64,000 nt of DNA from Gemmatimonadota bacterium (GCA_039589615.1 JBDHHA010000005.1:4431-68430); one strand, 5' to 3'; shown: positions 1-64,000, counted from the stretch's first letter. Notes: generated from the letters alone by a model not told the origin. Made by a program: numbers and translations.

Positions 1-849
1 CTCCTCAGCCATAGCGTCCTTCACGGATTGCTTGAGCGCCGCGATGGTGCTCTGGCGCTGCTGCTTGTCACCGCCGAAGAGGGCATCCGCCATCTTGGGC
101 TCGGCTAGCTCACGAACCCTGCGTTGCACTTCCTCGGGGATCTCATCCTGGGACCAGGCCATCTTCTCGACGGAGACCGCGTCGATGATCTCCTGTTCGG
201 CACCGAGCAGCTCGTCCACCGCTTCCTGCGCCTTGGCAAGGGCCTCCACCATCTCGCTTTCCGGCATCTCCAGAGCGCCACCCTCGACCATCAAGATCGA
301 CCCCTTCCGTCCGGCGACGACGAGGTCGAGATCCGATTCGTCGAGCTGGTCGAACGTGGGGTTCACCACCCATTCGCCGTCCACTCGGCCGATCCGCACC
401 GCCGCCACGGGGCCTTCCCACGGCACCGTAGACACGCTGAGGGCCAGAGACGCCGCCGTGAGTCCCACCGTATCGGCATCATTTTCCTGGTCTGCCGAGA
501 GGACGTACACGAAGACTTGCGTCTCGTTTTTGAACCCTTTGGGAAACAGCGGCCGGAGGGAGCGGTCGATCTGGCGCGCCGCCAGAATCTCCTCGTCGCT
601 GGGACGTCCCTCCCGCTTGATGAATCCCCCTGGGAATTTTCCGGCGGCATACCACTTCTCGCGGTATTCGACAGTGAGGGGAAAGAACGGCAGGTGAGAT
701 GTCTCGTCTGAAACCGTGATGGCGGCGAGGACCACGGTGTCCCCAAACTGCACCAGCGCACTGCCGGCTGCCTGCTTCGCCAAACGCCCGGTCTCCATAT
801 GCAGTGCGCGCCCGGCGAACGTTCGCTTCACTTCCTTTACCATTGTCAT
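1..849 (-). CDS. pnp: Polynucleotide phosphorylase, N-terminal 283 codons (gene runs off window start)
   Basis: Minus-strand frame is open from ATG 849 (alt ATG 843) to the window edge. It is missing from the ORF track only because it has no in-window stop. My translation reads MTMVKEVKRTFAGRALHMETGRLAKQAAGSALVQFGDTVVLAAITVSDETSHLPFFPLTVEYREKWYAAGKFPGGFIKREGRPSDEEILAARQIDRSLRPLFPKGF..., a PNPase RNase-PH domain 1. It lies directly downstream of rpsO (conserved rpsO-pnp pair). Confidence 0.85.
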   Translation of the reverse strand, partial: MTMVKEVKRTFAGRALHMETGRLAKQAAGSALVQFGDTVVLAAITVSDETSHLPFFPLTVEYREKWYAAGKFPGGFIKREGRPSDEEILAARQIDRSLRPLFPKGFKNETQVFVYVLSADQENDADTVGLTAASLALSVSTVPWEGPVAAVRIGRVDGEWVVNPTFDQLDESDLDLVVAGRKGSILMVEGGALEMPESEMVEALAKAQEAVDELLGAEQEIIDAVSVEKMAWSQDEIPEEVQRRVRELAEPKMADALFGGDKQQRQSTIAALKQSVKDAMAEE

Positions 850-914
850 CCTAGGATTCTGAGCCTGCAAGAAGGCGCCGGACCTGTTCCAACGCCCGTG
901 CCAGCGGAAGGCGA

Positions 915-1175
915 CTAGTGCCTGAGGCCGAGTTCTTCGATGAGCTTGCGGTATCCAGCCAGATCGGTGCGCCGGAGGTACGCCAAAAGGCGGCGTCGCT
1001 TGCTGACCATCGCCAGCAGTCCACGCCGCCCGTGGTGATCCTTTTTGTGGGCCCGGAAGTGGTCTGTCAGGTAGTTGATTCGCTCAGTCAGTACAGCGAC
1101 CTGGATCGGGGTCGACCCCGTATCCGTTTCCTCCACCTGGAACTTGCGAATGACTGCCTGCTTGTCAAAGCTCAT
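915..1175 (-). CDS. rpsO: 30S ribosomal protein S15
   Basis: 86-aa [42 protein letters not shown] is the S15 signature region. pnp lies downstream. Confidence 0.95.
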
Positions 1176-1280
1176 GAAAAGTGTATCCTCACAAACCGCG
1201 GGCCACGAAATGTCGTAAATGCCCTAAATTATGTTAGCATAACAATGTAGCTGGCCTCGGTTTATGTGTAAAGGTCGCAC

Positions 1281-2261
1281 ATGACGCTAGATCCCGAAAA
1301 CCTCATCGGCTGCTCCGTCGGCCAATACACCGTCGATCGCCTCATCGGAGAGGGGGCCTTCGCCTGGGTCTTCCAGGGCCACCGCACCGAAGACGGCACG
1401 GCTATCGCCCTCAAGGTCCTGCGCCCCCGGTACGCAGGGGATCCCCAGTTCGAAGCCCGCTTTCGCAACGAGTTCGAGGTGGCCTCCAACTTCGACCACC
1501 CCGGCATTGTCCGGACCCTGGAGGTGGGACGTGACGGGGAGACCACCTTTCTGGCGATGGACTACTACCCCGACTCCCTCGGCGGGCGTATCGAGCGGGA
1601 CGGTCCACTGGCCGAGGGCGAGACCATCGAGCTGGCCCGGTCCGTGGCCGAAGCTCTCAGGTTCGCCCACGAGGCCGGAGTGGTCCACCGGGACGTGAAG
1701 GTCGACAACATCCTGCTGACCGAGGGCGGGCGGGCGGTGATCGGCGATTTTGGCATCGCCAGAGCGGTCTCGGGATATGTCTCCGCCACGGGGCAGAACA
1801 TGACCATCGGGACGCCTCATTACGTCTCGCCGGAACAGGCCCAAGGTCGCAAGCTGGACGGCCGGAGCGACCTCTACGCCCTCGGGGTGACCCTCTACAA
1901 AGCCGTGACCGGCAACGTCCCCTTCAGCTCCACCGACTGGTTCGAGCTGGCCCGGATGCACGTGGAGGACCCTCCCGAGGCACCCCGGAAGAAGCGCCCC
2001 GACATCTCGGCGCGCCTGGAGCGGATCATCCTGCGGCTCCTCGCCAAACATCCCGACGACCGGTACGACTCGGCAGCCAGCCTGATCGGGGAGTTGGACG
2101 AGATCCGGAGTGAAGCCCGGGCCACGGCGACCTTTGGGCTGAGTTCCGTGACGCAGGCCGTTGCCATCCACGGGTCGAGGCCCAAGTGGCTCTGGCCCGC
2201 GGCGGCGGTGCTGGTGGTGATCGTGGTCGCGGTGGTGGTGGTGCTTCTCGGGCAACGGTGA
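1281..2261 (+). CDS. Hanks-type Ser/Thr protein kinase, minimal, C-terminal tail anchor
   Basis: Motifs: G-loop GEGAFAWV, AIALK lysine, catalytic loop HRDVKVDNIL, DFG, GTPHYVSPE. The only hydrophobic segment is the extreme C-terminus WPAAAVLVVIVVAVVVVLLGQR. Confidence 0.85.
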   Translation: MTLDPENLIGCSVGQYTVDRLIGEGAFAWVFQGHRTEDGTAIALKVLRPRYAGDPQFEARFRNEFEVASNFDHPGIVRTLEVGRDGETTFLAMDYYPDSLGGRIERDGPLAEGETIELARSVAEALRFAHEAGVVHRDVKVDNILLTEGGRAVIGDFGIARAVSGYVSATGQNMTIGTPHYVSPEQAQGRKLDGRSDLYALGVTLYKAVTGNVPFSSTDWFELARMHVEDPPEAPRKKRPDISARLERIILRLLAKHPDDRYDSAASLIGELDEIRSEARATATFGLSSVTQAVAIHGSRPKWLWPAAAVLVVIVVAVVVVLLGQR

Positions 2262-2267
2262 GCCTGC

Positions 2268-2381
2268 GCAGAGCACGCCATTTGTCGCTTTCGCGGGCTG
2301 CGGTTCGCTTCAGGGCCAGATCTCGGGACACCGACAGCTTGCGACCCAACGCCCGCTGCAGCGACAAACGGCGCGCTCTGC
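2268..2381. repeat. Long imperfect inverted repeat (22-nt arms 2268-2289 / 2360-2381 plus inner pairing) in the convergent kinase/rseP spacer
   Basis: Left arm is gcagagcacgccatttgtcgct and right arm is agcgacaaacggcgcgctctgc. They pair at 20 of 22 positions on the plus strand. The two mismatches are A-C on the plus strand and become G-U wobble on the minus-strand transcript. The inner gcgggc...gcccgc extends the rod. Confidence 0.5.
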
Positions 2382-2436
2382 TCCCCCCCACCTCTTGATC
2401 CGAGGCCCTCCTGCTCCGCAGTTTGCAGTCCTTCCG

Positions 2437-3804
2437 TCAGCCCCCAAACACCCGCAACAGGTCGTTGGTCAACGCTAAGACCATGATCCCCAGGAGGATC
2501 ACCAGCCCGAACTGGCTGAAGCGTACGCGGAGCTCCAGGGGCATGGGCTTTCCGCGAATACCCTCGATGAGCAGGAACACCAGCTGCCCCCCGTCGAGCA
2601 CCGGGATCGGCAGGAGGTTGAGAATCGCCAGATTGACGGAGAAGAGGGCCATGAAGGAGAAGAGCGCCACCAACCCCCGACGGGCCACCTGGCCCGAGAT
2701 CTGTCCGATCAACACGGGCCCACCCAGCTCCCGAGCCGAGACCCGGCCGGTTATCAGCCCTTTCAGAGTCACCAGGATGAGCTTGGAATCGGATTTGACC
2801 CGCCGCCCGCCCTCGACGATGCCGCCCACGAGCCCCCAGCGGAGATTCCGCAACGGGCGGGGCTCGCCGATCCCCAGATACCCGATAGTCCGTTCTTCGC
2901 CGGTGACGGGATGTGCCTGTGTGACGGAACCGGGGGTCGCCACCAACGTCATCTGGCTACCGCCTCTCAGGACGGTGAACTCGAGACGCTCCCCGCTGCG
3001 CTGTTGGACTACCCGGACCATTTGATCCCAGTGTGCGATGGGCCGCCCCTCGAGCCCGACGATCACGTCATCCACCTGGAACCCGGCCTCGTCAGCCACA
3101 GAGTCGTCCTCCACCGACGCCACTCTGGCCTCGTGGCGCGCCTTGAGTGCAGCGTACAACGCAAATCGCTGGTCCAGGGCAAACCCGTCGATGGGGACGA
3201 TGATCGGATCGACGCCGGCGAATTCGAACCGCAGCCCATCCGACGTGGGATCGGTCAGAGCGTCTCCCATCTCCTGCCAGGACGGAATGGTGTCCCCATT
3301 GATCCGGAGGATCTGGACGTTCTCGGGGAGATCCAATAGTCCGGCCGCCGCCTCCGGGAGATACCAGTCGTCCACACGGGCCACGGTGGTGGTGGGATCC
3401 ACCGTGCGGCCCATGGTGGTGGCAAAGACGAAATACACCCCCCAGGCGAACAAGAAGTTCATCGCCACACCTGCCGAGATGACGATGATCCGCGCCCACA
3501 GCGGCTTGTTCTCAAACAGCTTCTCCGGGGGGAACTCCTGCTCCAAGGATCCACCCTCGAGGCCCGACATGGCCTCTTCCTGTTCCTCCTTGCTGGCCAT
3601 CTTGACGTAGCCACCCAGCGGGATCCAGGAGATGACGTACTCCGTTTCGCCGCGGCGGAACGCCAGGGGCGTCAGCGGGCCAAGCCCGATGGAGAACCTG
3701 GGCACCCCAATGCCCACCGCCTTCGCGGCGATGAAGTGACCAAGCTCGTGCACGAAAATGAGCACGCCGATGACGATGACGGCGGCTCCCAGAGTCAGCA
3801 GCAC
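2437..3804 (-). CDS. rseP: RIP zinc metalloprotease (site-2 protease, RseP family)
   Basis: 455 aa. It has an HELGH zinc site in the first TM (FVHELGHFIAAK), a PDZ-like middle part and NLLPIPVLDGG near the C-terminus. GTG start at 3804 overlaps the dxr stop by 10 nt. Confidence 0.85.
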   Translation of the reverse strand: MLLTLGAAVIVIGVLIFVHELGHFIAAKAVGIGVPRFSIGLGPLTPLAFRRGETEYVISWIPLGGYVKMASKEEQEEAMSGLEGGSLEQEFPPEKLFENKPLWARIIVISAGVAMNFLFAWGVYFVFATTMGRTVDPTTTVARVDDWYLPEAAAGLLDLPENVQILRINGDTIPSWQEMGDALTDPTSDGLRFEFAGVDPIIVPIDGFALDQRFALYAALKARHEARVASVEDDSVADEAGFQVDDVIVGLEGRPIAHWDQMVRVVQQRSGERLEFTVLRGGSQMTLVATPGSVTQAHPVTGEERTIGYLGIGEPRPLRNLRWGLVGGIVEGGRRVKSDSKLILVTLKGLITGRVSARELGGPVLIGQISGQVARRGLVALFSFMALFSVNLAILNLLPIPVLDGGQLVFLLIEGIRGKPMPLELRVRFSQFGLVILLGIMVLALTNDLLRVFGG

Positions 3805-4940
3805 GCAACCTCCGCAGTTTCACGGGCCCAGCGGTCGACGGCGAGCACCGTCTCCAAATCGCACGCCGGATCCCCACCATGGGCTTGTAAGACGCTGTCG
3901 ATCACTACGGCAATCTGCCCGAAAGTGATTCGACTCTCCAAAAATGATTTGACGGCCACCTCGTTGGCGGCGTTGTACACCGCCGGCGCAGTGGCACCGG
4001 ACCGCCCGGCCTCCACACCCAACGCAAATGCAGGGAAGTCTTCCCGACGCACTGGTTCGAACGTGAGGTCTCCACAGGCCACCGGATCGAACCGCCGCAC
4101 CCCCACATCCGAAACTCGGGTCGGATGCGTGAGCGCATACAGTATCGGGAGCTCCATCGAGGGGTACCCGATTTGTGCCAAGACGGAGCCGTCCACGAAT
4201 TCCGTGAACGCGTGGATGATCGACTGAGGATGCACCACGACGTCGATTCCATCATACCCGAGCTTGAACAGATAGTGTGCCTCGATGACCTCCAGGGCCT
4301 TGTTGGCCAGCGTCGCACTGTCGATGGTGATCTTCGGACCCATGCTCCACGTGGGATGGTTGAGCGCCTCCTCCACCGTGGCGCGCGCCAACCGTCCGGT
4401 GTCCCACCCCCGAAACGGACCGCCCGACGCCGTCAGGATGAGCCGCTGGAGATCCTCGGGCTCTCGCCCAGCGATGCACTGCAGCACCGCACTGTGCTCG
4501 GAATCCACCGGCACGATCTCGCCGCCGCCGTCCCGAGCGGTCTGTTGGACGAGGTCCCCGGCCATGACGAGGGTTTCCTTGTTGGCCAACGCCACCCGCT
4601 TGCCCGCGGACAGGGCGGCGAGGGTGGCCTCGAGCCCGGCGGCTCCCACGACCGCATTGACCACGATGTCCACGCCGGGATGCGTGGCGGCCTCGATGAG
4701 ACATTCGGACCCCGAGCCGCGATGGCTGGGCACGCCGTTGCCCCGGGACCAGTGCCCGTCTCCGTTCACCAACCCCAGGAAATCGGCGCCGGTGTCGTGG
4801 CCGATCTGTTCGAGCTTGTCCGCCGAGCCCAGTGCCGTGACCGCCACCACGGTAAACCGGTCTGGATGTCGTGCAACCACCCGCAGGGTGCTCGTGCCGA
4901 CGGACCCCGTGCATCCCAGGACGGCGATCCCCCTGCTCAC
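3795..4940 (-). CDS. dxr: 1-deoxy-D-xylulose 5-phosphate reductoisomerase
   Basis: Only the C-terminal 381 aa of ORF 3795..5711 are credible. GTG 4940 gives VSRGIAVLGCTGSVGTSTL (NADPH site), then VALANKETLV and PVDSEHSAV. There is a GTGA overlap with the cdsA stop. Confidence 0.9.
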   Translation of the reverse strand: MSRGIAVLGCTGSVGTSTLRVVARHPDRFTVVAVTALGSADKLEQIGHDTGADFLGLVNGDGHWSRGNGVPSHRGSGSECLIEAATHPGVDIVVNAVVGAAGLEATLAALSAGKRVALANKETLVMAGDLVQQTARDGGGEIVPVDSEHSAVLQCIAGREPEDLQRLILTASGGPFRGWDTGRLARATVEEALNHPTWSMGPKITIDSATLANKALEVIEAHYLFKLGYDGIDVVVHPQSIIHAFTEFVDGSVLAQIGYPSMELPILYALTHPTRVSDVGVRRFDPVACGDLTFEPVRREDFPAFALGVEAGRSGATAPAVYNAANEVAVKSFLESRITFGQIAVVIDSVLQAHGGDPACDLETVLAVDRWARETAEVACC

Positions 4941-5791
4941 AGCACCCCGAACGCGTAGAAGCACATGGCCGACATCGGGATGACCCAGTAGAGCGAATCC
5001 AGGCGATCCAGGACGCCACCGTGCCCCGGGAAGAAGGAGCCTGAGTCCTTGACCCCGACGGACCGCTTCAGCAGCGACTCGGCCAGATCGCCGATTTGCC
5101 CGAGCACCCCCACCACGAGTCCGATCACGAGCAGTTGCCACACCCCGAGAGAGATCTCGACCGCACTGAGGACGAACGTGCCGTATGCCACGGCAACCGC
5201 CGCGGCGCCAACGAGTCCCGAGAGTGTGCCGGACCACGTCTTGTTGGGACTCACGACCGGCGCAAACTTGGGCCCTCCGAAGAGTGACCCTCCCGTCATC
5301 GCCAGGGTGTCGCACAGCCAGGTCGTGACCAAGGGAAGGAACACCAGGACCGTCGCGCTCAGCGCCGTGGCGCCGTCCAATCCGTGCCGGATCAACAGCA
5401 CGAACGCAAGGAGTCCCGCCGTATAGCAGGGGCCAAAGATCGTCGCACCGAGCGCCGGGATCGGTTTGCCACTGGGCCCCGCGAAGCGCACCGCGTACGA
5501 CATCGTGGCGACCAACCAGACTGCCGCTCCGAATACGGCCCACAGCGGCGTCACCGCGCCCTCGAGCAACAGGTAGGCGGCAACGGGGAATGCCGCAGCG
5601 GCGACGTAGCCGGGGAGTGAGAGGGCCCGCACCCCCGCTTTGGCCGAAAGGAGAAAGAACTCTCGTGTACCGACCACGCCGAGCAGCGCCAAACCGGCCA
5701 CCAACACCCAACCCCCCAGGTAGATCATGCCGACGGCGATCGGAATGGCCACGGCGGCAACGGCGACTCGGGTCGGCAGCGTGCTGGCCAT
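4937..5791 (-). CDS. cdsA: Phosphatidate cytidylyltransferase
   Basis: ATG 5791 (MASTLPTRVAVAAV...) and multi-TM. It carries the C-terminal signature SLLKRSVGVKDSGSFFPGHGGVLDRLDS. The first 53 aa of the ORF-track entry overlap uppS and are rejected. Confidence 0.85.
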   Translation of the reverse strand: MASTLPTRVAVAAVAIPIAVGMIYLGGWVLVAGLALLGVVGTREFFLLSAKAGVRALSLPGYVAAAAFPVAAYLLLEGAVTPLWAVFGAAVWLVATMSYAVRFAGPSGKPIPALGATIFGPCYTAGLLAFVLLIRHGLDGATALSATVLVFLPLVTTWLCDTLAMTGGSLFGGPKFAPVVSPNKTWSGTLSGLVGAAAVAVAYGTFVLSAVEISLGVWQLLVIGLVVGVLGQIGDLAESLLKRSVGVKDSGSFFPGHGGVLDRLDSLYWVIPMSAMCFYAFGVL

Positions 5792-5792
5792 C

Positions 5793-6533
5793 CTACGCAC
5801 CGACTCGACCGAAACGGCGTTCCCGGGCCTGGAAGTCGAGAATGGCGTCGAACAGCTCCCGCCTGTTGAAGTCGGGCCACAATACTGGGGTGACATAGAG
5901 CTCGGTGTATGCCAGCTGCCACAGGAGGAAGTTCGAGACGCGCTGCTCACCCGACGTGCGAATGAGGAGATCGGGGTCCGGCCACGGCGCGGTGTATAGC
6001 CGGTCGGCGATAGTCTGCTCGTCGATCTCCTTGGGAGCCAGCCGCCCGGCTTCCACCTCTTCGGCGATCTTCCGGGCCGCCCGGGTCAGTTCTTTGCGCG
6101 CCGAATACGAGATGCAGAGGCCGAGCTCCAGCTTGGTACCGAGCTGTGTTTCCCGCTCCACGCGCTCGATCGCGGTCAGCGCCCGCGCGTTCAGACGGCT
6201 CCGGTCACCCAGCACGCGGGTCTTCACGCCATTGCGCCGCAGGTTCTTGGTCTCCTTGGCGATGTACTCATCCAGGAGATTCATCAGCGAGGAGACTTCG
6301 TCGGCGGGACGGGACCAGTTCTCTTCGGAAAACGCAAAGAGGGTGAGGACCTCGACGCCTGCTTCGATACACCCTTCGACGATTTCGCGCACCGCCTTCA
6401 TCCCCTGGTGATGGCCGAGCGTCCGAGGCAACAGGCGGCTGCGAGCCCATCGACCGTTTCCATCCATGATGACCGCCACGTGCCGTGGCACGTCGCCGTT
6501 CATCTTTAATCGGGTCAGCCGATCGTCGGACAT
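5793..6533 (-). CDS. uppS: Undecaprenyl diphosphate synthase (cis-prenyltransferase)
   Basis: HVAVIMDGNGRWA and RTSGEQRVSNFLLWQLAYTELY motifs. Its stop is 1 nt from the cdsA start. Confidence 0.92.
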   Translation of the reverse strand: MSDDRLTRLKMNGDVPRHVAVIMDGNGRWARSRLLPRTLGHHQGMKAVREIVEGCIEAGVEVLTLFAFSEENWSRPADEVSSLMNLLDEYIAKETKNLRRNGVKTRVLGDRSRLNARALTAIERVERETQLGTKLELGLCISYSARKELTRAARKIAEEVEAGRLAPKEIDEQTIADRLYTAPWPDPDLLIRTSGEQRVSNFLLWQLAYTELYVTPVLWPDFNRRELFDAILDFQARERRFGRVGA

Positions 6534-6555
6534 GTCGGGGGAGGGGCGGCTCGGA

Positions 6556-7110
6556 TCAAACTTCCATGATCTCCGCTTCTTTGGCCTTCACCAGTTCGTC
6601 GAGCTGCTCGATGGCATCGTCGTGCAGCTTCTGAACATCCTTTTCGGTGTGCCGTTCTTCATCTTCGGACACGTGCTCCACCTTCTTCGCCTTGGACTTC
6701 GCGTCCGTGCGGCTGTGGCGAATGGCGATCTTTCCCTCCTCCACCAGCTTCCGCACCACTTTGACCAATTCCTTGCGACGCTCTTCCGTGAGGAGCGGCA
6801 GGGGAATGCGAATGATCGCGCCGTCGTTGGACGGATTCAGCCCCAACTCAGAGGACTGAATGGCCTTCTCGATGGGCTCCATCAGTCCCTTGTCCCACGG
6901 CTGGACGGTGAGCATCCGCGGCTCCGGGGCGGCGACGGATGCGACCTGGTTGAGGGGCATAGACTGCCCATACGCATCGACTCGAATCGTATCGAGCAAG
7001 CTCGTCGTGGCCTTGCCGCTCCGGATCGTTGCCAGCTCGCGCTTCGTGTTCTCGACCGCCTTTTTCATGGCGGCCTTGGCTCCTTTGGTCACTTCGTCCA
7101 GGGTACTCAT
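6556..7110 (-). CDS. frr: Ribosome recycling factor
   Basis: 184 aa. [22 protein letters not shown] and [18 protein letters not shown] are typical RRF. It follows pyrH with an ATGA overlap. Confidence 0.95.
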
Positions 7111-7820
7111 CGCACCAGTGTCCCGACACGCTCGCCCTCGATTACCCGGGCAATCGCGCCCTTTTGGTTGACGTTCATGACGACGATTGGCAGCCGGTTC
7201 TTCTTGCAGAGGCCGAACGCGTTGGCATCCATCACCTCGAGATCACGAATGATGGCGTCCTGGTATCCGAGCTCCGAGATGAACTCGGCCTCGGGATCCT
7301 TGCGCGGATCGGACGAGTAGATGCCATCCACATTGGTTGCCTTGATGATCACATCTGCCTCGATCTCCAGGGCCCGCAACACCGCCGCCGTATCTGTGGA
7401 AAAATAAGGGTTTCCGGTCCCGCCCGCGAATAGGACCACCCGCCCCTTCTCGAGATGCCGCTGCGCGCGTCGGCGGATGTACGGCTCCGCCAGCTCTTCC
7501 ATACGAATGGCCGTCATAACGCGCGTCTCGACATCTTTCCGCTCGAGGATGTCCTGCACAGCCAGGGCATTGATTACGGTGGCCAGCATGCCCATGTAGT
7601 CGGCCGACACACGGTCCATCCCCTGCTGGCTGGCCGTGGTCCCGCGCATGATGTTTCCCCCACCCAACACCAACCCCAGATTCGCTCCCATATGGTGGAC
7701 CTCGCGGATCTCCTCGGTCAACTGATCGATGACCCCGAAGTCGATTCCGAACCCTGTTTCGCCGGCAAGCGCCTCACCGGAGAGCTTGACCAGTACCCGC
7801 CGATATTGGAGCTCAGCCAC
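7107..7820 (-). CDS. pyrH: UMP kinase
   Basis: 237 aa with [10 protein letters not shown] and [16 protein letters not shown] motifs. It lies between tsf and frr. Confidence 0.95.
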
Positions 7821-8417
7821 TTACTCTTCTCCCAGTTCGTAACGGACGAAACGTCGCACGACGACGTTTTCGCCCAGCTTCGCCGACGCTTCGGTGATCA
7901 GCTGGCCGATCGACATCTTGTCGTCTTTGACGAACGGTTGGTCGAGCAGTGCGCGCTCCTGGCAGAACTTCTTCATCTTGCCCTCAACCATCTTCTCCCG
8001 CACCTGTTCAGGTTTCCCGGACTCGGCGACCTGCGCTTCCACGATCTCACGTTCCTTGGCGACGAGCGCCTCCGGAAGATCATCGGCCGACACCGCCATG
8101 GGTTTCGCCGACGCAATGTGCAACGCGAGGTCCTTCGTCAGGCTCTGGAAGTCATCCGTGCGGGCTACGAAGTCGGTCTCGCAATTCAAATCCACCAACA
8201 CGCCCACCTTCCCGTTGAAGTGGACGTACGAGCCAATGACGCCCTCCGAAGCACTGCGCCCTGCTCGCTTTTCCGCCTTGGCGATTCCTCGCTTCCGCAG
8301 AAGGTCGCTGGCCTTCCCCATATCCCCGCCGGCCTCCTCGAGCGCCTTCTTGCACTCCATCATCCCGACCCCTGTCTGCTTTCGGAGCTCCGCCACGTCC
8401 TTTGCTGAAATACCCAT
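7821..8417 (-). CDS. tsf: Elongation factor Ts (short form)
   Basis: 198 aa with the N-terminal TGVGMMECKKALEEAGGDMGKA (UBA-like) motif. It abuts the pyrH start. Confidence 0.9.
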   Translation of the reverse strand: MGISAKDVAELRKQTGVGMMECKKALEEAGGDMGKASDLLRKRGIAKAEKRAGRSASEGVIGSYVHFNGKVGVLVDLNCETDFVARTDDFQSLTKDLALHIASAKPMAVSADDLPEALVAKEREIVEAQVAESGKPEQVREKMVEGKMKKFCQERALLDQPFVKDDKMSIGQLITEASAKLGENVVVRRFVRYELGEE

Positions 8418-8526
8418 TATCTCTCCAAATCTCCTCGTGCCCTTCCACGATCCGAATCCGCACGTGTGAATTACCGTTGATGCTCCTGCCGTCTTGTTCC
8501 TCGTCCATCAGATACCGCACACACGA

Positions 8527-8566
8527 ACCGCCGCCCTCGAGGCCACAGGCCCTGGGAAGCGGCGGT
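8527..8566 (-). other. Stem-loop in rpsB-tsf spacer (no U-run; possible processing or attenuation structure)
   Basis: accgccgc (8527-8534) pairs perfectly with gcggcggt (8559-8566). An inner ggcc-aca-ggcc hairpin is also present. Confidence 0.3.
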
Positions 8567-8591
8567 CGATGTCCCGGCCCTTCGTTGGGAT

Positions 8592-9644
8592 CTACGCCTC
8601 GCCCTCTCCTGTGGCCTCTGCCGCTGCAGGTTCGGCGGGCGCAGGCACCGCTTCCTTTTTCTGCTTGCTCTTCTTCTTTGGAGGGGCAGTAGCCTCATCC
8701 TTGGCATCGGGCGCCGCAGCAGCTTCAGGAGCCGCGCCAGCGTCGGGAGCTGCGGGCCCGCCTTCGACTGGAGCGGTTTCACCTTCGCCAGAACCGTCTC
8801 CCGCCTCACCCTCCTTCAACCGCGCCACGATGGCTTCGGGCTTGGGCCGGCGCTTGCGGCGCGTGCGGCGGCGTTTGCGGTGCTCCTCGACATCACCCTC
8901 GCCAGCGGCCTCCGTGCTGTACGTGAAGGCCTCGGACTCGTCGGTGATCTCCCGCAGCGGCACCTGCGAGCGTGCTTCGGCAATGACGTCGACCACCGCT
9001 CCCGTGATCAGGGAGACCGAGCGAATTGCATCGTCATTACCCGGAACCGGCACCGTGATCAGGTCTGGATCCGCATTCGTGTCGACGATCGCAATGACCG
9101 GGATGCCGAGCTTGTTGGCCTCGGCGATGGCAATGCGCTCGCGCTGGGAATCCACCACGAACATCGCCCCGGGGAGGCGCCCCATCCGCTTGATACCCTC
9201 GACATTGCGGTTGAGCTTCTGCCGTTCTCGCTCGATGCGGAGTCTTTCTTTCTTCGTGAAGAAGTCGAACGCACCTTCATCCAACCCCTGCTCGATTTCC
9301 TTGAGACGGCGGATCTGTTTCTTGATCGTGTGGAAATTCGTGAGCGTTCCACCGAGCCACCGCTCCGTCACGAAGAACGACTCACCCCGTTCCGCTTCCG
9401 AACGAACGATCTGTTTCAACTGCCGCTTTGTGCACACGAACAGGATCCCGTCGCCGCGCAACACCACCTCGCGTACGAGGTCCTGTGCGGCCCTGATCTG
9501 TCGGAGTGTCTTCTGGAGATCGATGAGGTAGATACCCGAGCGTTCGGCAAAGATGAACCGACGCATCTTGGGGTTCCACCGCCGGGTTTGGTGTCCGAAG
9601 TGGACGCCGGCTTCTAACAATTCCTGCAGGGTTGGTTCTGCCAT
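8592..9644 (-). CDS. rpsB: 30S ribosomal protein S2 with about 100-aa low-complexity C-terminal extension
   Basis: ATG 9644 gives MAEPTLQELLEAGVHFGHQTRRWNPKM (S2 signature). The tail is RKRRRTRRKRRPKPE...APEAAAAPDAKDEATAPPKKKSKQKKEAVPAPAEPAAAEATGEGEA. Confidence 0.9.
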   Translation of the reverse strand: MAEPTLQELLEAGVHFGHQTRRWNPKMRRFIFAERSGIYLIDLQKTLRQIRAAQDLVREVVLRGDGILFVCTKRQLKQIVRSEAERGESFFVTERWLGGTLTNFHTIKKQIRRLKEIEQGLDEGAFDFFTKKERLRIERERQKLNRNVEGIKRMGRLPGAMFVVDSQRERIAIAEANKLGIPVIAIVDTNADPDLITVPVPGNDDAIRSVSLITGAVVDVIAEARSQVPLREITDESEAFTYSTEAAGEGDVEEHRKRRRTRRKRRPKPEAIVARLKEGEAGDGSGEGETAPVEGGPAAPDAGAAPEAAAAPDAKDEATAPPKKKSKQKKEAVPAPAEPAAAEATGEGEA

Positions 9645-9763
9645 TGCATCAAATCCGTTTGGGTTAGTGCGTCCACCGCCTTCGTCCCCGGCCCCGATCC
9701 GCGACGCAGCGCGGACACCCAAGACCGAGTCGGGCAGTGTGAGAGATGACCTCTATTCGCAGA

Positions 9764-10168
9764 TTACCGCTTGGAGAACTGGAAGCGCTTCCGAGCCCCC
9801 GGTTGACCGGGCTTCTTGCGTTCCACGGCGCGCGGATCACGCGTCAGCAGACCGTGTTCCCGCAATTTCCCGCGGTGCGTCTCATCGGCCCCGATCAGGG
9901 CACGGGCGATGGCCAGGCGCAGTGCGCCCGCTTGGCCCGTCAGTCCGCCCCCGTTGACCCGCGCTCGAACGTCGAACGCCCCCAGGGTGTCCGTCGCCGT
10001 GAACCCGTGCTGAATGTGCTGAATCAGGGAACGGCGGGGGAAGTAATCCCCGAGGGTTCGGCCGTTGATGTTCCACTTTCCGGAACCGGGAGTGAGGTAC
10101 ACTCGGGCGACGCTCGTTTTGCGTCGTCCGAGGCCGTGCCAACGAAGTTCGGGCTGTGCGACTGTCAT
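9764..10168 (-). CDS. rpsI: 30S ribosomal protein S9
   Basis: 134 aa with GGGLTGQAGALRLAIARAL and the C-terminal KKPGQPGARKRFQFSKR. Confidence 0.95.
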   Translation of the reverse strand: MTVAQPELRWHGLGRRKTSVARVYLTPGSGKWNINGRTLGDYFPRRSLIQHIQHGFTATDTLGAFDVRARVNGGGLTGQAGALRLAIARALIGADETHRGKLREHGLLTRDPRAVERKKPGQPGARKRFQFSKR

Positions 10169-10181
10169 TCCTTCTGCGTCC

Positions 10182-10616
10182 CTAGCTTATGTCGAGCGGG
10201 GTGGGCCGCTGGGCTTCGTGCGGATGATTCGGCCCGGCGTACACTTTGAGTTTCTTGCGGAGGACTTGGCGGCCGAGCGTCCCCTTGGGGAGCATGCCGA
10301 ACACTGCCTTCTCGATCACACGCTCCGGATGGGTTTCGAGCATCTTCGCCACGGGCGTGAATTTTTCGTTGCCCACATACCCCGTGTGCCGGAAATACTC
10401 CTTCTGTTCCATCTTGCGCCCGGTGAGCCGGACCTTCTTCGCGTTCACGACCACCACAAAATCACCGCCGTCCATGTGCGGCGTGAACGTCGGCTTGTGT
10501 TTGCCGCGAATGACCTGGGCGATCTGGCTGGCGAGGCGTCCCAGCACCATGCCGTCGGCATCGACGACGTGCCACTGGTTCTCCACCTCACCCTGCTTGA
10601 GCATGTAAGTTTTCAT
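10182..10616 (-). CDS. rplM: 50S ribosomal protein L13
   Basis: 144 aa. [45 protein letters not shown] is typical L13. It lies upstream of rpsI. Confidence 0.95.
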
Positions 10617-10693
10617 TCGGCCAACCGGTACTGCGAAAACAATCGACTAAAAAATAAGACAGTCTGTAAACGTAGCGGGGGCAATCGGTTCGG

Positions 10694-11197
10694 TCAACTG
10701 GAAGGTCCGACCTCGACAAGAGGCGCGCCCTTCTCCACCGCGGTCCCCGGGACCGCGTGGATTCGCGTCACGACCCCCGCCTCCGGCGCCCGGATCTCAT
10801 TCTCCATCTTCATGGCTTCGAGGACCACCAAACCACGACCCCGGGCCACCGATTCCCCCTCGCCCACCTCGACCCGGAGAATCATCCCGGGCATCGGAGC
10901 CCGCACCACACCCCCGCCCCCCGTGCCGGTGCCGGCCCCGGAGAGTTCACGAATGTGGCGGGTCCGCTCGTCCAACACCGTCGCCCCCCACCCCCGGCCT
11001 CCCGCCTGAATCCGCCAGGCATCGCCCTCCCGGGTGAGCGACAGGACGTCGGTATGGCCGTCCGCTTCGAAGCGGCGCATGGGCGTGTGCGGGACCGCCT
11101 CCAGCTGGGCGTGAACCTCGCGCCCGTCCACGGTGACTCGTTCGCCGTCGATATCGACAGCGAAGGTCTTGCCCCCGATCGTGACCTGGTATTTCAC
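10694..11197 (-). CDS. Biotinyl/lipoyl carrier domain protein (BCCP-like, 167 aa)
   Basis: EAMKMENEI biotinylation motif near the C-terminus. GTG 11197 (VKYQVTIGGKTFAVDIDG...) overlaps the upstream stop as GTGA. The longer ORF-track N-terminus lies inside the upstream gene and is rejected. Confidence 0.75.
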   Translation of the reverse strand: MKYQVTIGGKTFAVDIDGERVTVDGREVHAQLEAVPHTPMRRFEADGHTDVLSLTREGDAWRIQAGGRGWGATVLDERTRHIRELSGAGTGTGGGGVVRAPMPGMILRVEVGEGESVARGRGLVVLEAMKMENEIRAPEAGVVTRIHAVPGTAVEKGAPLVEVGPSS

Positions 11198-12426
11198 GGG
11201 GCGGCCTCCAGCACCGCGAGGGTCTCGACGTGGCTGGTTTGGGGAAAGAGATCGTACGCCACGACGCGACGCACGGAGAGCGACGCCATGCGCTCCAGGT
11301 CCCGGGCCAGAGTCGCAGGGTCGCAGGAGATGTACCCCAGACGCGCACCCGGATGGGTCCCAGCCCATTGGTCGAGGCGGCGGGCGACCGCGTTGGTGAT
11401 TCCCACCCGGGGAGGATTCACGACCACCGCATCCGGCTCCGGGAGCCGGTGGAGCACGCTTTCAACCCGACCGGTAACGTGGTGCACGCCGTCCACCTTC
11501 TTCCGCCCGCCCCACTCCTTCGCGGAGCGATCGGAGTCCACCGACCACGCCGCGGCTCCCGCCGCGGCCACCATCCGGGCCGTGTCCCCCACGCCGCCAT
11601 ACAGGTCCCACACCACCAACCCTCCGAGGTCTCCCAGTCCCGCCACCGCGTCCTCCCGGATGGTCTTTGCCAAATCCCTGTTGGACTGCTCGAACGCAAG
11701 GGCGGGAAAGCCCGTCTCCGGCCCAGCCACGACGCGAGGGGCACCACCCACGGGCTCCCACCAGCAGGACAGCCCCTCGACCCCAAGTGCCCGAGCAAGT
11801 GGCTCGGCGTTCCAGGGCTCCTCCCCACCGCTGGCGATCACGTGGAGTCCACCCTCCCGATCCTCATTGAGCACCACGGTGTGGAGATCCCGAGGCAGGA
11901 GCGGCAACTCCTGCCGCACCTTGGCCCAGAGACCCGTCACCCGTTGGTTCGTGATGAGACAGTCGTCGGGGGAAAAGACAACTCCCGGCCGGTCCTCGCG
12001 GTGAAGGCCGATGACCCTTCCCTTCCCGGTGTCGCGCGCCGTGAGGCTGATCTTGCTCCGGTACCGCCAGCCCATGGGCGACGGCACGATCTCCGGATCT
12101 TCGACATCCAGGCCGGCGATCCGTCGGAGCGCGTCACCCACGATCCGCCGCTTGGCCCGGTGCTGTCCCTCCACCGACAGGTGTTGGAGCTGGCACCCAC
12201 CACACCGCTCCCGAGTGTAGTGCACGCATTCCGGTTCTACCCGCTCCTCACCGGGTGTCTTCACTGCCAGCGCCCGAGCCCGAACGTAGCGGGGCTTCGC
12301 CTGAATCTCCTCCACCTCCACCACGTCTCCGGGGCCGGTGCGAGACACGAAGGCCACCCGGCCGTCGGGCATCCGACCGACGCCCTCTCCACCAGCCGCG
12401 ATGCGGTCGATGGTGATCACGGTCAT
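11194..12426 (-). CDS. RumA/TrmA-family SAM-dependent RNA (uracil-5) methyltransferase with TRAM domain
   Basis: N-terminal TRAM-like ITIDRIAAGGEGVGRMPDGRVAFV and Fe-S cysteines CVHYTRERCGGCQLQH. SAM motif VWDLYGGVG and catalytic-Cys motif YISCDPATLARD are present. There is an ATGA overlap with the biotin carboxylase stop. Confidence 0.8.
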   Translation of the reverse strand: MTVITIDRIAAGGEGVGRMPDGRVAFVSRTGPGDVVEVEEIQAKPRYVRARALAVKTPGEERVEPECVHYTRERCGGCQLQHLSVEGQHRAKRRIVGDALRRIAGLDVEDPEIVPSPMGWRYRSKISLTARDTGKGRVIGLHREDRPGVVFSPDDCLITNQRVTGLWAKVRQELPLLPRDLHTVVLNEDREGGLHVIASGGEEPWNAEPLARALGVEGLSCWWEPVGGAPRVVAGPETGFPALAFEQSNRDLAKTIREDAVAGLGDLGGLVVWDLYGGVGDTARMVAAAGAAAWSVDSDRSAKEWGGRKKVDGVHHVTGRVESVLHRLPEPDAVVVNPPRVGITNAVARRLDQWAGTHPGARLGYISCDPATLARDLERMASLSVRRVVAYDLFPQTSHVETLAVLEAAP

Positions 12427-13934
12427 CGCAGCCCATCCAGGCGCGCGGTCCGCAACCAGGTCGATTCGATCCCCGTCCCGTCTCGGCCGGTGGGGGACAA
12501 GGTGGGTGTGTGTCGCGCATGGTGTTCCGCCAGCGCCGCCGCAACGGCGAAGCGTTCGACCTTCTCGGGATCGTCCGGCGCTTCGAGGAGGGCCTCCCCA
12601 TGCTGCTCCAGATATCCCGTGTCGTACACCCCGTCCACGAACGGGCCATCCTCCAACACCAGACGGTGAAACGGCTGCGAGGTGGCGACGCCGACGATGA
12701 TCAGCTCATCCAACGCACGGCACATGCGGCTGACGGCCGCAATCCGGTTCTCTCCCCACACGATCAGCTTGGCCAGGAGCGGATCGTAGTGGAGTCCGAT
12801 GGAATTCCCAACGGCGATCCCCCCGTCCCACCTCACCCCCGGCCCCGTCGGCACGTGCAGAAACTCGATGACGCCGGTATCCGGGAGAAATCCGTTGAAG
12901 GGATCCTCGCTGGTGATGCGGCACTCGATGGCGTGGCCGTTCGGCCCACGGGCATAGCGGTCCGGCTCGAGGTGGTCTCCCGCGGCAATGCGAAGTTGGT
13001 CCCGTACCAGATCGACACCGTAGACCATCTCCGTCACCGGGTGCTCGACCTGGATCCGCGTGTTCATCTCCAGGAAATAGAATGCCCCGCCGGGTTCGAG
13101 GAGAAATTCCACCGTTCCGGCGCCCACGTATCCCACCGCCTGCGCCGCGCGAACCGCCGCCGCCCCCATCTCGGCCCGCAGGTCGCCGTCCACCGCCGGT
13201 GAGGGCGACTCCTCGATGAGCTTCTGATGCCGCCGTTGGACGGAACACTCCCGTTCGCCCACGTGCACGGCAGTGCCATGCCGGTCGGCCAGCACCTGGA
13301 TCTCCACGTGGCGGGGACGCTGAACGAGGCGCTCGACATAGAGATCTCCGTTGCCAAAGGCCTTCAACGCCTCGGAAGTGGCTTGCCGGAAGCTGCCCGC
13401 CAATTCCTCTCCCGAGTCCACCCGCCGCATGCCCTTCCCCCCGCCTCCCGCCACGGCCTTGAGCAAGATCGGATACCCGATCTCGGCCGCGACTGCCGTG
13501 GCCTCTTCTGCGTCGGCCAGACGACTGGTGGTGCCGGGCACGACGGGTACGCCCCCCTCCTGCATCCGCCTGCGGGCTTCCGTCTTCTCCCCCATCGCCC
13601 GGATGGCCTCGGCCGTGGGACCCACGTAGGTGAGGCCCGCCGACTCCACCGCCTCCGCGAACTCGGCGCGCTCGGCCAGGAACCCGTACCCCGGATGCAC
13701 CGCATCCGCGCCGGTGGTCCGGGCGGCATCGATGAGGCCGGGGATGTTGAGATAGGATTCGGACGCGGCCGCCGGACCGATGCCCACCGACCTGTCGGCC
13801 GCCGCCACGTGGGGGCTCCGCCGATCCGCGTCGGAGTAGACGGCCACCGACTCGATACCCTCTTCGCGACACGCGCGAATGACCCGCAGGGCGATCTCGC
13901 CCCGGTTGGCAATGAGGAGCCGCTTCACCGACAT
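12423..13934 (-). CDS. accC: Biotin carboxylase subunit (no fused BCCP)
   Basis: 503 aa. It starts KRLLIANRGEIALRVIRACRE and has ATP-grasp motifs (GGGGKGMRRV, EMNTRIQVEHPVTE). Confidence 0.9.
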   Translation of the reverse strand: MSVKRLLIANRGEIALRVIRACREEGIESVAVYSDADRRSPHVAAADRSVGIGPAAASESYLNIPGLIDAARTTGADAVHPGYGFLAERAEFAEAVESAGLTYVGPTAEAIRAMGEKTEARRRMQEGGVPVVPGTTSRLADAEEATAVAAEIGYPILLKAVAGGGGKGMRRVDSGEELAGSFRQATSEALKAFGNGDLYVERLVQRPRHVEIQVLADRHGTAVHVGERECSVQRRHQKLIEESPSPAVDGDLRAEMGAAAVRAAQAVGYVGAGTVEFLLEPGGAFYFLEMNTRIQVEHPVTEMVYGVDLVRDQLRIAAGDHLEPDRYARGPNGHAIECRITSEDPFNGFLPDTGVIEFLHVPTGPGVRWDGGIAVGNSIGLHYDPLLAKLIVWGENRIAAVSRMCRALDELIIVGVATSQPFHRLVLEDGPFVDGVYDTGYLEQHGEALLEAPDDPEKVERFAVAAALAEHHARHTPTLSPTGRDGTGIESTWLRTARLDGLR

Positions 13935-13940
13935 CTCGCC

Positions 13941-15491
13941 TTACAGCGGAATGTTCCCATGTTTCTTGGGCGGCATCTTGTCGCGCTTGGTCAACAGGGT
14001 CCCGAGGGCAGAAATGAGTCTGGGCCTCGTCTCGCGCGGGTCGATGATGTCGTCCAAGAACCCCCGGGCTGCCGCGAGAAAGGGGTGGGCGAATTTCTCG
14101 CGATACTCGCTCTCGAGCTCCGACAATTTCGCATCCGAATCCTCCGCGGCGGCGATCTCGCGACGAAACAGAATCTCGGCGGCGCCTTTTGGTCCCATCA
14201 CCGCGATCTCCGCCGTGGGCCACCCCAGGTTGAAGTCGCCGCCGACGTGCTTGGAGTTCATCACGTCGTACGCTCCGCCATACGCCTTCCGCGTGATCAC
14301 CGTGATCTTCGGCACCGTCGCCTCGCAATACGCGTACAAGAGCTTTGCCCCGTGCTTGATGATGCCGCCGTGCTCCTGCTCGATGCCCGGCAGGAATCCG
14401 GGAACGTCTTCGAACGTGATCAGTGGGATGTTGAAGGCGTCACAGAAACGAATGAACCGGGCGCCCTTCAAGGACGCCGCGATGTCGAGGACGCCGGCCA
14501 GAACTGCCGGTTGATTCGCGACGATGCCGACCGAATGTCCCCCGAGCCTCGCAAATCCCACGAGGATGTTCTCGGCGTAGTCCTTTTGGATCTGGAGCAT
14601 CTCCCCATCGTCCACCACGGGGAGAATCACGTCCATCATGTCGTAGGGTTTGTTGGGATTGTCCGGCACCACCGTGAGGAGATTCTCGTCGCACCGGTCG
14701 ACGGGATCGTTGGGAGTCTTCGATGGTGCGCCGTCCAGATTGTTGCTGGGGATGTACCCCATCAAGGTGCGTATGCCCTGCAGGCACTCTGCCTCGGAGT
14801 CGTGGACGAAGTGCGCGACACCCGACGTCCCCCCGTGGGTGTCCGCACCACCCAGCTCTTCCGTGGTGACATCCTCGTGGGTGACGGTCTTCACCACGTT
14901 CGGTCCCGTCACGAACATGTACGACGTTCCCCGAACCATGCACACGAAGTCGGTGATGGCGGGACTGTACACCGCACCGCCGGCGCACGGGCCGAGGATG
15001 GCGCTGATTTGCGGTACGACCCCGGAGGCCATCGTGTTCCGCAAGAAGATGTCCGCGTAGCCTCCGAGGGACACGACGCCCTCTTGAATGCGCGCGCCGC
15101 CGGAATCGTTCAGTCCCACGACCGGCGCGCCGTTCCGCACCGCCAGGTCCATGATCTTGCAGATCTTCTCGGCATGCGCTTCGGCGAGTGATCCGCCGAA
15201 GACGGTGAAATCCTGGGCAAAAACGTACACGACCCGCCCGTCGATCGCCCCGTACCCAGTTACGACGCCGTCTCCCAACACTCGCTGCTTGTCCAGTCCG
15301 AATTCGGTGGAACGGTGGGTGACGAATCGATCGAGCTCGACAAAAGACCCGGGATCCAACAGCAGGTCGAGGCGTTCGCGGGCTGTGAGCTTTCCTTTAT
15401 CGTGTTGGACTTGGATACGGTCGGCGCCACCACCCAACTGTGACTCCTCCCGCAGCTTCTCCAGCGCGTCGAGTTTGTCGTGAATGCTCAT
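13941..15491 (-). CDS. Acyl-CoA carboxylase carboxyltransferase subunit (propionyl-CoA carboxylase beta / methylmalonyl-CoA carboxyltransferase family)
   Basis: ATG 15491 gives [22 protein letters not shown]...[17 protein letters not shown], the typical N-terminus of this family. It has two crotonase-like halves. Substrate cannot be assigned from sequence. Confidence 0.88.
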
Positions 15492-15593
15492 GGTTTCTGT
15501 CGGGTGCTCGGTGGTGGTGCAAGAATACATCAAGGACCGGCGTGGAATCTCGCACATGGGGCGTCCGGGTCCTAGTCACGACCGTGTCGTCCG

Positions 15594-15638
15594 GCAAAGA
15601 AAACGCCGGCGGCCTGGCTGTTGCCAGGCCACCGGCGT
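15594..15638 (-). terminator. Rho-independent terminator after rpsA
   Basis: On the minus RNA: acgccggtggcctggc-aaca-gccaggccgccggcgt followed by TTTCTTTG. The stem is 16 bp with 1 mismatch. Confidence 0.65.
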
Positions 15639-15660
15639 CGGCCTCGCTGTTTGCTGCCGT

Positions 15661-17598
15661 TTACTCGGTTGCGGACTTGGCCTCCGCCGTCGCATCGGCA
15701 GGCTCTTCGGCCTCTACCTTCTCCTCGGCAGGCGCCTCCGCCTCGGCCTTGTCCTCGGCAGGCGCCTCCGCCTCAACCTTGTCTTCGGTGGGCGCATCGG
15801 AGGGAGCCGCTTCGGCTTCCAGCGTTGCCGGGGCTTTCGCCTCTGGCGTTGCCGGGGCGTCGGCCTCAGCGACCACCGGCGGCTCTTCCGCCACCTCATC
15901 GGCGTCCACCGCAGGGGGCTCGACCTCATCTACCTGGTCCAAGAACTCCCGCGCCGCGGCCAACACCCGGTGATGGATCGGATCCACTTCCACGATAGTC
16001 AACGCCACATGCTGCCCGAGCTGCACCTGCTCCTCCACGGCCGGCTCGTCGGGAAGCCCGAGGTCGTTCTTTGGCACGAACCCTTCGAGATCATTGCCCA
16101 GGTCCACCACCACACCCCCATCCTGGAACCGCACCACGCGACCTTCCAGCTCCATGCCCACCGGGTACTGCTCGCCGATGTTGAGCCAGGGATCTTCCTG
16201 CGCCTGCTTCAACCCCAACGAGATCCTCTTGTTATCCGGATCGATATTGAGGATCACGACCTCGACTTCGTCCGCCTTCTTCACGACCTCGGACGGGTGT
16301 TGCACCCGCTTGGTCCACGACATGTCGGAGATGTGGATGAGTCCGTCAATACCGGGCTCGATCTCGACGAAGGCGCCGAACGAGGTCAGGTTGCGGACCT
16401 TGCCGGTAATCCGTGTGCCCACCGGGTATTTCATCGGCAGCACCATCCAAGGATCCTGCTCGGTCTGCTTCATGCCGAGCGAGATCTTCTCTTCCTTCGG
16501 ATCCACCTTGAGCACCACGGCCTCGATCGTCTCGCCTATCGACACGACCGTCGACGGGTGACGCACCGTGCGCGTCCAGCTCATTTCGCTGATGTGCACC
16601 AGGCCCTCGATGCCCGGCTCCAGCTCGACGAACGCTCCGTAGTTCGTTATGCTGACGACCTTGCCCTGCAGGCGGGACCCCACCGGGTATTTCTCGGCCA
16701 CGTTCTCCCACGGGTACTCCTGGAGCTGCTTGACCCCGAGGGAAATGCGCTCTCGGTCCCAGTCGATATCGAGGATCTTCACATCGACGTCTTGGCCGAT
16801 CTTCACCATCTCGGAGGGGTGCGTGACGCGCCCGTAGCTCATGTCCGTGATGTGCAACAAGCCGTCGACCCCGCCGAGATCGATGAACGCACCGAAGTCG
16901 GTGATGTTCTTCACCACGCCCGTGCGGGTCTGTCCCACCTCGAGTTCCTTCATGAGGTCGTCGCGCTTGTTCGCCCGCTCGGCCTCCAGAATCACGCGCC
17001 GTGAGACAACGATATTTCGGCGGCGCTTATTGAGCTTGATGATCTTGAACTCGTAGCTCTCACCCAGCAGCTCGTCGATATTGGGCACACGACGCAGGGC
17101 GATCTGGCTGCCCGGCAAGAATGCGTCCACACCCATGAGATCGACGACCACACCACCCTTGATCTTCTTGATGAGGGTTCCCTTGACGGGCTCGTCGCTT
17201 TCGTACGCCGTGCGGATCTTCTCCCACACGCGCATGAAATCGGCTTTCTTCTTCGATAGGATGACGGCACCGTCTTCGTCTTCCAGGTTCTCCAGGAAGA
17301 CTTCGACTTCGTCACCCGGCTGGATCTCCGTCGCGTTCTTGAATTCGTCGATCGATACCGCGCCCTCCGACTTGAAGCCTACGTCCAGAATCACATGCGT
17401 GTCGGTGACACGGAGGACCTTGGAGCAGACGATCTCGCCTTCTGCAATGCTCTGCAGCGTGCCCTCGTAGAGGGCCAGCATCTCGGCGTATTGTTCCTCG
17501 GAGTACTCCTCGTCGCGCAGGTCGGCTCGAACGCGGATTGTCGACGGGGGGGGGGACGGTGCGGTTGAGGGTTCAGTGTCTTGGGGTACTTCTACCAT
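15661..17598 (-). CDS. rpsA: 30S ribosomal protein S1 with N-terminal Pro-rich and C-terminal Ala/Glu/Pro/Lys repeat extensions
   Basis: ATG 17598 (GAAGG 3 nt upstream). Repeated S1 OB-fold modules are visible (e.g. GQTRTGVVKNITDFGAFIDLGGVDGLLHITDMS, GSRLQGKVVSITNYGAFVELEPGIEGLVHISEMS). Confidence 0.9.
   Translation of the reverse strand: MVEVPQDTEPSTAPSPPPSTIRVRADLRDEEYSEEQYAEMLALYEGTLQSIAEGEIVCSKVLRVTDTHVILDVGFKSEGAVSIDEFKNATEIQPGDEVEVFLENLEDEDGAVILSKKKADFMRVWEKIRTAYESDEPVKGTLIKKIKGGVVVDLMGVDAFLPGSQIALRRVPNIDELLGESYEFKIIKLNKRRRNIVVSRRVILEAERANKRDDLMKELEVGQTRTGVVKNITDFGAFIDLGGVDGLLHITDMSYGRVTHPSEMVKIGQDVDVKILDIDWDRERISLGVKQLQEYPWENVAEKYPVGSRLQGKVVSITNYGAFVELEPGIEGLVHISEMSWTRTVRHPSTVVSIGETIEAVVLKVDPKEEKISLGMKQTEQDPWMVLPMKYPVGTRITGKVRNLTSFGAFVEIEPGIDGLIHISDMSWTKRVQHPSEVVKKADEVEVVILNIDPDNKRISLGLKQAQEDPWLNIGEQYPVGMELEGRVVRFQDGGVVVDLGNDLEGFVPKNDLGLPDEPAVEEQVQLGQHVALTIVEVDPIHHRVLAAAREFLDQVDEVEPPAVDADEVAEEPPVVAEADAPATPEAKAPATLEAEAAPSDAPTEDKVEAEAPAEDKAEAEAPAEEKVEAEEPADATAEAKSATE
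15691..15810 (-). repeat. About 4 tandem copies of a 30-bp (10-codon) unit inside the rpsA 3' tail
   Basis: 15721-15750 and 15751-15780 match at 27 of 30 positions. The flanking units are more diverged. The repeat encodes ...AEAPAEDKAEAEAPAEEKVEAEE.... Confidence 0.6.
17546..17555 (-). repeat. 10-nt homopolymer (C10 on coding strand) inside the rpsA N-terminal extension
   Basis: Plus strand reads tcgac-GGGGGGGGGG-acgg. It encodes S-P-P-P-S (tcc ccc ccc ccg tcg). Confidence 0.8.
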
Positions 17599-17670
17599 GG
17601 GCCTTCGGGTAAAAAGGTTAAAGAGTGGTTTAGCACAAGCCAATAAACCTAGACCGGCGAATGACTTGGG

Positions 17671-18351
17671 TCAAGCGACCCCGAAGTGAGGTCCGGCCCG
17701 GCCCACCACCCGGGCCACCTGCTCCTCGAAGGCCAGGTCCGTGGTATCGATGTGGATGGCATCGTGTGCCGGCTTCAGGGGTGAGACGGCCCGGTTGGAG
17801 TCGATGGTATCCCGGCGCTGGAGGTCGCTGGAGACCTGTTCCAGCTCGGCGACCGACTCCTCGAGCCCCTGCTCCAACGCCCGCCGGCGAGCCCGCTCCC
17901 CCACAGCGGCGGTGAGGAAGATCTTCACCACCGCATCGGGAAAGACCACCGTGCCGATGTCCCGACCGTCGGCCACCGCGCCCCGGGGGTGCCGGGCCAC
18001 GGCGTCCCTCAGGGCCGCCGTAACCCACGTTCGGACGGCGGGCAGCGCCGACACCGGCGAGACGTGTTCGTTGACCCGGGCGGAGCGGACCTCCTGGGAC
18101 ACGTCAACCCCGGCGACGATGGGGTGGAACTTGCCGTCTACGTCCTGAAGCTCGACCCGCTTCGCTTTGGCGACCTCCACCACCAGGTCCCCCTCCAACG
18201 GCACCTCCGCATCCAGCGCTGCGAGGGTCACCGCCCGATACAGCGCCCCGCTGTCCACATGCGCCAGGTTGAGTTGCGCGGCCACCGCCTTGGCCGTGGT
18301 GCTCTTGCCCGACCCGGCCGGGCCGTCGATGGCGATTACGCGGCTAGCCAC
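17671..18351 (-). CDS. cmk: Cytidylate kinase
   Basis: 226 aa with P-loop IAIDGPAGSGKST. It lies between aroA and rpsA (conserved order). Confidence 0.9.
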   Translation of the reverse strand: MASRVIAIDGPAGSGKSTTAKAVAAQLNLAHVDSGALYRAVTLAALDAEVPLEGDLVVEVAKAKRVELQDVDGKFHPIVAGVDVSQEVRSARVNEHVSPVSALPAVRTWVTAALRDAVARHPRGAVADGRDIGTVVFPDAVVKIFLTAAVGERARRRALEQGLEESVAELEQVSSDLQRRDTIDSNRAVSPLKPAHDAIHIDTTDLAFEEQVARVVGRAGPHFGVA

Positions 18352-19606
18352 GGGTGACCACCCGGTCCAGGTCCTTGAAGAACCCGGGATAGCTCACCTG
18401 GGGAGAGCGATCCTCCGAGAGCTCCACCGACCCGCCGCGCATACGACCCATGACCGCAAAAGCCATGGCCATACGGTGGTCGAACCCGGTCTCGACCGCC
18501 CCACGGGGCGGTTTGGACATGCCGGACACCTGTAGGGTCTCGTCCTCGGCCCGGCACTCGGCGCCCACCGAGGTGAGGTTCGCCGCCAGGAGATTCAATC
18601 GGTCACTTTCTTTCACTCTGAGCTCCGATACGCCTTTGAACGTGGTCTGTCCGGCCGCGGCGGTTGCCACCACGGCCAACACCGGGATCTCGTCGATCAG
18701 GGAGGGCACCTCATGGGCGTGCACCTCGGTTCCCCAAAGGTCGGACGCCCGGACCAACACCTCACCCACCGGCTCACCCAAACACTCTGAGAATTCCCGG
18801 ATCTCGATGTCGGCACCCATTCTCCTCAGCACCTGCACGAACCCGAGGCGGGTCGGGTTCACCAGCATGTTACGCAACGTCACCTCTCCGGTACCCGCCA
18901 GCAATGCGGCTGCAACGAGAAACGCCGCCGACGACGGATCGCCGGGAATCGTTGCGTCGAACGAGGGGATCTCATCCACCGGCTTGAAGCGGACCGTCGT
19001 GTCGTCAACGATCACGCTCGCGCCGAGGGCCCGCAGCATACGCTCGGTGTGATCCCGGGACAAGAACGGCTCGGTTACCGAGACGGCGACACCGGCGACG
19101 AGACCCGCGAAGAGGATCGCGCTCTTCACCTGGGCGCTGGCCGTCTCCGTAGCGTAGTCGATGGACCGCAGTGCACCGCCCCGCACCTCCAACGGCAAGC
19201 CGTCCCCCCCAAGCTCGACGAACGTAGCACCCATCTGCTGCAGCGGATGGGTCACCCGCCGCATGGGACGGCCCCGCAACGAGCGATCGCCCGTCACCCG
19301 GGCGGTAAACGGGCAGGCGGCCAGAACCCCCAGGAGAAACCGGGCGGCGGTGCCCGAGTTGCCACAGTGGAGGCCCCCTTCGGGCTTGGTCAAGCCCGCG
19401 AGACCGCCACCCCGCACCCGCAGGCGCCCGCGGAGCGGTGAGACGGCCACGCCGAGACGACGCAACGCCGCCGCCATCGACCGCACGTCCAAAGAGGTCA
19501 GCGGATGCTCGATGGTGCTCTCCCCGCAGGCCAGCGCAGCTAACAGCAGGGCGCGGTGCGTGAGACTCTTGTCTCCCGGAAGCTCGATGACCGTTCTCTC
19601 TGCCAT
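18344..19606 (-). CDS. aroA: 3-phosphoshikimate 1-carboxyvinyltransferase (EPSP synthase)
   Basis: ATG 19606 gives [31 protein letters not shown]. The upstream 53 aa of the ORF-track entry overlap tyrA and are rejected. Confidence 0.9.
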   Translation of the reverse strand: MAERTVIELPGDKSLTHRALLLAALACGESTIEHPLTSLDVRSMAAALRRLGVAVSPLRGRLRVRGGGLAGLTKPEGGLHCGNSGTAARFLLGVLAACPFTARVTGDRSLRGRPMRRVTHPLQQMGATFVELGGDGLPLEVRGGALRSIDYATETASAQVKSAILFAGLVAGVAVSVTEPFLSRDHTERMLRALGASVIVDDTTVRFKPVDEIPSFDATIPGDPSSAAFLVAAALLAGTGEVTLRNMLVNPTRLGFVQVLRRMGADIEIREFSECLGEPVGEVLVRASDLWGTEVHAHEVPSLIDEIPVLAVVATAAAGQTTFKGVSELRVKESDRLNLLAANLTSVGAECRAEDETLQVSGMSKPPRGAVETGFDHRMAMAFAVMGRMRGGSVELSEDRSPQVSYPGFFKDLDRVVTRG

Positions 19607-20508
19607 CAGAGATTCCTCCGGAACTCGGCGCCCTTTTCGAGCCACGCCCTGATCGCGTCCGCATCGCCATCCTGGAGGGCCCTGCGCAACAACTGCGAGT
19701 GGCGGTCGTAGGATTCCATTGCGCTGAGCAATGGTTTGCGGTTGAGCATCATGAGATCTCGCCACATCTCCACACTGCTGGCGGCGAGGCGCGTCGTGTC
19801 CAGTGCCCCCGTGCCGAACGTGCCGTCTCTGGGGGCATCACTCGCCAGGGTGACCGCCAGGACGGTGGAGACGGCCTGTGGCAAGTGGCTCGTCCACGCC
19901 ATCACCTGGTCATGCCACGCCGCATCCACGACCGCCGGTGACGCACCGAGGCGCTGCCAGAACTCCATCACGACCTGGGCCGTCTCCTCCTTCGCCGACC
20001 CGTTGGACACGAAGACCACGGCGCCGGGCACCATGTCGGCCCGGGCGGCGCCAAAACCGGATTCGTGGGTCCCGCAGAACGGGTGAGACGCCACCACCGA
20101 TGCGCCCGTACCCAGCTCGCGTGCCGTTTCGAGCAACGGGAGCTGGACGCTCGCCACGTCGGTCAGCACGGCACCGCCCCGCTGCAAACCATCGTGCACC
20201 CGTGCGAGGAGGCTCAGGTTCGCCTTCGGCGGCGCCGCCAGCACGACGAGATCCGCTTCGTCGATCACCGCCTCCGGTGACGCCACAATCTCGGTCACCG
20301 CCCCGCACTCCGCCGCAGCCTCACAGTCGTCGTCGGCCTGAGCGTATCCCACGACCCGCACCCCGGCACGGGTCGCCGCCCACGCAACCGATCCCCCGAT
20401 TGCCCCCAGACCGATCACACCGACACGTTCGGAACTCAGAAAACCCTCCTCAAAACGAAGTGTGGCACGCCCGGCGTGGAATGTAGCCCTCCCCGCCTTC
20501 CTTGACAT
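19606..20508 (-). CDS. tyrA: Prephenate/arogenate dehydrogenase
   Basis: Rossmann motif [13 protein letters not shown], then a dehydrogenase and dimerisation region. The start is uncertain: ATG 20508 was chosen and a shorter form is possible. It is divergent from acs. Confidence 0.7.
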
Positions 20509-20575
20509 CCTCGGCTCAGGAGCCGATTCTCGGCGTCTGCAAGTCGCTCGGATACTGACTTCGGAGCAGCGCACC

Positions 20576-22528
20576 ATGACGGCGAAAGACATTCAGAGCC
20601 TACTCACCGAAGAGCGTAGTTTCGCACCGCCCGAGGCGTTTGCCGCCTCGGCCCGCTGCGGTGGTCTCGACGAGTACCGACGCCTGTACCAGGAGTCGAT
20701 CCACTCCCCGGAGACGTTCTGGAGTCGCGTCGCCGAGGAACTCCACTGGTTCAAGAAGTGGGACAAGGTCCTGGAGTGGGATCCACCGCATGCGAAGTGG
20801 TTCGTGGGTGGCGAGACCAACATCAGTTACAACTGCCTGGACCGGCATCTCGACGGCCCCAGGGCGGACAAGACCGCATTCCTTTGGGAGGGCGAGCCCG
20901 GGGACACCCGCGCACTGACGTATCGTGAGTTGCACCACGAGGTGTGCAAGTTCGCCAATGTTTTGAAGCACCTGGGGATCCAACAAGGCGATCGCGTCTG
21001 CATCTACATGCCGATGGTTCCGGAATTGCCTATCGCCATGCTCGCGTGTGCGCGGATCGGCGCCGCACACAGCGTGGTGTTCGGCGGGTTCAGCGCGAAT
21101 GCCCTCGTCGACCGGATTACCGACGCGGAGGCAAAGGCCGTGATCACCGCCGACGGCGGGTGGCGCCGCGGGTCGGTGGTTCCCCTCAAGGCAGCCGTCG
21201 ACGAAGCCCTGGCCCGGACGCCTTCCGTCGAGAACGTGATCGTGGTCGATCGCACCAGCACACCGGTGGAGATGACGTCGGGGCGCGATCATTGGTGGCA
21301 TGAGTTGATGGCCGACGCCGATCCGGATTGCCCCGCCGAGTCGTTGGACGCCGAACACTTGCTGTACATCCTGTACACGTCGGGAACCACGGGGAAACCG
21401 AAGGGGATCGTCCACACCACGGGTGGCTACATGGTCGGAACGTACCTGACCAGCAAGTACGTGTTCGACCTCCGCGATGACGACGTCTACTGGTGCACGG
21501 CGGACATCGGGTGGGTCACGGGACACTCGTACATCGTGTATGGGATCTTGGCCAACGGGGCGACTGGCGTGATGTACGAAGGAGCACCCAACCACCCGGG
21601 GCCCGATCGGTTGTGGGACATGGTGGAGCGCCACAAGGTCACGGTCTTCTACACTGCACCCACGGCAATTCGTGCGTTCATCAAATGGGGCGATGAACAC
21701 CCGAAGCACCACGACCTCTCGACGCTGCGCCTGCTGGGAACCGTCGGTGAACCCATCAATCCAGAAGCCTGGATGTGGTACCACAAGGTGATTGGCAACG
21801 AGCGGTGCCCCATCGTCGACACGTGGTGGCAAACCGAAACCGGGGCGATCATGATCACGCCTCTCCCGGGGGCGGTTCCCACCAAACCCGGCAGTGCGAC
21901 GCTGCCCTTTTTCGGGGTGGTGCCGGACGTGGTGGATCAACACGGCAAGAGCGTGGACCCACCCAACGGCGGATTCCTCGTCCTCCGACGACCCTGGCCG
22001 TCCATGCTCCGCACCCTGTACGGGGACGACCAGCGCTACCAGGAGCAGTATTGGTCGCAGGTGGAGGGGTGCTACTTCACCGGGGATGGCGCGCATGCCG
22101 ACGCAGACGGGTACTTCTGGCTGTTGGGACGCGTGGACGACGTGATCAACGTCTCAGGACACCGCATGGGGACCGCGGAAGTGGAGAGTGCCTTGGTGAG
22201 CCACGACGCCGTCGCGGAGGCGGCTGTCGTGGGATTCCCACACGAGATCAAGGGCGAAGGAATCGCCGCCTTCGTCACCGTGCGTGGCGGCGTCAGTACC
22301 GGCGGCGATCTCCAGAAGGAGCTCGGCGGGCACGTGGTCTCGGAAATCGGCGCCATCGCCCGACCCGATCAAATCCGCTTCACCGACGCGCTCCCGAAGA
22401 CGCGATCCGGAAAGATCATGCGCCGGCTGCTCCGGGACATTGCCGGCGGCAAGGCAGAGGTGGGTGACACGACGACGCTGGAGGATTACAGCGTCTTGGC
22501 CAAGCTTCGCGAATCGGAGGAGGGATAG
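20576..22528 (+). CDS. acs: Acetyl-CoA synthetase
   Basis: ATG 20576 ([22 protein letters not shown]). It has the AMP-binding motif [11 protein letters not shown] and C-terminal [11 protein letters not shown]. Confidence 0.92.
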
Positions 22529-22532
22529 ACCG

Positions 22533-23123
22533 ATGGACACACGTGCAGCGTTCTTGACGATCATCGTGGCGGGGGCGGCTTCCGCAGTCACCACGACCGT
22601 GCTCCAGGCCCAGGTAGACATGTCCTGTCCCCATCGCCGGGTGCCGCTGGAAGGGCGGAACAGCCCACTCGATTCCGTCATGTTTCAGATCGACGGACAC
22701 GATCTGAAGATCTGCTACGGGCGACCCTCGGCCCGTGGACGCACGATGATCGGTGGAGATTTGGTGCCCTTCGATCAAGTGTGGCGTACCGGCGCCAACG
22801 AGCCCACCATCATCCACGCCACCGTCCCCGTCTCCATCGCCGGCATCGCCGTGCCGACGGGCACCCATTCCCTTTACGCCGTCCCGGGTGAGCACGAATG
22901 GCAGATCATCGTGAACCGAGCCATCGACCAATGGGGTCACGAACGGTTCTATGCCGGTGAGGTGGAGGCACAGGAGGTGGCCAGGGCGCCGGTGCCCAGC
23001 AGCCGGAATCCCGACTACGTCGAGACGTTCACGATTCGGGTGGCGCGGGACGGGGCGGATTCCACGGTGCTGTTCGAGTGGGAGAACACGAGGGTGACGA
23101 TCCCGATAGCCGCGAGAGACTGA
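22533..23123 (+). CDS. Exported DUF2911-like protein
   Basis: ATG 22533 with a signal-like N-terminus. ICYGRPSARGRTMIGGDLVPFDQVWRTGANEPT matches my recollection of DUF2911. Confidence 0.6.
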   Translation: MDTRAAFLTIIVAGAASAVTTTVLQAQVDMSCPHRRVPLEGRNSPLDSVMFQIDGHDLKICYGRPSARGRTMIGGDLVPFDQVWRTGANEPTIIHATVPVSIAGIAVPTGTHSLYAVPGEHEWQIIVNRAIDQWGHERFYAGEVEAQEVARAPVPSSRNPDYVETFTIRVARDGADSTVLFEWENTRVTIPIAARD

Positions 23124-23136
23124 CGCCGTACAAGCA

Positions 23137-23166
23137 CCGCCCCCAAACCCTCGGGCTTGGGGGCGG
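23137..23166. terminator. GC hairpin between convergent genes (bidirectional terminator candidate)
   Basis: ccgcccccaa (23137-46) pairs with ttgggggcgg (23157-66) as a perfect 10 bp stem. An inner ccc/ggg pairing extends it. Confidence 0.5.
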
Positions 23167-23172
23167 CAGGTC

Positions 23173-24069
23173 TCAACGTGCTCTCGATTGCCTCAGGCTG
23201 ATCGACCCATCCCCGGTACTGGCCTCCAAACGCACACCACCACCGTTGATGTCACCCCGCACCCGCCGGCGGCTGATGCGCCCGGTGATCGCAAAGCTGC
23301 GCGCGACGTCGAGATCCTCTCCGTCCAGATCCACCGTCGCTGCAAGTGTCGCCGGCACGTAGAGTGTGATGTCACCGTCGCCGGTTCGGAGCCGCACTCC
23401 GCCGACCGCATCGACTTGAACGTCGATGTCTCCATCGCCGGTGGTCGCCTGGAGCGCACCGGTCGCGGATTCGACGGCGATATCCCCATCCGAGGTTCGG
23501 ATGGTCGTGCGCTCCACGAGCAGCCCCACCGCCGTCACGTCTCCATCGCTCGTCTCGATCTCGACCTCAGATCCCTGAATGCGTCCGAGATCGATGTCGC
23601 CGTCGCTGGTGTCCAACCAGAGCGACCCGTTCAAGTCACCGAGGCGTATGTCTCCGTCCGATGTGCGAATGTCGGCATCAAACCGCTGCGGGACCTTGAT
23701 GTGAACCGCAACACTGAATCCTCGATTGCGTCCCCACTCGGACCGCTGGATCCTAGGATCTCGGGCGGTGACGCGAACCGTGCTGCCCTCCACCCCTGCG
23801 GTGAACTCCATCCGCTCGTACATCTCCGTGGCCCACTCCATGTCTCGGCTGGACAGGAGAACCTCGACTTCGACGCCGTCTCCGGACCACGTGTCGACCG
23901 TGACGTCGCCGTCGGGCACGTCGACCCGCAGTGTTCCGCCGGGACCAACATCGAACTGTTCGCTGAACACGCTTTCGGTTGTCCGTTCCTGGGCCCGAGT
24001 TTCCATCGGCGCCGAAACGGATGCGGACAGGGCGAGCGCCACGAGCACACGGGGTTTGATCGAGGGCAT
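23173..24069 (-). CDS. Exported DUF4097-like beta-helix repeat protein
   Basis: Signal peptide followed by seven repeats of [ST][SG]DG[DS][IV] (TSDGDIRLGD, TSDGDIDLGR, TSDGDVTAVG, TSDGDIAVES, TGDGDIDVQV, TGDGDITLYV, TGDGSISLRQ). Confidence 0.6.
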   Translation of the reverse strand: MPSIKPRVLVALALSASVSAPMETRAQERTTESVFSEQFDVGPGGTLRVDVPDGDVTVDTWSGDGVEVEVLLSSRDMEWATEMYERMEFTAGVEGSTVRVTARDPRIQRSEWGRNRGFSVAVHIKVPQRFDADIRTSDGDIRLGDLNGSLWLDTSDGDIDLGRIQGSEVEIETSDGDVTAVGLLVERTTIRTSDGDIAVESATGALQATTGDGDIDVQVDAVGGVRLRTGDGDITLYVPATLAATVDLDGEDLDVARSFAITGRISRRRVRGDINGGGVRLEASTGDGSISLRQSRAR

Positions 24070-24178
24070 GACGAGATCTCCCGGATAGGGCTGTGTGTTT
24101 TGGAGTTTAGATGGCGGCGGGGCTCAAAGGGTTGGAACTGCGCCGGGAGCGGTTCCATCCCACTCCCGGCAGACGGCG

Positions 24179-25789
24179 TCAGAACCCCGCAGTAGCGAAG
24201 GTCCGCCACACCGGATACTCCGTTGCACCCTCCAGCAGCGCGTCCAACACGTTCCAATTGAGGAAACCGTCACTGGACCTGGGCTCGAGGAGCTTGAACG
24301 CCAGCCGGCCCAAGGGCTGGCCCGTCGGCACCACCGCCGTGCCCGCGGGGAGCGTGCGACTGTCCTGGCGGTAGGCGCCATAAACCACCCGCTCGGTATG
24401 CTGCTGGAACGCTCGCGACGCGACGGTCGTGGAATCGATCCGGAACACTTGCACTGAGAGACGGCTGTCTCGAGCCAACGTGGTGTACTGCACGCCGTGG
24501 GTGCTGAGCTTCTCCAATGCCACGGTGGCTTCGGGTGGGATGAAATACGCCACCGGCACACGCTCTGTCTCCGACGCTTCGAACTCGATGAACTCGTACA
24601 TCTGCTGCCGGGTCACCACGTCGAGGCGGCGAAGAATCGATCTTTCCGAATAGGGATGGGCTTCTTCCACCACCTCGCCCATGAGGATCTCCACCGGCTC
24701 CGCGGAGCGTTTGGGTTGGGCACGGACCGCCAGCTCCGTGCCTGCCAATTCACGGGCATCCACTTCCTCGGTCCGCCTGCGAATCTCCGTCGCTTTCGCG
24801 ACGGCAAAACCGAGGATCCCGTCCACGAAGTACTTCGTGGCAAGCACCCGCTCCTCGAACGTGGCGTAGGCGTATGCCTCGCTGAGAATGGCGAACCGGT
24901 TGCGCAACCCGATGTAGTTGTTGTTGAAGCGCGGGCGGTAATCGAATGTGCGCCAAGCCGGCTCCGTCTGGCGTCGTCCGAAGGAGTTGCCGTAGTCGTA
25001 CGCGTACCACCCCGCCGTTTCGAACAAGTGCTCCCGGGCCGCAACCATCCACTCCGCGTTGAGGGACGAGATCGCGTCGTCGGTGTTGGGATGGAGCGGC
25101 GGCGCATACGTGAGGTGGTAGGCGTGGCGCGTTCCGTTCGTGGTGTGCAGATCGACGCCCACGTGCGGATCGTAGGCGGTCATGAGACTCACCAGGGCCC
25201 GGGCCTCAGGGGAATCGAGTTTCATGTGGTCCCGGTTCAGATCGTAGCCTTGGGCGTTGGGCCGTTGCCCCATCCCGCGAACCGGACCGTGCTGCCGCGG
25301 CCGGTTGTTCACGTCGAATCGCTCGTTCCCATCCGAGTTGTAGATCGGCACGACAAGCAGCACGAGTGAGTCGAACAATTGGGTGTGTTGACCTTGCGCC
25401 ACCTCTCGCAGGAGCATCTGCAGCGCCTCTTTGCCGCACACCTCCCCCGCGTGGATGTTGCCTTGCAGGTAGACCCGGGTCTTTCCTGTGGCCAACACGG
25501 CGTCCGGACTCGTGCCCTCCACGTTGCCCACCACAGCCAGCGGCATCGAACGACCCTCCGAGGTCGTCCCAAACGTCGTGAGCTGGATCAGCGGAGAAGC
25601 TTCAGCCACAGTGTTGAGGAACGCCATGACGTCCTCGTAGGTGCTGGTCTCTTCGTAGTTGGATCGCTCGGCGCGGGTCAGGAGATTCGGGAGACTCTGG
25701 CTCACTGCACCCGTCGGGAGTCCTAGGGCGGCAAGCACGAACCAGCGCGAGAGGTGATAGCGCATGATCATGTCGGGGTTTGGTTTCAT
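24179..25789 (-). CDS. Secreted M14-family zinc carboxypeptidase
   Basis: Signal-like N-terminus and the zinc motif QGNIHAGEVCGKEA (HxxE). The start is ambiguous (ATG 25789, 25771 or 25765). Confidence 0.72.
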   Translation of the reverse strand: MKPNPDMIMRYHLSRWFVLAALGLPTGAVSQSLPNLLTRAERSNYEETSTYEDVMAFLNTVAEASPLIQLTTFGTTSEGRSMPLAVVGNVEGTSPDAVLATGKTRVYLQGNIHAGEVCGKEALQMLLREVAQGQHTQLFDSLVLLVVPIYNSDGNERFDVNNRPRQHGPVRGMGQRPNAQGYDLNRDHMKLDSPEARALVSLMTAYDPHVGVDLHTTNGTRHAYHLTYAPPLHPNTDDAISSLNAEWMVAAREHLFETAGWYAYDYGNSFGRRQTEPAWRTFDYRPRFNNNYIGLRNRFAILSEAYAYATFEERVLATKYFVDGILGFAVAKATEIRRRTEEVDARELAGTELAVRAQPKRSAEPVEILMGEVVEEAHPYSERSILRRLDVVTRQQMYEFIEFEASETERVPVAYFIPPEATVALEKLSTHGVQYTTLARDSRLSVQVFRIDSTTVASRAFQQHTERVVYGAYRQDSRTLPAGTAVVPTGQPLGRLAFKLLEPRSSDGFLNWNVLDALLEGATEYPVWRTFATAGF

Positions 25790-25836
25790 TATATAGAGAC
25801 AAGGTAAGAGACAAGGCCAGGGAGTGATGCGCCAGG

Positions 25837-28422
25837 TCATCGGGGGCCCGACGTGTCCAATATTCGCGCTGCACCGAACAGTGGATCCGCGGACTGCAGC
25901 AGTTTACCCATCAACCGCGTCGGCAGGTCGGACCGCTCTTCGATGAATTCCCGCACGATCGCCGCAGCGGCAGACGAGTTGTGCGAATCCAACGTGGCAC
26001 CGAGCCATCGCTGCGGGAAGAAGATATCGCCTGTGCGCTGAATCTCCTCCAACAGCTCCAAGCTGGGGCGGAGGTATCGGAGCGACTCGCTGGTCCGGAG
26101 CGGATGGTGCAAGAACCGCACTGCATCCAGCACCCAGGGCTCTCGCTCGCGGTTCTGGGCGTCCTCGAGGCTCTCGAAGAAATCGTCACGCGTCGCCCTG
26201 TCGGGAGCGAGTGCGGCACGAACGAAGTCGAATCGCGCTCGGCGGTCCGGGTTGTCGATGCGACTGAGCTGCTCCTCCAGAATCTCGTCGGCGCTATCAG
26301 GATCGCGGATGGCGAGGCCCTCGGCGAGGGCCGTCATATCGGCCTCGGAGATGGGGAGACCGGCCACCACTTCATCGCTTTGCCAGATGCGCCGCAACCG
26401 TTCCGTCGCCTCGGGGGTCAACGCGATGTTTCGATATGCGGAGAAGAAGGCCGATCGCAATGTCCGGTGCGGGGTGGTGCGCACGAGGCGCCACAAGGCG
26501 CGCTCCAGTTCCGGAGCGATCTCGCTGCGAACCTCGCTGGTGAGGTAGCGCCAATACGCCGTCGTGAGATACCCCAGTATCCGACCGGTGTTGAGTTCAT
26601 CGCCTTCCGCCGGCAGGGCTGCTTGCGCGAGCGCAACGAATCGCCGCGGAGCAACGTCCCCGATCAGCATCGCGTCCCACAGCGACACCCACGCCACACC
26701 TCTCGCCAGGGCATCATCTACTTGCGTGATGTGTTCCAGGAGATACGTCCTGGTTGCTTGGTCGAGACGGAACAGCCCGTACCCGACACCTCGCCCGTTG
26801 GGCAGCACGTAGTCGGGGACCGGCAGGCCACGCGCGGCAGAGATTTCGACCTGCGAAGTGTCGAGCTCAACGGAGACGTACCGTGGCGCGCGGCCGTGAA
26901 AGCCGAGCATCACGTCCAGGTGCTGGCGCCACGTTCTTCCCTGCTCCGCCGGGTCTGCCTGAGACAGCGTCAGCGACGCAATCGCCCCGTTCTCCACAGC
27001 GAGGCGTGCCGCTATGGTGGGACGTCCCGGTTCCTGCACCCACACTTCACTCCACGCCGGGAGGTTCAGCTCGGTGCGCGCGTCGAGGATCTCGATCAGA
27101 CCACCCCACGTCGCGTTCCCGAATTGGTGCGTCGCCAGGTACTCTCTCAGCCCGTCGCGGAACGGGTCCTCGCCCATCAGGAGCTCCAGGTGCTTCATCA
27201 CCACCGGGGCCTTCTGATAGATGATGGGGCCATAGAGGGTACCCGCCTGCTGGAGGTTCTCTAGGGCTTGTCGGATCGGATTGGCGCCCCTCGTCCGGTC
27301 TACCTCGTACGCCACGGGGTAGTGCGCCAGCAGGAACCGCAGATCGTGGTCGACATCGGGAAACGCCGGGTTCACGATCTTGGCCGCCATGAAGTTTGCG
27401 AAGACCTCCTTCATCCAGACGTCGTCAAACCACTCCATGGTGACCAGGTCCCCGAACCACATGTGCGCGGTTTCATGGGCGATGAGGCTCGCGCGACCGA
27501 GCAGCTGCTCTTGCGTTGCCGCCTCGTCGAGAAGGACTCGCGACTGCCGATACAGAATCGCCCCGGGGTGCTCCATGCCGCCGTACTGGAAGGACGGGAT
27601 CAGCACGAAGTCGAACTTGTTGAACGGGTATGGGAGGCCGGTGTACGCTTCCAACCACCTGAGCGCCCCGGCATGGAGATCGAAAGCCGCTTGGCGATTC
27701 CGTGCCACCTTCGCGGTATCGGTCTCGCGGTGGTACATGTGAAACGTTCGTCCGTCGCGCTCGCCGGTTTCCACCTGAAACTCGCCTGCGGCAAAGGCAA
27801 AGAGATAGGTACTGATGGGTTTGGTTTCGCCGAAAACGACCGTGGCGCGGTTGCCTGCGATCTCGTGACTCAACCTCTCGCCGTTGGCCGCGGCGCGCCA
27901 CCGAGCGGGGATTTCGAGGGTCAGGCTGTAGCGCGCCTTCAGGTTGGGTTGATCGAACACGGGAAAGGCAACCCGCGCCCGATCCGGAACGAAGAGCGTG
28001 TACAAGAAGTCATCGCTGCGATTGAGCGACCCGTCTCCCGCCCAGAACTCGATCTCGATGGCATTGGGGCCTTCACGGAGCGCACCGGCCGCCACGACGA
28101 CGTGATCGTTCACCGCTTCCCATGGGACCTCGCCCCCATCCACCTTCACGCTCACGACTTTGCTTGCGGGATCGACGAAATCCAACACCACCGGCTGCGC
28201 GTTGCCGGCCAACGTGAAGCTCACCACCTCGTGCCCGTGGATCGGTTGGTCCCGGTCCGAGGGAACGTCGAAGGAAATGCTGTACCGCAGATCGGAGATC
28301 GTATTCGCCCGGTGCACCGCCAACCCCAGGGCGACACCCGGCGAAAGGTCGAGTTGCTCGGCGTCGCGGCACGCCGCGCCTACGACACCAATCACACAGA
28401 GGAGGACCGTATGTGTTCGCAT
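25837..28422 (-). CDS. M1-family aminopeptidase (aminopeptidase N-like), lipoprotein
   Basis: ATG 28422 gives MRTHTVLLCVIGVVGAAC (lipobox). It has the exopeptidase motif YGGMEHPGA and HETAHMWFGDLVTMEWFDDVWMKEVF (HExxH-18-E). Confidence 0.85.
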   Translation of the reverse strand: MRTHTVLLCVIGVVGAACRDAEQLDLSPGVALGLAVHRANTISDLRYSISFDVPSDRDQPIHGHEVVSFTLAGNAQPVVLDFVDPASKVVSVKVDGGEVPWEAVNDHVVVAAGALREGPNAIEIEFWAGDGSLNRSDDFLYTLFVPDRARVAFPVFDQPNLKARYSLTLEIPARWRAAANGERLSHEIAGNRATVVFGETKPISTYLFAFAAGEFQVETGERDGRTFHMYHRETDTAKVARNRQAAFDLHAGALRWLEAYTGLPYPFNKFDFVLIPSFQYGGMEHPGAILYRQSRVLLDEAATQEQLLGRASLIAHETAHMWFGDLVTMEWFDDVWMKEVFANFMAAKIVNPAFPDVDHDLRFLLAHYPVAYEVDRTRGANPIRQALENLQQAGTLYGPIIYQKAPVVMKHLELLMGEDPFRDGLREYLATHQFGNATWGGLIEILDARTELNLPAWSEVWVQEPGRPTIAARLAVENGAIASLTLSQADPAEQGRTWRQHLDVMLGFHGRAPRYVSVELDTSQVEISAARGLPVPDYVLPNGRGVGYGLFRLDQATRTYLLEHITQVDDALARGVAWVSLWDAMLIGDVAPRRFVALAQAALPAEGDELNTGRILGYLTTAYWRYLTSEVRSEIAPELERALWRLVRTTPHRTLRSAFFSAYRNIALTPEATERLRRIWQSDEVVAGLPISEADMTALAEGLAIRDPDSADEILEEQLSRIDNPDRRARFDFVRAALAPDRATRDDFFESLEDAQNREREPWVLDAVRFLHHPLRTSESLRYLRPSLELLEEIQRTGDIFFPQRWLGATLDSHNSSAAAAIVREFIEERSDLPTRLMGKLLQSADPLFGAARILDTSGPR

Positions 28423-28506
28423 GGATGCCCAGGCAGGAGGTCCGATCGATAACAACCGGGAACCTAACTGGGCCCATGCGATAGGCAAGACAACCGCGCG
28501 TGTGGT

Positions 28507-31176
28507 CTATTCGGTGCGGAGTGCAACCATTGGATCGACACGCGTCGCCTTTCGTGCGGGCATCCAACACGCCACGACGGCGACTCCCGTCAGCAGCACC
28601 GCGACGCTCGCGAAGGTCAGCGGGTCCAGCGCATCCACCTGGAACAGCAGACTCGCCATCGTCCGGGTCACTCCAAACGCCACCACCAGGCCAACGGCCA
28701 CTGCCCCCAATGTCAGCGCCAAGCCCTTCCCCACCACGATCCGCAGCACTTCGCCGGGCGTCGCTCCCAGGGCAATGCGGAGTCCCAACTCATGGGTCCG
28801 CTGGGCGACGGCGTATGACATGACCCCGTAGATCCCCACGCAAGCCAGGATGAGGGCGACGGCGGCGAACCCGCCCAGCAGCCACATGTTGAACCGCCGC
28901 TGTGCGTACGTCGCACCGAGACGCTCGTCCATTGTCCGCACGTCGGACACTGGAAGTTGCGGATCGAGCGCCCAGAGCTGCCCTTGTACAGCCGGCACCA
29001 CACTCATGGGCTCCACGTCGGTGCGTACCACAAACGACATGAAGCCGTACAGGAACTGCTGGTGCGACCAGTAGATCTTGGATCGGGGTGCAGTCTCGAG
29101 GCCCATATGGCGCACATCCGCTACCACACCGATGACCTCGCCGTGCATCAGGCCGTTCCACGGCATCGTGATGGTCTTCCCCAGTGGACTCACGTTGGGC
29201 CAGAAACGGTCGGCCATGGATTTACTGATCACGATGGGGAACAACTCGGAGTCTGCTCGTTCACTGCCGTCGAACACGCGGCCCTGCAATACGGCGATGC
29301 CCATGGTCGAGAAAAAATCGTGGTGCACGGCGCGGACGTCGGCGGTGGGGCGGTCCGCAGGCGCCGGTATCGGCAGCTCATCCACGGTAAAACTGGTCGC
29401 CGCCCCCATTCCATCCAGGGGCAAGAAGTTGACCGCGCTTGCCGCCTGCACCTGGGGGAGTCCTTCGATGCGGTCGATCACCTCATTGAAGAAGAGCACT
29501 CGCTGCGTTGGGTTGGGATACCGGGATCCCGGAAGCTGGACTTCCAAGCTGAGCATCCGATCCGGCTCAAAACCCAGCTCCACGTCGAGCATGCGCTGGA
29601 AACTGCGGATCAACAGACCGGCGCCCACCAGGAGCACCAGCGCCAGGGAGATCTCGGCCACCACCAACAGCCCGCGGAGCCGATGACCGCCGGAACCCGT
29701 CGACGTCTTTCCTCCCACCTTCAGCGTCGACTGGACGTCGGGTTTGGACAGGTGCAACGCCGGCATGAGCCCGAACCCCAGGCCCGTGAGACCGGCAACG
29801 GCCAGTGTGAACCCCAACACCCTTCCGTTCAATGCGATCGCATCGAGCCGCGGGATATCGCTCGGCCCAAAGGTCACGAGTGCGCTCACAGCGCCAAAGG
29901 CAACGACGAGGCCCACCCCGAGGGCCACCGTCGTGAGCACGGCACTTTCCGTGAGGAGCTGCCGCATGAGGCGCCGGCGGCCGGCCCCGAGGGCAGAGCG
30001 GATGGCAATCTCTTTCCCCCGCACTGCGGCGCGCCCCAACAGCAAGTTGGCCACGTTGGCACATGCAATGAGGAGCACGACACCGACTGCTCCGAGCAGG
30101 ACCAGCAAGGCAGGTCGTATGCCGCCCGCCTCCTGCTCCTGCAGTGGAACGAGATTGATCCCCCAGCCGTCGTTGGCGGTGGGCCAGCGCTCTCGCAACT
30201 GCACCGCCAGGGCGTCCATGCCGGCCTGGGCCTGCAACACGGTGGTTCCAGGTCGCAGCCGGGCGACCGCGATGAGGAACCGGCCTGTCGACTCCCAGTC
30301 GGAGTTGGACAGCGGCGCCGGACTCCACATATCGGGCTCGCTGGGAAAGTCGAAGCCTTCGGGCATGACTCCGACGATCTGGTATGACGCATCCTGCAGG
30401 GTGATCGTTCGCCCCAGGACACCGGGGTCCCCACCGAATTGTCTCTGCCAGAATCCGAAATCCAGCACCACAACTCGGCTGTTGGCAGGATCCATCTCTT
30501 CGGGCATCAACACTCGACCCAGCAGCGGGCGAACGCCCAGAATCTCGAACAGATTTGTGGACACGAACCCGACGGACACGACTTGCGGGTCCCCCTCGCC
30601 GGTGAGGTTGCGGCCGCGCTCGAACATCGCCGCGATACCCGAAAAGACCTCGTTCTGCTCCTGCCAGGCACCGAAGTTCCGGGGGCTGATGACGTTTTGG
30701 GTTCTGTTGCGCGGCAGAAACTGCTCCCACACCATCACCAGCTCGTCAGGTGACTCGTACGGCGGCGGCGTGAGGAGGACGGCGTGCACCACGCTGAAGA
30801 TGGCGGTGTTCGCGCCGATGCCCAGCGCGAGGGTGCCGACGACGGTGGCTGTGAACCCCGGGGCTCGGGCCAGCGTCCGGACCGCGTAGCGTATGTCCCT
30901 CCCAAGCTGCTCCAACATGCTGCCCCGCCCTCCGTCTGACTGATTGCCCCTCCGTCGCCTTCTCACCGGTTGAGCACCCTGGCTGGTGTGCTCGACGAAG
31001 GCGTGTCTCAGGAGGTCGGGGACCTCCCGGGCCAAGAGAGCCAGTAGGGCCCAGGTGCCTCGGCCCGACCGGGTCCGGGTCCACCGGTCGGTGAGGACAG
31101 TGGCCATTTCTCCGGCGAACTCGCGGCGGAACGCCCGTGGGTAGAGACGCAGGAGAATCCGGAGCAGGAGAGTCAC
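28507..31176 (-). CDS. Duplicated MacB/FtsX-type permease without ATPase (ADOP-like orphan permease), copy 1
   Basis: 889 aa. The cytoplasmic N-terminus is LLRILLRLYPRAFRREFAGEM. Two halves follow, each with TM, large periplasmic domain and 3 TM (e.g. LIACANVANLLLGRA and ILACVGIYGVMSYAV). GTG 31176 abuts the PadR stop (TAAGTG). Confidence 0.8.
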   Translation of the reverse strand: MTLLLRILLRLYPRAFRREFAGEMATVLTDRWTRTRSGRGTWALLALLAREVPDLLRHAFVEHTSQGAQPVRRRRRGNQSDGGRGSMLEQLGRDIRYAVRTLARAPGFTATVVGTLALGIGANTAIFSVVHAVLLTPPPYESPDELVMVWEQFLPRNRTQNVISPRNFGAWQEQNEVFSGIAAMFERGRNLTGEGDPQVVSVGFVSTNLFEILGVRPLLGRVLMPEEMDPANSRVVVLDFGFWQRQFGGDPGVLGRTITLQDASYQIVGVMPEGFDFPSEPDMWSPAPLSNSDWESTGRFLIAVARLRPGTTVLQAQAGMDALAVQLRERWPTANDGWGINLVPLQEQEAGGIRPALLVLLGAVGVVLLIACANVANLLLGRAAVRGKEIAIRSALGAGRRRLMRQLLTESAVLTTVALGVGLVVAFGAVSALVTFGPSDIPRLDAIALNGRVLGFTLAVAGLTGLGFGLMPALHLSKPDVQSTLKVGGKTSTGSGGHRLRGLLVVAEISLALVLLVGAGLLIRSFQRMLDVELGFEPDRMLSLEVQLPGSRYPNPTQRVLFFNEVIDRIEGLPQVQAASAVNFLPLDGMGAATSFTVDELPIPAPADRPTADVRAVHHDFFSTMGIAVLQGRVFDGSERADSELFPIVISKSMADRFWPNVSPLGKTITMPWNGLMHGEVIGVVADVRHMGLETAPRSKIYWSHQQFLYGFMSFVVRTDVEPMSVVPAVQGQLWALDPQLPVSDVRTMDERLGATYAQRRFNMWLLGGFAAVALILACVGIYGVMSYAVAQRTHELGLRIALGATPGEVLRIVVGKGLALTLGAVAVGLVVAFGVTRTMASLLFQVDALDPLTFASVAVLLTGVAVVACWMPARKATRVDPMVALRTE

Positions 31177-31515
31177 TTAGAGGACACGCTTTTCCCTGGC
31201 CAGGCCAACCAGGGCATCCATTCTGGCCGCTTCGGCCCTGGCAACCCGTCCCCCGAGGGGCGTGAGGCGGTAATAGCGCCTCCGCTCATCGTCCATTGCG
31301 GGATCCGTACGAGACTCGGCCCGCTCCAGGAGCCCGGCGGCCAGCATCCGCTTGATCGCGGTGTAAAGCGTTCCAGTACCTAGCTTTACGGTCCCGTCGG
31401 AGCGCCGTTCGATCTCCTGGAGAATGGCGTAGCCGTGCATTTCACCATCTGCCAGGGCGAGGAGGATGTGAAAGACCGGCGCGGTCAGCGGCAGAAAATC
31501 AGTTGATTCACTCAT
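31177..31515 (-). CDS. PadR-family transcriptional regulator, copy 1
   Basis: ATG 31515 (GAGGAA upstream). It has the winged-helix core FHILLALADGEMHGYAILQEI...GTLYTAIKRMLAAGLLE...RRRYYRLT. Confidence 0.85.
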   Translation of the reverse strand: MSESTDFLPLTAPVFHILLALADGEMHGYAILQEIERRSDGTVKLGTGTLYTAIKRMLAAGLLERAESRTDPAMDDERRRYYRLTPLGGRVARAEAARMDALVGLAREKRVL

Positions 31516-31536
31516 GGTTCCTCGGACTATTACGTC

Positions 31537-31573
31537 GTGGTACAATATATAGTTTCACGATATATTGTGCCAC
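31537..31573. promoter_or_regulatory. 14-nt inverted repeat, candidate PadR operator overlapping an AT-rich promoter
   Basis: GTGGTACAATATAT-N9-ATATATTGTGCCAC pairs at 13 of 14 positions. It lies 22-58 nt upstream of the PadR ATG. TATATT on the minus strand resembles a -10 box. Confidence 0.45.
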
Positions 31574-31597
31574 GATTTAGTCCAAAGCCAAGCCGGC

Positions 31598-31625
31598 GTG
31601 GAAATACCGATCGGTGTGGAAATAC
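31598..31625. repeat. Direct repeat GTGGAAATAC x2 (18-nt period) upstream of the PadR promoter
   Basis: ggcGTGGAAATACcg at 31598-31607 and ggtGTGGAAATACgc at 31616-31625. Confidence 0.6.
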
Positions 31626-31635
31626 GCGGTGGGAA

Positions 31636-32010
31636 TTACTCCGAAGTGCCCAAAACCCGGGCCATGACCTCGACGACTTCGTCAACTGTAAAGGGCTTGG
31701 CGATGGTCTCGACGGCGCCCAAGTCCGTCATTTCTCCCAGGGCGCTGTCCTTGGACTTCCACCCTCCGCCGGACACGGCAACGACCTTCACGTCCGGATC
31801 GTCCGCCTTCAACCGGATCATCACCTCGACACCGTCCACCTCGGGCATGTACAGATCCACGAGCATGGCATCGCAGGGATCTTCGCGGTACTGCTCGAGC
31901 GCGACCCTTCCGTTTTCTGCCTCGGACACGTCGTGACCCATCCGCTCGAGGATCTTCCGGAGTGCGCTCCGCACCGATGCTTCGTCATCCACAACCATCA
32001 CTCGCGCCAT
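31636..32010 (-). CDS. Stand-alone response-regulator receiver (CheY-like)
   Basis: 124 aa with acidic pair VVDDEAS, phospho-acceptor context MLVDLYMPEVDG and conserved AKPF lysine. There is no output domain, and no histidine kinase occurs in the window. Confidence 0.85.
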   Translation of the reverse strand: MARVMVVDDEASVRSALRKILERMGHDVSEAENGRVALEQYREDPCDAMLVDLYMPEVDGVEVMIRLKADDPDVKVVAVSGGGWKSKDSALGEMTDLGAVETIAKPFTVDEVVEVMARVLGTSE

Positions 32011-32021
32011 CGACCGCTCCT

Positions 32022-32055
32022 CTTTTCGAAAAGACCCGCGGCTTCGAACGCGGGG
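32022..32055 (-). terminator. Terminator-like hairpin plus 12-nt palindrome immediately upstream of the receiver gene SD
   Basis: Minus RNA reads ccccgcg-uucgaagc-cgcggg-UCUUUUCGAAAAG-aggag-N6-AUG. CTTTTCGAAAAG (32022-32033) is a perfect palindrome. Confidence 0.35.
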
Positions 32056-32094
32056 ATTTGAAGGTGCTGTGCCAAGAAGGGATCGGTCAAGCTA

Positions 32095-32580
32095 TCACGA
32101 GAGGCTGTCGACGAACCCCAGAATTTCCATCGGGGACCCGGTCGAATCCGTGACCTCACACGTGTCCACCAGCTCGAAATCGCCCTCGAGGCCGGCAATG
32201 TACTGATCGACGTCAACCTCCGCCGCCTCCCCTACCCCGATTCTCATGACGCAGACCACACCGGCCTCCAGACCGACCGCAACCCCAGTCCATCCCCGCC
32301 TGTCGGCGTCCCGAACGGAGATGGTGATGAGCCGATTGTGGGGTTCGAAATCGAGCTCCTCGAGGCTGGTCGTGTAGGTCCGCTGCCGCTCGTGGTAGGC
32401 CTCTTGATCCAACACGAGCCCACGGAGTTCGCGTTCCAACGCGTCCTTGTTCACCTCATCGCCGTGGGAATCGCGTGGAGGCCCGAACGTTCGCCCGTTG
32501 ATGGTGGTGTATGACAACAGCCCCACCATCACCACGGCGACGAATCCACCCGCAATCGTCAACGCTCGTTCACGATTCAT
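32095..32580 (-). CDS. Hypothetical N-terminally anchored protein
   Basis: ATG 32580 with one TM (LTIAGGFVAVVMVGLLSYTTI). The segment LERELRGLVLDQEAYHERQRTYTTSLEELDFEP loosely recalls pilin-like globular domains, but there is no prepilin cleavage motif. Confidence 0.5.
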   Translation of the reverse strand: MNRERALTIAGGFVAVVMVGLLSYTTINGRTFGPPRDSHGDEVNKDALERELRGLVLDQEAYHERQRTYTTSLEELDFEPHNRLITISVRDADRRGWTGVAVGLEAGVVCVMRIGVGEAAEVDVDQYIAGLEGDFELVDTCEVTDSTGSPMEILGFVDSLS

Positions 32581-32671
32581 GGGACCTCCTGAATTGCGTG
32601 GCGCCCAGCCGGCCACCCTGCCTATACAACTTACAAGCCGCCGGGGATCCCGTCACGCTCTCACGATCGCA

Positions 32672-33115
32672 TCACCGTTGTGGTCGCCACTTGGGGCGGA
32701 CATTGGAACCGTCACGGTTCATGACGTGGAGTTCGCTACCGCGCGTAAAGAGGATCCGGGAGCCGTCCGGTGACCACGCCGCCCTCGCATCGTCGGATTC
32801 GCCGTTCTCGCTCAGGCGACGCTGGTTGCTCCCGTCGGCGTTCATAAGAAAGATCTGCCCACTGCCGAGTCCCGTCAGCTCCCGCCTGGATTCGAAGACG
32901 ATCATGTCTCCGTCGGGCGACCACTCGGCCCCGGTACTCATGCCGTCCGTCGTGAGCCGCCGCACCTCCCCGCTCTCGACGCTCACGACGTACACGTCAT
33001 CCCCATCTCCACCACGGCCCGAGAACAGGAGGGCCCGGCCATCGGTATCCGGCCCGGTCCCATCGCCGCACGCGGCGATGCTCAAAAGGATTCCGCACAT
33101 CAGTGGGCGACCCAT
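32672..33115 (-). CDS. Small lipoprotein with TolB-type (PD40) beta-propeller repeats
   Basis: Lipobox LLSIAAC. PD40-like repeats are present (AEWSPDGDMIVFES, IFLMNADGSNQRRL, AAWSPDGSRILFTR). At 147 aa it is too short for a full propeller. Confidence 0.6.
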   Translation of the reverse strand: MGRPLMCGILLSIAACGDGTGPDTDGRALLFSGRGGDGDDVYVVSVESGEVRRLTTDGMSTGAEWSPDGDMIVFESRRELTGLGSGQIFLMNADGSNQRRLSENGESDDARAAWSPDGSRILFTRGSELHVMNRDGSNVRPKWRPQR

Positions 33116-33282
33116 AGCGTCTCTCTCCTGTCAACGCCGTGTGCACGCGGCCGGCCGACGCACGTCGAGAACGGATCGGCTGTACCTGGAGTTCCGTATT
33201 TGTGTCCTCCCTCACTTGACGGATCCCCGAAAACTCCAATGTTGCGAGAGATTATTCCGAACCCGAAGGGAGCGCCTCCCCA

Positions 33283-33705
33283 ATGACCCCCCTCGCACTC
33301 ATCGCCCAAGCCCAGAGCCAGCCCTCTGCGTCGGCCATCCTCCAGAGCGTCATGCTCGGAATGCTCATCGTCTTCGTGGTTGCCGTGTTCGTCACCGGAT
33401 TCACCACGAAGAAGATCGACAACATCTCGGAGCCGACCTACGGGAAGGCTTTCCTGGCAACGTTCATGAAGAACATCCTCTTTTGGCCGGTCTTCATGAT
33501 CGGACTCACGCTCGAAGGCATGCCGGTGCTGGGGGCCTTTGCCCTCGCGGCGCTGGTCGTTCCCATGCTGGTGTACAAGATCGTGTACTCGTGCATGTGG
33601 CGAGAGGCGGCCGTGGTGTGGCTGGTGGTTTCCGTGGTCGAGTTCGGGCTCGGGTACGGCCTCACGTTCGTGGGCTTGGTGAGCTTCGAGGCGTTCGGCG
33701 CCTAA
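33283..33705 (+). CDS. Hypothetical 4-TM membrane protein
   Basis: 140 aa with AAGGGAG upstream. Four hydrophobic segments are visible. I do not recognise a family. Confidence 0.5.
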   Translation: MTPLALIAQAQSQPSASAILQSVMLGMLIVFVVAVFVTGFTTKKIDNISEPTYGKAFLATFMKNILFWPVFMIGLTLEGMPVLGAFALAALVVPMLVYKIVYSCMWREAAVVWLVVSVVEFGLGYGLTFVGLVSFEAFGA

Positions 33706-33724
33706 CGTGCCTCTCTAAAACACG

Positions 33725-33761
33725 GAGCGGGCGATGGCCACCACCGGCCATCCGCCCGCTC
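33725..33761. terminator. GC hairpin between convergent genes
   Basis: gagcgggcgatggcc-accacc-ggccatccgcccgctc, a 15-bp stem with a 1-nt bulge. Confidence 0.5.
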
Positions 33762-33781
33762 TTCGCTGCACGACGGCGACC

Positions 33782-34111
33782 TCAATCTCGGGCCGTGAAC
33801 TCTCCCGTCTCCTCAATCTCCACGGCAAAACCTTCATAGGTCTCGGGGATATCTCGCGTCAGCTCATCGGTCTTTCGTGTCACGTAGAGCTTGATACACG
33901 GTTGGCCTGCGCAGGCACCAATGGCCACTCCCACAATACCTGCCCGGGACATCATGCTGTCGGCGAATGCTTCATGTGCTTGTTCGATGGTCTTTTGAGC
34001 CACGGGTGTTGCCTCCTGATCCGACGGCGTAACTCTGGGTGCCTGGCGCCCACACGCTTCGACAATCGACATCACGCTCACTGCTACCACCAAAACCAGT
34101 CGGGCCCTCAT
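33782..34111 (-). CDS. Small lipoprotein homologous to the pro-region of the adjacent S1 protease
   Basis: Lipobox SIVEAC. GIVGVAIGACAGQPCIKLYVTRKTDELTRDIPETYEGFAVEIEETGEFTA aligns with AVVGTAVGLSNEGRPVVMVYLMDDRVEGVPVNVEGVPFFADVTGEFHA of the upstream protease. It starts 12 nt after the protease stop. Confidence 0.55.
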   Translation of the reverse strand: MRARLVLVVAVSVMSIVEACGRQAPRVTPSDQEATPVAQKTIEQAHEAFADSMMSRAGIVGVAIGACAGQPCIKLYVTRKTDELTRDIPETYEGFAVEIEETGEFTARD

Positions 34112-34123
34112 CCCACGAGCCTG

Positions 34124-35212
34124 TTAGTTGCCGTCAATCGTCACGCCCAAGCGCGCCAACACCTCGTCGATGGGATTGGCAATGGTCTGGAAGGAACTTC
34201 CGGCATACAGGAGGCCCACCGGCTTACCGTCGTCGGCTTTGTTCCTACCTTTGCCCTTGACGACGATCAGCGAACCCGAGTCACCGCCGGCACTGAAGCT
34301 GCCAGGCGTGATGACGATCTGATTCACGAAACGCGCGACGCCGGTACTGTACCCGATGAGGAGCGTCGCATTGATCCCACTGATCGTGCCTTCGGTTTGA
34401 CCCGTCGTCCGGCCGTACTTCAGGACCTTCGTGTTCAATGTCGGCGCAACCGTCGCCGATTTCGGGGTGCCGTACCCGTCACCTGGCGTGCTGTTGCCGA
34501 GATCCGCCGTCGTGGAAAGCGCAATGGCCGCATCAATGACGTTACTCGCGCTCGTGGAGAACACGATAGGCTCGAAAGCATGGAGTGTCCCGATGTCGTC
34601 CGCGGAACTGGAGCCCCCGTCGAACGTGCCGGGCTGAATCACGGCATCCATGAGCATTGCTTGATTCTCGTCCGCGTACACGTGGTTGTTGCTGAGTGCG
34701 AACACATTCGTCCCATCTGTCACGCGGGCGCCAATCGTGCCCGCCGTGATGCTGGGGTGGCCCGTGGAAACCCCGATTGGAACCGGCCGGTCGAATCTGG
34801 CCGTTCGGTCGATCGAGGGTTTCGGCTTCCCCCTCCCCCCCTTCGCTTGGCTCTGCCCCTGCAGAGCATGGAACTCGCCCGTCACGTCGGCGAAGAAAGG
34901 CACACCCTCGACGTTGACCGGCACCCCTTCGACGCGATCGTCCATCAGGTACACCATCACGACCGGTCGGCCCTCGTTGGAGAGCCCTACGGCCGTTCCC
35001 ACCACGGCATCCAGGGCCAACAGACCCTCGGTGTGTGCTTCCTGAACCCGGAGGGCATGGTCCAGGGCGGCCTGACTGACCACCGAAATGTTCGGGCCAA
35101 GGCCTTCGGGCGAGGTGAGATCGGCTGGGACGTCGGCACAGGCCGACAACAGCACGGCAGCCAGCAGCACGGCAGGCGATGAGCGGCGGAGACGAAAGGA
35201 ACATCGGCGCAT
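34124..35212 (-). CDS. Chymotrypsin-fold (S1, alpha-lytic-type) serine protease lipoprotein with N-terminal pro-region
   Basis: Lipobox LLSAC. Catalytic triad contexts are ALSNNHVYAD (His), VIDAAIAL (Asp) and SAGGDSGSLIV (Ser). Confidence 0.8.
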   Translation of the reverse strand: MRRCSFRLRRSSPAVLLAAVLLSACADVPADLTSPEGLGPNISVVSQAALDHALRVQEAHTEGLLALDAVVGTAVGLSNEGRPVVMVYLMDDRVEGVPVNVEGVPFFADVTGEFHALQGQSQAKGGRGKPKPSIDRTARFDRPVPIGVSTGHPSITAGTIGARVTDGTNVFALSNNHVYADENQAMLMDAVIQPGTFDGGSSSADDIGTLHAFEPIVFSTSASNVIDAAIALSTTADLGNSTPGDGYGTPKSATVAPTLNTKVLKYGRTTGQTEGTISGINATLLIGYSTGVARFVNQIVITPGSFSAGGDSGSLIVVKGKGRNKADDGKPVGLLYAGSSFQTIANPIDEVLARLGVTIDGN

Positions 35213-35573
35213 GAGAGGCTCTCCCCTGTTGGAGGGACGGCGTTTGTCGGGATATATGGGCGGCCCGGAGCGGGCGTTTGCTCGGCGATGGACCGGGCAC
35301 TTTCAGACCGATAACACGTGGAGGGAGTGGCCCGGCACTTTTGTGAACTTTCGTTAAGATAGCATAGAGGCCGGCCCGCTGCACGGCTGGACCTCTAAGC
35401 CCTTCTTGTACAACGACTTCCCCCTACGCCCCCACCGTCTCGAGCTGCAGGGGATTCACGCTTGCAGGCCTATTAACGGCGCTTGTGCTTGCGGGAACAC
35501 TGACCCGCCCATGCTTGTATCCCCACTACATTACGCAGGTCACCAACAACTCCCGGATCGCGGTGGGTGAGAC

Positions 35574-37022
35574 ATGAAGCGCTACTCCTTGACTACCAAG
35601 GCCGGACTTCACTTGGCACTTGCCGCCGCGCTGCTCGTGGCAGGATGCTCGGTGAACCCAGCAACGGGCGAACGTCAACTCGTCCTCATCGGCGAGGGAA
35701 GCGAGATCCGTATGGGTCGGGAGGCCGACGGAGAGATCACAGCCTCCCTGGGCACCTATGACGATCCAGGCCTTCAGGAGTACATCACGCAGCTCGGCAG
35801 TCAATTGGCTGCGACATCCGAACGCCCCAATCTTCCTTGGAGCTTCAAGGTCGTCGACGACCCCATCGTCAACGCGTTCGCCTTGCCGGGCGGTTTCATC
35901 TACATCACCCGCGGGATCATGGCCCACTTCAACTCGGAGGCCCAACTCGCCTCGGTGGTGGGCCATGAGATCGGACACGTTACCGGCCGGCACTCCGTGG
36001 AGCAGTTGAGCCGGGCGCAACTGGCACAGGTTGGGCTGGTGGCCGGGGTCCTGATCGTCCCGGAGCAGTTTCAGGGTGCTCTGGGGGCGGCGAGCGTCGG
36101 CCTGCAACTCATGTTCCTCAAATTCGGGCGGGACGACGAGCGCCAGGCCGACGACTTGGGACTCCGCTACATCGATCGAGCCGGCTACGACCCCAGAGAG
36201 ATGCCCGGGGTCTTTGCCATGCTGGGGCGTGTGAGCACCGCCGCGGGCGGAGGACGGGTCCCGGAATGGCTGTCCACCCACCCCAATCCCGAGAACCGCG
36301 AGCAGCGTATCGAGCAGGCCATCGCCGAGCTGGGCACCGACTTCACAGGACGAGAAGTGGCGCGCGCATCATACCTGGATCGCCTCGACGGCATGGTGTT
36401 CGGCCCGGATCCCCGCGACGGATTCTTCGAAGGTTCACTCTTCATGCACCCGCGCATGCGCTTCAGAGTCACCTTCCCCGACGGCTGGCAAACCCAGAAC
36501 CAGCGCCAGGCCGTCGTCGGCGTGAACGAGGAACAGAACGCCATCGTACAGCTGACCCTTGCCTCCCAGGCAACCCCGGACGCCGCAGCCCAGAGCTTCC
36601 TGACACAGGAGGGCATCACCGGCTCCACTCCTCGGCGAACCACAATCAACCGCCTCGACGCCGTCACGGCCGACTTCCAGGCGTCCACCGAGCAGGCCAC
36701 GCTGGAAGGCAGCGCCGCGTTCATCGCCTATGACGGCAACGTGTACCAAATGTTGGGGTACGGCACGACGGATGCGTGGCGGACGAACCGCGACATCGTG
36801 CAACGCACCTTTGGCAGCTTTGGAGCGTTACGCGATCAGGAGGCGCTCAACGCCCAGCCTCTACGCCTCGACATCGTCACGATCCCACGGGCGATGACGC
36901 TACAGGAATTCGCGGCTCAGTACCCGTCGGAGGCGCCGGTTGAGCAACTGGCCCTCATCAACCAGTTGGAGTTGGACGCAACAGTTCCTGCCGGTACTAG
37001 GCTGAAGCGGGTAGTGCAGTAA
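35574..37022 (+). CDS. M48-family zinc metalloprotease lipoprotein
   Basis: Lipobox LLVAGC and zinc motif VVGHEIGHVTGRH. A large C-terminal domain of unknown type follows. Confidence 0.8.
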   Translation: MKRYSLTTKAGLHLALAAALLVAGCSVNPATGERQLVLIGEGSEIRMGREADGEITASLGTYDDPGLQEYITQLGSQLAATSERPNLPWSFKVVDDPIVNAFALPGGFIYITRGIMAHFNSEAQLASVVGHEIGHVTGRHSVEQLSRAQLAQVGLVAGVLIVPEQFQGALGAASVGLQLMFLKFGRDDERQADDLGLRYIDRAGYDPREMPGVFAMLGRVSTAAGGGRVPEWLSTHPNPENREQRIEQAIAELGTDFTGREVARASYLDRLDGMVFGPDPRDGFFEGSLFMHPRMRFRVTFPDGWQTQNQRQAVVGVNEEQNAIVQLTLASQATPDAAAQSFLTQEGITGSTPRRTTINRLDAVTADFQASTEQATLEGSAAFIAYDGNVYQMLGYGTTDAWRTNRDIVQRTFGSFGALRDQEALNAQPLRLDIVTIPRAMTLQEFAAQYPSEAPVEQLALINQLELDATVPAGTRLKRVVQ

Positions 37023-37349
37023 GGGTTTCCTCGAGATCGCGGAGCCGCCGGCACAGGGTCCGGCCGTTGGGAGGGCTCGAACAGACCGGAGTAGAGAACC
37101 ACGATGGCGGCGACGAGCGCGAGGTACTTGGCGAGAGCGCGTACGTTGCGCCGACGGCGTCGCTCCTGGAGGGCGTGGGGGAGCTTGGGTGCCTGCTTAG
37201 TCATGTCGGTTTGAAACTAATCGAGGTATCTGAGGTGGTGACCACCGGCCCACTGCGATCGCACGTGGCTCCTCCACCGCCATACTGCGACGGCGACCAC
37301 CGACAGGTAATGCTCCGTGCAATCGTCGGAGCGCGATCCCGCCGTTGCT

Positions 37350-37604
37350 TCAGGTAACTTTGAAGACCTGGTCGTGCTGACGCGCCCGCTGCACCACCTG
37401 GATCGCGATGTCCTCTCCCTTGGACGCGTGCTCGACCTTCCGGTGGTCCACTTCCATGGAAAAGATGCGCTCGCTGAAATCCGTGGTGTGCCCCAGGAGG
37501 TGGATCTCGTCTCCCACGTCCAGCGCTCCGTCATCCACGTGGACGATCGCGACGGATGGCCCCCTGAAGTAATGCGTGACCGTGCCAATGAGCTTTTCCG
37601 ACAT
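37350..37604 (-). CDS. Small EF-Tu-domain-2-like beta-barrel protein (84 aa)
   Basis: ATG 37604 preceded by GGGAGGAAGC. MSEKLIGTVTHYFRGPSVAIVHVDDGALDVGDEIHLLGHTTDF... matches my recollection of small translation-factor-like proteins. The rest of ORF 37350..38402 is antisense to sfsA and is rejected. Confidence 0.55.
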   Translation of the reverse strand: MSEKLIGTVTHYFRGPSVAIVHVDDGALDVGDEIHLLGHTTDFSERIFSMEVDHRKVEHASKGEDIAIQVVQRARQHDQVFKVT

Positions 37605-37697
37605 GCTTCCTCCCAGCAAAGGCTCACGGGTGGCGCTGCCCTCAATTGGAATACTACAGGTTGAGACGGACTTTCTCCAACTGGAGTAAGTTATGCA

Positions 37698-38396
37698 ATG
37701 CGCATCCCGGGTCCTCTTGTGCCAGGTCGTTTCGTCCGTCGGCCGAACCGGTTCCTCACGATCGTCGAGCTCGACGGCGTCGAGGTCGAAGCACACCTCC
37801 CCGATCCGGGTCGTCTGCAGGAGCTGCTCGTGCCTGGTTGTCGGGTGTGGGTCCGCCACGTCTCCGATCGCACGCGCAGGACGTCCTACACGCTGACCCT
37901 GGCGGAAACACCAACGCAGGAGATCGTCTCGTTGGTCACCACCTTTCCCAACGAGATGGTGGCCGAAGCACTTGTGGCCGGACGGATTCGCGAACTCGCC
38001 CCATGGAAGATCCGGAAGCGGGAATTCTCGTGGGGAAAGAGCCGCTTCGATTTCCTCCTCGGCAGAAATGCCGCGCGTCGCATGCTCTTGGAGGTGAAGT
38101 CCGTGACCCTCGTCGAGGGTGACCGTGCCCTGTTTCCCGACGCGGTCACCGCCCGGGGCGCCCGTCACGTCCGGGAGTTGGCTACCGCGACGACCGAGGG
38201 ATTCGAGACCGGGGTGTTGTTCGTGGTTCAGCGTCGCGACGCGGCAAGCGTGACGGCGGCCCGGGCCATCGACCCGCACTTCGCCGATTCCCTGGCCGCG
38301 GCCCGAAGGGCTGGCGTGCAGCTCATGGGGTACCGCTGCACCGTGTCCACGTCCGAAGCGGTCCTCACCGACCCGATCCCCGTTCGCATCGACTGA
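37698..38396 (+). CDS. sfsA: Sugar fermentation stimulation protein homolog
   Basis: 232 aa. GRFVRRPNRFLTIVELDGVEVEAHLPDPGRLQELL, SRFDFLL and LLEVKSVTL are typical SfsA. Confidence 0.88.
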   Translation: MRIPGPLVPGRFVRRPNRFLTIVELDGVEVEAHLPDPGRLQELLVPGCRVWVRHVSDRTRRTSYTLTLAETPTQEIVSLVTTFPNEMVAEALVAGRIRELAPWKIRKREFSWGKSRFDFLLGRNAARRMLLEVKSVTLVEGDRALFPDAVTARGARHVRELATATTEGFETGVLFVVQRRDAASVTAARAIDPHFADSLAAARRAGVQLMGYRCTVSTSEAVLTDPIPVRID

Positions 38397-38407
38397 GACC
38401 ATCGCTC

Positions 38408-38435
38408 TTGACTGGGCCTAATGTTCTGCTAATAA
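38408..38435 (+). promoter_or_regulatory. Sigma-70-like promoter candidate (TTGACT-16-TAATAA)
   Basis: TTGACT at 38408-13 and TAATAA at 38430-35 in an AT-rich spacer upstream of the outer-membrane channel gene. Confidence 0.3.
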
Positions 38436-38493
38436 TTCGTTTACCCTAATTGTCATATTAGGGACCACTGATTCCTTCGGACCATAGCCCAGA

Positions 38494-39288
38494 ATGCCGA
38501 GAATACAGAGGGCCCCAATGCGAATTGCGTCTTCTTATGCGGTCCTTATCGCTCTGGCGGCTGCGCCATGCTCGGCACAGGACGGTGCCCTTGTCACCGA
38601 TCGGCCCGACTTCACCGAGAGCGCCCTGTCGGTCCTGCCGGGGGTGGTCCAGGTGGAAGCGGGATACACGTGGACCAGAAACGATGGCGTCGATGTCCAT
38701 TCGCTGGGCGAGGTGCTGCTGCGGATCGGGGTGTTGCCGAGGGCGGAGGTGCGAGTGGGCCTCAATTCCTTTGCCTGGTCCGACGGTCCCTCGAACGCAA
38801 GCGGCATGGAAGACGCCTCGCTGGGTGTCAAAGTCGAGCTCACACCCGGCAGCAACCAGGGATTCCAACTCCTGAGACCCAGCATCGCCCTGCTGGTGAG
38901 TACCACCCTGCCAACCGGCGCCGAGGAATTCGGCGAGACCGAGCTGCAACCCGCCGCAACCCTGGCAATGTCATGGGACTTGTCCGAACGGCTGGGATTG
39001 GGGGCCAACGCCGGCGTGGGAGCCCCGACGCTGGACGGAGACCGATTTGGTCAGTTCTCCGGATCACTGGCCCTCGGGGCCTCGGTCACGGAGCACTTGG
39101 GTGCCTACGGGGAGTATTACGTGTTTGCTCCGCCAGGTCCTGATGCCGAGGCAGCCGGGTTCCTGAATGGCGGACTCACGTGGCTCCTTGGCGAGGATTT
39201 TCAGCTCGATCTGCGGGCGGGGTTTGGCGTTCACGGTGATGATGCGGACGCCTTTTTCTTCGGCGGCGGCCTCGCTACCCGGTTCTAA
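38494..39288 (+). CDS. Outer-membrane beta-barrel channel (MetA/phenol-degradation-type transporter family)
   Basis: Signal peptide, then TDRPDFTESALSVLPGVVQVEAGYTW, alternating beta-strand pattern and a C-terminal ...GGGLATRF. Confidence 0.65.
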   Translation: MPRIQRAPMRIASSYAVLIALAAAPCSAQDGALVTDRPDFTESALSVLPGVVQVEAGYTWTRNDGVDVHSLGEVLLRIGVLPRAEVRVGLNSFAWSDGPSNASGMEDASLGVKVELTPGSNQGFQLLRPSIALLVSTTLPTGAEEFGETELQPAATLAMSWDLSERLGLGANAGVGAPTLDGDRFGQFSGSLALGASVTEHLGAYGEYYVFAPPGPDAEAAGFLNGGLTWLLGEDFQLDLRAGFGVHGDDADAFFFGGGLATRF

Positions 39289-39298
39289 TCGGCGAGCC

Positions 39299-41119
39299 TC
39301 ACTCCCACTCGATGGTCCCCGGCGGCTTTGATGTTATGTCGAGGGCCAGACCGGAGATGCCAGGCAATGCGAGGATGTCGCCGCGAAGCTCGTCCGACAG
39401 GGGTTTGGGCAGCTCCACCGGAGCCGCGGTCATGGCACGCTGAGACCGCACCGGACGCACCACCACGAGCTCTCCCTTCCCCGGTTCGAACTCCAGGGGC
39501 ACCAGCACCGTGGGGCATTGCCAGATCTCGTCGTACAACCCGTGGCGTGTCAGCGCCGCCATCACGATACCATCCGCTTCCCGCAGCAAATCGAGACGCT
39601 CACGCGTGGCGGTAGCCGCGAGGGGACGAACATCGTCAGGCACGGTAGGGGAGAGATTCCATATGCACCGGTTGATCGCCGGGACATCTGCAGTGATGAG
39701 GGACGCTGCTTCGAGGAGGTTGGGCCAGGACACGTCTCCCGACAGCAAGACGGGATGCTCGTACGCCCGCAGATCGGCCTTCACGCCAACCGAGCGAATG
39801 GGAAGCGCAAGAACCTCCACCCCGAACTGTCGACCCAACGCCTGAAGCTGGGATTCGATGGCGTCGAGACCAGCTCGGTCCGGCTCCCCGGCGTTGCACA
39901 ACAGCCGCACTCCCAAGCCGGGGCCCGGGAAGGGATGCCGCCACAGTAGCTCGTGGGAAACGCCCAAGCGCTCGCCCAATTCCCGCACCTCGACCTTGTA
40001 CAACTCGGCAAGGGGCTCGATCACGTTCCCCTCGGCAATCATCTGCTCGATGATCGGCACCCGGTTGTGGTGGGTCTTGATGGTGTCGGCTCGTTTCGTC
40101 GCACCCGTCTCGATCGTATCGGGGTAGATCGTACCCTGTCCCAGGAGGTGGCTTTGGATGCCGAGGCGCTCGGCTTCAGCCTGGAACACGCGAATGAACG
40201 TCTCACCGATGATCGTGCGTTTCTCCTCTGGATCGACGACCCCTTTGAGGGCGTCGAGAAAATCGTCGCTGGCATCCACAAAGTGCAGGTGCTCTCCCAA
40301 TCCCATCTCGTGAAACAGCTCCACCACCTTCCGGCTCTCGTCCTTGCGCATCAACCCGTTGTCGATGTGCAGCAGGTTGAGACGATCGGGACCGAGTGCC
40401 TGTCCGATGATCATTGCGGCCACCGTGGAGTCCACCCCACCGGACACCAGCAGAAACACCGATCGATCTCCCACATGGGCCTTGATCCTCGCCTGCTCCT
40501 CGTCGACGAAGCTCTCCATGGTCCAAGAGGGACGGCATCCGCAGATCTCGAACAGGAAATTGGAGATCATCTGATCTCCGTGAATCGTATCGTCCACTTC
40601 GGGATGGAACTGAAAACCGTAGCGCTTGAGGGAATCGGACCCGATAGCGGCATAGCGATGGTCGGTGGTGCCTTCGGCCGTCGCCGTGAAACCCAACTCC
40701 TCGAACTCGGGTCCTATGCCACTCACCGAGTCGTAGTGACTCATCCACACCTGCTCTACCGGATCGAGGCCGGCAAGGATCTTGTGCTCACCCTTCAAAT
40801 GGAGTTTTGCCCGCCCCCACTCCCGTCCCCCGTGCGTCACCGTGCCGCCGTAATGCTTGGCGATCTCCTGGTGACCGAAGCAGAACCCCACGATGGGAAC
40901 GTCGAGATCGTAGATCTCCTTGGTGTAGTCCGAATCCTCCCCGTGGGAAGCCAGACTCGGGCTTCCCGAGATGATGATTCCCTTGTAGGGCGAAAAGGAT
41001 TCGATGGGGTCCTCGGGCTGGCGAATCTCAGCCAGTACTCCGTGGCGGCGCACCTTCGTGGCGATGAGGTGTGCGTATTGCCCACCGAAATCGACTACGG
41101 CAACGGTGTCGTGTTTCAT
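39299..41119 (-). CDS. guaA: GMP synthase (glutamine-hydrolysing), long form
   Basis: GATase (VGFCFGHQ, FQFHPEV), ATP-PPase P-loop (LLVSGGVDSTV) and C-terminal SKPPGTIEWE. It is 606 aa with an extended C-terminal region. Confidence 0.92.
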   Translation of the reverse strand: MKHDTVAVVDFGGQYAHLIATKVRRHGVLAEIRQPEDPIESFSPYKGIIISGSPSLASHGEDSDYTKEIYDLDVPIVGFCFGHQEIAKHYGGTVTHGGREWGRAKLHLKGEHKILAGLDPVEQVWMSHYDSVSGIGPEFEELGFTATAEGTTDHRYAAIGSDSLKRYGFQFHPEVDDTIHGDQMISNFLFEICGCRPSWTMESFVDEEQARIKAHVGDRSVFLLVSGGVDSTVAAMIIGQALGPDRLNLLHIDNGLMRKDESRKVVELFHEMGLGEHLHFVDASDDFLDALKGVVDPEEKRTIIGETFIRVFQAEAERLGIQSHLLGQGTIYPDTIETGATKRADTIKTHHNRVPIIEQMIAEGNVIEPLAELYKVEVRELGERLGVSHELLWRHPFPGPGLGVRLLCNAGEPDRAGLDAIESQLQALGRQFGVEVLALPIRSVGVKADLRAYEHPVLLSGDVSWPNLLEAASLITADVPAINRCIWNLSPTVPDDVRPLAATATRERLDLLREADGIVMAALTRHGLYDEIWQCPTVLVPLEFEPGKGELVVVRPVRSQRAMTAAPVELPKPLSDELRGDILALPGISGLALDITSKPPGTIEWE

Positions 41120-41260
41120 ATATCCGAGATTGGGATGATTCGAGCTGGCTGCGTCATGTCATTGGCTGCATGAAGTCTAGCACCCGTGGGAAGGGGTCCA
41201 CTATCTTATCGCCGCGCACCCGAATCGGGCGAGCGCTTCGACCCACGCGTAGGAGCAACC

Positions 41261-42400
41261 ATGGGCACCACCCGACGAGACTTTCTTCGCATGTCCGGCG
41301 CCGCCGGCGCTTTGTCCTTTGGGGCAGCGGCTCCCCTCTTTGATCTCGGCCTACATCCCTCGCAGACCCCACGGTCTTCCGCCCCCCTCAAGATATTGAT
41401 CCTGGGTGGGACGGGTTTCATCGGCCCCCACCAGGTTCGCTACGCAATGTCGCAGGGGCACACGGTGACGTTGTTCAACCGCGGTCAAACCAACCCCGGT
41501 CTCTTCCCAAACGTCGAGAAGCTCCGCGGCGATCGGGACGGGGGCCTGGACGTGCTCCGGGGGCGCGAGTGGGACGCGGTGATCGATAACTCGGGATACG
41601 TCCCCCGCCTGGTGCGCGACTCGGCACAGCTCCTCAAGGATTCGGTGGGCCGGTATCTCTTCGTGTCCTCGATCTCCGTCTACGACGTGTCGCTGACGGC
41701 CGGGCAGAACGAGTACGAGGCCCCGATTGCCACCATGGAGGATCCCACCATCGAGGACACACGCCAGTATTACGGCCCCCTCAAGGCCCTGTGCGAGCAG
41801 GAGGTCGAGGCGGCGTTCGGGGACCGCGCCATTTCCGTGCGGCCCGGCGTGATCGCCGGACCGGGAGATCCGACGGATCGCATCCGTCACTGGGTGGCCC
41901 GGGTAGACCGGGGTGGAGAGATCATGGTGCCGGGCGAACCCACCGACCGGGTGCAGTACATCGACGCCCGGGACCTCACCGGGTGGTCCGTGCGCATGCT
42001 GGAGCAAGGCGACTCCGGCCTCTACAACGCCGTGGGCCCCACCGCGCCCCTCTCCAGTGCGGAATTGGTGTACGGCATCCGGGCCGTTTCCAGCGGCGAC
42101 GTGTCGTTCACCTGGGTCGACGAGTCCTTCCTCGCCGAGAATGAGGTATCGGAGTATTCCTACATGCCCTGGCTTCCCAGTACCAACGCCATGCACGCGT
42201 TCAACTACGTCAACCACACCCGTGCGCTCGGCACCGGCCTCACGTTCCTCCCACTGGCCACGACTGCGTTCGACATGCTCGAGGAGTACCATGCGAATCC
42301 CGACCGGCACGAACCGGGGGGGTTTGGACGGCGGGGCGGCGTGCCATGGGCGAGAGAGACCGAGTTGCTCCAGGCATGGCACGCGCGGACGGGGGGATAG
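41261..42400 (+). CDS. NAD(P)-binding epimerase/dehydratase-fold (SDR) protein with Tat signal
   Basis: ATG 41261 gives MGTTRRDFLRMSGAAGALSFGAAAP (twin-arginine motif), then the Rossmann motif ILILGGTGFIGPH. Confidence 0.7.
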   Translation: MGTTRRDFLRMSGAAGALSFGAAAPLFDLGLHPSQTPRSSAPLKILILGGTGFIGPHQVRYAMSQGHTVTLFNRGQTNPGLFPNVEKLRGDRDGGLDVLRGREWDAVIDNSGYVPRLVRDSAQLLKDSVGRYLFVSSISVYDVSLTAGQNEYEAPIATMEDPTIEDTRQYYGPLKALCEQEVEAAFGDRAISVRPGVIAGPGDPTDRIRHWVARVDRGGEIMVPGEPTDRVQYIDARDLTGWSVRMLEQGDSGLYNAVGPTAPLSSAELVYGIRAVSSGDVSFTWVDESFLAENEVSEYSYMPWLPSTNAMHAFNYVNHTRALGTGLTFLPLATTAFDMLEEYHANPDRHEPGGFGRRGGVPWARETELLQAWHARTGG

Positions 42401-42409
42401 GGCGAACCG

Positions 42410-44353
42410 TCACGTAGCGAGGCGGGCAAACCGGCGATTCGAGTTCGGGAAATCCACGCCCATCGCAATCCCGGCCATCGCGCCAAACAGCAGCGAGATG
42501 GCGATCACCGTGACGTCGCCCGTCAGCCGGAACGGAGGAGCCGGTGCCGCGGAAACCATCGTCAGCACCACTCCGATCATCACCGAGACGGCCGCGGCCC
42601 ATTGGTATATGCGGAGCCCACCCACCACGATCGTCTGGGGCTCGCCGCGGTACGCCTCTTCGGCGAACCGCGCCACGCCATTCAGGATGAGGAATGCCCC
42701 GGCCACGACGCCGAGCGGCGCATCGAGACTCCACAACCGCACGAGGATGGCCATCGTCACCACGTTCGCCAAGATCGAGTAGAGCGGCGTGGGGTGTACT
42801 GGCACGCCGCGGAAGGCCGTCATCGTGCAGACTCGCGATCGAGGCGCCCAATAGCGTATGCCGACGCCGTCCCGTGTGGGTCTGCCGTGACAACACCCCT
42901 GCACCAGACACCGAAGCCTCCCGATGCCCTGAACCCACGGTGCGCTCACGGCAAGGGCCGCGAGGAGCAGCAGCACATCGAACCCCATCACGCCCGCGAC
43001 GAGGCAACCCGTGATACCGCCGAAGACCGAGCCGTAGAAACCGAACGGACGAGACAACCCCGAAGCTCCTTCCAGCTTTTGAGCCCACAGGCCGGCCCCC
43101 ACCAGGGCGCACACCGCAACCGCGGCGGACGCGACAACCTGAGTGGGCCCCGCCAGCGACGCTGCGATCCACAACCCACCCCCACCCCCGATGGCCGCAT
43201 ACGCCCCGTGGCTGATGATCCGCACCGGGCCCACACGCCACTCCTTCCACGAGTTCGCCAGGATCTCCGTCCAGTCTCGGAGCCGCTTCCACACGGCCCG
43301 ATAGTTCCAGAAGACGAAGTAGAACACCGCCGCGGATACGATGTCGGCGATGGCGTGCATGCCCGTCGTCACGCAGCTGACCATAATCAGAACCGCCGCG
43401 GTCCATGCCGCGATCCTAAAGCGGGGACCGCGTCGACCCCACGCGCTCGCCGCGAAGAGGGTCCAGATCACATGGAAGGAGGGAAACGCCCCCACGGTGT
43501 GGGACATTGCCCGTTCCCACGTGAGCATCCGTCCGGCAAGCGAGTGCGGTGTGAAGTCCCTGGGGGGCGCGACCACGGGAACGGTGAGGTAGACCAGCGT
43601 GACCACCGCCGTCGCCAGCAGCCCCGCTATCGCAAACCGTCGGAGGTGGGACCGCTTTCGCATGACGAACGGAACAAGTCCGACAAACAGGTAGACGCTG
43701 GCGTAGACCGGCTCCGTCCATTGCAGTACGGGCCAGGTCCGCTCGAAGGGGAAGTATGCCTCGACGGCATCCGGGGGAATGCCGAGTCGATACACCGCCT
43801 CAAAGGCCACCGTCCAGGGCAGGATGACCAAGAGAAAGATCGAGAGGCGTTCCCACCCCGACGGCCGGCCGTCATCGTCCCGCGGCAGCGACACCAAGGG
43901 GCGGCGGGTCTCGACATCCCTCGATAAGCGGCTCAATGCGTCCCGCTCGTGCCCCAACACCAACGCGGTAGCGCTCAGCGCCACAACGGGCGACACGAGC
44001 CAGAGACCGCTGGCGGAGCCACAGCCCACCGAGACGCCCACGCACGCCAACAAGAAGCCGACGTAGATAGGGTGTCCGTAGAACCGGTACACCCCACGCG
44101 TGACGTATTGGGTTGGCGGATAGGCGTTCATGGGAAGGCCGCGCCCGTACACCGTGAGGGCGTACCACCCGGCGAACATCAACGAGACACCCAGGACCAG
44201 AATCATCGCTCCTGCGGTGACGCTCTCCACGGCAGGCAGCGGGACCACGTCTCCCGTGGCCGACGCCCAGGCAACGAGGCCGACCGGGAGCCCGACACAC
44301 CAGAGCACTCCGTACAACCAGGGACCGACTCCGCGCCGTTCCTTCACGACCAT
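42410..44353 (-). CDS. Three-module integral membrane fusion: ICMT/PEMT-like methyltransferase + PAP2-superfamily + Lgt-like diacylglyceryl transferase
   Basis: ATG 44353 starts one uninterrupted 647-aa ORF. The N-terminal module has RGVYRFYGHPIYVGFLL. The middle module has AFPSFHVIWT...TTGMHAIADI. The C-terminal module has RPFGFYGSVFGGITG, GIGRLRCLVQGCCHGRPT, VHPTPLYSILAN and NGVARFAEEAYRGEP. Confidence 0.7.
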   Translation of the reverse strand: MVVKERRGVGPWLYGVLWCVGLPVGLVAWASATGDVVPLPAVESVTAGAMILVLGVSLMFAGWYALTVYGRGLPMNAYPPTQYVTRGVYRFYGHPIYVGFLLACVGVSVGCGSASGLWLVSPVVALSATALVLGHERDALSRLSRDVETRRPLVSLPRDDDGRPSGWERLSIFLLVILPWTVAFEAVYRLGIPPDAVEAYFPFERTWPVLQWTEPVYASVYLFVGLVPFVMRKRSHLRRFAIAGLLATAVVTLVYLTVPVVAPPRDFTPHSLAGRMLTWERAMSHTVGAFPSFHVIWTLFAASAWGRRGPRFRIAAWTAAVLIMVSCVTTGMHAIADIVSAAVFYFVFWNYRAVWKRLRDWTEILANSWKEWRVGPVRIISHGAYAAIGGGGGLWIAASLAGPTQVVASAAVAVCALVGAGLWAQKLEGASGLSRPFGFYGSVFGGITGCLVAGVMGFDVLLLLAALAVSAPWVQGIGRLRCLVQGCCHGRPTRDGVGIRYWAPRSRVCTMTAFRGVPVHPTPLYSILANVVTMAILVRLWSLDAPLGVVAGAFLILNGVARFAEEAYRGEPQTIVVGGLRIYQWAAAVSVMIGVVLTMVSAAPAPPFRLTGDVTVIAISLLFGAMAGIAMGVDFPNSNRRFARLAT

Positions 44354-45144
44354 GTCACTCTCTCGTGGAGCACCCAGCCACTTTCCGGATCGATCCCGCG
44401 CCCGGTGAGCGTTCCGCGGCTGAGCCAACGTTCCTCGAGCAGGTCGAACCCCGATTTGCCGCCTGCCACTCTTGCCATGACACGGAGCGGCCACGCGGAT
44501 CCCAGAACGGGCCGGCGCAGGATCTCGCGCGTCTCGCACCACTCGAGCTGCTGGTCGACGCAGGGCATGTCCACCCCATCTTCATGCAGCGCAGCTTGGG
44601 GAAGGACGAGCTGGTCGTATGTGACCACCTGGAGGGCATGATCTCCCTCCCAGCAGATCCAGATCAGCTCATGATTGGGTGACAGAAACCGACCCCAGCG
44701 GAGACTCCTCACAGGCAGTTTCCAGGGCGGCGCCGTCAGCACGAGCTGCTCCACGTACCCCAACCCTTCGATGGTCACGCCGCCGCCCGAGGTCACGGAG
44801 GCTTGCGCCCTGGGGGCATGACACCGCCAGAGGACGGTTCCCTCGCTCCCGCTGTAAAGCACACGTTCGACGGGAACGCTCAACGGGTTCCAATCGCCTC
44901 CGATGCCAAGCCGGTCGAGCCGCCAGCGCACATTGCGCCGATCGTCCGTTACCGGATCCTCCACGCGGCGGTACGACCGGCGCTCGAGGGCCTTGCCGTT
45001 TCCCTCGAGTAGGGATGACGAGTAATAGAGTGGCAGCGGTCCGAGCTGAAGACGGGCTGAATAGCCGATAAAAACTGTTCCGTCGGCATCGACACAGTCG
45101 AGATACCACTTGGAGAGGTGGAAAGCCGGGCGCTTGTGCAACAT
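44344..45144 (-). CDS. CrtC/AttH-like (hydroxyneurosporene-synthase-fold) soluble protein
   Basis: ATG 45144. SKWYLDCVDADGTVFIGYSARL and EGLGYVEQLVL...LRWGRF recall the carotenoid 1,2-hydratase family. Its stop overlaps the downstream start by 10 nt. The assignment is from memory only. Confidence 0.5.
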   Translation of the reverse strand: MLHKRPAFHLSKWYLDCVDADGTVFIGYSARLQLGPLPLYYSSSLLEGNGKALERRSYRRVEDPVTDDRRNVRWRLDRLGIGGDWNPLSVPVERVLYSGSEGTVLWRCHAPRAQASVTSGGGVTIEGLGYVEQLVLTAPPWKLPVRSLRWGRFLSPNHELIWICWEGDHALQVVTYDQLVLPQAALHEDGVDMPCVDQQLEWCETREILRRPVLGSAWPLRVMARVAGGKSGFDLLEERWLSRGTLTGRGIDPESGWVLHERVTWS

Positions 45145-45309
45145 CGGTCTTCGGTTCCGTGATTGCCGGCGACAGTGCCGCACCTCGGCCCGCGGCTAGC
45201 CCAGGGTGTTTCGCGTGTGCAATATACCCCACCCGGCAAAACGGGGTGTTCCGCCCCATTTTCTCTCACCCGCGCCGACGCACGTCGCGGTTGACACCGA
45301 GGTATCACC

Positions 45310-46758
45310 ATGAGAGTACGCATTCTCCCCGCGACCGTCCTGTTGCTGTGTTACGCCAGCCTGGTGGAAGCACAGGCCCCTCTGTTCACCGATGCGTTTG
45401 CTACCGCCGAGTTCGCCGAGCGCAGGGCTCGGGTCATGGAATCGATCGGCGATGGGGCGGCCGTGATCCAGGGCGCCACCGAGTATCCCGGTTACGTCAA
45501 GTTTCGCCAGAACAACCAGTTCTTCTATCTCGCCGGTGTGGAGGTCCCCCGGGCCATCCTGCTCATCGACGGCCGAGCCAAGACCTCGACGCTGTACATC
45601 TTGCCGCGCAATGAGCGTTTGGAAGGATCTGAGGGACCGGTGCTGGTGCCCGGCGCAGAGGCCGCCAGCGTGACGGGCATCGAGACCGTGCTCCCCCGGG
45701 ATCAATTCGGGCAAGCGCTGTATGCCTTGGGACAGGCAGGACGCACCGTCTACACGCCGTATCGACCGGAAGCGCTCCACGCGGCGACGCCCAGCTACAC
45801 CACCAACCACGCGGCAACTTCCGCCGCCGATCCGTGGGACGGGCGACCCTCTCGGGAGGCTGCGTTCATCGAGCGGATCCGCACCGCGGCACCCCAGTCC
45901 GAGATCCAGAATCTCGATCCGATCCTCGACGCAATGCGCCTCATCAAGAGTCCTCGCGAGATCGAGCTCGTCCGCAAGGCGACCGAGATCGCCGGGGACG
46001 CCATCATCGAGGGCATGCGGTCGGCGTCGCCGGGAATGTACGAGTACGAGCTCGAAGCCGTGGGTGACTATGTCTTCAAGCGAAACAACGCCCAGGGCTA
46101 CGCCTACTTCTCGCTGATCGCCGCGGGGGACAACGCCCATTACCCCCACTACCACGCATCGCAAAGCCGCTTGGAGGACGGGGACCTGGTGCTGTGGGAC
46201 TGGGCACCGGACTACGAGTATTACTCGTCGGACGTCACGCGCATGTTCCCGGCCAACGGAACGTTCAGCCCACGCCAGCGGGAGATGTACACGGTCTACG
46301 TCCGGCTGTATCAGGCTCTCATGACGTCGATCCGGCCTCACGTGACGGCTGGGGAAATCCTCGAGGATGCCGTGGAGCGAATGGAGTCGGTCTTCGCGTC
46401 CTTCGAGTTCACGGACCCGGCAATCAGAGCGGCCGCGGATCGTTTCATCGACATGTACAGGAACGGCAACAGGCGTGACCGCCTGGGACACTGGGTGGGG
46501 ATGGAGGTGCACGACGTCAATGCGCCCTTCGAGGTAATGCAACCGGGGATGATCTTCACCATCGAGCCGGCGCTCCGGATTCCCGAAGAGAAGATCTACA
46601 TCCGGTGCGAGGACACGATCCTGATCACGGAGACGGGATACGAGAATCTCTCCGACTTCGTCCCCATCGAGATCGAAGACATCGAGCGGCTCATGGCCGA
46701 GGAGGGGTTTGCCGAGCGGCTGCGGAAGCTCCGCACCACCACCGACGGCGGCCGCTGA
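45310..46758 (+). CDS. Secreted Xaa-Pro aminopeptidase (M24B)
   Basis: Signal peptide, N-terminal creatinase-like domain (FRQNNQFFYLAGVE) and metal-site contexts (LVLWDWAPDYEYYSSDVTRMFP, HWVGMEVHD, IFTIEPA, IRCEDTI). Confidence 0.85.
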   Translation: MRVRILPATVLLLCYASLVEAQAPLFTDAFATAEFAERRARVMESIGDGAAVIQGATEYPGYVKFRQNNQFFYLAGVEVPRAILLIDGRAKTSTLYILPRNERLEGSEGPVLVPGAEAASVTGIETVLPRDQFGQALYALGQAGRTVYTPYRPEALHAATPSYTTNHAATSAADPWDGRPSREAAFIERIRTAAPQSEIQNLDPILDAMRLIKSPREIELVRKATEIAGDAIIEGMRSASPGMYEYELEAVGDYVFKRNNAQGYAYFSLIAAGDNAHYPHYHASQSRLEDGDLVLWDWAPDYEYYSSDVTRMFPANGTFSPRQREMYTVYVRLYQALMTSIRPHVTAGEILEDAVERMESVFASFEFTDPAIRAAADRFIDMYRNGNRRDRLGHWVGMEVHDVNAPFEVMQPGMIFTIEPALRIPEEKIYIRCEDTILITETGYENLSDFVPIEIEDIERLMAEEGFAERLRKLRTTTDGGR

Positions 46759-46825
46759 CCGTCACGATACAGCAGCCAGCCGGCTGATCGGGTGTGGGCC
46801 GCGACGACGGCGTTCCTTCGCGGCC

Positions 46826-49531
46826 CTACTCCGCGCGCATCGCTACGGTAGGATCAACCCGTGTGGCGCGTCGCGCCGGGATGAACGCGGCGATCAACCC
46901 CGTCACGGTCAACACCACGACGATGCCGCCAAACACCGTAGGATCGGCGGCCCCCACGTCGTACAACACCAGGGAGAGCATCCGCGCCAATCCGAAGGCC
47001 ATGCCCACGCCGACCACCAGGCCGATGGCCAGCTGCGTGAATCCCTGCCGCATCACGAGCCGCACCACGTTGCCCGGCGTGGCGCCCAGCGCGACGCGCA
47101 GGCCCACCTCGTGGGTGCGCTGGTTCACGCTGAACGAGAGCACGCCGTAGAGCCCCACCGTCGCGAGAAACAGGGCCACGCCGCCGAAGACCGTGAAGAT
47201 GATGCCGAACACCCCGAAGAACGTTTGCGTCTGGTCGATCACCTGTCCCATCGAAAACGACTGGGATATGGGGAGGTGGGGATCCAACGAGGATACGACG
47301 CGCCGGGCGTCGTCGGTGAACTCCAATGCGGGGCCCTGTGTCCGGACGATGATGCTCGCGGCCGACGCGGTACGCTGTGCCAAAGGAATGTAGATCGCGG
47401 TTTCCGGCAGAACCAACGCGTCCATGTCGAGGTAGAGATCCGGCGCGACGCCGACGATGGTGTACCAGGTGTCCGCCCGCGTTCGATCAATGCCCCGCTG
47501 CGATGTGGCCCGCAACTGAATCCGATTGCCCAGCGCCGACTCTTCCGGATAGTGTCGCTCTACAAACGCGCGGTTGACGATGGCCACCGGCATAGCGTCG
47601 GCGTCATCCGCGGCCGCGAACGCCCGCCCTTCCGACATGCTCGCCACGATCGTCGAGAAATACTCCGGGGCGATCGAGCCGATGCGGGCGTTGGGATAGT
47701 CCCGATCACCCAGGTAAGTCTCCCCCTCCATCGCGAAACGTCCGTTTCCACCCCCGACGATGGGCAGCTCCGTGGCCACCGACGCGGCCAACACCCCGGG
47801 TTCCGCTTCCAACCGCTCCGTGAGGGCTCTGTAGAACCGGAGGCGACTTTCGTCATCGGGGTAATCGGCAACAGGGAGCGAGACGGACGTGGTAAACACG
47901 TTCTCCGTGGCAAAGTCGAAATCGATGTTGGAGAAGTTGGTAACGCTCTTCACCAGGAGGCCCGCCGCCACGAGGAGCGCGCAGGAGAACGCTACCTCCA
48001 TCACCACGAGTATGCGGCTGAGGCGCCCGATGCGGAGACTCGACGAGCCGCGGGAGTCATCTTTGAGGACGGCAGTCACGTCGGCCCCCGACGCCCGGAT
48101 CGCCGGCAGGACGCCGGAGAACAGGCTTGCCCCGATGGTGATCGCCACGACGAACAGGAGCACGCTGGGATCGATTCCGATGTCGAACCAGAACGGCAGC
48201 GCCTGGGGATTGGTCTGTAAGAACCCGTTGAACAACCCGATGCCAACCTGGGCCACGCCAATGCCGATCACGGCGCCGACCACGGCGATGACCGTCGCCT
48301 CGGTCAGCATCTGCGCGATGACGCGGCGACGGCTCGCACCCATGGCGGTGCGGACGGCCACCTCCTTGCTGCGCAGGCTCGCCCGGGCGAGCAAGAGGTT
48401 GGCGACGTTGGCGCAGGCCACCAGCAGGACGAGCCCCACGGCACCCAGCATGGTGAACAGCAGGGTCGCCATCGGCCCGATCATCTGCCGCACGTAGGGG
48501 CCCATGACCACCGTCATCCCTTCATTGGTCTCAGGGTATTCCTGTCCCAACTGCGTCATGATGCGCTGGAGGTCGGCCAAGCCCTGGGCCGTGGACACGC
48601 CGTCCGCGAGCCGGCCGAGCATCGGGAATACACCCGGCCCCTCTCCGCGGGGGGTGCCGAGGTAGTCCATTTTGAGGGGCCGCCACAGCTGCTGATTGAG
48701 AGGAAACGCGAAATCCTCCGGCATCACACCCACCACGGTCGTCGGCGTGCCATCGATACGGAGGACGGTTCCCAACACGGCGGGATCCCCATCGAGGCGT
48801 TCCCGCCAGAACCGGTGGCCCACCACGGCCACCGGGGGCGCGCCCAACTCCTCGTCGAAATCGGCAAGGCCGCGACCCAACAACGGCGGGGTCCGCAACA
48901 GATCGAACATGCTGGCCGAGACCGTTGCGGAGTTGATGATCTCGGGCTCGCCGGTCACGGGACTGAGATTCACCGCGTCCACGGAGATCGCCGCGAGATC
49001 CTCGAACGTGGTCTGCCGCTCGCGGAGGTCTCGGAAATCATGGATCCGCCCGATGAGTCGATTCGGCCCCTGGGAGGGATTGTTGCGGCTGATGGCCATG
49101 AGGTCCTGGGGCTCTTCGACAGGTAGCCCCCGGAGCACCACACCGTTGACGATGCTGAACATGGCGGTGGTGAGCCCGATGCCGAGACTCAGGGCGGTTA
49201 TCGCCGTAATGGCCAACCCCGGTTTCCGCACCAATCCGCGGACGGCGTAATGAAGGTCTTTCGCCAGGTTGTGCATCAATTGCCGTTCCTTCCGGACGAC
49301 CGGCCCCACCCTGCGGGGCGGTCGAATGACGTAGGTCCACCAGACACGAGGAACCGTCACAACGAAATCCCGTGTGATGTGGGCAGCGAACCGCCACCGC
49401 GGGCTGCCTCGTCCCCGTTCCCTGCTCCACCCCTCACGAAACGCCATGACCAGGTCCCGCTCGTACTGCTCGCGGAACGAACGGGGGTAGAGCCGCAGCA
49501 GGGCACGAAACCATCGCTGTGCACGCATCAC
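46826..49531 (-). CDS. Duplicated MacB/FtsX-type permease without ATPase (ADOP-like), copy 2
   Basis: 901 aa. The N-terminus is RWFRALLRLYPRSFREQYERDL. It has the same two-half architecture as copy 1 (LVACANVANLLLARA and LATVGLYGVLSFSV). Start is GTG 49531 or ATG 49528. Confidence 0.8.
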   Translation of the reverse strand: MMRAQRWFRALLRLYPRSFREQYERDLVMAFREGWSRERGRGSPRWRFAAHITRDFVVTVPRVWWTYVIRPPRRVGPVVRKERQLMHNLAKDLHYAVRGLVRKPGLAITAITALSLGIGLTTAMFSIVNGVVLRGLPVEEPQDLMAISRNNPSQGPNRLIGRIHDFRDLRERQTTFEDLAAISVDAVNLSPVTGEPEIINSATVSASMFDLLRTPPLLGRGLADFDEELGAPPVAVVGHRFWRERLDGDPAVLGTVLRIDGTPTTVVGVMPEDFAFPLNQQLWRPLKMDYLGTPRGEGPGVFPMLGRLADGVSTAQGLADLQRIMTQLGQEYPETNEGMTVVMGPYVRQMIGPMATLLFTMLGAVGLVLLVACANVANLLLARASLRSKEVAVRTAMGASRRRVIAQMLTEATVIAVVGAVIGIGVAQVGIGLFNGFLQTNPQALPFWFDIGIDPSVLLFVVAITIGASLFSGVLPAIRASGADVTAVLKDDSRGSSSLRIGRLSRILVVMEVAFSCALLVAAGLLVKSVTNFSNIDFDFATENVFTTSVSLPVADYPDDESRLRFYRALTERLEAEPGVLAASVATELPIVGGGNGRFAMEGETYLGDRDYPNARIGSIAPEYFSTIVASMSEGRAFAAADDADAMPVAIVNRAFVERHYPEESALGNRIQLRATSQRGIDRTRADTWYTIVGVAPDLYLDMDALVLPETAIYIPLAQRTASAASIIVRTQGPALEFTDDARRVVSSLDPHLPISQSFSMGQVIDQTQTFFGVFGIIFTVFGGVALFLATVGLYGVLSFSVNQRTHEVGLRVALGATPGNVVRLVMRQGFTQLAIGLVVGVGMAFGLARMLSLVLYDVGAADPTVFGGIVVVLTVTGLIAAFIPARRATRVDPTVAMRAE

Positions 49532-49539
49532 GTGGCTGC

Positions 49540-49887
49540 CTATACCACCCGCTTGGCGCGTGCGAACTTGACCACCTTGGACAAGGTTTGGGCTTCCCGC
49601 TTCAACACCGCCCGCCCGGGCTCCGTGAGTCGGTAATAACGGCGTCGCTCCGTCCCGGGCTCCACGGGGGACGACGCGGGGACTTCCTCGATCAACCCTA
49701 CCGCCGCCAGGCGCCCCAGGGACCAGTAGAGCGACCCCGGCCCCAGCTTGATGGCCCCCTCCGACCGCTCCTGGACCTCCTGGGCCATGGCGTAGCCGTG
49801 GCGCTCCTCGTCGACGAGGGTCAGAAGCAGATAGAAGAACGCGGGCGTGATGCGGACCGGCGACTTGGCACCGTCGGAATTGGACAA
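49540..49887 (-). CDS. PadR-family transcriptional regulator, copy 2
   Basis: TTG 49887 with AAGGGGG upstream. Core is FFYLLLTLVDEERHGYAMAQEV...GSLYWSLGRLAAVGLIE...RRRYYRLT. Confidence 0.85.
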   Translation of the reverse strand: MSNSDGAKSPVRITPAFFYLLLTLVDEERHGYAMAQEVQERSEGAIKLGPGSLYWSLGRLAAVGLIEEVPASSPVEPGTERRRYYRLTEPGRAVLKREAQTLSKVVKFARAKRVV

Positions 49888-49907
49888 ACGACCCCCTTGC
49901 GGGTCTA

Positions 49908-49945
49908 TGGTACAGAATTCGGTATATCGATTTCTGTACTAGTAC
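49908..49945. promoter_or_regulatory. Inverted repeat TGGTACAGAA-N14-TTCTGTACTA (plus GTACTAGTAC palindrome), candidate PadR operator
   Basis: The arms pair at 9 of 10 positions and lie 21-54 nt upstream of the PadR copy-2 start. It shares the TGGTACA half-site with the copy-1 element. Confidence 0.45.
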
Positions 49946-50010
49946 GCGGTTAGCTTAAGGAAGGTTTCACTTTTGGAGTATAGCAACGTAAGCCATTCCA
50001 GAACAGAGAC

Positions 50011-51225
50011 TTACAGACTTGGCTCAGGTGCCGGATCTTGCCGGTCCCCGGGCAGGAACGCGGCGGTAGAGAAGCCCACCAGGACCAGCATGGCTCCCAC
50101 GAAGAACACCCAGTACAACCCGCCGGTCCGCTCGCTCACCACGGCCACGAGCTGCACGGCCAGGGGCGCTGCGCTGAACGCCAGGGCGAACTTCACCCCG
50201 AACACCAATCCCTGCCGCCGCGCCGGCGTGTATCGGGCGAGCAAGAGGTTTTCGGCCGGAAGGGCACCCACGTTGGCCATGACCATGATCGTCGCCACCA
50301 GCACGAGGGGCACGCCGCCGAGGCTTGCCGCGAGCCACAGGGTGGGAATCTGCACGGCCATCGCCCCGAGATACACGCGCTTCAGTGGAAACCGGTCGGC
50401 AAGGTGTCCACCCACGATCTGCATGAATCCAGCGGCGGTGTAGACGCCGGCCACCAGCACGCCGACCCCCAGCACCCCCTCCCCCACCAGACCACCGTGC
50501 CGCTCGGCGAACACCTTGGGAAGCGCTGTCTGGGTGGTGTGGTACACCATTCCCGCCAGGAACATGGTGACCAGCAGAATGCCGAACGCCCGCATCATGT
50601 CCTGTCGACTGGGTTCCACCCCTCGCGGGTCGCTCATCCCCGCTTCCGGGATCCTCCCCCCCACGACATAGACGAGCAGCGCCAGCCCGGTGAGGAGAGA
50701 GACAACGCCGGGCACGATGAACGCGGCCCGCCAGCTGAAGAGATCGATCAACACGCCGGCAGTGATCCCGGCTCCGGCGGCTCCCAGCGATCCAAAGATG
50801 CCGTTGAACCCCAACACCTTCCCGAGATCGCCTTTCACGTTGCGCACGATCCACGGGACTCCGACGGGGTGATACACGGCAGCGAAGAGACCAAGGCCGG
50901 TGAGGGCGATCAGGAGCGCGGTCGCAGAGTTCGAGAAGCCCGCCACGATGGAGCTGGCTCCCATCCCCACGAAGAACACCACCATCATCGGGGCTGCCCC
51001 CAACCGATCACTCAACATGCCAGCGGGAATCGCCGCCGCACCCACCAGAAGCGAGCCCAACGTCCACAGCGCGATCAGCTCGTGGTAGGGCAACCGCCAC
51101 ACCTGTTCCAACGACAACACGATGACAAAGTAGAACGCGGTGCAGAGATGAATGTACAGGTGCCCGAGGCACGAGAAGACGACGATTGGCCGAGACGGAT
51201 CCGCCATGAACGCGTTCCGAGCCAC
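50011..51225 (-). CDS. MFS transporter
   Basis: 404 aa with about 12 hydrophobic segments and MFS loop motifs (MLSDRLG, HLADRFPLKR). Confidence 0.8.
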   Translation of the reverse strand: MARNAFMADPSRPIVVFSCLGHLYIHLCTAFYFVIVLSLEQVWRLPYHELIALWTLGSLLVGAAAIPAGMLSDRLGAAPMMVVFFVGMGASSIVAGFSNSATALLIALTGLGLFAAVYHPVGVPWIVRNVKGDLGKVLGFNGIFGSLGAAGAGITAGVLIDLFSWRAAFIVPGVVSLLTGLALLVYVVGGRIPEAGMSDPRGVEPSRQDMMRAFGILLVTMFLAGMVYHTTQTALPKVFAERHGGLVGEGVLGVGVLVAGVYTAAGFMQIVGGHLADRFPLKRVYLGAMAVQIPTLWLAASLGGVPLVLVATIMVMANVGALPAENLLLARYTPARRQGLVFGVKFALAFSAAPLAVQLVAVVSERTGGLYWVFFVGAMLVLVGFSTAAFLPGDRQDPAPEPSL

Positions 51226-51229
51226 TACG

Positions 51230-51691
51230 TCACGGCGTCACTTCCAACAGCTCGATGTCGAACACCAGCGTGGCGTTGCCGGGAATGTTCGGCGGGGATC
51301 CGACAGGCCCGTACGCCAACCCCGGCGGAATCACCAGCTTGCGGAGTCCTCCCACGCGCATTCCGGCCACACCCTCGTGCCATCCGGCGATAACGTTGCT
51401 AAACCCGAGTTGAAACACGAACGGCGTTCCGCGATCCCGGCTGCTGTCGAACTTGGTCCCGTCGGGAAGCCAGCCCTCGTAGTGCACCGTGGCCGTTACC
51501 CCAGCCACCGCTTCATCCCCCCCACCCACCACCAGGTCCTGGTAATACAACCCGGATGACGTTCTCGTCATCGCATTCAGGTCGACGTTCAGTTCAGCCG
51601 CAAAGTCATCGTTGGTGAGAGGTCCTGTGAGTTCGTCGCCTCCGCATCCTACAAGGGTCAATGCCAGAGGGATGACAAGCAATCGCGTCAT
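51230..51691 (-). CDS. FKBP-type peptidyl-prolyl isomerase lipoprotein
   Basis: Lipobox LTLVGC. FKBP core is [64 protein letters not shown]. Confidence 0.88.
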
Positions 51692-51743
51692 GTTTCGTCC
51701 AGGGTATGGAGTGGGTTGGGAAGGTAACTACTCGGCCCAGCCT

Positions 51744-52904
51744 TCAGCGGTGCCCGTGGTCCGGGTCGTGGGCGTGGTCCTCGTAGTGCCGGCGGAGGAG
51801 GTCTTTCCCATAGTCGTTCCCGTTGGGCGTTCGCACGACGGAGTGCACGTGTCGCCGAGATGCCTCCCGTCCCTCGAGGGCGACGGGAGACTGGTGGTCG
51901 AACTCGATGAGGATGACCGGACTGTGCACCCGGTAGTAGAACACGCTCTCGGGTCCCGTGTCTCCAATCCAGGCGAAGAACGTCTCGTCCAGGTGTGCCT
52001 CCACCTCGGCCATCCGCACCTCGGCGTGCCCATCGGCCATGTTCCCCACATACTCACGGACCACGTCGAGCAGGAGGTCCCGCTGCCCGGCGTTCAGCTC
52101 CCTCGCGCTGATTCCCGCGTAGGCGAGAACGAGATTGTCGCGAAAGGCCTGGGCGAGGGCGTTGCGCCTCCCTTTGGCCGGTTCGATCGTCGCCACCCGG
52201 CGCTGTTCCGGTGTGAGCGCGCGCATGAGCGCCAACCCCGTCTCCTGTTCCTCTTGCAGCACGGCCGTCCCCGCATATTTCCCCGTCTCGGCCATCACCG
52301 GCTCCGAGCCCATGAACGTGGGGGTCATGACCACCTGGTCCCCGAGCACGAAGTAGTTGATGACGAGGTGATGACCGTCGAGCTGCCACCCCCACGGTTC
52401 GACCTCTGACGGATCACCCATGACCGTCAGCCAATAGAGGCCCTCTCCGTATTCCTCAAAATTGGAGATCAACTCCGCCAGGTGCCCGTTCAGTCGCATG
52501 ATGTTGCGGGATTTCTCGAAGCCTCGAGCGCTGAGGCTCGCACGCATCAGGCCGAACGCGGCTTCCCGCTGTGTGGCGCTCATCTCGTCGAAGCTGACAC
52601 CCTGGCGTTGCCAGCGATGGATGTTGTTCCACAGCCGCCACTCTTCGTCGTCGGCCGGAAACTGTGTTGCACCGCGCTGCGCGGCCGTTAGTGCCTCCAG
52701 GAATGCATCGGCCGCCCTTCCCACCGGAGCGGTGGACACGCCGGTTGCCCGGATCGGAAACAGGCCCGGTCGAACCGTGCCGTCGACGGTGACCCCACGA
52801 AAGGGCTCGTCCTGCTGCGCCGGTGGTTGGCTGCCCGACCACACCACCCCACCCAGAACGCCGGCCAGGGCCACGGAACTCATCAAGGATCGATGGGAAA
52901 TCAT
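51744..52904 (-). CDS. Exported DUF3500-like protein
   Basis: Signal peptide. GWQLDGHHLVINYFVLGDQVVMTPTFMGSEP and VFYYRVHSPVILIEFDHQ match my recollection of DUF3500. Confidence 0.6.
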   Translation of the reverse strand: MISHRSLMSSVALAGVLGGVVWSGSQPPAQQDEPFRGVTVDGTVRPGLFPIRATGVSTAPVGRAADAFLEALTAAQRGATQFPADDEEWRLWNNIHRWQRQGVSFDEMSATQREAAFGLMRASLSARGFEKSRNIMRLNGHLAELISNFEEYGEGLYWLTVMGDPSEVEPWGWQLDGHHLVINYFVLGDQVVMTPTFMGSEPVMAETGKYAGTAVLQEEQETGLALMRALTPEQRRVATIEPAKGRRNALAQAFRDNLVLAYAGISARELNAGQRDLLLDVVREYVGNMADGHAEVRMAEVEAHLDETFFAWIGDTGPESVFYYRVHSPVILIEFDHQSPVALEGREASRRHVHSVVRTPNGNDYGKDLLRRHYEDHAHDPDHGHR

Positions 52905-53112
52905 TTGGTTAATGTATCTTCATACTCGACCGCAAAGCCAGGTGACGCGCCTGACCCGCCTCTGGGCCCTGGCCCTTCACGCACACTTCACTGACAATTC
53001 GTTACGGCTCCTCAAAAGAGAGAGTTCGCACGGTTAACTTCCCATCCCAACGCTCGCGGCGGCGTGCACGCCAACATCTCATTCAGTAGAGCCGATCCGT
53101 GGAGGTATACGC

Positions 53113-55128
53113 ATGAACAGGATGAACCACCTCGTCACCATCACCCGGGCGGCCGTCGTCGTCCTGGCATTGATCACGTGGGCCCCCGTCGCCCTTTGGG
53201 CTCAGGCGATCACACCGGAGCACGTGGTGAGCATCGAGCAGGTCGGTGCCGTCGCCATGAGTCCGGACGGCAACACTGTTGCCTACACGCTCACGAAACC
53301 GAGAGGCGCCGATGAGCCGTTTGGCCGATCGCGGAGCGAGCTGTGGCTCATGCCGACGGGGGGCGGCCCAGCCATTGCCGTGCTCGAAGCGCCCCGGAGC
53401 GGCGGGTCTCCCCGGTGGTCGCCCGACGGCAACGTCCTCGCCTTCACCACGCGCCTCGATCAAGACCCCCGAACGCAGGTGTATGGTGTGGCGTCCACCG
53501 GCGGGAATCCGCGGCTTCTCACCCACTCGCCGCTCGGCGTAATGGCGTACGCGTGGTCACCCGACGGGCGTTCCATCGCCTACACGGCCCGGGAGCCCGA
53601 AGCACCGGGTGCCGCCGCCCGCAGAGAGCGTGGCGACGACGTGCAGGTGGCGGGCGAAGGCATCCGCCACGTGCGGCTCTGGGTGGAAAACCTGGAGACG
53701 GGCGCGATCACCTCGGTCACCCCGGACGACCGCACCGTGCGGAGCTTCGCCTGGCGCCCCGATGGCAGCGGTTTCGCCATCCAGGTCACCGACGACGGCG
53801 ACATTGATGCGGGCTACATGTTCCGCCGGATCTACGTCGCCGGCGCCGGTGGCACCCGGTTCGACCGGCTGACGGATATCCGCGGCAAATTGGGCGGCAT
53901 GGCGTGGTCTCCGGACGGCCGGACGCTCGCGTTCATAAGCGCGGTCTCCATGAACGACCCCCTGGCCCAGAGCGTCTTCGTGGTGCCGGCCGGCGGGGGC
54001 GAGCCGGTCAATCTCACCCCGGGCTACGAGGGGAGCGCCTTGTCCGTGGGGTGGCTGGATAGCGAGAGCGTGTATTTTCTGGCGGCCGAGGGCACCCGCA
54101 CGGTACTCAGCAGCGTGGATTCGGACGATGGGGAGATCGAGCGGCTCGTTGGCGGTGGCGCCGAGATCATGAACAATGTGAGCCTGGACGGACGGCACCG
54201 CACCTTCGCAACCGCCGTCCAGACGGCGCAACACCCAACCGAGGTATACACCGGTTCGCTCCGCGGAGGCGAGTTCGAGCGCCTCACCACCCACAATATC
54301 TGGCTCGAGGGACTGGAGCTGGCCCCACAGGAGACCATCGAATGGGCCGGTGCCGACGGGTGGCGGATCGAGGGCGTGCTGGTACGCCCGCTCAATGAGA
54401 CCCCAGGCCAACGCTACCCCCTCACCATCCTGCCCCACGGGGGGCCTGAAGGCATCAGCTATGACGGGTGGACCACCCGGGGCCTGTACCCCGCTCAGGT
54501 GTTGGCAGCCAACGGCTACGCCGTATTGATGCCCAACTATCGCGGGAGCGGCGGTCGGGGCGTGGCGTTCTCCAAGGGCGACCACCGGGATCTGGGTGGA
54601 AAAGAGTTTCTCGACGTGATCGCCGGCATCGACCACCTCGCCGAGATCGGTCTCGTCGATCCCGAACGAGTAGGCATCAGTGGAACGTCGTACGGCGGAT
54701 ACTTCTCCGCCCTCGCCGCGACGAAATACAGCGATCGGTTCAAGGCGGCGATTCCGTACGCCGGCATCACCAATTGGTTCTCATTCAGCGGTACAACCGA
54801 GATTCCCATCGAGATGTCGCTGGTGCACTGGGACACCTGGTGGTTCGACGATCCCGGGCTCAATTGGGATCGCTCACCCCTCGCCCACATCAACAACAGC
54901 AAGACGGCAACGCTGGTTGGCCACGGACTCGCGGACACGCGTGTCGATCCCGGCCAATCGGTGGAGCTGTACAACGCCCTCAAGATCAAGGGCGTGCCCA
55001 GCGGCTTGGTGCTCTATCCCCGGGAGCCGCATGGGCTCCTGGAGCGGGAGCACCAGCTCGATTATATGGGGCGAATCCTCGAGTGGTTCAACACGTACCT
55101 CAAGGTCCGACCGACCACGACGCCCTGA
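53113..55128 (+). CDS. S9-family serine peptidase (prolyl oligopeptidase / dipeptidyl peptidase type) with N-terminal PD40 propeller
   Basis: Signal peptide and repeated WSPDG motifs. It has the nucleophile elbow GISGTSYGGY and C-terminal D/H contexts (HGLADTRV, EPHGL). Confidence 0.85.
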   Translation: MNRMNHLVTITRAAVVVLALITWAPVALWAQAITPEHVVSIEQVGAVAMSPDGNTVAYTLTKPRGADEPFGRSRSELWLMPTGGGPAIAVLEAPRSGGSPRWSPDGNVLAFTTRLDQDPRTQVYGVASTGGNPRLLTHSPLGVMAYAWSPDGRSIAYTAREPEAPGAAARRERGDDVQVAGEGIRHVRLWVENLETGAITSVTPDDRTVRSFAWRPDGSGFAIQVTDDGDIDAGYMFRRIYVAGAGGTRFDRLTDIRGKLGGMAWSPDGRTLAFISAVSMNDPLAQSVFVVPAGGGEPVNLTPGYEGSALSVGWLDSESVYFLAAEGTRTVLSSVDSDDGEIERLVGGGAEIMNNVSLDGRHRTFATAVQTAQHPTEVYTGSLRGGEFERLTTHNIWLEGLELAPQETIEWAGADGWRIEGVLVRPLNETPGQRYPLTILPHGGPEGISYDGWTTRGLYPAQVLAANGYAVLMPNYRGSGGRGVAFSKGDHRDLGGKEFLDVIAGIDHLAEIGLVDPERVGISGTSYGGYFSALAATKYSDRFKAAIPYAGITNWFSFSGTTEIPIEMSLVHWDTWWFDDPGLNWDRSPLAHINNSKTATLVGHGLADTRVDPGQSVELYNALKIKGVPSGLVLYPREPHGLLEREHQLDYMGRILEWFNTYLKVRPTTTP

Positions 55129-55150
55129 GGTTGCCGGAACCCTGCCAAGG

Positions 55151-55189
55151 AAAAACCCCGCCGGTCAGGAGACTGCCGGCGGGGTTTTG
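55151..55189. terminator. Bidirectional rho-independent terminator
   Basis: aaaaccccgccgg-N11-ccggcggggtttt is a perfect 13-bp stem flanked by an A-run and a T-run, between convergent genes. Confidence 0.65.
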
Positions 55190-55208
55190 GCGTCGGGGCT
55201 TGCCGACC

Positions 55209-55745
55209 CTAGGGCTTCTTCTCTTCCTCTTCGGGTCCGGGGTCGACCTGCAGCCGGGGCGCGAAGTCCCTGATGGCCGGGAACGCCGCACTGAACCGCT
55301 CCTTGAATGGCCCATCCGACCCGGGCTTGGCACCGGGCCGCCCGGCAGCCCGAACGATTTCGCCGAGTAACTCGTGCAGATCCGCCTGCACGGTCTCGAT
55401 CTCGTCGCGTCGGGCTTCCGCCGTTCTAGGGTCCCGGTTTGCATCGAGGGCGAGCCAGTTGAGGCGGCTCACCTCCCTGAGGAATTCTTCCACGCGCCGT
55501 CGCAGCAGATAGAACCGCCTGTTGGTGGGGAGTTCGGGATCCCGGGTGGAAGAGAGAGCGGGGCGCCACGCCGCGATGGCCAGCGGCCAGGCGATCCACG
55601 CAATGCACAGGAGGCCGAGTCGCAGGCGCAGAACCGGATCCTCCACGGCATACAGCACCAGCCCCTCGCCCACCGCCCCACTCACGACGATAGCGCCGAG
55701 GATATAAGTCAGCACTTTGATCTTCACAGGCTTCTTGTTCTGCAT
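55209..55745 (-). CDS. Hypothetical 2-TM protein with charged helical tail
   Basis: ATG 55745 (MQNKKPVKIKVLTYILGAIVV...) gives 178 aa ending in an acidic tail PEEEEKKP. The upstream part of ORF 55209..56318 is antisense to the cupin gene and is rejected. Confidence 0.5.
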   Translation of the reverse strand: MQNKKPVKIKVLTYILGAIVVSGAVGEGLVLYAVEDPVLRLRLGLLCIAWIAWPLAIAAWRPALSSTRDPELPTNRRFYLLRRRVEEFLREVSRLNWLALDANRDPRTAEARRDEIETVQADLHELLGEIVRAAGRPGAKPGSDGPFKERFSAAFPAIRDFAPRLQVDPGPEEEEKKP

Positions 55746-55802
55746 GGTCGATCGATCCGGCCGAGGACACCTCCACAGTAGTGCCCGCCACCCACTCTCG
55801 AC

Positions 55803-56249
55803 GTGTCCTTCGTCACCAATCCGCTTGACCGCGGGGAGCCGGGCAGGATAGCGTATGTTGACCTCCACCAAGGCTGCCGCTGCATGTCGGTCAGACACGT
55901 CGACGAGATCCCAGTCGAAACTGTTTCGGCGGGTACCGGGACCACGAGGCAGGTCCTCATCAGCCCCGAAGAAGGACCCAACTTTGCCATGCGCCGCTTC
56001 ATGATAGATCCGGGTGGCGGCATGCCGGCGCACACGAACGCCGTGGAGCACGAACAGTACGTACTCCGGGGACGTGCGCTGATTGGGATCGGAAGCGACG
56101 AGATCGAGGTCCGGCAGGGCGATGTCGTGTACATCCCAGCCGGCGCGCCACACTGGTACTCGGCTCAGGGAGACGAGCCATTCGAGTTTCTCTGCGTGGT
56201 GCCCAACCAGCCCGACAAGATCGAGCTGGTTGGGGGGCCGAGGTGCTAG
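55803..56249 (+). CDS. Cupin-domain protein
   Basis: GTG start. Cupin motifs are GGGMPAHTNAVEHEQYVLRG and GDVVYIPAGAPHWY. Confidence 0.7.
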   Translation: MSFVTNPLDRGEPGRIAYVDLHQGCRCMSVRHVDEIPVETVSAGTGTTRQVLISPEEGPNFAMRRFMIDPGGGMPAHTNAVEHEQYVLRGRALIGIGSDEIEVRQGDVVYIPAGAPHWYSAQGDEPFEFLCVVPNQPDKIELVGGPRC

Positions 56250-56256
56250 TGCATCG

Positions 56257-57507
56257 CTACCCGGCCGCCACACGCATGAGCTGGCCGCAGAGCCACGCAC
56301 CGTACGTTCCGATGGCATAACCCAGCACCGCCAACAACACGCCCACCGGCGCCAGCGTGGGGTGGAATGCCGACGCCACCACCGGCGCAGATGCGGCGCC
56401 GCCCACGTTGGCCTGGCTTCCCACCGCCAAGTAGAAGGTGGGCGCCTTGATGGCCCGCCCTACCCCCAGCAGCAATGCTGCGTGTATCGCCATCCACACG
56501 CCGCCGACCGCAAACAGGCCGGGCCGTTCCAGCACTGCACCGATGTCCATCCCCATACCGATCGTCGCCACCAAGACGTAGAGCATCACCGACCCCACCT
56601 TCGAGGCACCTGCCCCCTCGAGACCTCGGGCCTTCGTAAAGGAGAGCAGCAAGCCTCCCGTCGTAGCGATGACGATGAGCCAGAAGAACGAGCTGGTCAG
56701 ACTGAATCGCTCCAGGATCGGCGCATTCTGCTCGATCCACGGTGCCAACAAATCGGCCAGCACATGGGACACGCCCTGAACACCGAATCCCACGGCGACG
56801 ATGATCAAGAGATCAGGCATGGTCGCGACCCGAGTGATCTTGTCCTGAAACTCCTGCACCCTTCGCTTGAGATCCTCCAGGGCTGTGGTATCCGCTCCCA
56901 ATCGCGCGTCGATCTGCTTTGACTCACCGGCCATGAACAGCAAAACGGCCATCCAAAGGCTCGCCACCAAGACGTCCACGGCCACCATCGCCGAGAACAC
57001 CTCGTCCCCCACCTCGAACACTTCCTTCATGGCCGCCTGATTGGCGCTGCCACCGATCCAACTTCCCGCCACCGTGGTGAGGCCGCGCCACACCGCATCC
57101 GGTCCGACGCCGCCGACGGTCTCGGGGCTGATGAAGGAAAAGAGCAGGATGGCTAGTGGGCCGCCCAGTACGATGCCCAGGGTTCCCGTACCGAACATGA
57201 TGAGGGCTTTGGGGCCGAGCCGGAGGATGCCTGGGATGTCGATGCTGAGCGTCAGGAGAACCAGCGTCGCCGGCAGGAGATACCGCGACGCAACGAAATA
57301 CAGATTCGACTGCTCCGCGTCGACGAGGCCGAAGGTGTTGTACAGCGAGGGGATGAAGTAACAGAGGAGAATGATGGGAACGTAACGGTAAAACTTCTTA
57401 AAGGCTGGTCGGTCGCTGTTGGCCGTGTAGAAGATCACCCCGAGGGTGACCAGGAGCAGGCCCAGGACCACCGCGTCATTGGTTATTAAGGCTCCGGATT
57501 CTTGCAT
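56257..57507 (-). CDS. DUF819-like polytopic membrane protein
   Basis: 416 aa with about 12 TM. The N-terminus is ALITNDAVVLGLLLVTLGVIFY...FYRYVPIILLCYFIPSL. The family is assigned from memory. Confidence 0.6.
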   Translation of the reverse strand: MQESGALITNDAVVLGLLLVTLGVIFYTANSDRPAFKKFYRYVPIILLCYFIPSLYNTFGLVDAEQSNLYFVASRYLLPATLVLLTLSIDIPGILRLGPKALIMFGTGTLGIVLGGPLAILLFSFISPETVGGVGPDAVWRGLTTVAGSWIGGSANQAAMKEVFEVGDEVFSAMVAVDVLVASLWMAVLLFMAGESKQIDARLGADTTALEDLKRRVQEFQDKITRVATMPDLLIIVAVGFGVQGVSHVLADLLAPWIEQNAPILERFSLTSSFFWLIVIATTGGLLLSFTKARGLEGAGASKVGSVMLYVLVATIGMGMDIGAVLERPGLFAVGGVWMAIHAALLLGVGRAIKAPTFYLAVGSQANVGGAASAPVVASAFHPTLAPVGVLLAVLGYAIGTYGAWLCGQLMRVAAG

Positions 57508-57608
57508 CCCTGTGTCTCGTGTTTGAGAGGTGTTGAGCGGGAGTGCATCACTTCCGCAAATGATAGTACCGTACGGACTCGAGGTCCAACACGCTGCTGG
57601 AAGCCCTC

Positions 57609-57640
57609 ATGAAAAGCCCCACCGCATCGCGGTGGGGCTT
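57609..57640 (-). terminator. Rho-independent terminator after the BNR/sortilin-like gene
   Basis: Minus RNA reads aagccccaccgc-gau-gcggugggguu followed by UUUUC. The stem is a perfect 12 bp. Confidence 0.65.
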
Positions 57641-57677
57641 CGCACATTCCACTTGGCGTCTGCCGCTCAGTGGCGAA

Positions 57678-60600
57678 TCACCTTCGCGTGATGATCGCCA
57701 GATTCAGATCCCGCAGCATCCGATTGAACACGGCCACCTCGTTGCGGAGGAGGTCGTTCAGCTCTCCTTGGTACTGCAGCATCCGTTCTTTCAAGACTTG
57801 GTGTACCTCGCGCTGCTGCCGGTTGGGCGCGAAGTCCACCGACTGGGACAGGTCACCCGCCAGCACCGACAGCTTGCTGTAGAGCATATTCGGGAACCTG
57901 AAGGACTTCGAGTCGCCCTCGGCCGCGATCGGCTGCAACATCTTGTCCTCGAGCGCTTGGAGGCTGGCGGACAACTCGCTGGCGGCGTCCTGCACCGATG
58001 CGGCATCCTCCCCCTCCAGCGCCTCGTCCAGATCCACAAGCTGTCTCTTGATCCGTTCGATGTCGTCGATCATGCCCGCCACGGTGGCGATGTCGTCGCG
58101 CAGCTCCAGCTGCATCGCGACCTGTGCCCGGATGTCATCCAACGTCCCGTCTGAGCGGGGATCCTTCCGCACGACGAGGGCTTGCGTGTGCTCCTGGTCG
58201 CCCACAGAGAGCTTCACCGTGTAGGTGCCGGGAGCCACCGTGATGCCCTGGAACCCGCCGGTGGTTCCCCAACTCAGGATGGGATACCATCCCTCCCGCT
58301 CCCAGGTGGTGCGGAAGCGTTTTTCCTCGACGACGGTCGGGTTGCCTGGGGGCTTCGTGCGCAGCCGCGCCTGCTGGACGCCCTCGTAGCGCAGGTTCCA
58401 CGACACCCGGTTGATACCCGGTCGGCTGGTGCCCCGCAACGTGTTCACCGTCTCACCGCTCGCGTCCAGGATCTCGATCTGCACCGCGCCTGACGGAACA
58501 TCCTTCAGGTAGTAGTTGATGTTGGCCGTCGCATTCGCCCGGGCACCGCCTGTCTGGCTGTGCATGCGGTATGCCGCCCGTGGCTCGAACAGGTGCACGT
58601 CGGAGGCAAGGACCTCGTCGGTGAGCTGTTGCAGCGGCGTGATGTCGTCCATGATCCAGAAGCCGCGTCCGTACGTCGCCACCACCAGATCGTTGAAGTG
58701 CTCCTGCACCACCATGTCGTGTACCGGCGCGTGGGGCAGGTTGTTCTGCAGCGGCAGCCAGTTCCTGCCATCGTTGAACGAGACGTAGATGGCATTCTCG
58801 GTTCCGGCAAAGAGCAGTCCTTGGCGCACCGGGTCCTCGTGCACCCAGTGGACGTAGCTGAACACGCTCCGCGGGATGTCCGAGCTGATGGACCGCCAGT
58901 TCCGCCCGTAGTCCGTCGTCTTATAGATGTACGGATCCCGGTTGTTCATCTGGTGGAAGTCCACCGTGATGTAGGCCGTGCCGGCGTCGTACTTCGACGC
59001 ATGGATGTTGCTGATCGTTCCCCACTCGGGCAGGTCGGGGATGTTGTCGGTGACATTCGTCCAGTTTGCACCGCCGTCACGGGTCACGTGGAGCAGTCCG
59101 TCGTTCGTGCCCGCCCAGATCTGCCCTTCTTCCAAGGGTGACTCGGCGATGGCGAACACCAGCTCGGCGAACTCCACCCCGATGTTGTCCTTGGTGAGGC
59201 CGCCCGACGGTCCCAGGAATCTGTCGTCTTGCGTGCTCAGATCGGGACTGATGATGTCCCAGCTCTCGCCACCGTCGGTCGTCACGTGCACGTACTGGCT
59301 CCCCACGTACACCTTGTTGTGATCGTGGGGGGAGATGACGATGGGAAACGTCCAGTTGAACCGGTACGGCGTGTCTCTTGCCGCCGCGCCATAACTCGAT
59401 TCCGGCCACACCTTGACGGTGCGACGGTGTCCGGTGCGGTAGTCCACCTTGGTGAACCCGGCGGTGTAACAGCCGCCCCACACGATGTCGGCGTTCACCG
59501 GGTCGGGAACGATGAAGCCGCTCTCACATCCGGCCGACGATTCCCACTGGGATCCGCCGCCGCCGAACCTCCTGCCACCCATTCCCTGCGTGCTGGAGCC
59601 CTTGTACCCGCTCCCGTCCTGCTTGCCGCCGTAGACGTTGTAGGGGATCTCGTTGTCCACGTTCACGTGGTACATCTGGGCGATGGGGAGGTTGATGTTG
59701 TTCCAGCTGCGCCCGCGATCGAGGGTGATCTGGGCACCACCGTCGTCACTGATCATCATGCGATCGGGATTCAACGGGTCCGCCCACATGTCGTGGGAAT
59801 CCCCGCTCCAGCCGGACCGTTCCGTGGTCAGGCCCCCATCGTACGAAATGCTGTGACTGTTGGCTGCGAAGTAGACCAGGTCTTCGTTGCCGGGATTCAC
59901 CATGACGCGGGACGCATAGTGAGGCCGCTCGTTGAGGAGGCGATCGTTGCTCTGGAGGTTCCAGTTGTCCCCGCCATCATTCGAGCGCCACAGCACGCCC
60001 CGGTTGGGCCATCCCGTTTCGATCAGCGCGTACACCACGTTGGGATTGCTCTGGGCGATGGACAGGCCGATCTTGCCCACCGGTGGCTCCGGCAGTCCGT
60101 GGCCCTCCAGCTTTTGCCACGAGTCGCCGCCGTCCCGGGACCGCCAGATGCCGCCGGCCATCCCGCCGCTCTCCCTGCCCCAGGTATGGATCTCGAGCTC
60201 CCACGATCCCGCAAACAGGATCCGCGGATTGCTCGGGTCCATGGCGATCTCGAAGATGCCCGTGTTCTCGTCGACGAAGAGCACGTGCTCCCAGGTTTCC
60301 CCGCCGTCAGTGGTGCGGAACACGCCTCGCTCCGGCTGTGGACCGTAGGAGTGCCCGATGGCGGCGATGAACACCACGTCGGGATCGCGCGGGTCGATGA
60401 CCACCCGGCCGATTCGCCCCGTGGCGTCGAGCCCCATGTGTTGCCACGTCTTGCCCGCATCGGTCGACTTGTAGACGCCGTTGCCGACGGAGACGTTGCT
60501 GCGCACCCATGCTTCACCGGTGCCGACCCACAGCACGTTGGGATCCGATGGTGCAATGGCCATGGCGCCGATGGACTGCGCAGGCTGATCGTCGAAGATC

Positions 60601-60863
60601 GGCTGCCAACTCAATGCGCCGTCCGTCGTCTTCCACACGCCACCGGACGCGGCACCGACGTAGTAAACCATGTTGTCGCCGGGCACGCCCATGACAGCCG
60701 AGGTGCGGTTCCCCGGTGGCCCGATGTGGCGGTACCGAAGGCCGCTGTAGAGATCGGGTGTGATCTGTTGCGCCGCGGCAGTGGTGACGAGGCCGATTGA
60801 AAGAAGCCCGGCAGCGAGGATTCTACCTGCCGTGCGTCGAGATATTTGAGAATGCATTGACAT
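57678..60863 (-). CDS. Large secreted BNR/sortilin(VPS10)-like beta-propeller protein
   Basis: ATG 60863 with a signal peptide. It has many Asp-box-like repeats (SGGVWKTTDGALSW, YKSTDAGKTWQH, VFRTTDGGETWEH, IWRSRDGGDSWQK, LWRSNDGGDNW, VTTDGGESW, VTRDGGANW). Confidence 0.8.
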   Translation of the reverse strand: MSMHSQISRRTAGRILAAGLLSIGLVTTAAAQQITPDLYSGLRYRHIGPPGNRTSAVMGVPGDNMVYYVGAASGGVWKTTDGALSWQPIFDDQPAQSIGAMAIAPSDPNVLWVGTGEAWVRSNVSVGNGVYKSTDAGKTWQHMGLDATGRIGRVVIDPRDPDVVFIAAIGHSYGPQPERGVFRTTDGGETWEHVLFVDENTGIFEIAMDPSNPRILFAGSWELEIHTWGRESGGMAGGIWRSRDGGDSWQKLEGHGLPEPPVGKIGLSIAQSNPNVVYALIETGWPNRGVLWRSNDGGDNWNLQSNDRLLNERPHYASRVMVNPGNEDLVYFAANSHSISYDGGLTTERSGWSGDSHDMWADPLNPDRMMISDDGGAQITLDRGRSWNNINLPIAQMYHVNVDNEIPYNVYGGKQDGSGYKGSSTQGMGGRRFGGGGSQWESSAGCESGFIVPDPVNADIVWGGCYTAGFTKVDYRTGHRRTVKVWPESSYGAAARDTPYRFNWTFPIVISPHDHNKVYVGSQYVHVTTDGGESWDIISPDLSTQDDRFLGPSGGLTKDNIGVEFAELVFAIAESPLEEGQIWAGTNDGLLHVTRDGGANWTNVTDNIPDLPEWGTISNIHASKYDAGTAYITVDFHQMNNRDPYIYKTTDYGRNWRSISSDIPRSVFSYVHWVHEDPVRQGLLFAGTENAIYVSFNDGRNWLPLQNNLPHAPVHDMVVQEHFNDLVVATYGRGFWIMDDITPLQQLTDEVLASDVHLFEPRAAYRMHSQTGGARANATANINYYLKDVPSGAVQIEILDASGETVNTLRGTSRPGINRVSWNLRYEGVQQARLRTKPPGNPTVVEEKRFRTTWEREGWYPILSWGTTGGFQGITVAPGTYTVKLSVGDQEHTQALVVRKDPRSDGTLDDIRAQVAMQLELRDDIATVAGMIDDIERIKRQLVDLDEALEGEDAASVQDAASELSASLQALEDKMLQPIAAEGDSKSFRFPNMLYSKLSVLAGDLSQSVDFAPNRQQREVHQVLKERMLQYQGELNDLLRNEVAVFNRMLRDLNLAIITRR

Positions 60864-60954
60864 TTTGTCCTCCGGCCGGGGATGACCGATGAGTCGTGGG
60901 GATAGGTCATCTACGTCGGGCATGCTCCCCGTGTCAAGAGCCCAGAATTCATCC

Positions 60955-61425
60955 TCAACCACCGGACCGCCGTGGCTGACAGCGCGATCCTCCGGCGTTC
61001 CGGCTGAGCTCGGGCACCACGGTGAGAGCCAGAGTCAGACCCGACTCGACGGCAATGGGTGCAGTCAGATGACAGGGCACGGTGCCGTGAACGTCGGCGG
61101 CGAAGGTCCTCCGCGCATCGCCCTCCGGCTGCCGGCTGGTGATTTCATCGTTGCCGACCAGCTCGATCACGAACCGGACCTCCGGGCGGTCCCAGCTGAA
61201 CGGCAGCACCAGCGTGCTACCGGTCTCCACCTGACCGAGTCGAGTCCACCGTCCGCCCCCATACGTGTAAATGATGGCGTCGAAGTCGTTTTGGTTTTCC
61301 ACGCTCACAAAGACAGCCATCGACGCGGTTGCCGGTGAGCTTTCCGGGCTTGCCGAAGTACCCCCGGCGCAACCAGCCGCGAGTACCAGAGACAGACAAC
61401 TCTTCAGCAGGTGAACGGATCGCAT
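60955..61425 (-). CDS. Hypothetical lipoprotein
   Basis: ATG 61425 gives MRSVHLLKSCLSLVLAAGC (lipobox). I do not recognise a domain. Confidence 0.45.
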   Translation of the reverse strand: MRSVHLLKSCLSLVLAAGCAGGTSASPESSPATASMAVFVSVENQNDFDAIIYTYGGGRWTRLGQVETGSTLVLPFSWDRPEVRFVIELVGNDEITSRQPEGDARRTFAADVHGTVPCHLTAPIAVESGLTLALTVVPELSRNAGGSRCQPRRSGG

Positions 61426-61612
61426 GATAGGTCCTTTCCGCGGCCCGGGAATAGCCGATCGATTGTGGTGATGGGTCATCTACGCTGCCCGTACTCGCCC
61501 GGTCAAGTGACGATTCAGTGTGCAGGGTCGAGGTGCTCGACGATTCTTTGACCCGCCAACCCCGGTTGACTCGCGCCTCTGAATTGCGATATTCCGAATC
61601 ACGTGGACATGA

Positions 61613-61627
61613 AAATGAGTCTCATTT
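61613..61627. promoter_or_regulatory. Fur-box-like 7-1-7 palindrome upstream of the iron permease
   Basis: AAATGAG-T-CTCATTT is a perfect palindrome. The 19-mer GAAAATGAGTCTCATTTGC matches the classical GATAATGATAATCATTATC at 13 of 19 positions. It lies 16-30 nt upstream of GTG 61643, next to TATACT. Confidence 0.45.
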
Positions 61628-61642
61628 GCATTTAGCTATACT

Positions 61643-63688
61643 GTGATCGACTACAACAACGGTGTTACTGCGGTCCTCCTGGCGTGCGGGCTGGGCCTCG
61701 GGAGTGCTCCGGCCCCGGCGCAGGATGCACCGGTCGAGGCGGCAAGGCGAGTCATCGCCATGACCTCGCTGGCCTCGAAGGAATACGCGGACGGAGTCAC
61801 TGGCGGGAGGATCGTATCCCAAGAGGAGATCGACGAGGCTGCTCTATTCCTCGGTGAGGCGCGTCGCGCGACGAGGGGGCTCCCCCACGCACTGGGGGAG
61901 GTTGCCGCGGGCCTCATCGATTCCGCCCTCGCCGTAGTCCAGTCGACCGGTCCGGCGGTGGAGATCAGCCGTTTTGCAGAGGGCATTGCGGCTCACCTGC
62001 GAGACGCACTGGGCACCGTCGAGGACTCCCCTCCTTCCCTGCGCCCCACCTTGGCCCTCGGGCGACGGCTGTTCCTCAGGAATTGCACCGAATGCCATGG
62101 GGACGGGGGCGCCGGAGACGGCCACCGGGCCCCGGGCCTCGATCCGCCGCCGGCCGATCTCACGGAGGCCACCGCGCTGGCCGACCAGGCTCCGCTGGAC
62201 CACTTCCGCAAGATTCGCTTCGGGGTGTCGGGCACGGACATGGACGGATTCGAAGACCTGCTCGAGGATGAAGAGATTTGGGCCGTGACGTGGTACGTCG
62301 CCCGCCTGCGGGCCGACGATCAGACGCGGGAACTCGGCGAGGCCGTCTTCCGGCGGCTCTGCCCCGAGTGCCGAGGTCCCGACGGCGACGCTACCGCCCG
62401 GCTTCTCACCGCGCCGACGGCTCTCGTCGATCCCACCGCGGTCGCTACCGCCACCGACGACGAGCTTGGTGAGATCGTGCGCCGCGAAGCTGCCTCCGCC
62501 GGTGTTCCCATCACCGGTCGCGACGCCGAAGCGGTCGTGTCCTATCTGCGCACACTCCCCTTTGCTCTTGAGGACGGCTCAGGCGCTCGGCGCGCGTTCG
62601 CCATGGCACGCACCGAGCTCACGCGGGCGGTGCGGGAAGCCCGCGCGGGACGCTTCGACAGAGCGTCCGCCCTCGCGTTCGATGCGTACGCGGCGTTCGA
62701 GGAGGTCGAAACCGAGGTCAGACTGCGAGACCCCGCGTTGGTCACCTCGGTGGAGGCGAGCTTCGCGGCGCTGCGAGGTCGGCTCGCCCGGGGCGACCGC
62801 GTGGAAGAGCTCATCGAGTCTTATCGAGCGCTCGACGCCGAACTGCGAGGGGCCCAGTCGCTGCTGGAAACCCCGTCGTCGACCGTCGGTCTCTTCCTAC
62901 AGTCTTTTATCCTGCTCGTACGGGAGGGGCTCGAAGCCATCCTCATCGTTGGCGCGCTGGCGACGGTCGTGGTACGCGCCGGGGTTCCCGAGCGTCGCCG
63001 GGACGTGTGGTGGGGGGCGGGGGCTGCCCTCGGCGCCAGCCTCGTGACTGCCGTCCTGCTCGAGTCTGTCTTTCGCTTGGGAGTCGCGGAGCAGGAAGCG
63101 CTGGAAGGGGTCATCATGTTGCTGGCGACCGCGGTGTTGCTCTCGGTGAGCTATTGGCTCCTGGCCAAGGTCGAGGTGCACCACTGGAAGGCGTTCGTGA
63201 CCGCGAAGGCGCAACGGGCGCTCACGTCCGGGTCCATGGTGACCCTGGCCGGTGCCGCGTTCCTTGCCGTGTACCGAGAGGGGTTTGAGACCGTTCTGTT
63301 CTACAAGGCGCTCTTCATCACAGCAGACGGACAGGGCGCTGGATCCATCGGGGCCGGTGCGCTGGCCGCGGCAGTGTGTCTGGTGGGGATCTACATCGGG
63401 ATTGCCTATGCCGGAGTCCGTATTCCCATGCGCGTCTTCTTCGGAGCCACCAGCGCCATTCTCTTCTACATGGCGTTTACGTTCGCCGGCAAGGGTATCG
63501 CCGAGCTCCAGGAGAGCCAGTTGATCGACATCACGCTGCTGGATTGGGCACCACATGTGCCGTGGATGGGTGTCTATCCGACGCTGCAAACCACCGTGAT
63601 ACAGGTTGGGCTGCTGGGACTGCTCATGTTCGGGGTGGTGTGGACGTTCGTGATGCAACCCCGGCGCTTAGCCGCCCGAGTCCGCTAG
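61643..63688 (+). CDS. Cytochrome c domain fused to FTR1/EfeU-type high-affinity iron permease
   Basis: Signal peptide and heme motif CTECH. A second cytochrome-like repeat carries CPECR (His lost). The permease half has REGLE and REGFE (RExxE) motifs in TM helices. Confidence 0.8.
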   Translation: MIDYNNGVTAVLLACGLGLGSAPAPAQDAPVEAARRVIAMTSLASKEYADGVTGGRIVSQEEIDEAALFLGEARRATRGLPHALGEVAAGLIDSALAVVQSTGPAVEISRFAEGIAAHLRDALGTVEDSPPSLRPTLALGRRLFLRNCTECHGDGGAGDGHRAPGLDPPPADLTEATALADQAPLDHFRKIRFGVSGTDMDGFEDLLEDEEIWAVTWYVARLRADDQTRELGEAVFRRLCPECRGPDGDATARLLTAPTALVDPTAVATATDDELGEIVRREAASAGVPITGRDAEAVVSYLRTLPFALEDGSGARRAFAMARTELTRAVREARAGRFDRASALAFDAYAAFEEVETEVRLRDPALVTSVEASFAALRGRLARGDRVEELIESYRALDAELRGAQSLLETPSSTVGLFLQSFILLVREGLEAILIVGALATVVVRAGVPERRRDVWWGAGAALGASLVTAVLLESVFRLGVAEQEALEGVIMLLATAVLLSVSYWLLAKVEVHHWKAFVTAKAQRALTSGSMVTLAGAAFLAVYREGFETVLFYKALFITADGQGAGSIGAGALAAAVCLVGIYIGIAYAGVRIPMRVFFGATSAILFYMAFTFAGKGIAELQESQLIDITLLDWAPHVPWMGVYPTLQTTVIQVGLLGLLMFGVVWTFVMQPRRLAARVR

Positions 63689-63735
63689 CGTCACCTCCCT
63701 TTGCAGATTGCGGATGGGCGATTAGTGATTGGAGG

Positions 63736-64000
63736 ATGACCTCCACCAAATCACCCTTCCTCCTGCTCGCCCTCGGGCTGACTGTGGCCGACTGCGGGGG
63801 GAACGGTCCGGCAACGGACTCGCCGAACGTCGTCCGCGTTGCCGTAGCCGGGAACTTCGCCGGGCCCCAGCAAGAACTTGCCCGTCTGTTCCAGGCCGGC
63901 AGCGGCATCACCGTCGAAACGAGCCTTGGCTCCACCGGCCAGCTGTACGCCCAGATTGCGAACGGCGCGCCATACGACGTGTTCCTCGCCGCCGACACGG
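63736..64000 (+). CDS. modA: Molybdate ABC transporter substrate-binding lipoprotein, N-terminal 88 codons (runs off window end)
   Basis: ATG 63736 with lipobox LTVADC. VRVAVAGNFAGPQQELARLFQAGSGITVETSLGSTGQLYAQIANGAPYDVFLAAD is typical ModA. Confidence 0.8.
   Translation, partial: MTSTKSPFLLLALGLTVADCGGNGPATDSPNVVRVAVAGNFAGPQQELARLFQAGSGITVETSLGSTGQLYAQIANGAPYDVFLAADT

Follow-up and report, generated by a model that had tools for sequence, protein, structure and literature searches.

Is the long reading frame on the minus strand near position 42,410 of this Gemmatimonadota contig a lipoprotein-modifying enzyme with additional domains, or part of some other membrane system? In the window, the whole 64,000-nucleotide stretch of DNA that was analysed, the first-pass annotation described a single uninterrupted polytopic protein of 647 residues, preceded by a soluble protein of 266 residues whose stop codon overlaps the downstream ATG by 10 nt. 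The frame and the overlap were both recovered, and every motif quoted from them lies where it was placed. The two genes and their surroundings are organized as follows.

42410–44353, minus strand: gene for the fusion protein (647 aa, polytopic, ~18 predicted transmembrane helices), from the open reading frame, Pfam and AlphaFold2.
44344–45144, minus strand: gene for the soluble partner (266 aa), from the open reading frame and AlphaFold2/Foldseek.
44344–44353, minus strand: 10-nt overlap ATGGTCGTGA containing the partner TGA and the fusion ATG, from the sequence at the junction.
45145–45309, no strand assigned: intergenic region separating the partner gene from a divergently transcribed M24 aminopeptidase gene, from position only.

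The partner/fusion junction reads ...GTGACATGGTCGTGAAGG, with a purine-rich GAGAGAG immediately 5′ of the overlap, and the fusion protein starts at an ATG with the N-terminus MVVKERRG. Junctions in relatives (L001, L002, L085, L086, L087 and L088) have a 4- or 10-nt overlap or a 2-nt gap. Alternative GTG starts that would give products of 710 aa (fusion) and 279 aa (partner) are unsupported, as the homologue alignments begin at the ATG. From its position, the intergenic region is presumed to contain the promoter of a two-gene operon, and no Rfam matches were found within the 64-kb window.

That the long frame is an assembly or frameshift artefact joining separate genes can effectively be dismissed. 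More than 100 independent full-length clusters of ~645 aa are present in NCBI, JGI, ENA and Logan assemblies, relatives occur in 381 of 185,579 species genomes (chiefly in the Gemmatimonadota, Acidobacteriota and Bacteroidota), and AlphaFold2 folds the 647 residues as one rigid body (pLDDT 90.7, pTM 0.91). Full-length homologues share 53–73% identity, and the carriers of the gene pair are soil and sediment bacteria, numbering in the hundreds. In each of the three membrane modules, the catalytic or motif residues are conserved in over 90% of the representative clusters.

Co-occurrence of the fusion and its partner in related genomes, a check proposed with the first-pass annotation, is complete: the two are adjacent in all 79 assessable loci, across phyla. 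Among 83 loci the partner lies directly upstream in 78, and four of the other five have no room for it; in the fifth (L055) a divergent partner homologue is situated 1.5 kb away (hhalign probability 98%). Three relatives (P0222, P0249 and P0330) carry the partner fused at the N-terminus (hhalign E 1e-46 to 1e-69). Beyond the partner, these 83 loci have no conserved neighbouring gene, and no sphingolipid genes are linked to the pair in their neighbourhoods. The fusion itself is conserved across phyla, but in roughly one in four related clusters the middle, PAP2_3 module is missing, degenerate or catalytically inactive, and variants that lack it retain the partner upstream. The conserved core is thus the partner, the methyltransferase module and the Lgt-like module; the PAP2_3 module falls outside it and, in the clade of the window, is placed between the other two membrane modules. 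We know of no obvious lipid common to the carrier phyla that would need such chemistry.

The N-terminal module had been assigned to the ICMT/PEMT type. The PEMT part of this assignment stands (Pfam 30.7 bits against a gathering score of 25, E 4e-7, residues 46–131), whereas the ICMT match (20.5 bits) is under its gathering score of 24.

43904–44353, minus strand: PEMT/ICMT-type module, residues 1–150, four transmembrane helices (Pfam PEMT, AlphaFold2).
44053–44146, minus strand: conserved loop GRGLPMNAYPP...RGVYRFYGHPIYVGF, residues 70–100, predicted cytoplasmic (sequence and cluster conservation).

The helices span residues 9–32, 45–69, 95–111 and 114–143 in the AlphaFold2 model. Conservation among 131 representative clusters is at least 93% for each of G70, G72, P74, M75, N76, G87, P95, Y97, G99, G134 and E136, 89% for Y89 and 85% for H94. 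The GxG, HPxYxG and Glu136 motifs are conserved and predicted to be cytoplasmic, and may be the equivalents of the SAM ligands of the PEMT/ICMT family. Assignment as a putative methyltransferase leans on the modest Pfam score; no ICMT structure is among the Foldseek matches listed for the full-length fusion model, the PEMT/ICMT clan also contains NADPH-dependent reductases, and one relative has a weak match to DUF1295. The family can also methylate lipid phosphate, as does Leptospira LmtA.

The PAP2-like nature proposed for the middle module is well supported, both by Pfam (PAP2_3, 53.3 bits against a gathering score of 27, E 4e-14, residues 209–348) and by Foldseek matches at probability 1.0 to SMSr (8ijq) and IPC synthase (9vj4).

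43304–43858, minus strand: PAP2_3 module of the sphingomyelin-synthase/IPC-synthase type, residues 166–350, six transmembrane helices, catalytic side predicted periplasmic (Pfam, Foldseek, topology prediction).
43472–43486, minus strand: FPSFH, PAP2 C2-type motif with His294 (kept in 92 of 96 module-bearing clusters).
43343–43369, minus strand: TTGMHAIAD, PAP2 C3-type motif with His333 (92/96) and Asp337 (91/96).

The His-His-Asp triad (H294/H333/D337) is intact in the fusion of the window. Its active site is predicted to lie on the non-cytoplasmic face, opposite the K/R-rich loops at residues 231–238 and 306–313.

The C-terminal module was described as Lgt-like, and profile and fold agree: it matches Pfam LGT with 73 bits (gathering score 24.9, E 3e-20, residues 431–599) and E. 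coli Lgt (5azb) in Foldseek (E 1.3e-5, TMt 0.61, 267 aligned columns).

42410–43303, minus strand: Lgt-like module, residues 351–647, with an arm hairpin, seven Lgt-type transmembrane helices and one extra C-terminal transmembrane helix (Pfam, Foldseek, hhalign).
42884–42922, minus strand: rebuilt Lgt signature GRLRCLVQGCCHG (CxxQxCCH), residues 478–490, aligned by hhalign to E. coli G142-RLGNFINGELW-G154.
42638–42670, minus strand: RFAEEAYRGEP, residues 562–572, corresponding to the E. coli R239/E243/R246 block with these residues retained (hhalign).
42413–42457, minus strand: C-terminal tail VDFPNSNRRFARLAT past the extra eighth helix, predicted cytoplasmic (alignment conservation).

In E. 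coli Lgt an Arg pair and a hydrogen-bond network (R143, R239, E243 and R246) hold and activate the phosphate of the donor; the equivalents here (R479, R562, E566 and R569) are all conserved in 123 or more of 127 clusters (R479 125, R562 127, E566 123, R569 126; the neighbouring E565 127), and equivalents of G154, H196 and Y201 are also present. The acceptor side differs: hhalign places C, Q, C, C and H at N146, N149, E151, L152 and W153, and H382 at Y26, with C482, C487, C488 and H489 kept in 126, 126, 127 and 125 of the 127 clusters. In E. coli, N146A and Y26A are both non-functional (PMC13251419). The position of H103 in the E. coli HGGL motif is Y or F in 121/127 clusters, and genuine Lgt proteins of Firmicutes and Actinobacteria also replace H103 by Y, W or F (PMC13251419). 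In the tail, D634, F635, P636, R644 and L645 are invariant in three alignments (A1, A3 and A4), with D634 in 126 and P636 in all of the 127 clusters.

The orientation of this module is predicted from helix parity and a strong positive-inside bias. In the predicted topology the chain leaves the last PEMT helix on the cytoplasmic side, and the PAP2 module contributes six helices, or zero in PAP2-less variants; family-wide, the predicted cytoplasmic loops contain 29.6 K+R against 4.6 in the periplasmic loops. Within the Lgt-like module the values are 18.3 on the predicted cytoplasmic side and 0.31 on the other, and it is the K+R-rich side that is homologous to the periplasmic loops of E. coli Lgt, where the bias is opposite (12 cytoplasmic against 5 periplasmic) and the active site faces the periplasm (PMC4728403). 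The Lgt-like cavity is thus predicted to open towards the cytoplasm, the reverse of the E. coli Lgt orientation, and so would not act in the Lgt manner on exported lipobox proteins; it would share its side of the membrane with the SAM-dependent methyltransferase and the soluble partner. Taken together, the parity of the helices and the distribution of charges place the partner, the SAM site and this cavity at the cytoplasmic leaflet and the PAP2 triad at the periplasmic leaflet.

Some database records name the fusion 'prolipoprotein diacylglyceryl transferase', and NCBI annotation would make it a housekeeping Lgt with extra domains. The Lgt fold and the equivalents of R143, R239, E243 and R246 accord with this, and N146C variants are known among real Lgt homologues (PMC13251419). 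The substitutions N146C, E151C and Y26H are also described for divergent proteins that may be true Lgt enzymes, among them L. interrogans Lgt and MSMEG_5408 (PMC13251419), so the Cys motif by itself is compatible with protein diacylglyceryl transfer. However, besides the predicted inversion, a short loop of 36 Arg-rich residues takes the place of the periplasmic head domain, NCBIfam equivalog scores are far under cut-off (NF000778, 65.7 against 334; TIGR00544, 32.3 against 118.9), and phmmer with E. coli Lgt as the query does not detect the fusion protein at E 1e-3. The restriction to 381 of the species genomes also contrasts with Lgt, which is universal in bacteria (PMC13251419), as does the constant pairing with a cytoplasmic partner. 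The predicted orientation, the CxxQxCCH motif and the partner/methyltransferase/Lgt-like core therefore make a housekeeping role very unlikely, as the first-pass annotation had supposed, and the labels Lgt or Ste14 on the fusion protein are probably misleading.

The partner had been likened to CrtC/AttH proteins, and this is true of its fold only, because the structure matches but no Pfam or NCBIfam family does. The AlphaFold2 model is all-beta (pLDDT 92.8) and Foldseek aligns it at probability 1.0 (E 1e-8 to 2e-6) with kievitone hydratase (7a0t), AttH (2ich), the Fsa2/Phm7/CghA pericyclases and 25-phosphosteroid lyase, with 7e5t and 9g4c among the matching entries; the two-barrel AttH fold is evident against 7a0t and 2ich (E ~1e-8, TMq 0.52–0.61). 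None of 69 partner-family members matches the Pfam CrtC/AttH sequence families at E up to 1, and the family profile has no match among PDB sequences. A conserved FxLSKWYLDC block begins at residue 8 and leaves no room for a signal peptide, so the partner is expected to have none. Y130-x-E132 is invariant and W106-x-C108 near-invariant in the family alignment; C108 is the only near-invariant Cys and is Val in the L055 homologue. The partner could also be a non-catalytic lipid-binding subunit.

These features may reflect a single, conserved membrane enzyme complex for tailoring a membrane lipid, distinct from the lipoprotein enzyme Lgt, and this is the reading that we tentatively favour. By family chemistry, the Lgt-like module, which keeps its Arg pair R479/R562 as well as E566 and R569, has probably retained the binding of a phospholipid or polyprenyl phosphate. 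With its acceptor side rebuilt around three Cys and a His, it probably transfers or cleaves the lipid moiety, with something other than a lipobox as acceptor; this Cys/His cluster might be a thiol-activating metal site or a Cys-His catalytic pair. The AttH-like subunit would bind a hydrophobic tail and, by analogy with CrtC, kievitone hydratase and Hgs, may protonate or hydrate a branched or isoprenoid C=C, and the methyltransferase would cap the product. Where present, the PAP2 module would exchange or remove a phospho-head group on the outer leaflet.

Alternatively, the substrate could be a small molecule of isoprenoid or xenobiotic nature rather than bulk glycerolipid, the candidates being a polyprenyl phosphate, carotenoid, quinone or prenylated plant phenolic. 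The AttH-like subunit would hydrate it, O-methylation would follow, and the Lgt-like and PAP2 modules would transfer alkyl or phosphate groups. We consider this fairly unlikely. It is true that every AttH-superfamily hydratase or lyase so far characterised, among them CrtC, kievitone hydratase, Hgs and 25-phosphosteroid lyase, acts at isoprenoid tertiary carbons, polyprenyl diphosphates are common PAP2 substrates and PgpB with a farnesyl ligand is among the Foldseek matches of the fusion model, and hydration by CrtC followed by O-methylation is the known carotenoid order, as in the spirilloxanthin pathway. Yet isoprenoid or carotenoid genes are linked in no locus, the partner is outside the CrtC Pfam family, and the PAP2 module is closer to SMSr and IPC synthase, which transfer phosphodiester head groups, than to monoester phosphatases.

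The dedicated protein-lipidation machine that had also been suggested would be an analogue of CaaX processing, in which the Lgt-like module lipidates the Cys thiol of a cytoplasm-exposed protein or peptide and the ICMT-like module then methylates the C-terminal Cys carboxyl. Lgt-family chemistry is indeed thiol alkylation and the substrate of ICMT is an S-lipidated cysteine, both sites are predicted to be cytoplasmic, and the Cys3-His cluster could activate a thiol via zinc in the manner of farnesyltransferase. An unidentified enzyme has moreover been proposed for C-terminal Cys lipidation of bacterial MYXO-CTERM proteins (PMC11980579), but in that proposal the lipidation takes place in the periplasm. 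Beside the pair, the 83 loci show no conserved substrate gene, there is no linked CaaX-type protease, and neither partner nor fusion has a C-terminal Cys; C108 of the partner is replaced by Val in L055. Since PEMT is also the best methyltransferase match, with ICMT under threshold, and the invariant AttH-like subunit would be left without a role, this alternative appears distinctly unlikely.

A broader reading is put forward with some reserve, as less likely than not. The pair may represent a new bacterial pathway of the cytoplasmic leaflet, in which an inverted Lgt-fold Cys3-His enzyme alkylates or acylates a non-lipobox acceptor, and the fused ICMT/PEMT-type methyltransferase and the AttH-fold hydratase subunit complete the chemistry. 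The result could be a membrane lipid of a new class or the prokaryotic equivalent of Cys lipidation and methylation of the CaaX type; in some microbial eukaryotes the pathway may be present as one polypeptide comprising all four modules. The first-pass annotation knew of no characterised enzyme with such an architecture, and a literature search found no paper describing the four modules together.

Each module has recognizable relatives. The methyltransferase module resembles PEMT and ICMT (Ste14) in its four helices and probably in its predicted cytoplasmic GxG...HPxYxG loop and a conserved Glu past the last helix, but stops directly after RRFG, without the usual C-terminal segment. The PAP2 module has the six-helix core of SMS, SMSr and IPC synthase (Aur1), with a triad that is likewise non-cytoplasmic (predicted here) and the KxxxxxxRP C1 motif absent in both; here it sits between two other enzymes and is dispensable in many relatives. 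The Lgt-like module retains the seven-helix fold and arm-1 hairpin of E. coli Lgt, the phosphatidylglycerol:prolipoprotein diacylglyceryl transferase (5azb/5azc), adds the eighth helix and conserved C-terminal tail, and is fused to other enzymes. By description, M. smegmatis MSMEG_5408 (Y26H, N146C) and Leptospira interrogans Lgt (N146C and a second Cys) have substitutions at the same positions, but these are stand-alone proteins for which no fusion, AttH-like partner or inverted topology is reported (PMC13251419).

Likeness to eukaryotic CaaX processing (farnesyltransferase, Rce1, ICMT) would be a functional analogy only, consisting of thiol alkylation by a lipid phosphate ester and then carboxyl methylation at the cytoplasmic membrane face; the gene pair lacks a protease and an identified protein substrate, and the transferase fold differs. 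With the AttH-superfamily hydratases and lyases (CrtC, kievitone hydratase, Hgs and 25-phosphosteroid lyase) the partner shares the two-barrel all-beta fold and a richness in conserved Trp, with invariant acidic D16 and E132, but it is ~60–100 residues shorter and has no sequence-profile membership. The catalytic residues of CrtC are H239, W241, Y266 and D268 (PMC4717167), and the WxC...YxE of the partner has a spacing similar to their HxW...YxD, a likeness of spacing only. A precedent is the archaeal hydroxy-GDGT synthase Hgs, an AttH-like hydratase that acts on membrane-lipid tails alongside a membrane-associated enzyme whose gene overlaps with its own (bioRxiv 10.1101/2025.10.20.683597); the enzyme that goes with the partner described here is, L055 excepted, a polytopic transferase and not a radical SAM desaturase.

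The fusion gene and its partner lie side by side on the minus strand, and together with their immediate neighbours are arranged as follows.

41186–42400, plus strand: gene for a 404-aa protein of the NAD-dependent epimerase/dehydratase family, convergent with the fusion gene
42410–44353, minus strand: fusion ORF, 647 aa, downstream of the partner ORF
44344–45144, minus strand: partner ORF, 266 aa, upstream of the fusion ORF
Starting at 45310: M24 aminopeptidase gene, divergent from the partner gene

The fusion ATG and the partner TGA overlap by 10 nt (ATGGTCGTGA), and the stop codons of the fusion and epimerase genes are 9 nt apart, such that separate terminators do not fit. Because the flanking genes are convergent on one side and divergent on the other, and those farther away (SfsA, a MetA-type outer-membrane protein, GMP synthase, a MacB/FtsX-type permease, and PadR) are all unrelated, the pair looks like a two-gene operon. 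Several further long reading frames run across the fusion gene out of frame with it, between 42240 and 43927, among them one of 388 aa on the minus strand and one of 441 aa on the plus strand. Their equivalents recur in at least 70 related loci; they were rejected as real genes and result from the high G+C content (64–66%).

The 404-aa epimerase protein has a twin-arginine-like N-terminus (TRRDFLRMSGAAGA). The GMP synthase (39299–41119, minus strand) is 606 aa long, typical bacterial GuaA being shorter; its Pfam matches are to the GATase, ATP-pyrophosphatase, and C-terminal domains and leave part of the sequence between them unassigned. The permease is a 901-aa protein of the MacB_PCD/FtsX type (46826–49887, minus strand), and a PadR-family regulator gene ends 8 nt before its gene; such permeases and regulators are commonly paired in Acidobacteriota and Gemmatimonadota, and the two genes bear no relation to the fusion and its partner. 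Scans of the whole 64-kb window (1–64000) revealed neither tRNA genes nor any Rfam match that reaches the gathering threshold.

The first-pass annotation placed three lipid-enzyme modules in one ORF, and profile searches bear this out. Matches to PEMT (30.7 bits, residues 46–131), PAP2_3 (53.3 bits, residues 209–348), and LGT (73 bits, residues 431–599) are all above the Pfam gathering scores, and every motif quoted earlier is found in the ORFs. The ICMT model scores slightly under threshold and the NCBIfam Lgt equivalog models far under their cut-offs. An AlphaFold2 model of the fusion, based on 106 homologues, forms one confident body (pLDDT 90.7, pTM 0.91) that is matched by Foldseek to E. 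coli Lgt (5azb; 267 columns, E 1.3e-5) as well as to human SMSr 8ijq and IPC synthase 9vj4 (probability 1.0), PgpB, and LpxE. The description of the upstream ORF as CrtC-like stands for the fold but not for the sequence family: the partner has no match in Pfam, NCBIfam, or PDB sequences, whereas its AlphaFold2 model (pLDDT 92.8) matches kievitone hydratase, AttH (2ich), the Fsa2/Phm7/CghA pericyclases, and 25-phosphosteroid lyase (Foldseek, E 1e-8 to 2e-6). Profile searches with either protein against the sequences of solved structures gave no match, and fold comparison alone succeeded.

Among 1.8 billion representatives searched by profile, 485 clusters matched at E<1e-30, and the best 150 were classified using module-specific HMMs. 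The PEMT, PAP2, and Lgt modules are all present in 99 clusters, 33 have PEMT and Lgt with the middle module absent or degenerate, 15 are apparent fragments, and three (P0222, P0249, and P0330) have the partner fused at the N-terminus (hhalign E 1e-46 to 1e-69 against the partner profile). Some middle modules have lost their catalytic histidines, and the PAP2-less variants still have the partner gene immediately upstream. Since PAP2-less variants keep the partner, and fusions with it exist, the invariant system is the AttH-like protein, the methyltransferase, and the Lgt-like module. The PAP2_3 module is a frequent add-on that is apparently functional where present; its triad is retained in 91–92 of 96 clusters. 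PEMT motif residues are retained in at least 93% of 131 clusters, save Y89 (89%) and H94 (85%), and R479, C482, C487, C488, H489, R562, E565, and R569 of the Lgt-like module in 125–127 of 127.

At one locus (L089, positions 5218–5928, minus strand, of JGI metagenome contig Ga0599164_0000624) a 236-aa PAP2_3 protein whose PSMH and HxxxD motifs are intact is encoded by a stand-alone gene. This gene adjoins, divergently, that of P0249, a partner-fused protein in which the catalytic histidines of the internal PAP2-like module are lost; this single case hints that PAP2 activity is still needed. No stand-alone PAP2 gene was found among the two downstream genes checked at L088, which encodes a fusion with a degenerate middle module, and L089 is the only locus with one. 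The other two partner-fused polypeptides, P0222 (906 aa; L090, 6001–8721) and P0330 (874 aa; L091, 836–3460), are encoded on gene-sparse contigs. As L090 also has ~41% GC and saposin A/B domain genes, the carriers may be microbial eukaryotes that gained the system as one gene.

An assembly or frameshift chimera of separate genes is vanishingly improbable and effectively excluded, as more than 100 independent clusters of ~645 aa have the full architecture and relatives occur in 381 of 185,579 species genomes (one genome scanned per species). The best 80 loci listed are mainly from Gemmatimonadota and Acidobacteriota (Terriglobales, Bryobacterales, Blastocatellia, and Thermoanaerobaculia) and include Bacteroidota, Chlorobiaceae, Methylomirabilota, and Polyangiaceae; exact-protein look-ups add Chitinophaga and Planctomycetes contigs. 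The fusion and its neighbour co-occur across relatives: in 78 of 83 loci the partner gene lies immediately upstream in the same orientation, and four of the five exceptions have no space upstream for the gene. At the fifth, Polyangiaceae locus L055, a divergent homologue of the partner is encoded 1.5 kb away on the opposite strand (hhalign probability 98%). Overlaps of 4 or 10 nt between the two genes are seen again in related loci. Clustering of neighbouring ORFs in the 83 loci gave the partner and the fusion as the only recurring genes, and no third gene is conserved, whether encoding a substrate, a protease, a regulator, or an isoprenoid or sphingolipid function; other recurrent neighbour clusters were dismissed as shadow ORFs within the GC-rich fusion gene or as lineage-specific synteny. 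The partner and fusion form a conserved, mobile two-gene module.

Alignment with E. coli Lgt by hhalign places R143, G154, H196, Y201, R239, E243, and R246 at identical residues of the fusion (R479, G490, H520, Y525, R562, E566, and R569, respectively). In contrast, N146, N149, E151, L152, W153, and H103 are replaced by C482, Q485, C487, C488, H489, and Y440, and Y26 by H382, the last read by eye from a shared GP-hairpin motif outside the hhalign alignment. Because N146, N149, and E151 belong to a buried hydrogen-bond network of the catalytic cavity in the E. coli crystal structure (PMC4728403), the new cysteines sit in the cavity and are not remote from it. The tyrosine at the H103 position was withdrawn as an argument against Lgt function, as genuine Lgt proteins from other phyla naturally have Y, W, or F there, with Y in Firmicutes (a 2026 survey of Lgt diversity, PMC13251419). 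The same survey describes N146C, E151C/D, and Y26H in distant homologues of weak or unknown activity (Leptospira Lgt and M. smegmatis MSMEG_5408), and the cysteine motif alone was rejected as proof of a non-Lgt function because both have N146C. A search for a canonical lgt, by phmmer with E. coli Lgt against all ORFs of the window and ~90 loci, gave no match and did not recover the fusion itself.

The fusion model contains 18 long helices. SAM is cytoplasmic, so the methyltransferase loop (residues 70–94) and Glu136 must face the cytoplasm, and helix 4 ends inside. After six PAP2 helices the model puts H294, H333, and D337 on the outer side, as is usual for PAP2, with the chain predicted to be back in the cytoplasm at residue 350. 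Residues 351–382 form a charged amphipathic helix and the arm hairpin and are unable to span the membrane, so the Lgt-like module would be entered from the cytoplasm; in PAP2-less variants ~30 polar residues join the methyltransferase to the arm hairpin. The N-terminus, arms, head, and active site of E. coli Lgt, in contrast, are all periplasmic (PMC4728403). Loops homologous to the E. coli periplasmic loops contain a mean of 15.1 K+R in the fusion family (18.3 with the C-terminal tail) and 5 in E. coli Lgt, whereas those homologous to the cytoplasmic loops contain 0.08 and 12, respectively. The loop between the seventh and an extra eighth helix is non-cytoplasmic and without an E. coli counterpart, and the non-cytoplasmic K+R total for the module is 0.31; the eighth helix is predicted to bring the conserved tail DFPxSxRRFxRL back to the cytoplasm. 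Helix parity and charge bias are independent lines of evidence, each strong, and agree in suggesting that the Lgt-like module is inverted relative to E. coli Lgt.

A housekeeping Lgt is very improbable and also effectively excluded. The main arguments are that the predicted orientation is inverted, that the head domain is lost, that the cytoplasmic partners are obligate, and that the protein is sparsely distributed (381 of 185,579 species). The predicted orientation makes a CaaX-like system of cytoplasmic cysteine lipidation and carboxyl methylation topologically possible and chemically neat; with no conserved substrate or protease gene at the 83 loci, and the partner left without explanation, it is distinctly unlikely. 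Tailoring of an isoprenoid or xenobiotic small molecule would suit the partner's superfamily but is rather unlikely, as pathway genes are not linked.

We tentatively favor a membrane-lipid tailoring complex in its general form, a reading that falls a little short of probable, and any specific substrate is much less secure. What is established is that the four modules are conserved, along with their linkage and a set of residues in them. On the inner leaflet, the partner may work in concert with the methyltransferase site and the Lgt-like cavity. Retention of the arginines points to continued binding of a lipid phosphate ester by the Lgt-like module, and the rebuilding of its acceptor side to an acceptor other than a lipobox or to an altered reaction. 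For the Cys/His cluster, a metal-activated site of thiol or hydroxyl alkylation and a Cys-His acyl-transfer pair are both conceivable, as is a purely structural metal site. AttH-superfamily enzymes catalyze hydration or elimination at tertiary carbons of hydrophobic chains; within this superfamily, Hgs hydrates archaeal membrane-lipid tails, and its gene overlaps that of its own partner enzyme (bioRxiv 10.1101/2025.10.20.683597). The role of the methyltransferase would be to cap the product on a hydroxyl, carboxyl, amine, or phosphate, and that of the PAP2 module to swap or remove a phospho-head group in the outer leaflet.

In keeping with the first-pass annotation, which knew of no characterized enzyme with this architecture, we found no description in the full-text literature of a PEMT, PAP2, and Lgt fusion with an AttH-fold partner, nothing relevant on PAP2_3 in bacteria, and Lgt mentioned only in passing in papers on the lipocone superfamily and myxosortase. 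Source databases name the relatives protein-S-isoprenylcysteine O-methyltransferase Ste14, prolipoprotein diacylglyceryl transferase, or inositolphosphotransferase; if our reading is true, hundreds of 'Lgt' and 'Ste14' entries are probably mis-annotated. Acidobacteriota, Gemmatimonadota, and Bacteroidota are dominant in soil and sediment, and the biosynthesis of several of their membrane lipids is unknown. The pair is a self-contained two-gene module that should be easy to express heterologously, and with cultured Chitinophaga among the carriers its function is open to experiment.

Lgt is viewed as an enzyme that faces the periplasm and serves a single purpose, and efforts are under way to target it with antibiotics; an inverted module that is widespread, linked to a methyltransferase, and equipped with a thiol-rich site would represent a second chemistry for the Lgt fold. 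Each fold is already known, but their combination, an obligate subunit with the AttH fold, and an Lgt fold predicted to be inverted are not described, and there is a real chance that the chemistry itself is new. At L055 (3719–5739, minus strand, of Polyangiaceae MAG contig JBGANF010000050.1) the 276-aa partner homologue overlaps the end of a 397-aa radical SAM gene by 4 nt, in an operon diverging from the fusion gene. In this single case the arrangement resembles the archaeal pair of Ted, a radical SAM desaturase, and Hgs, an AttH hydratase.
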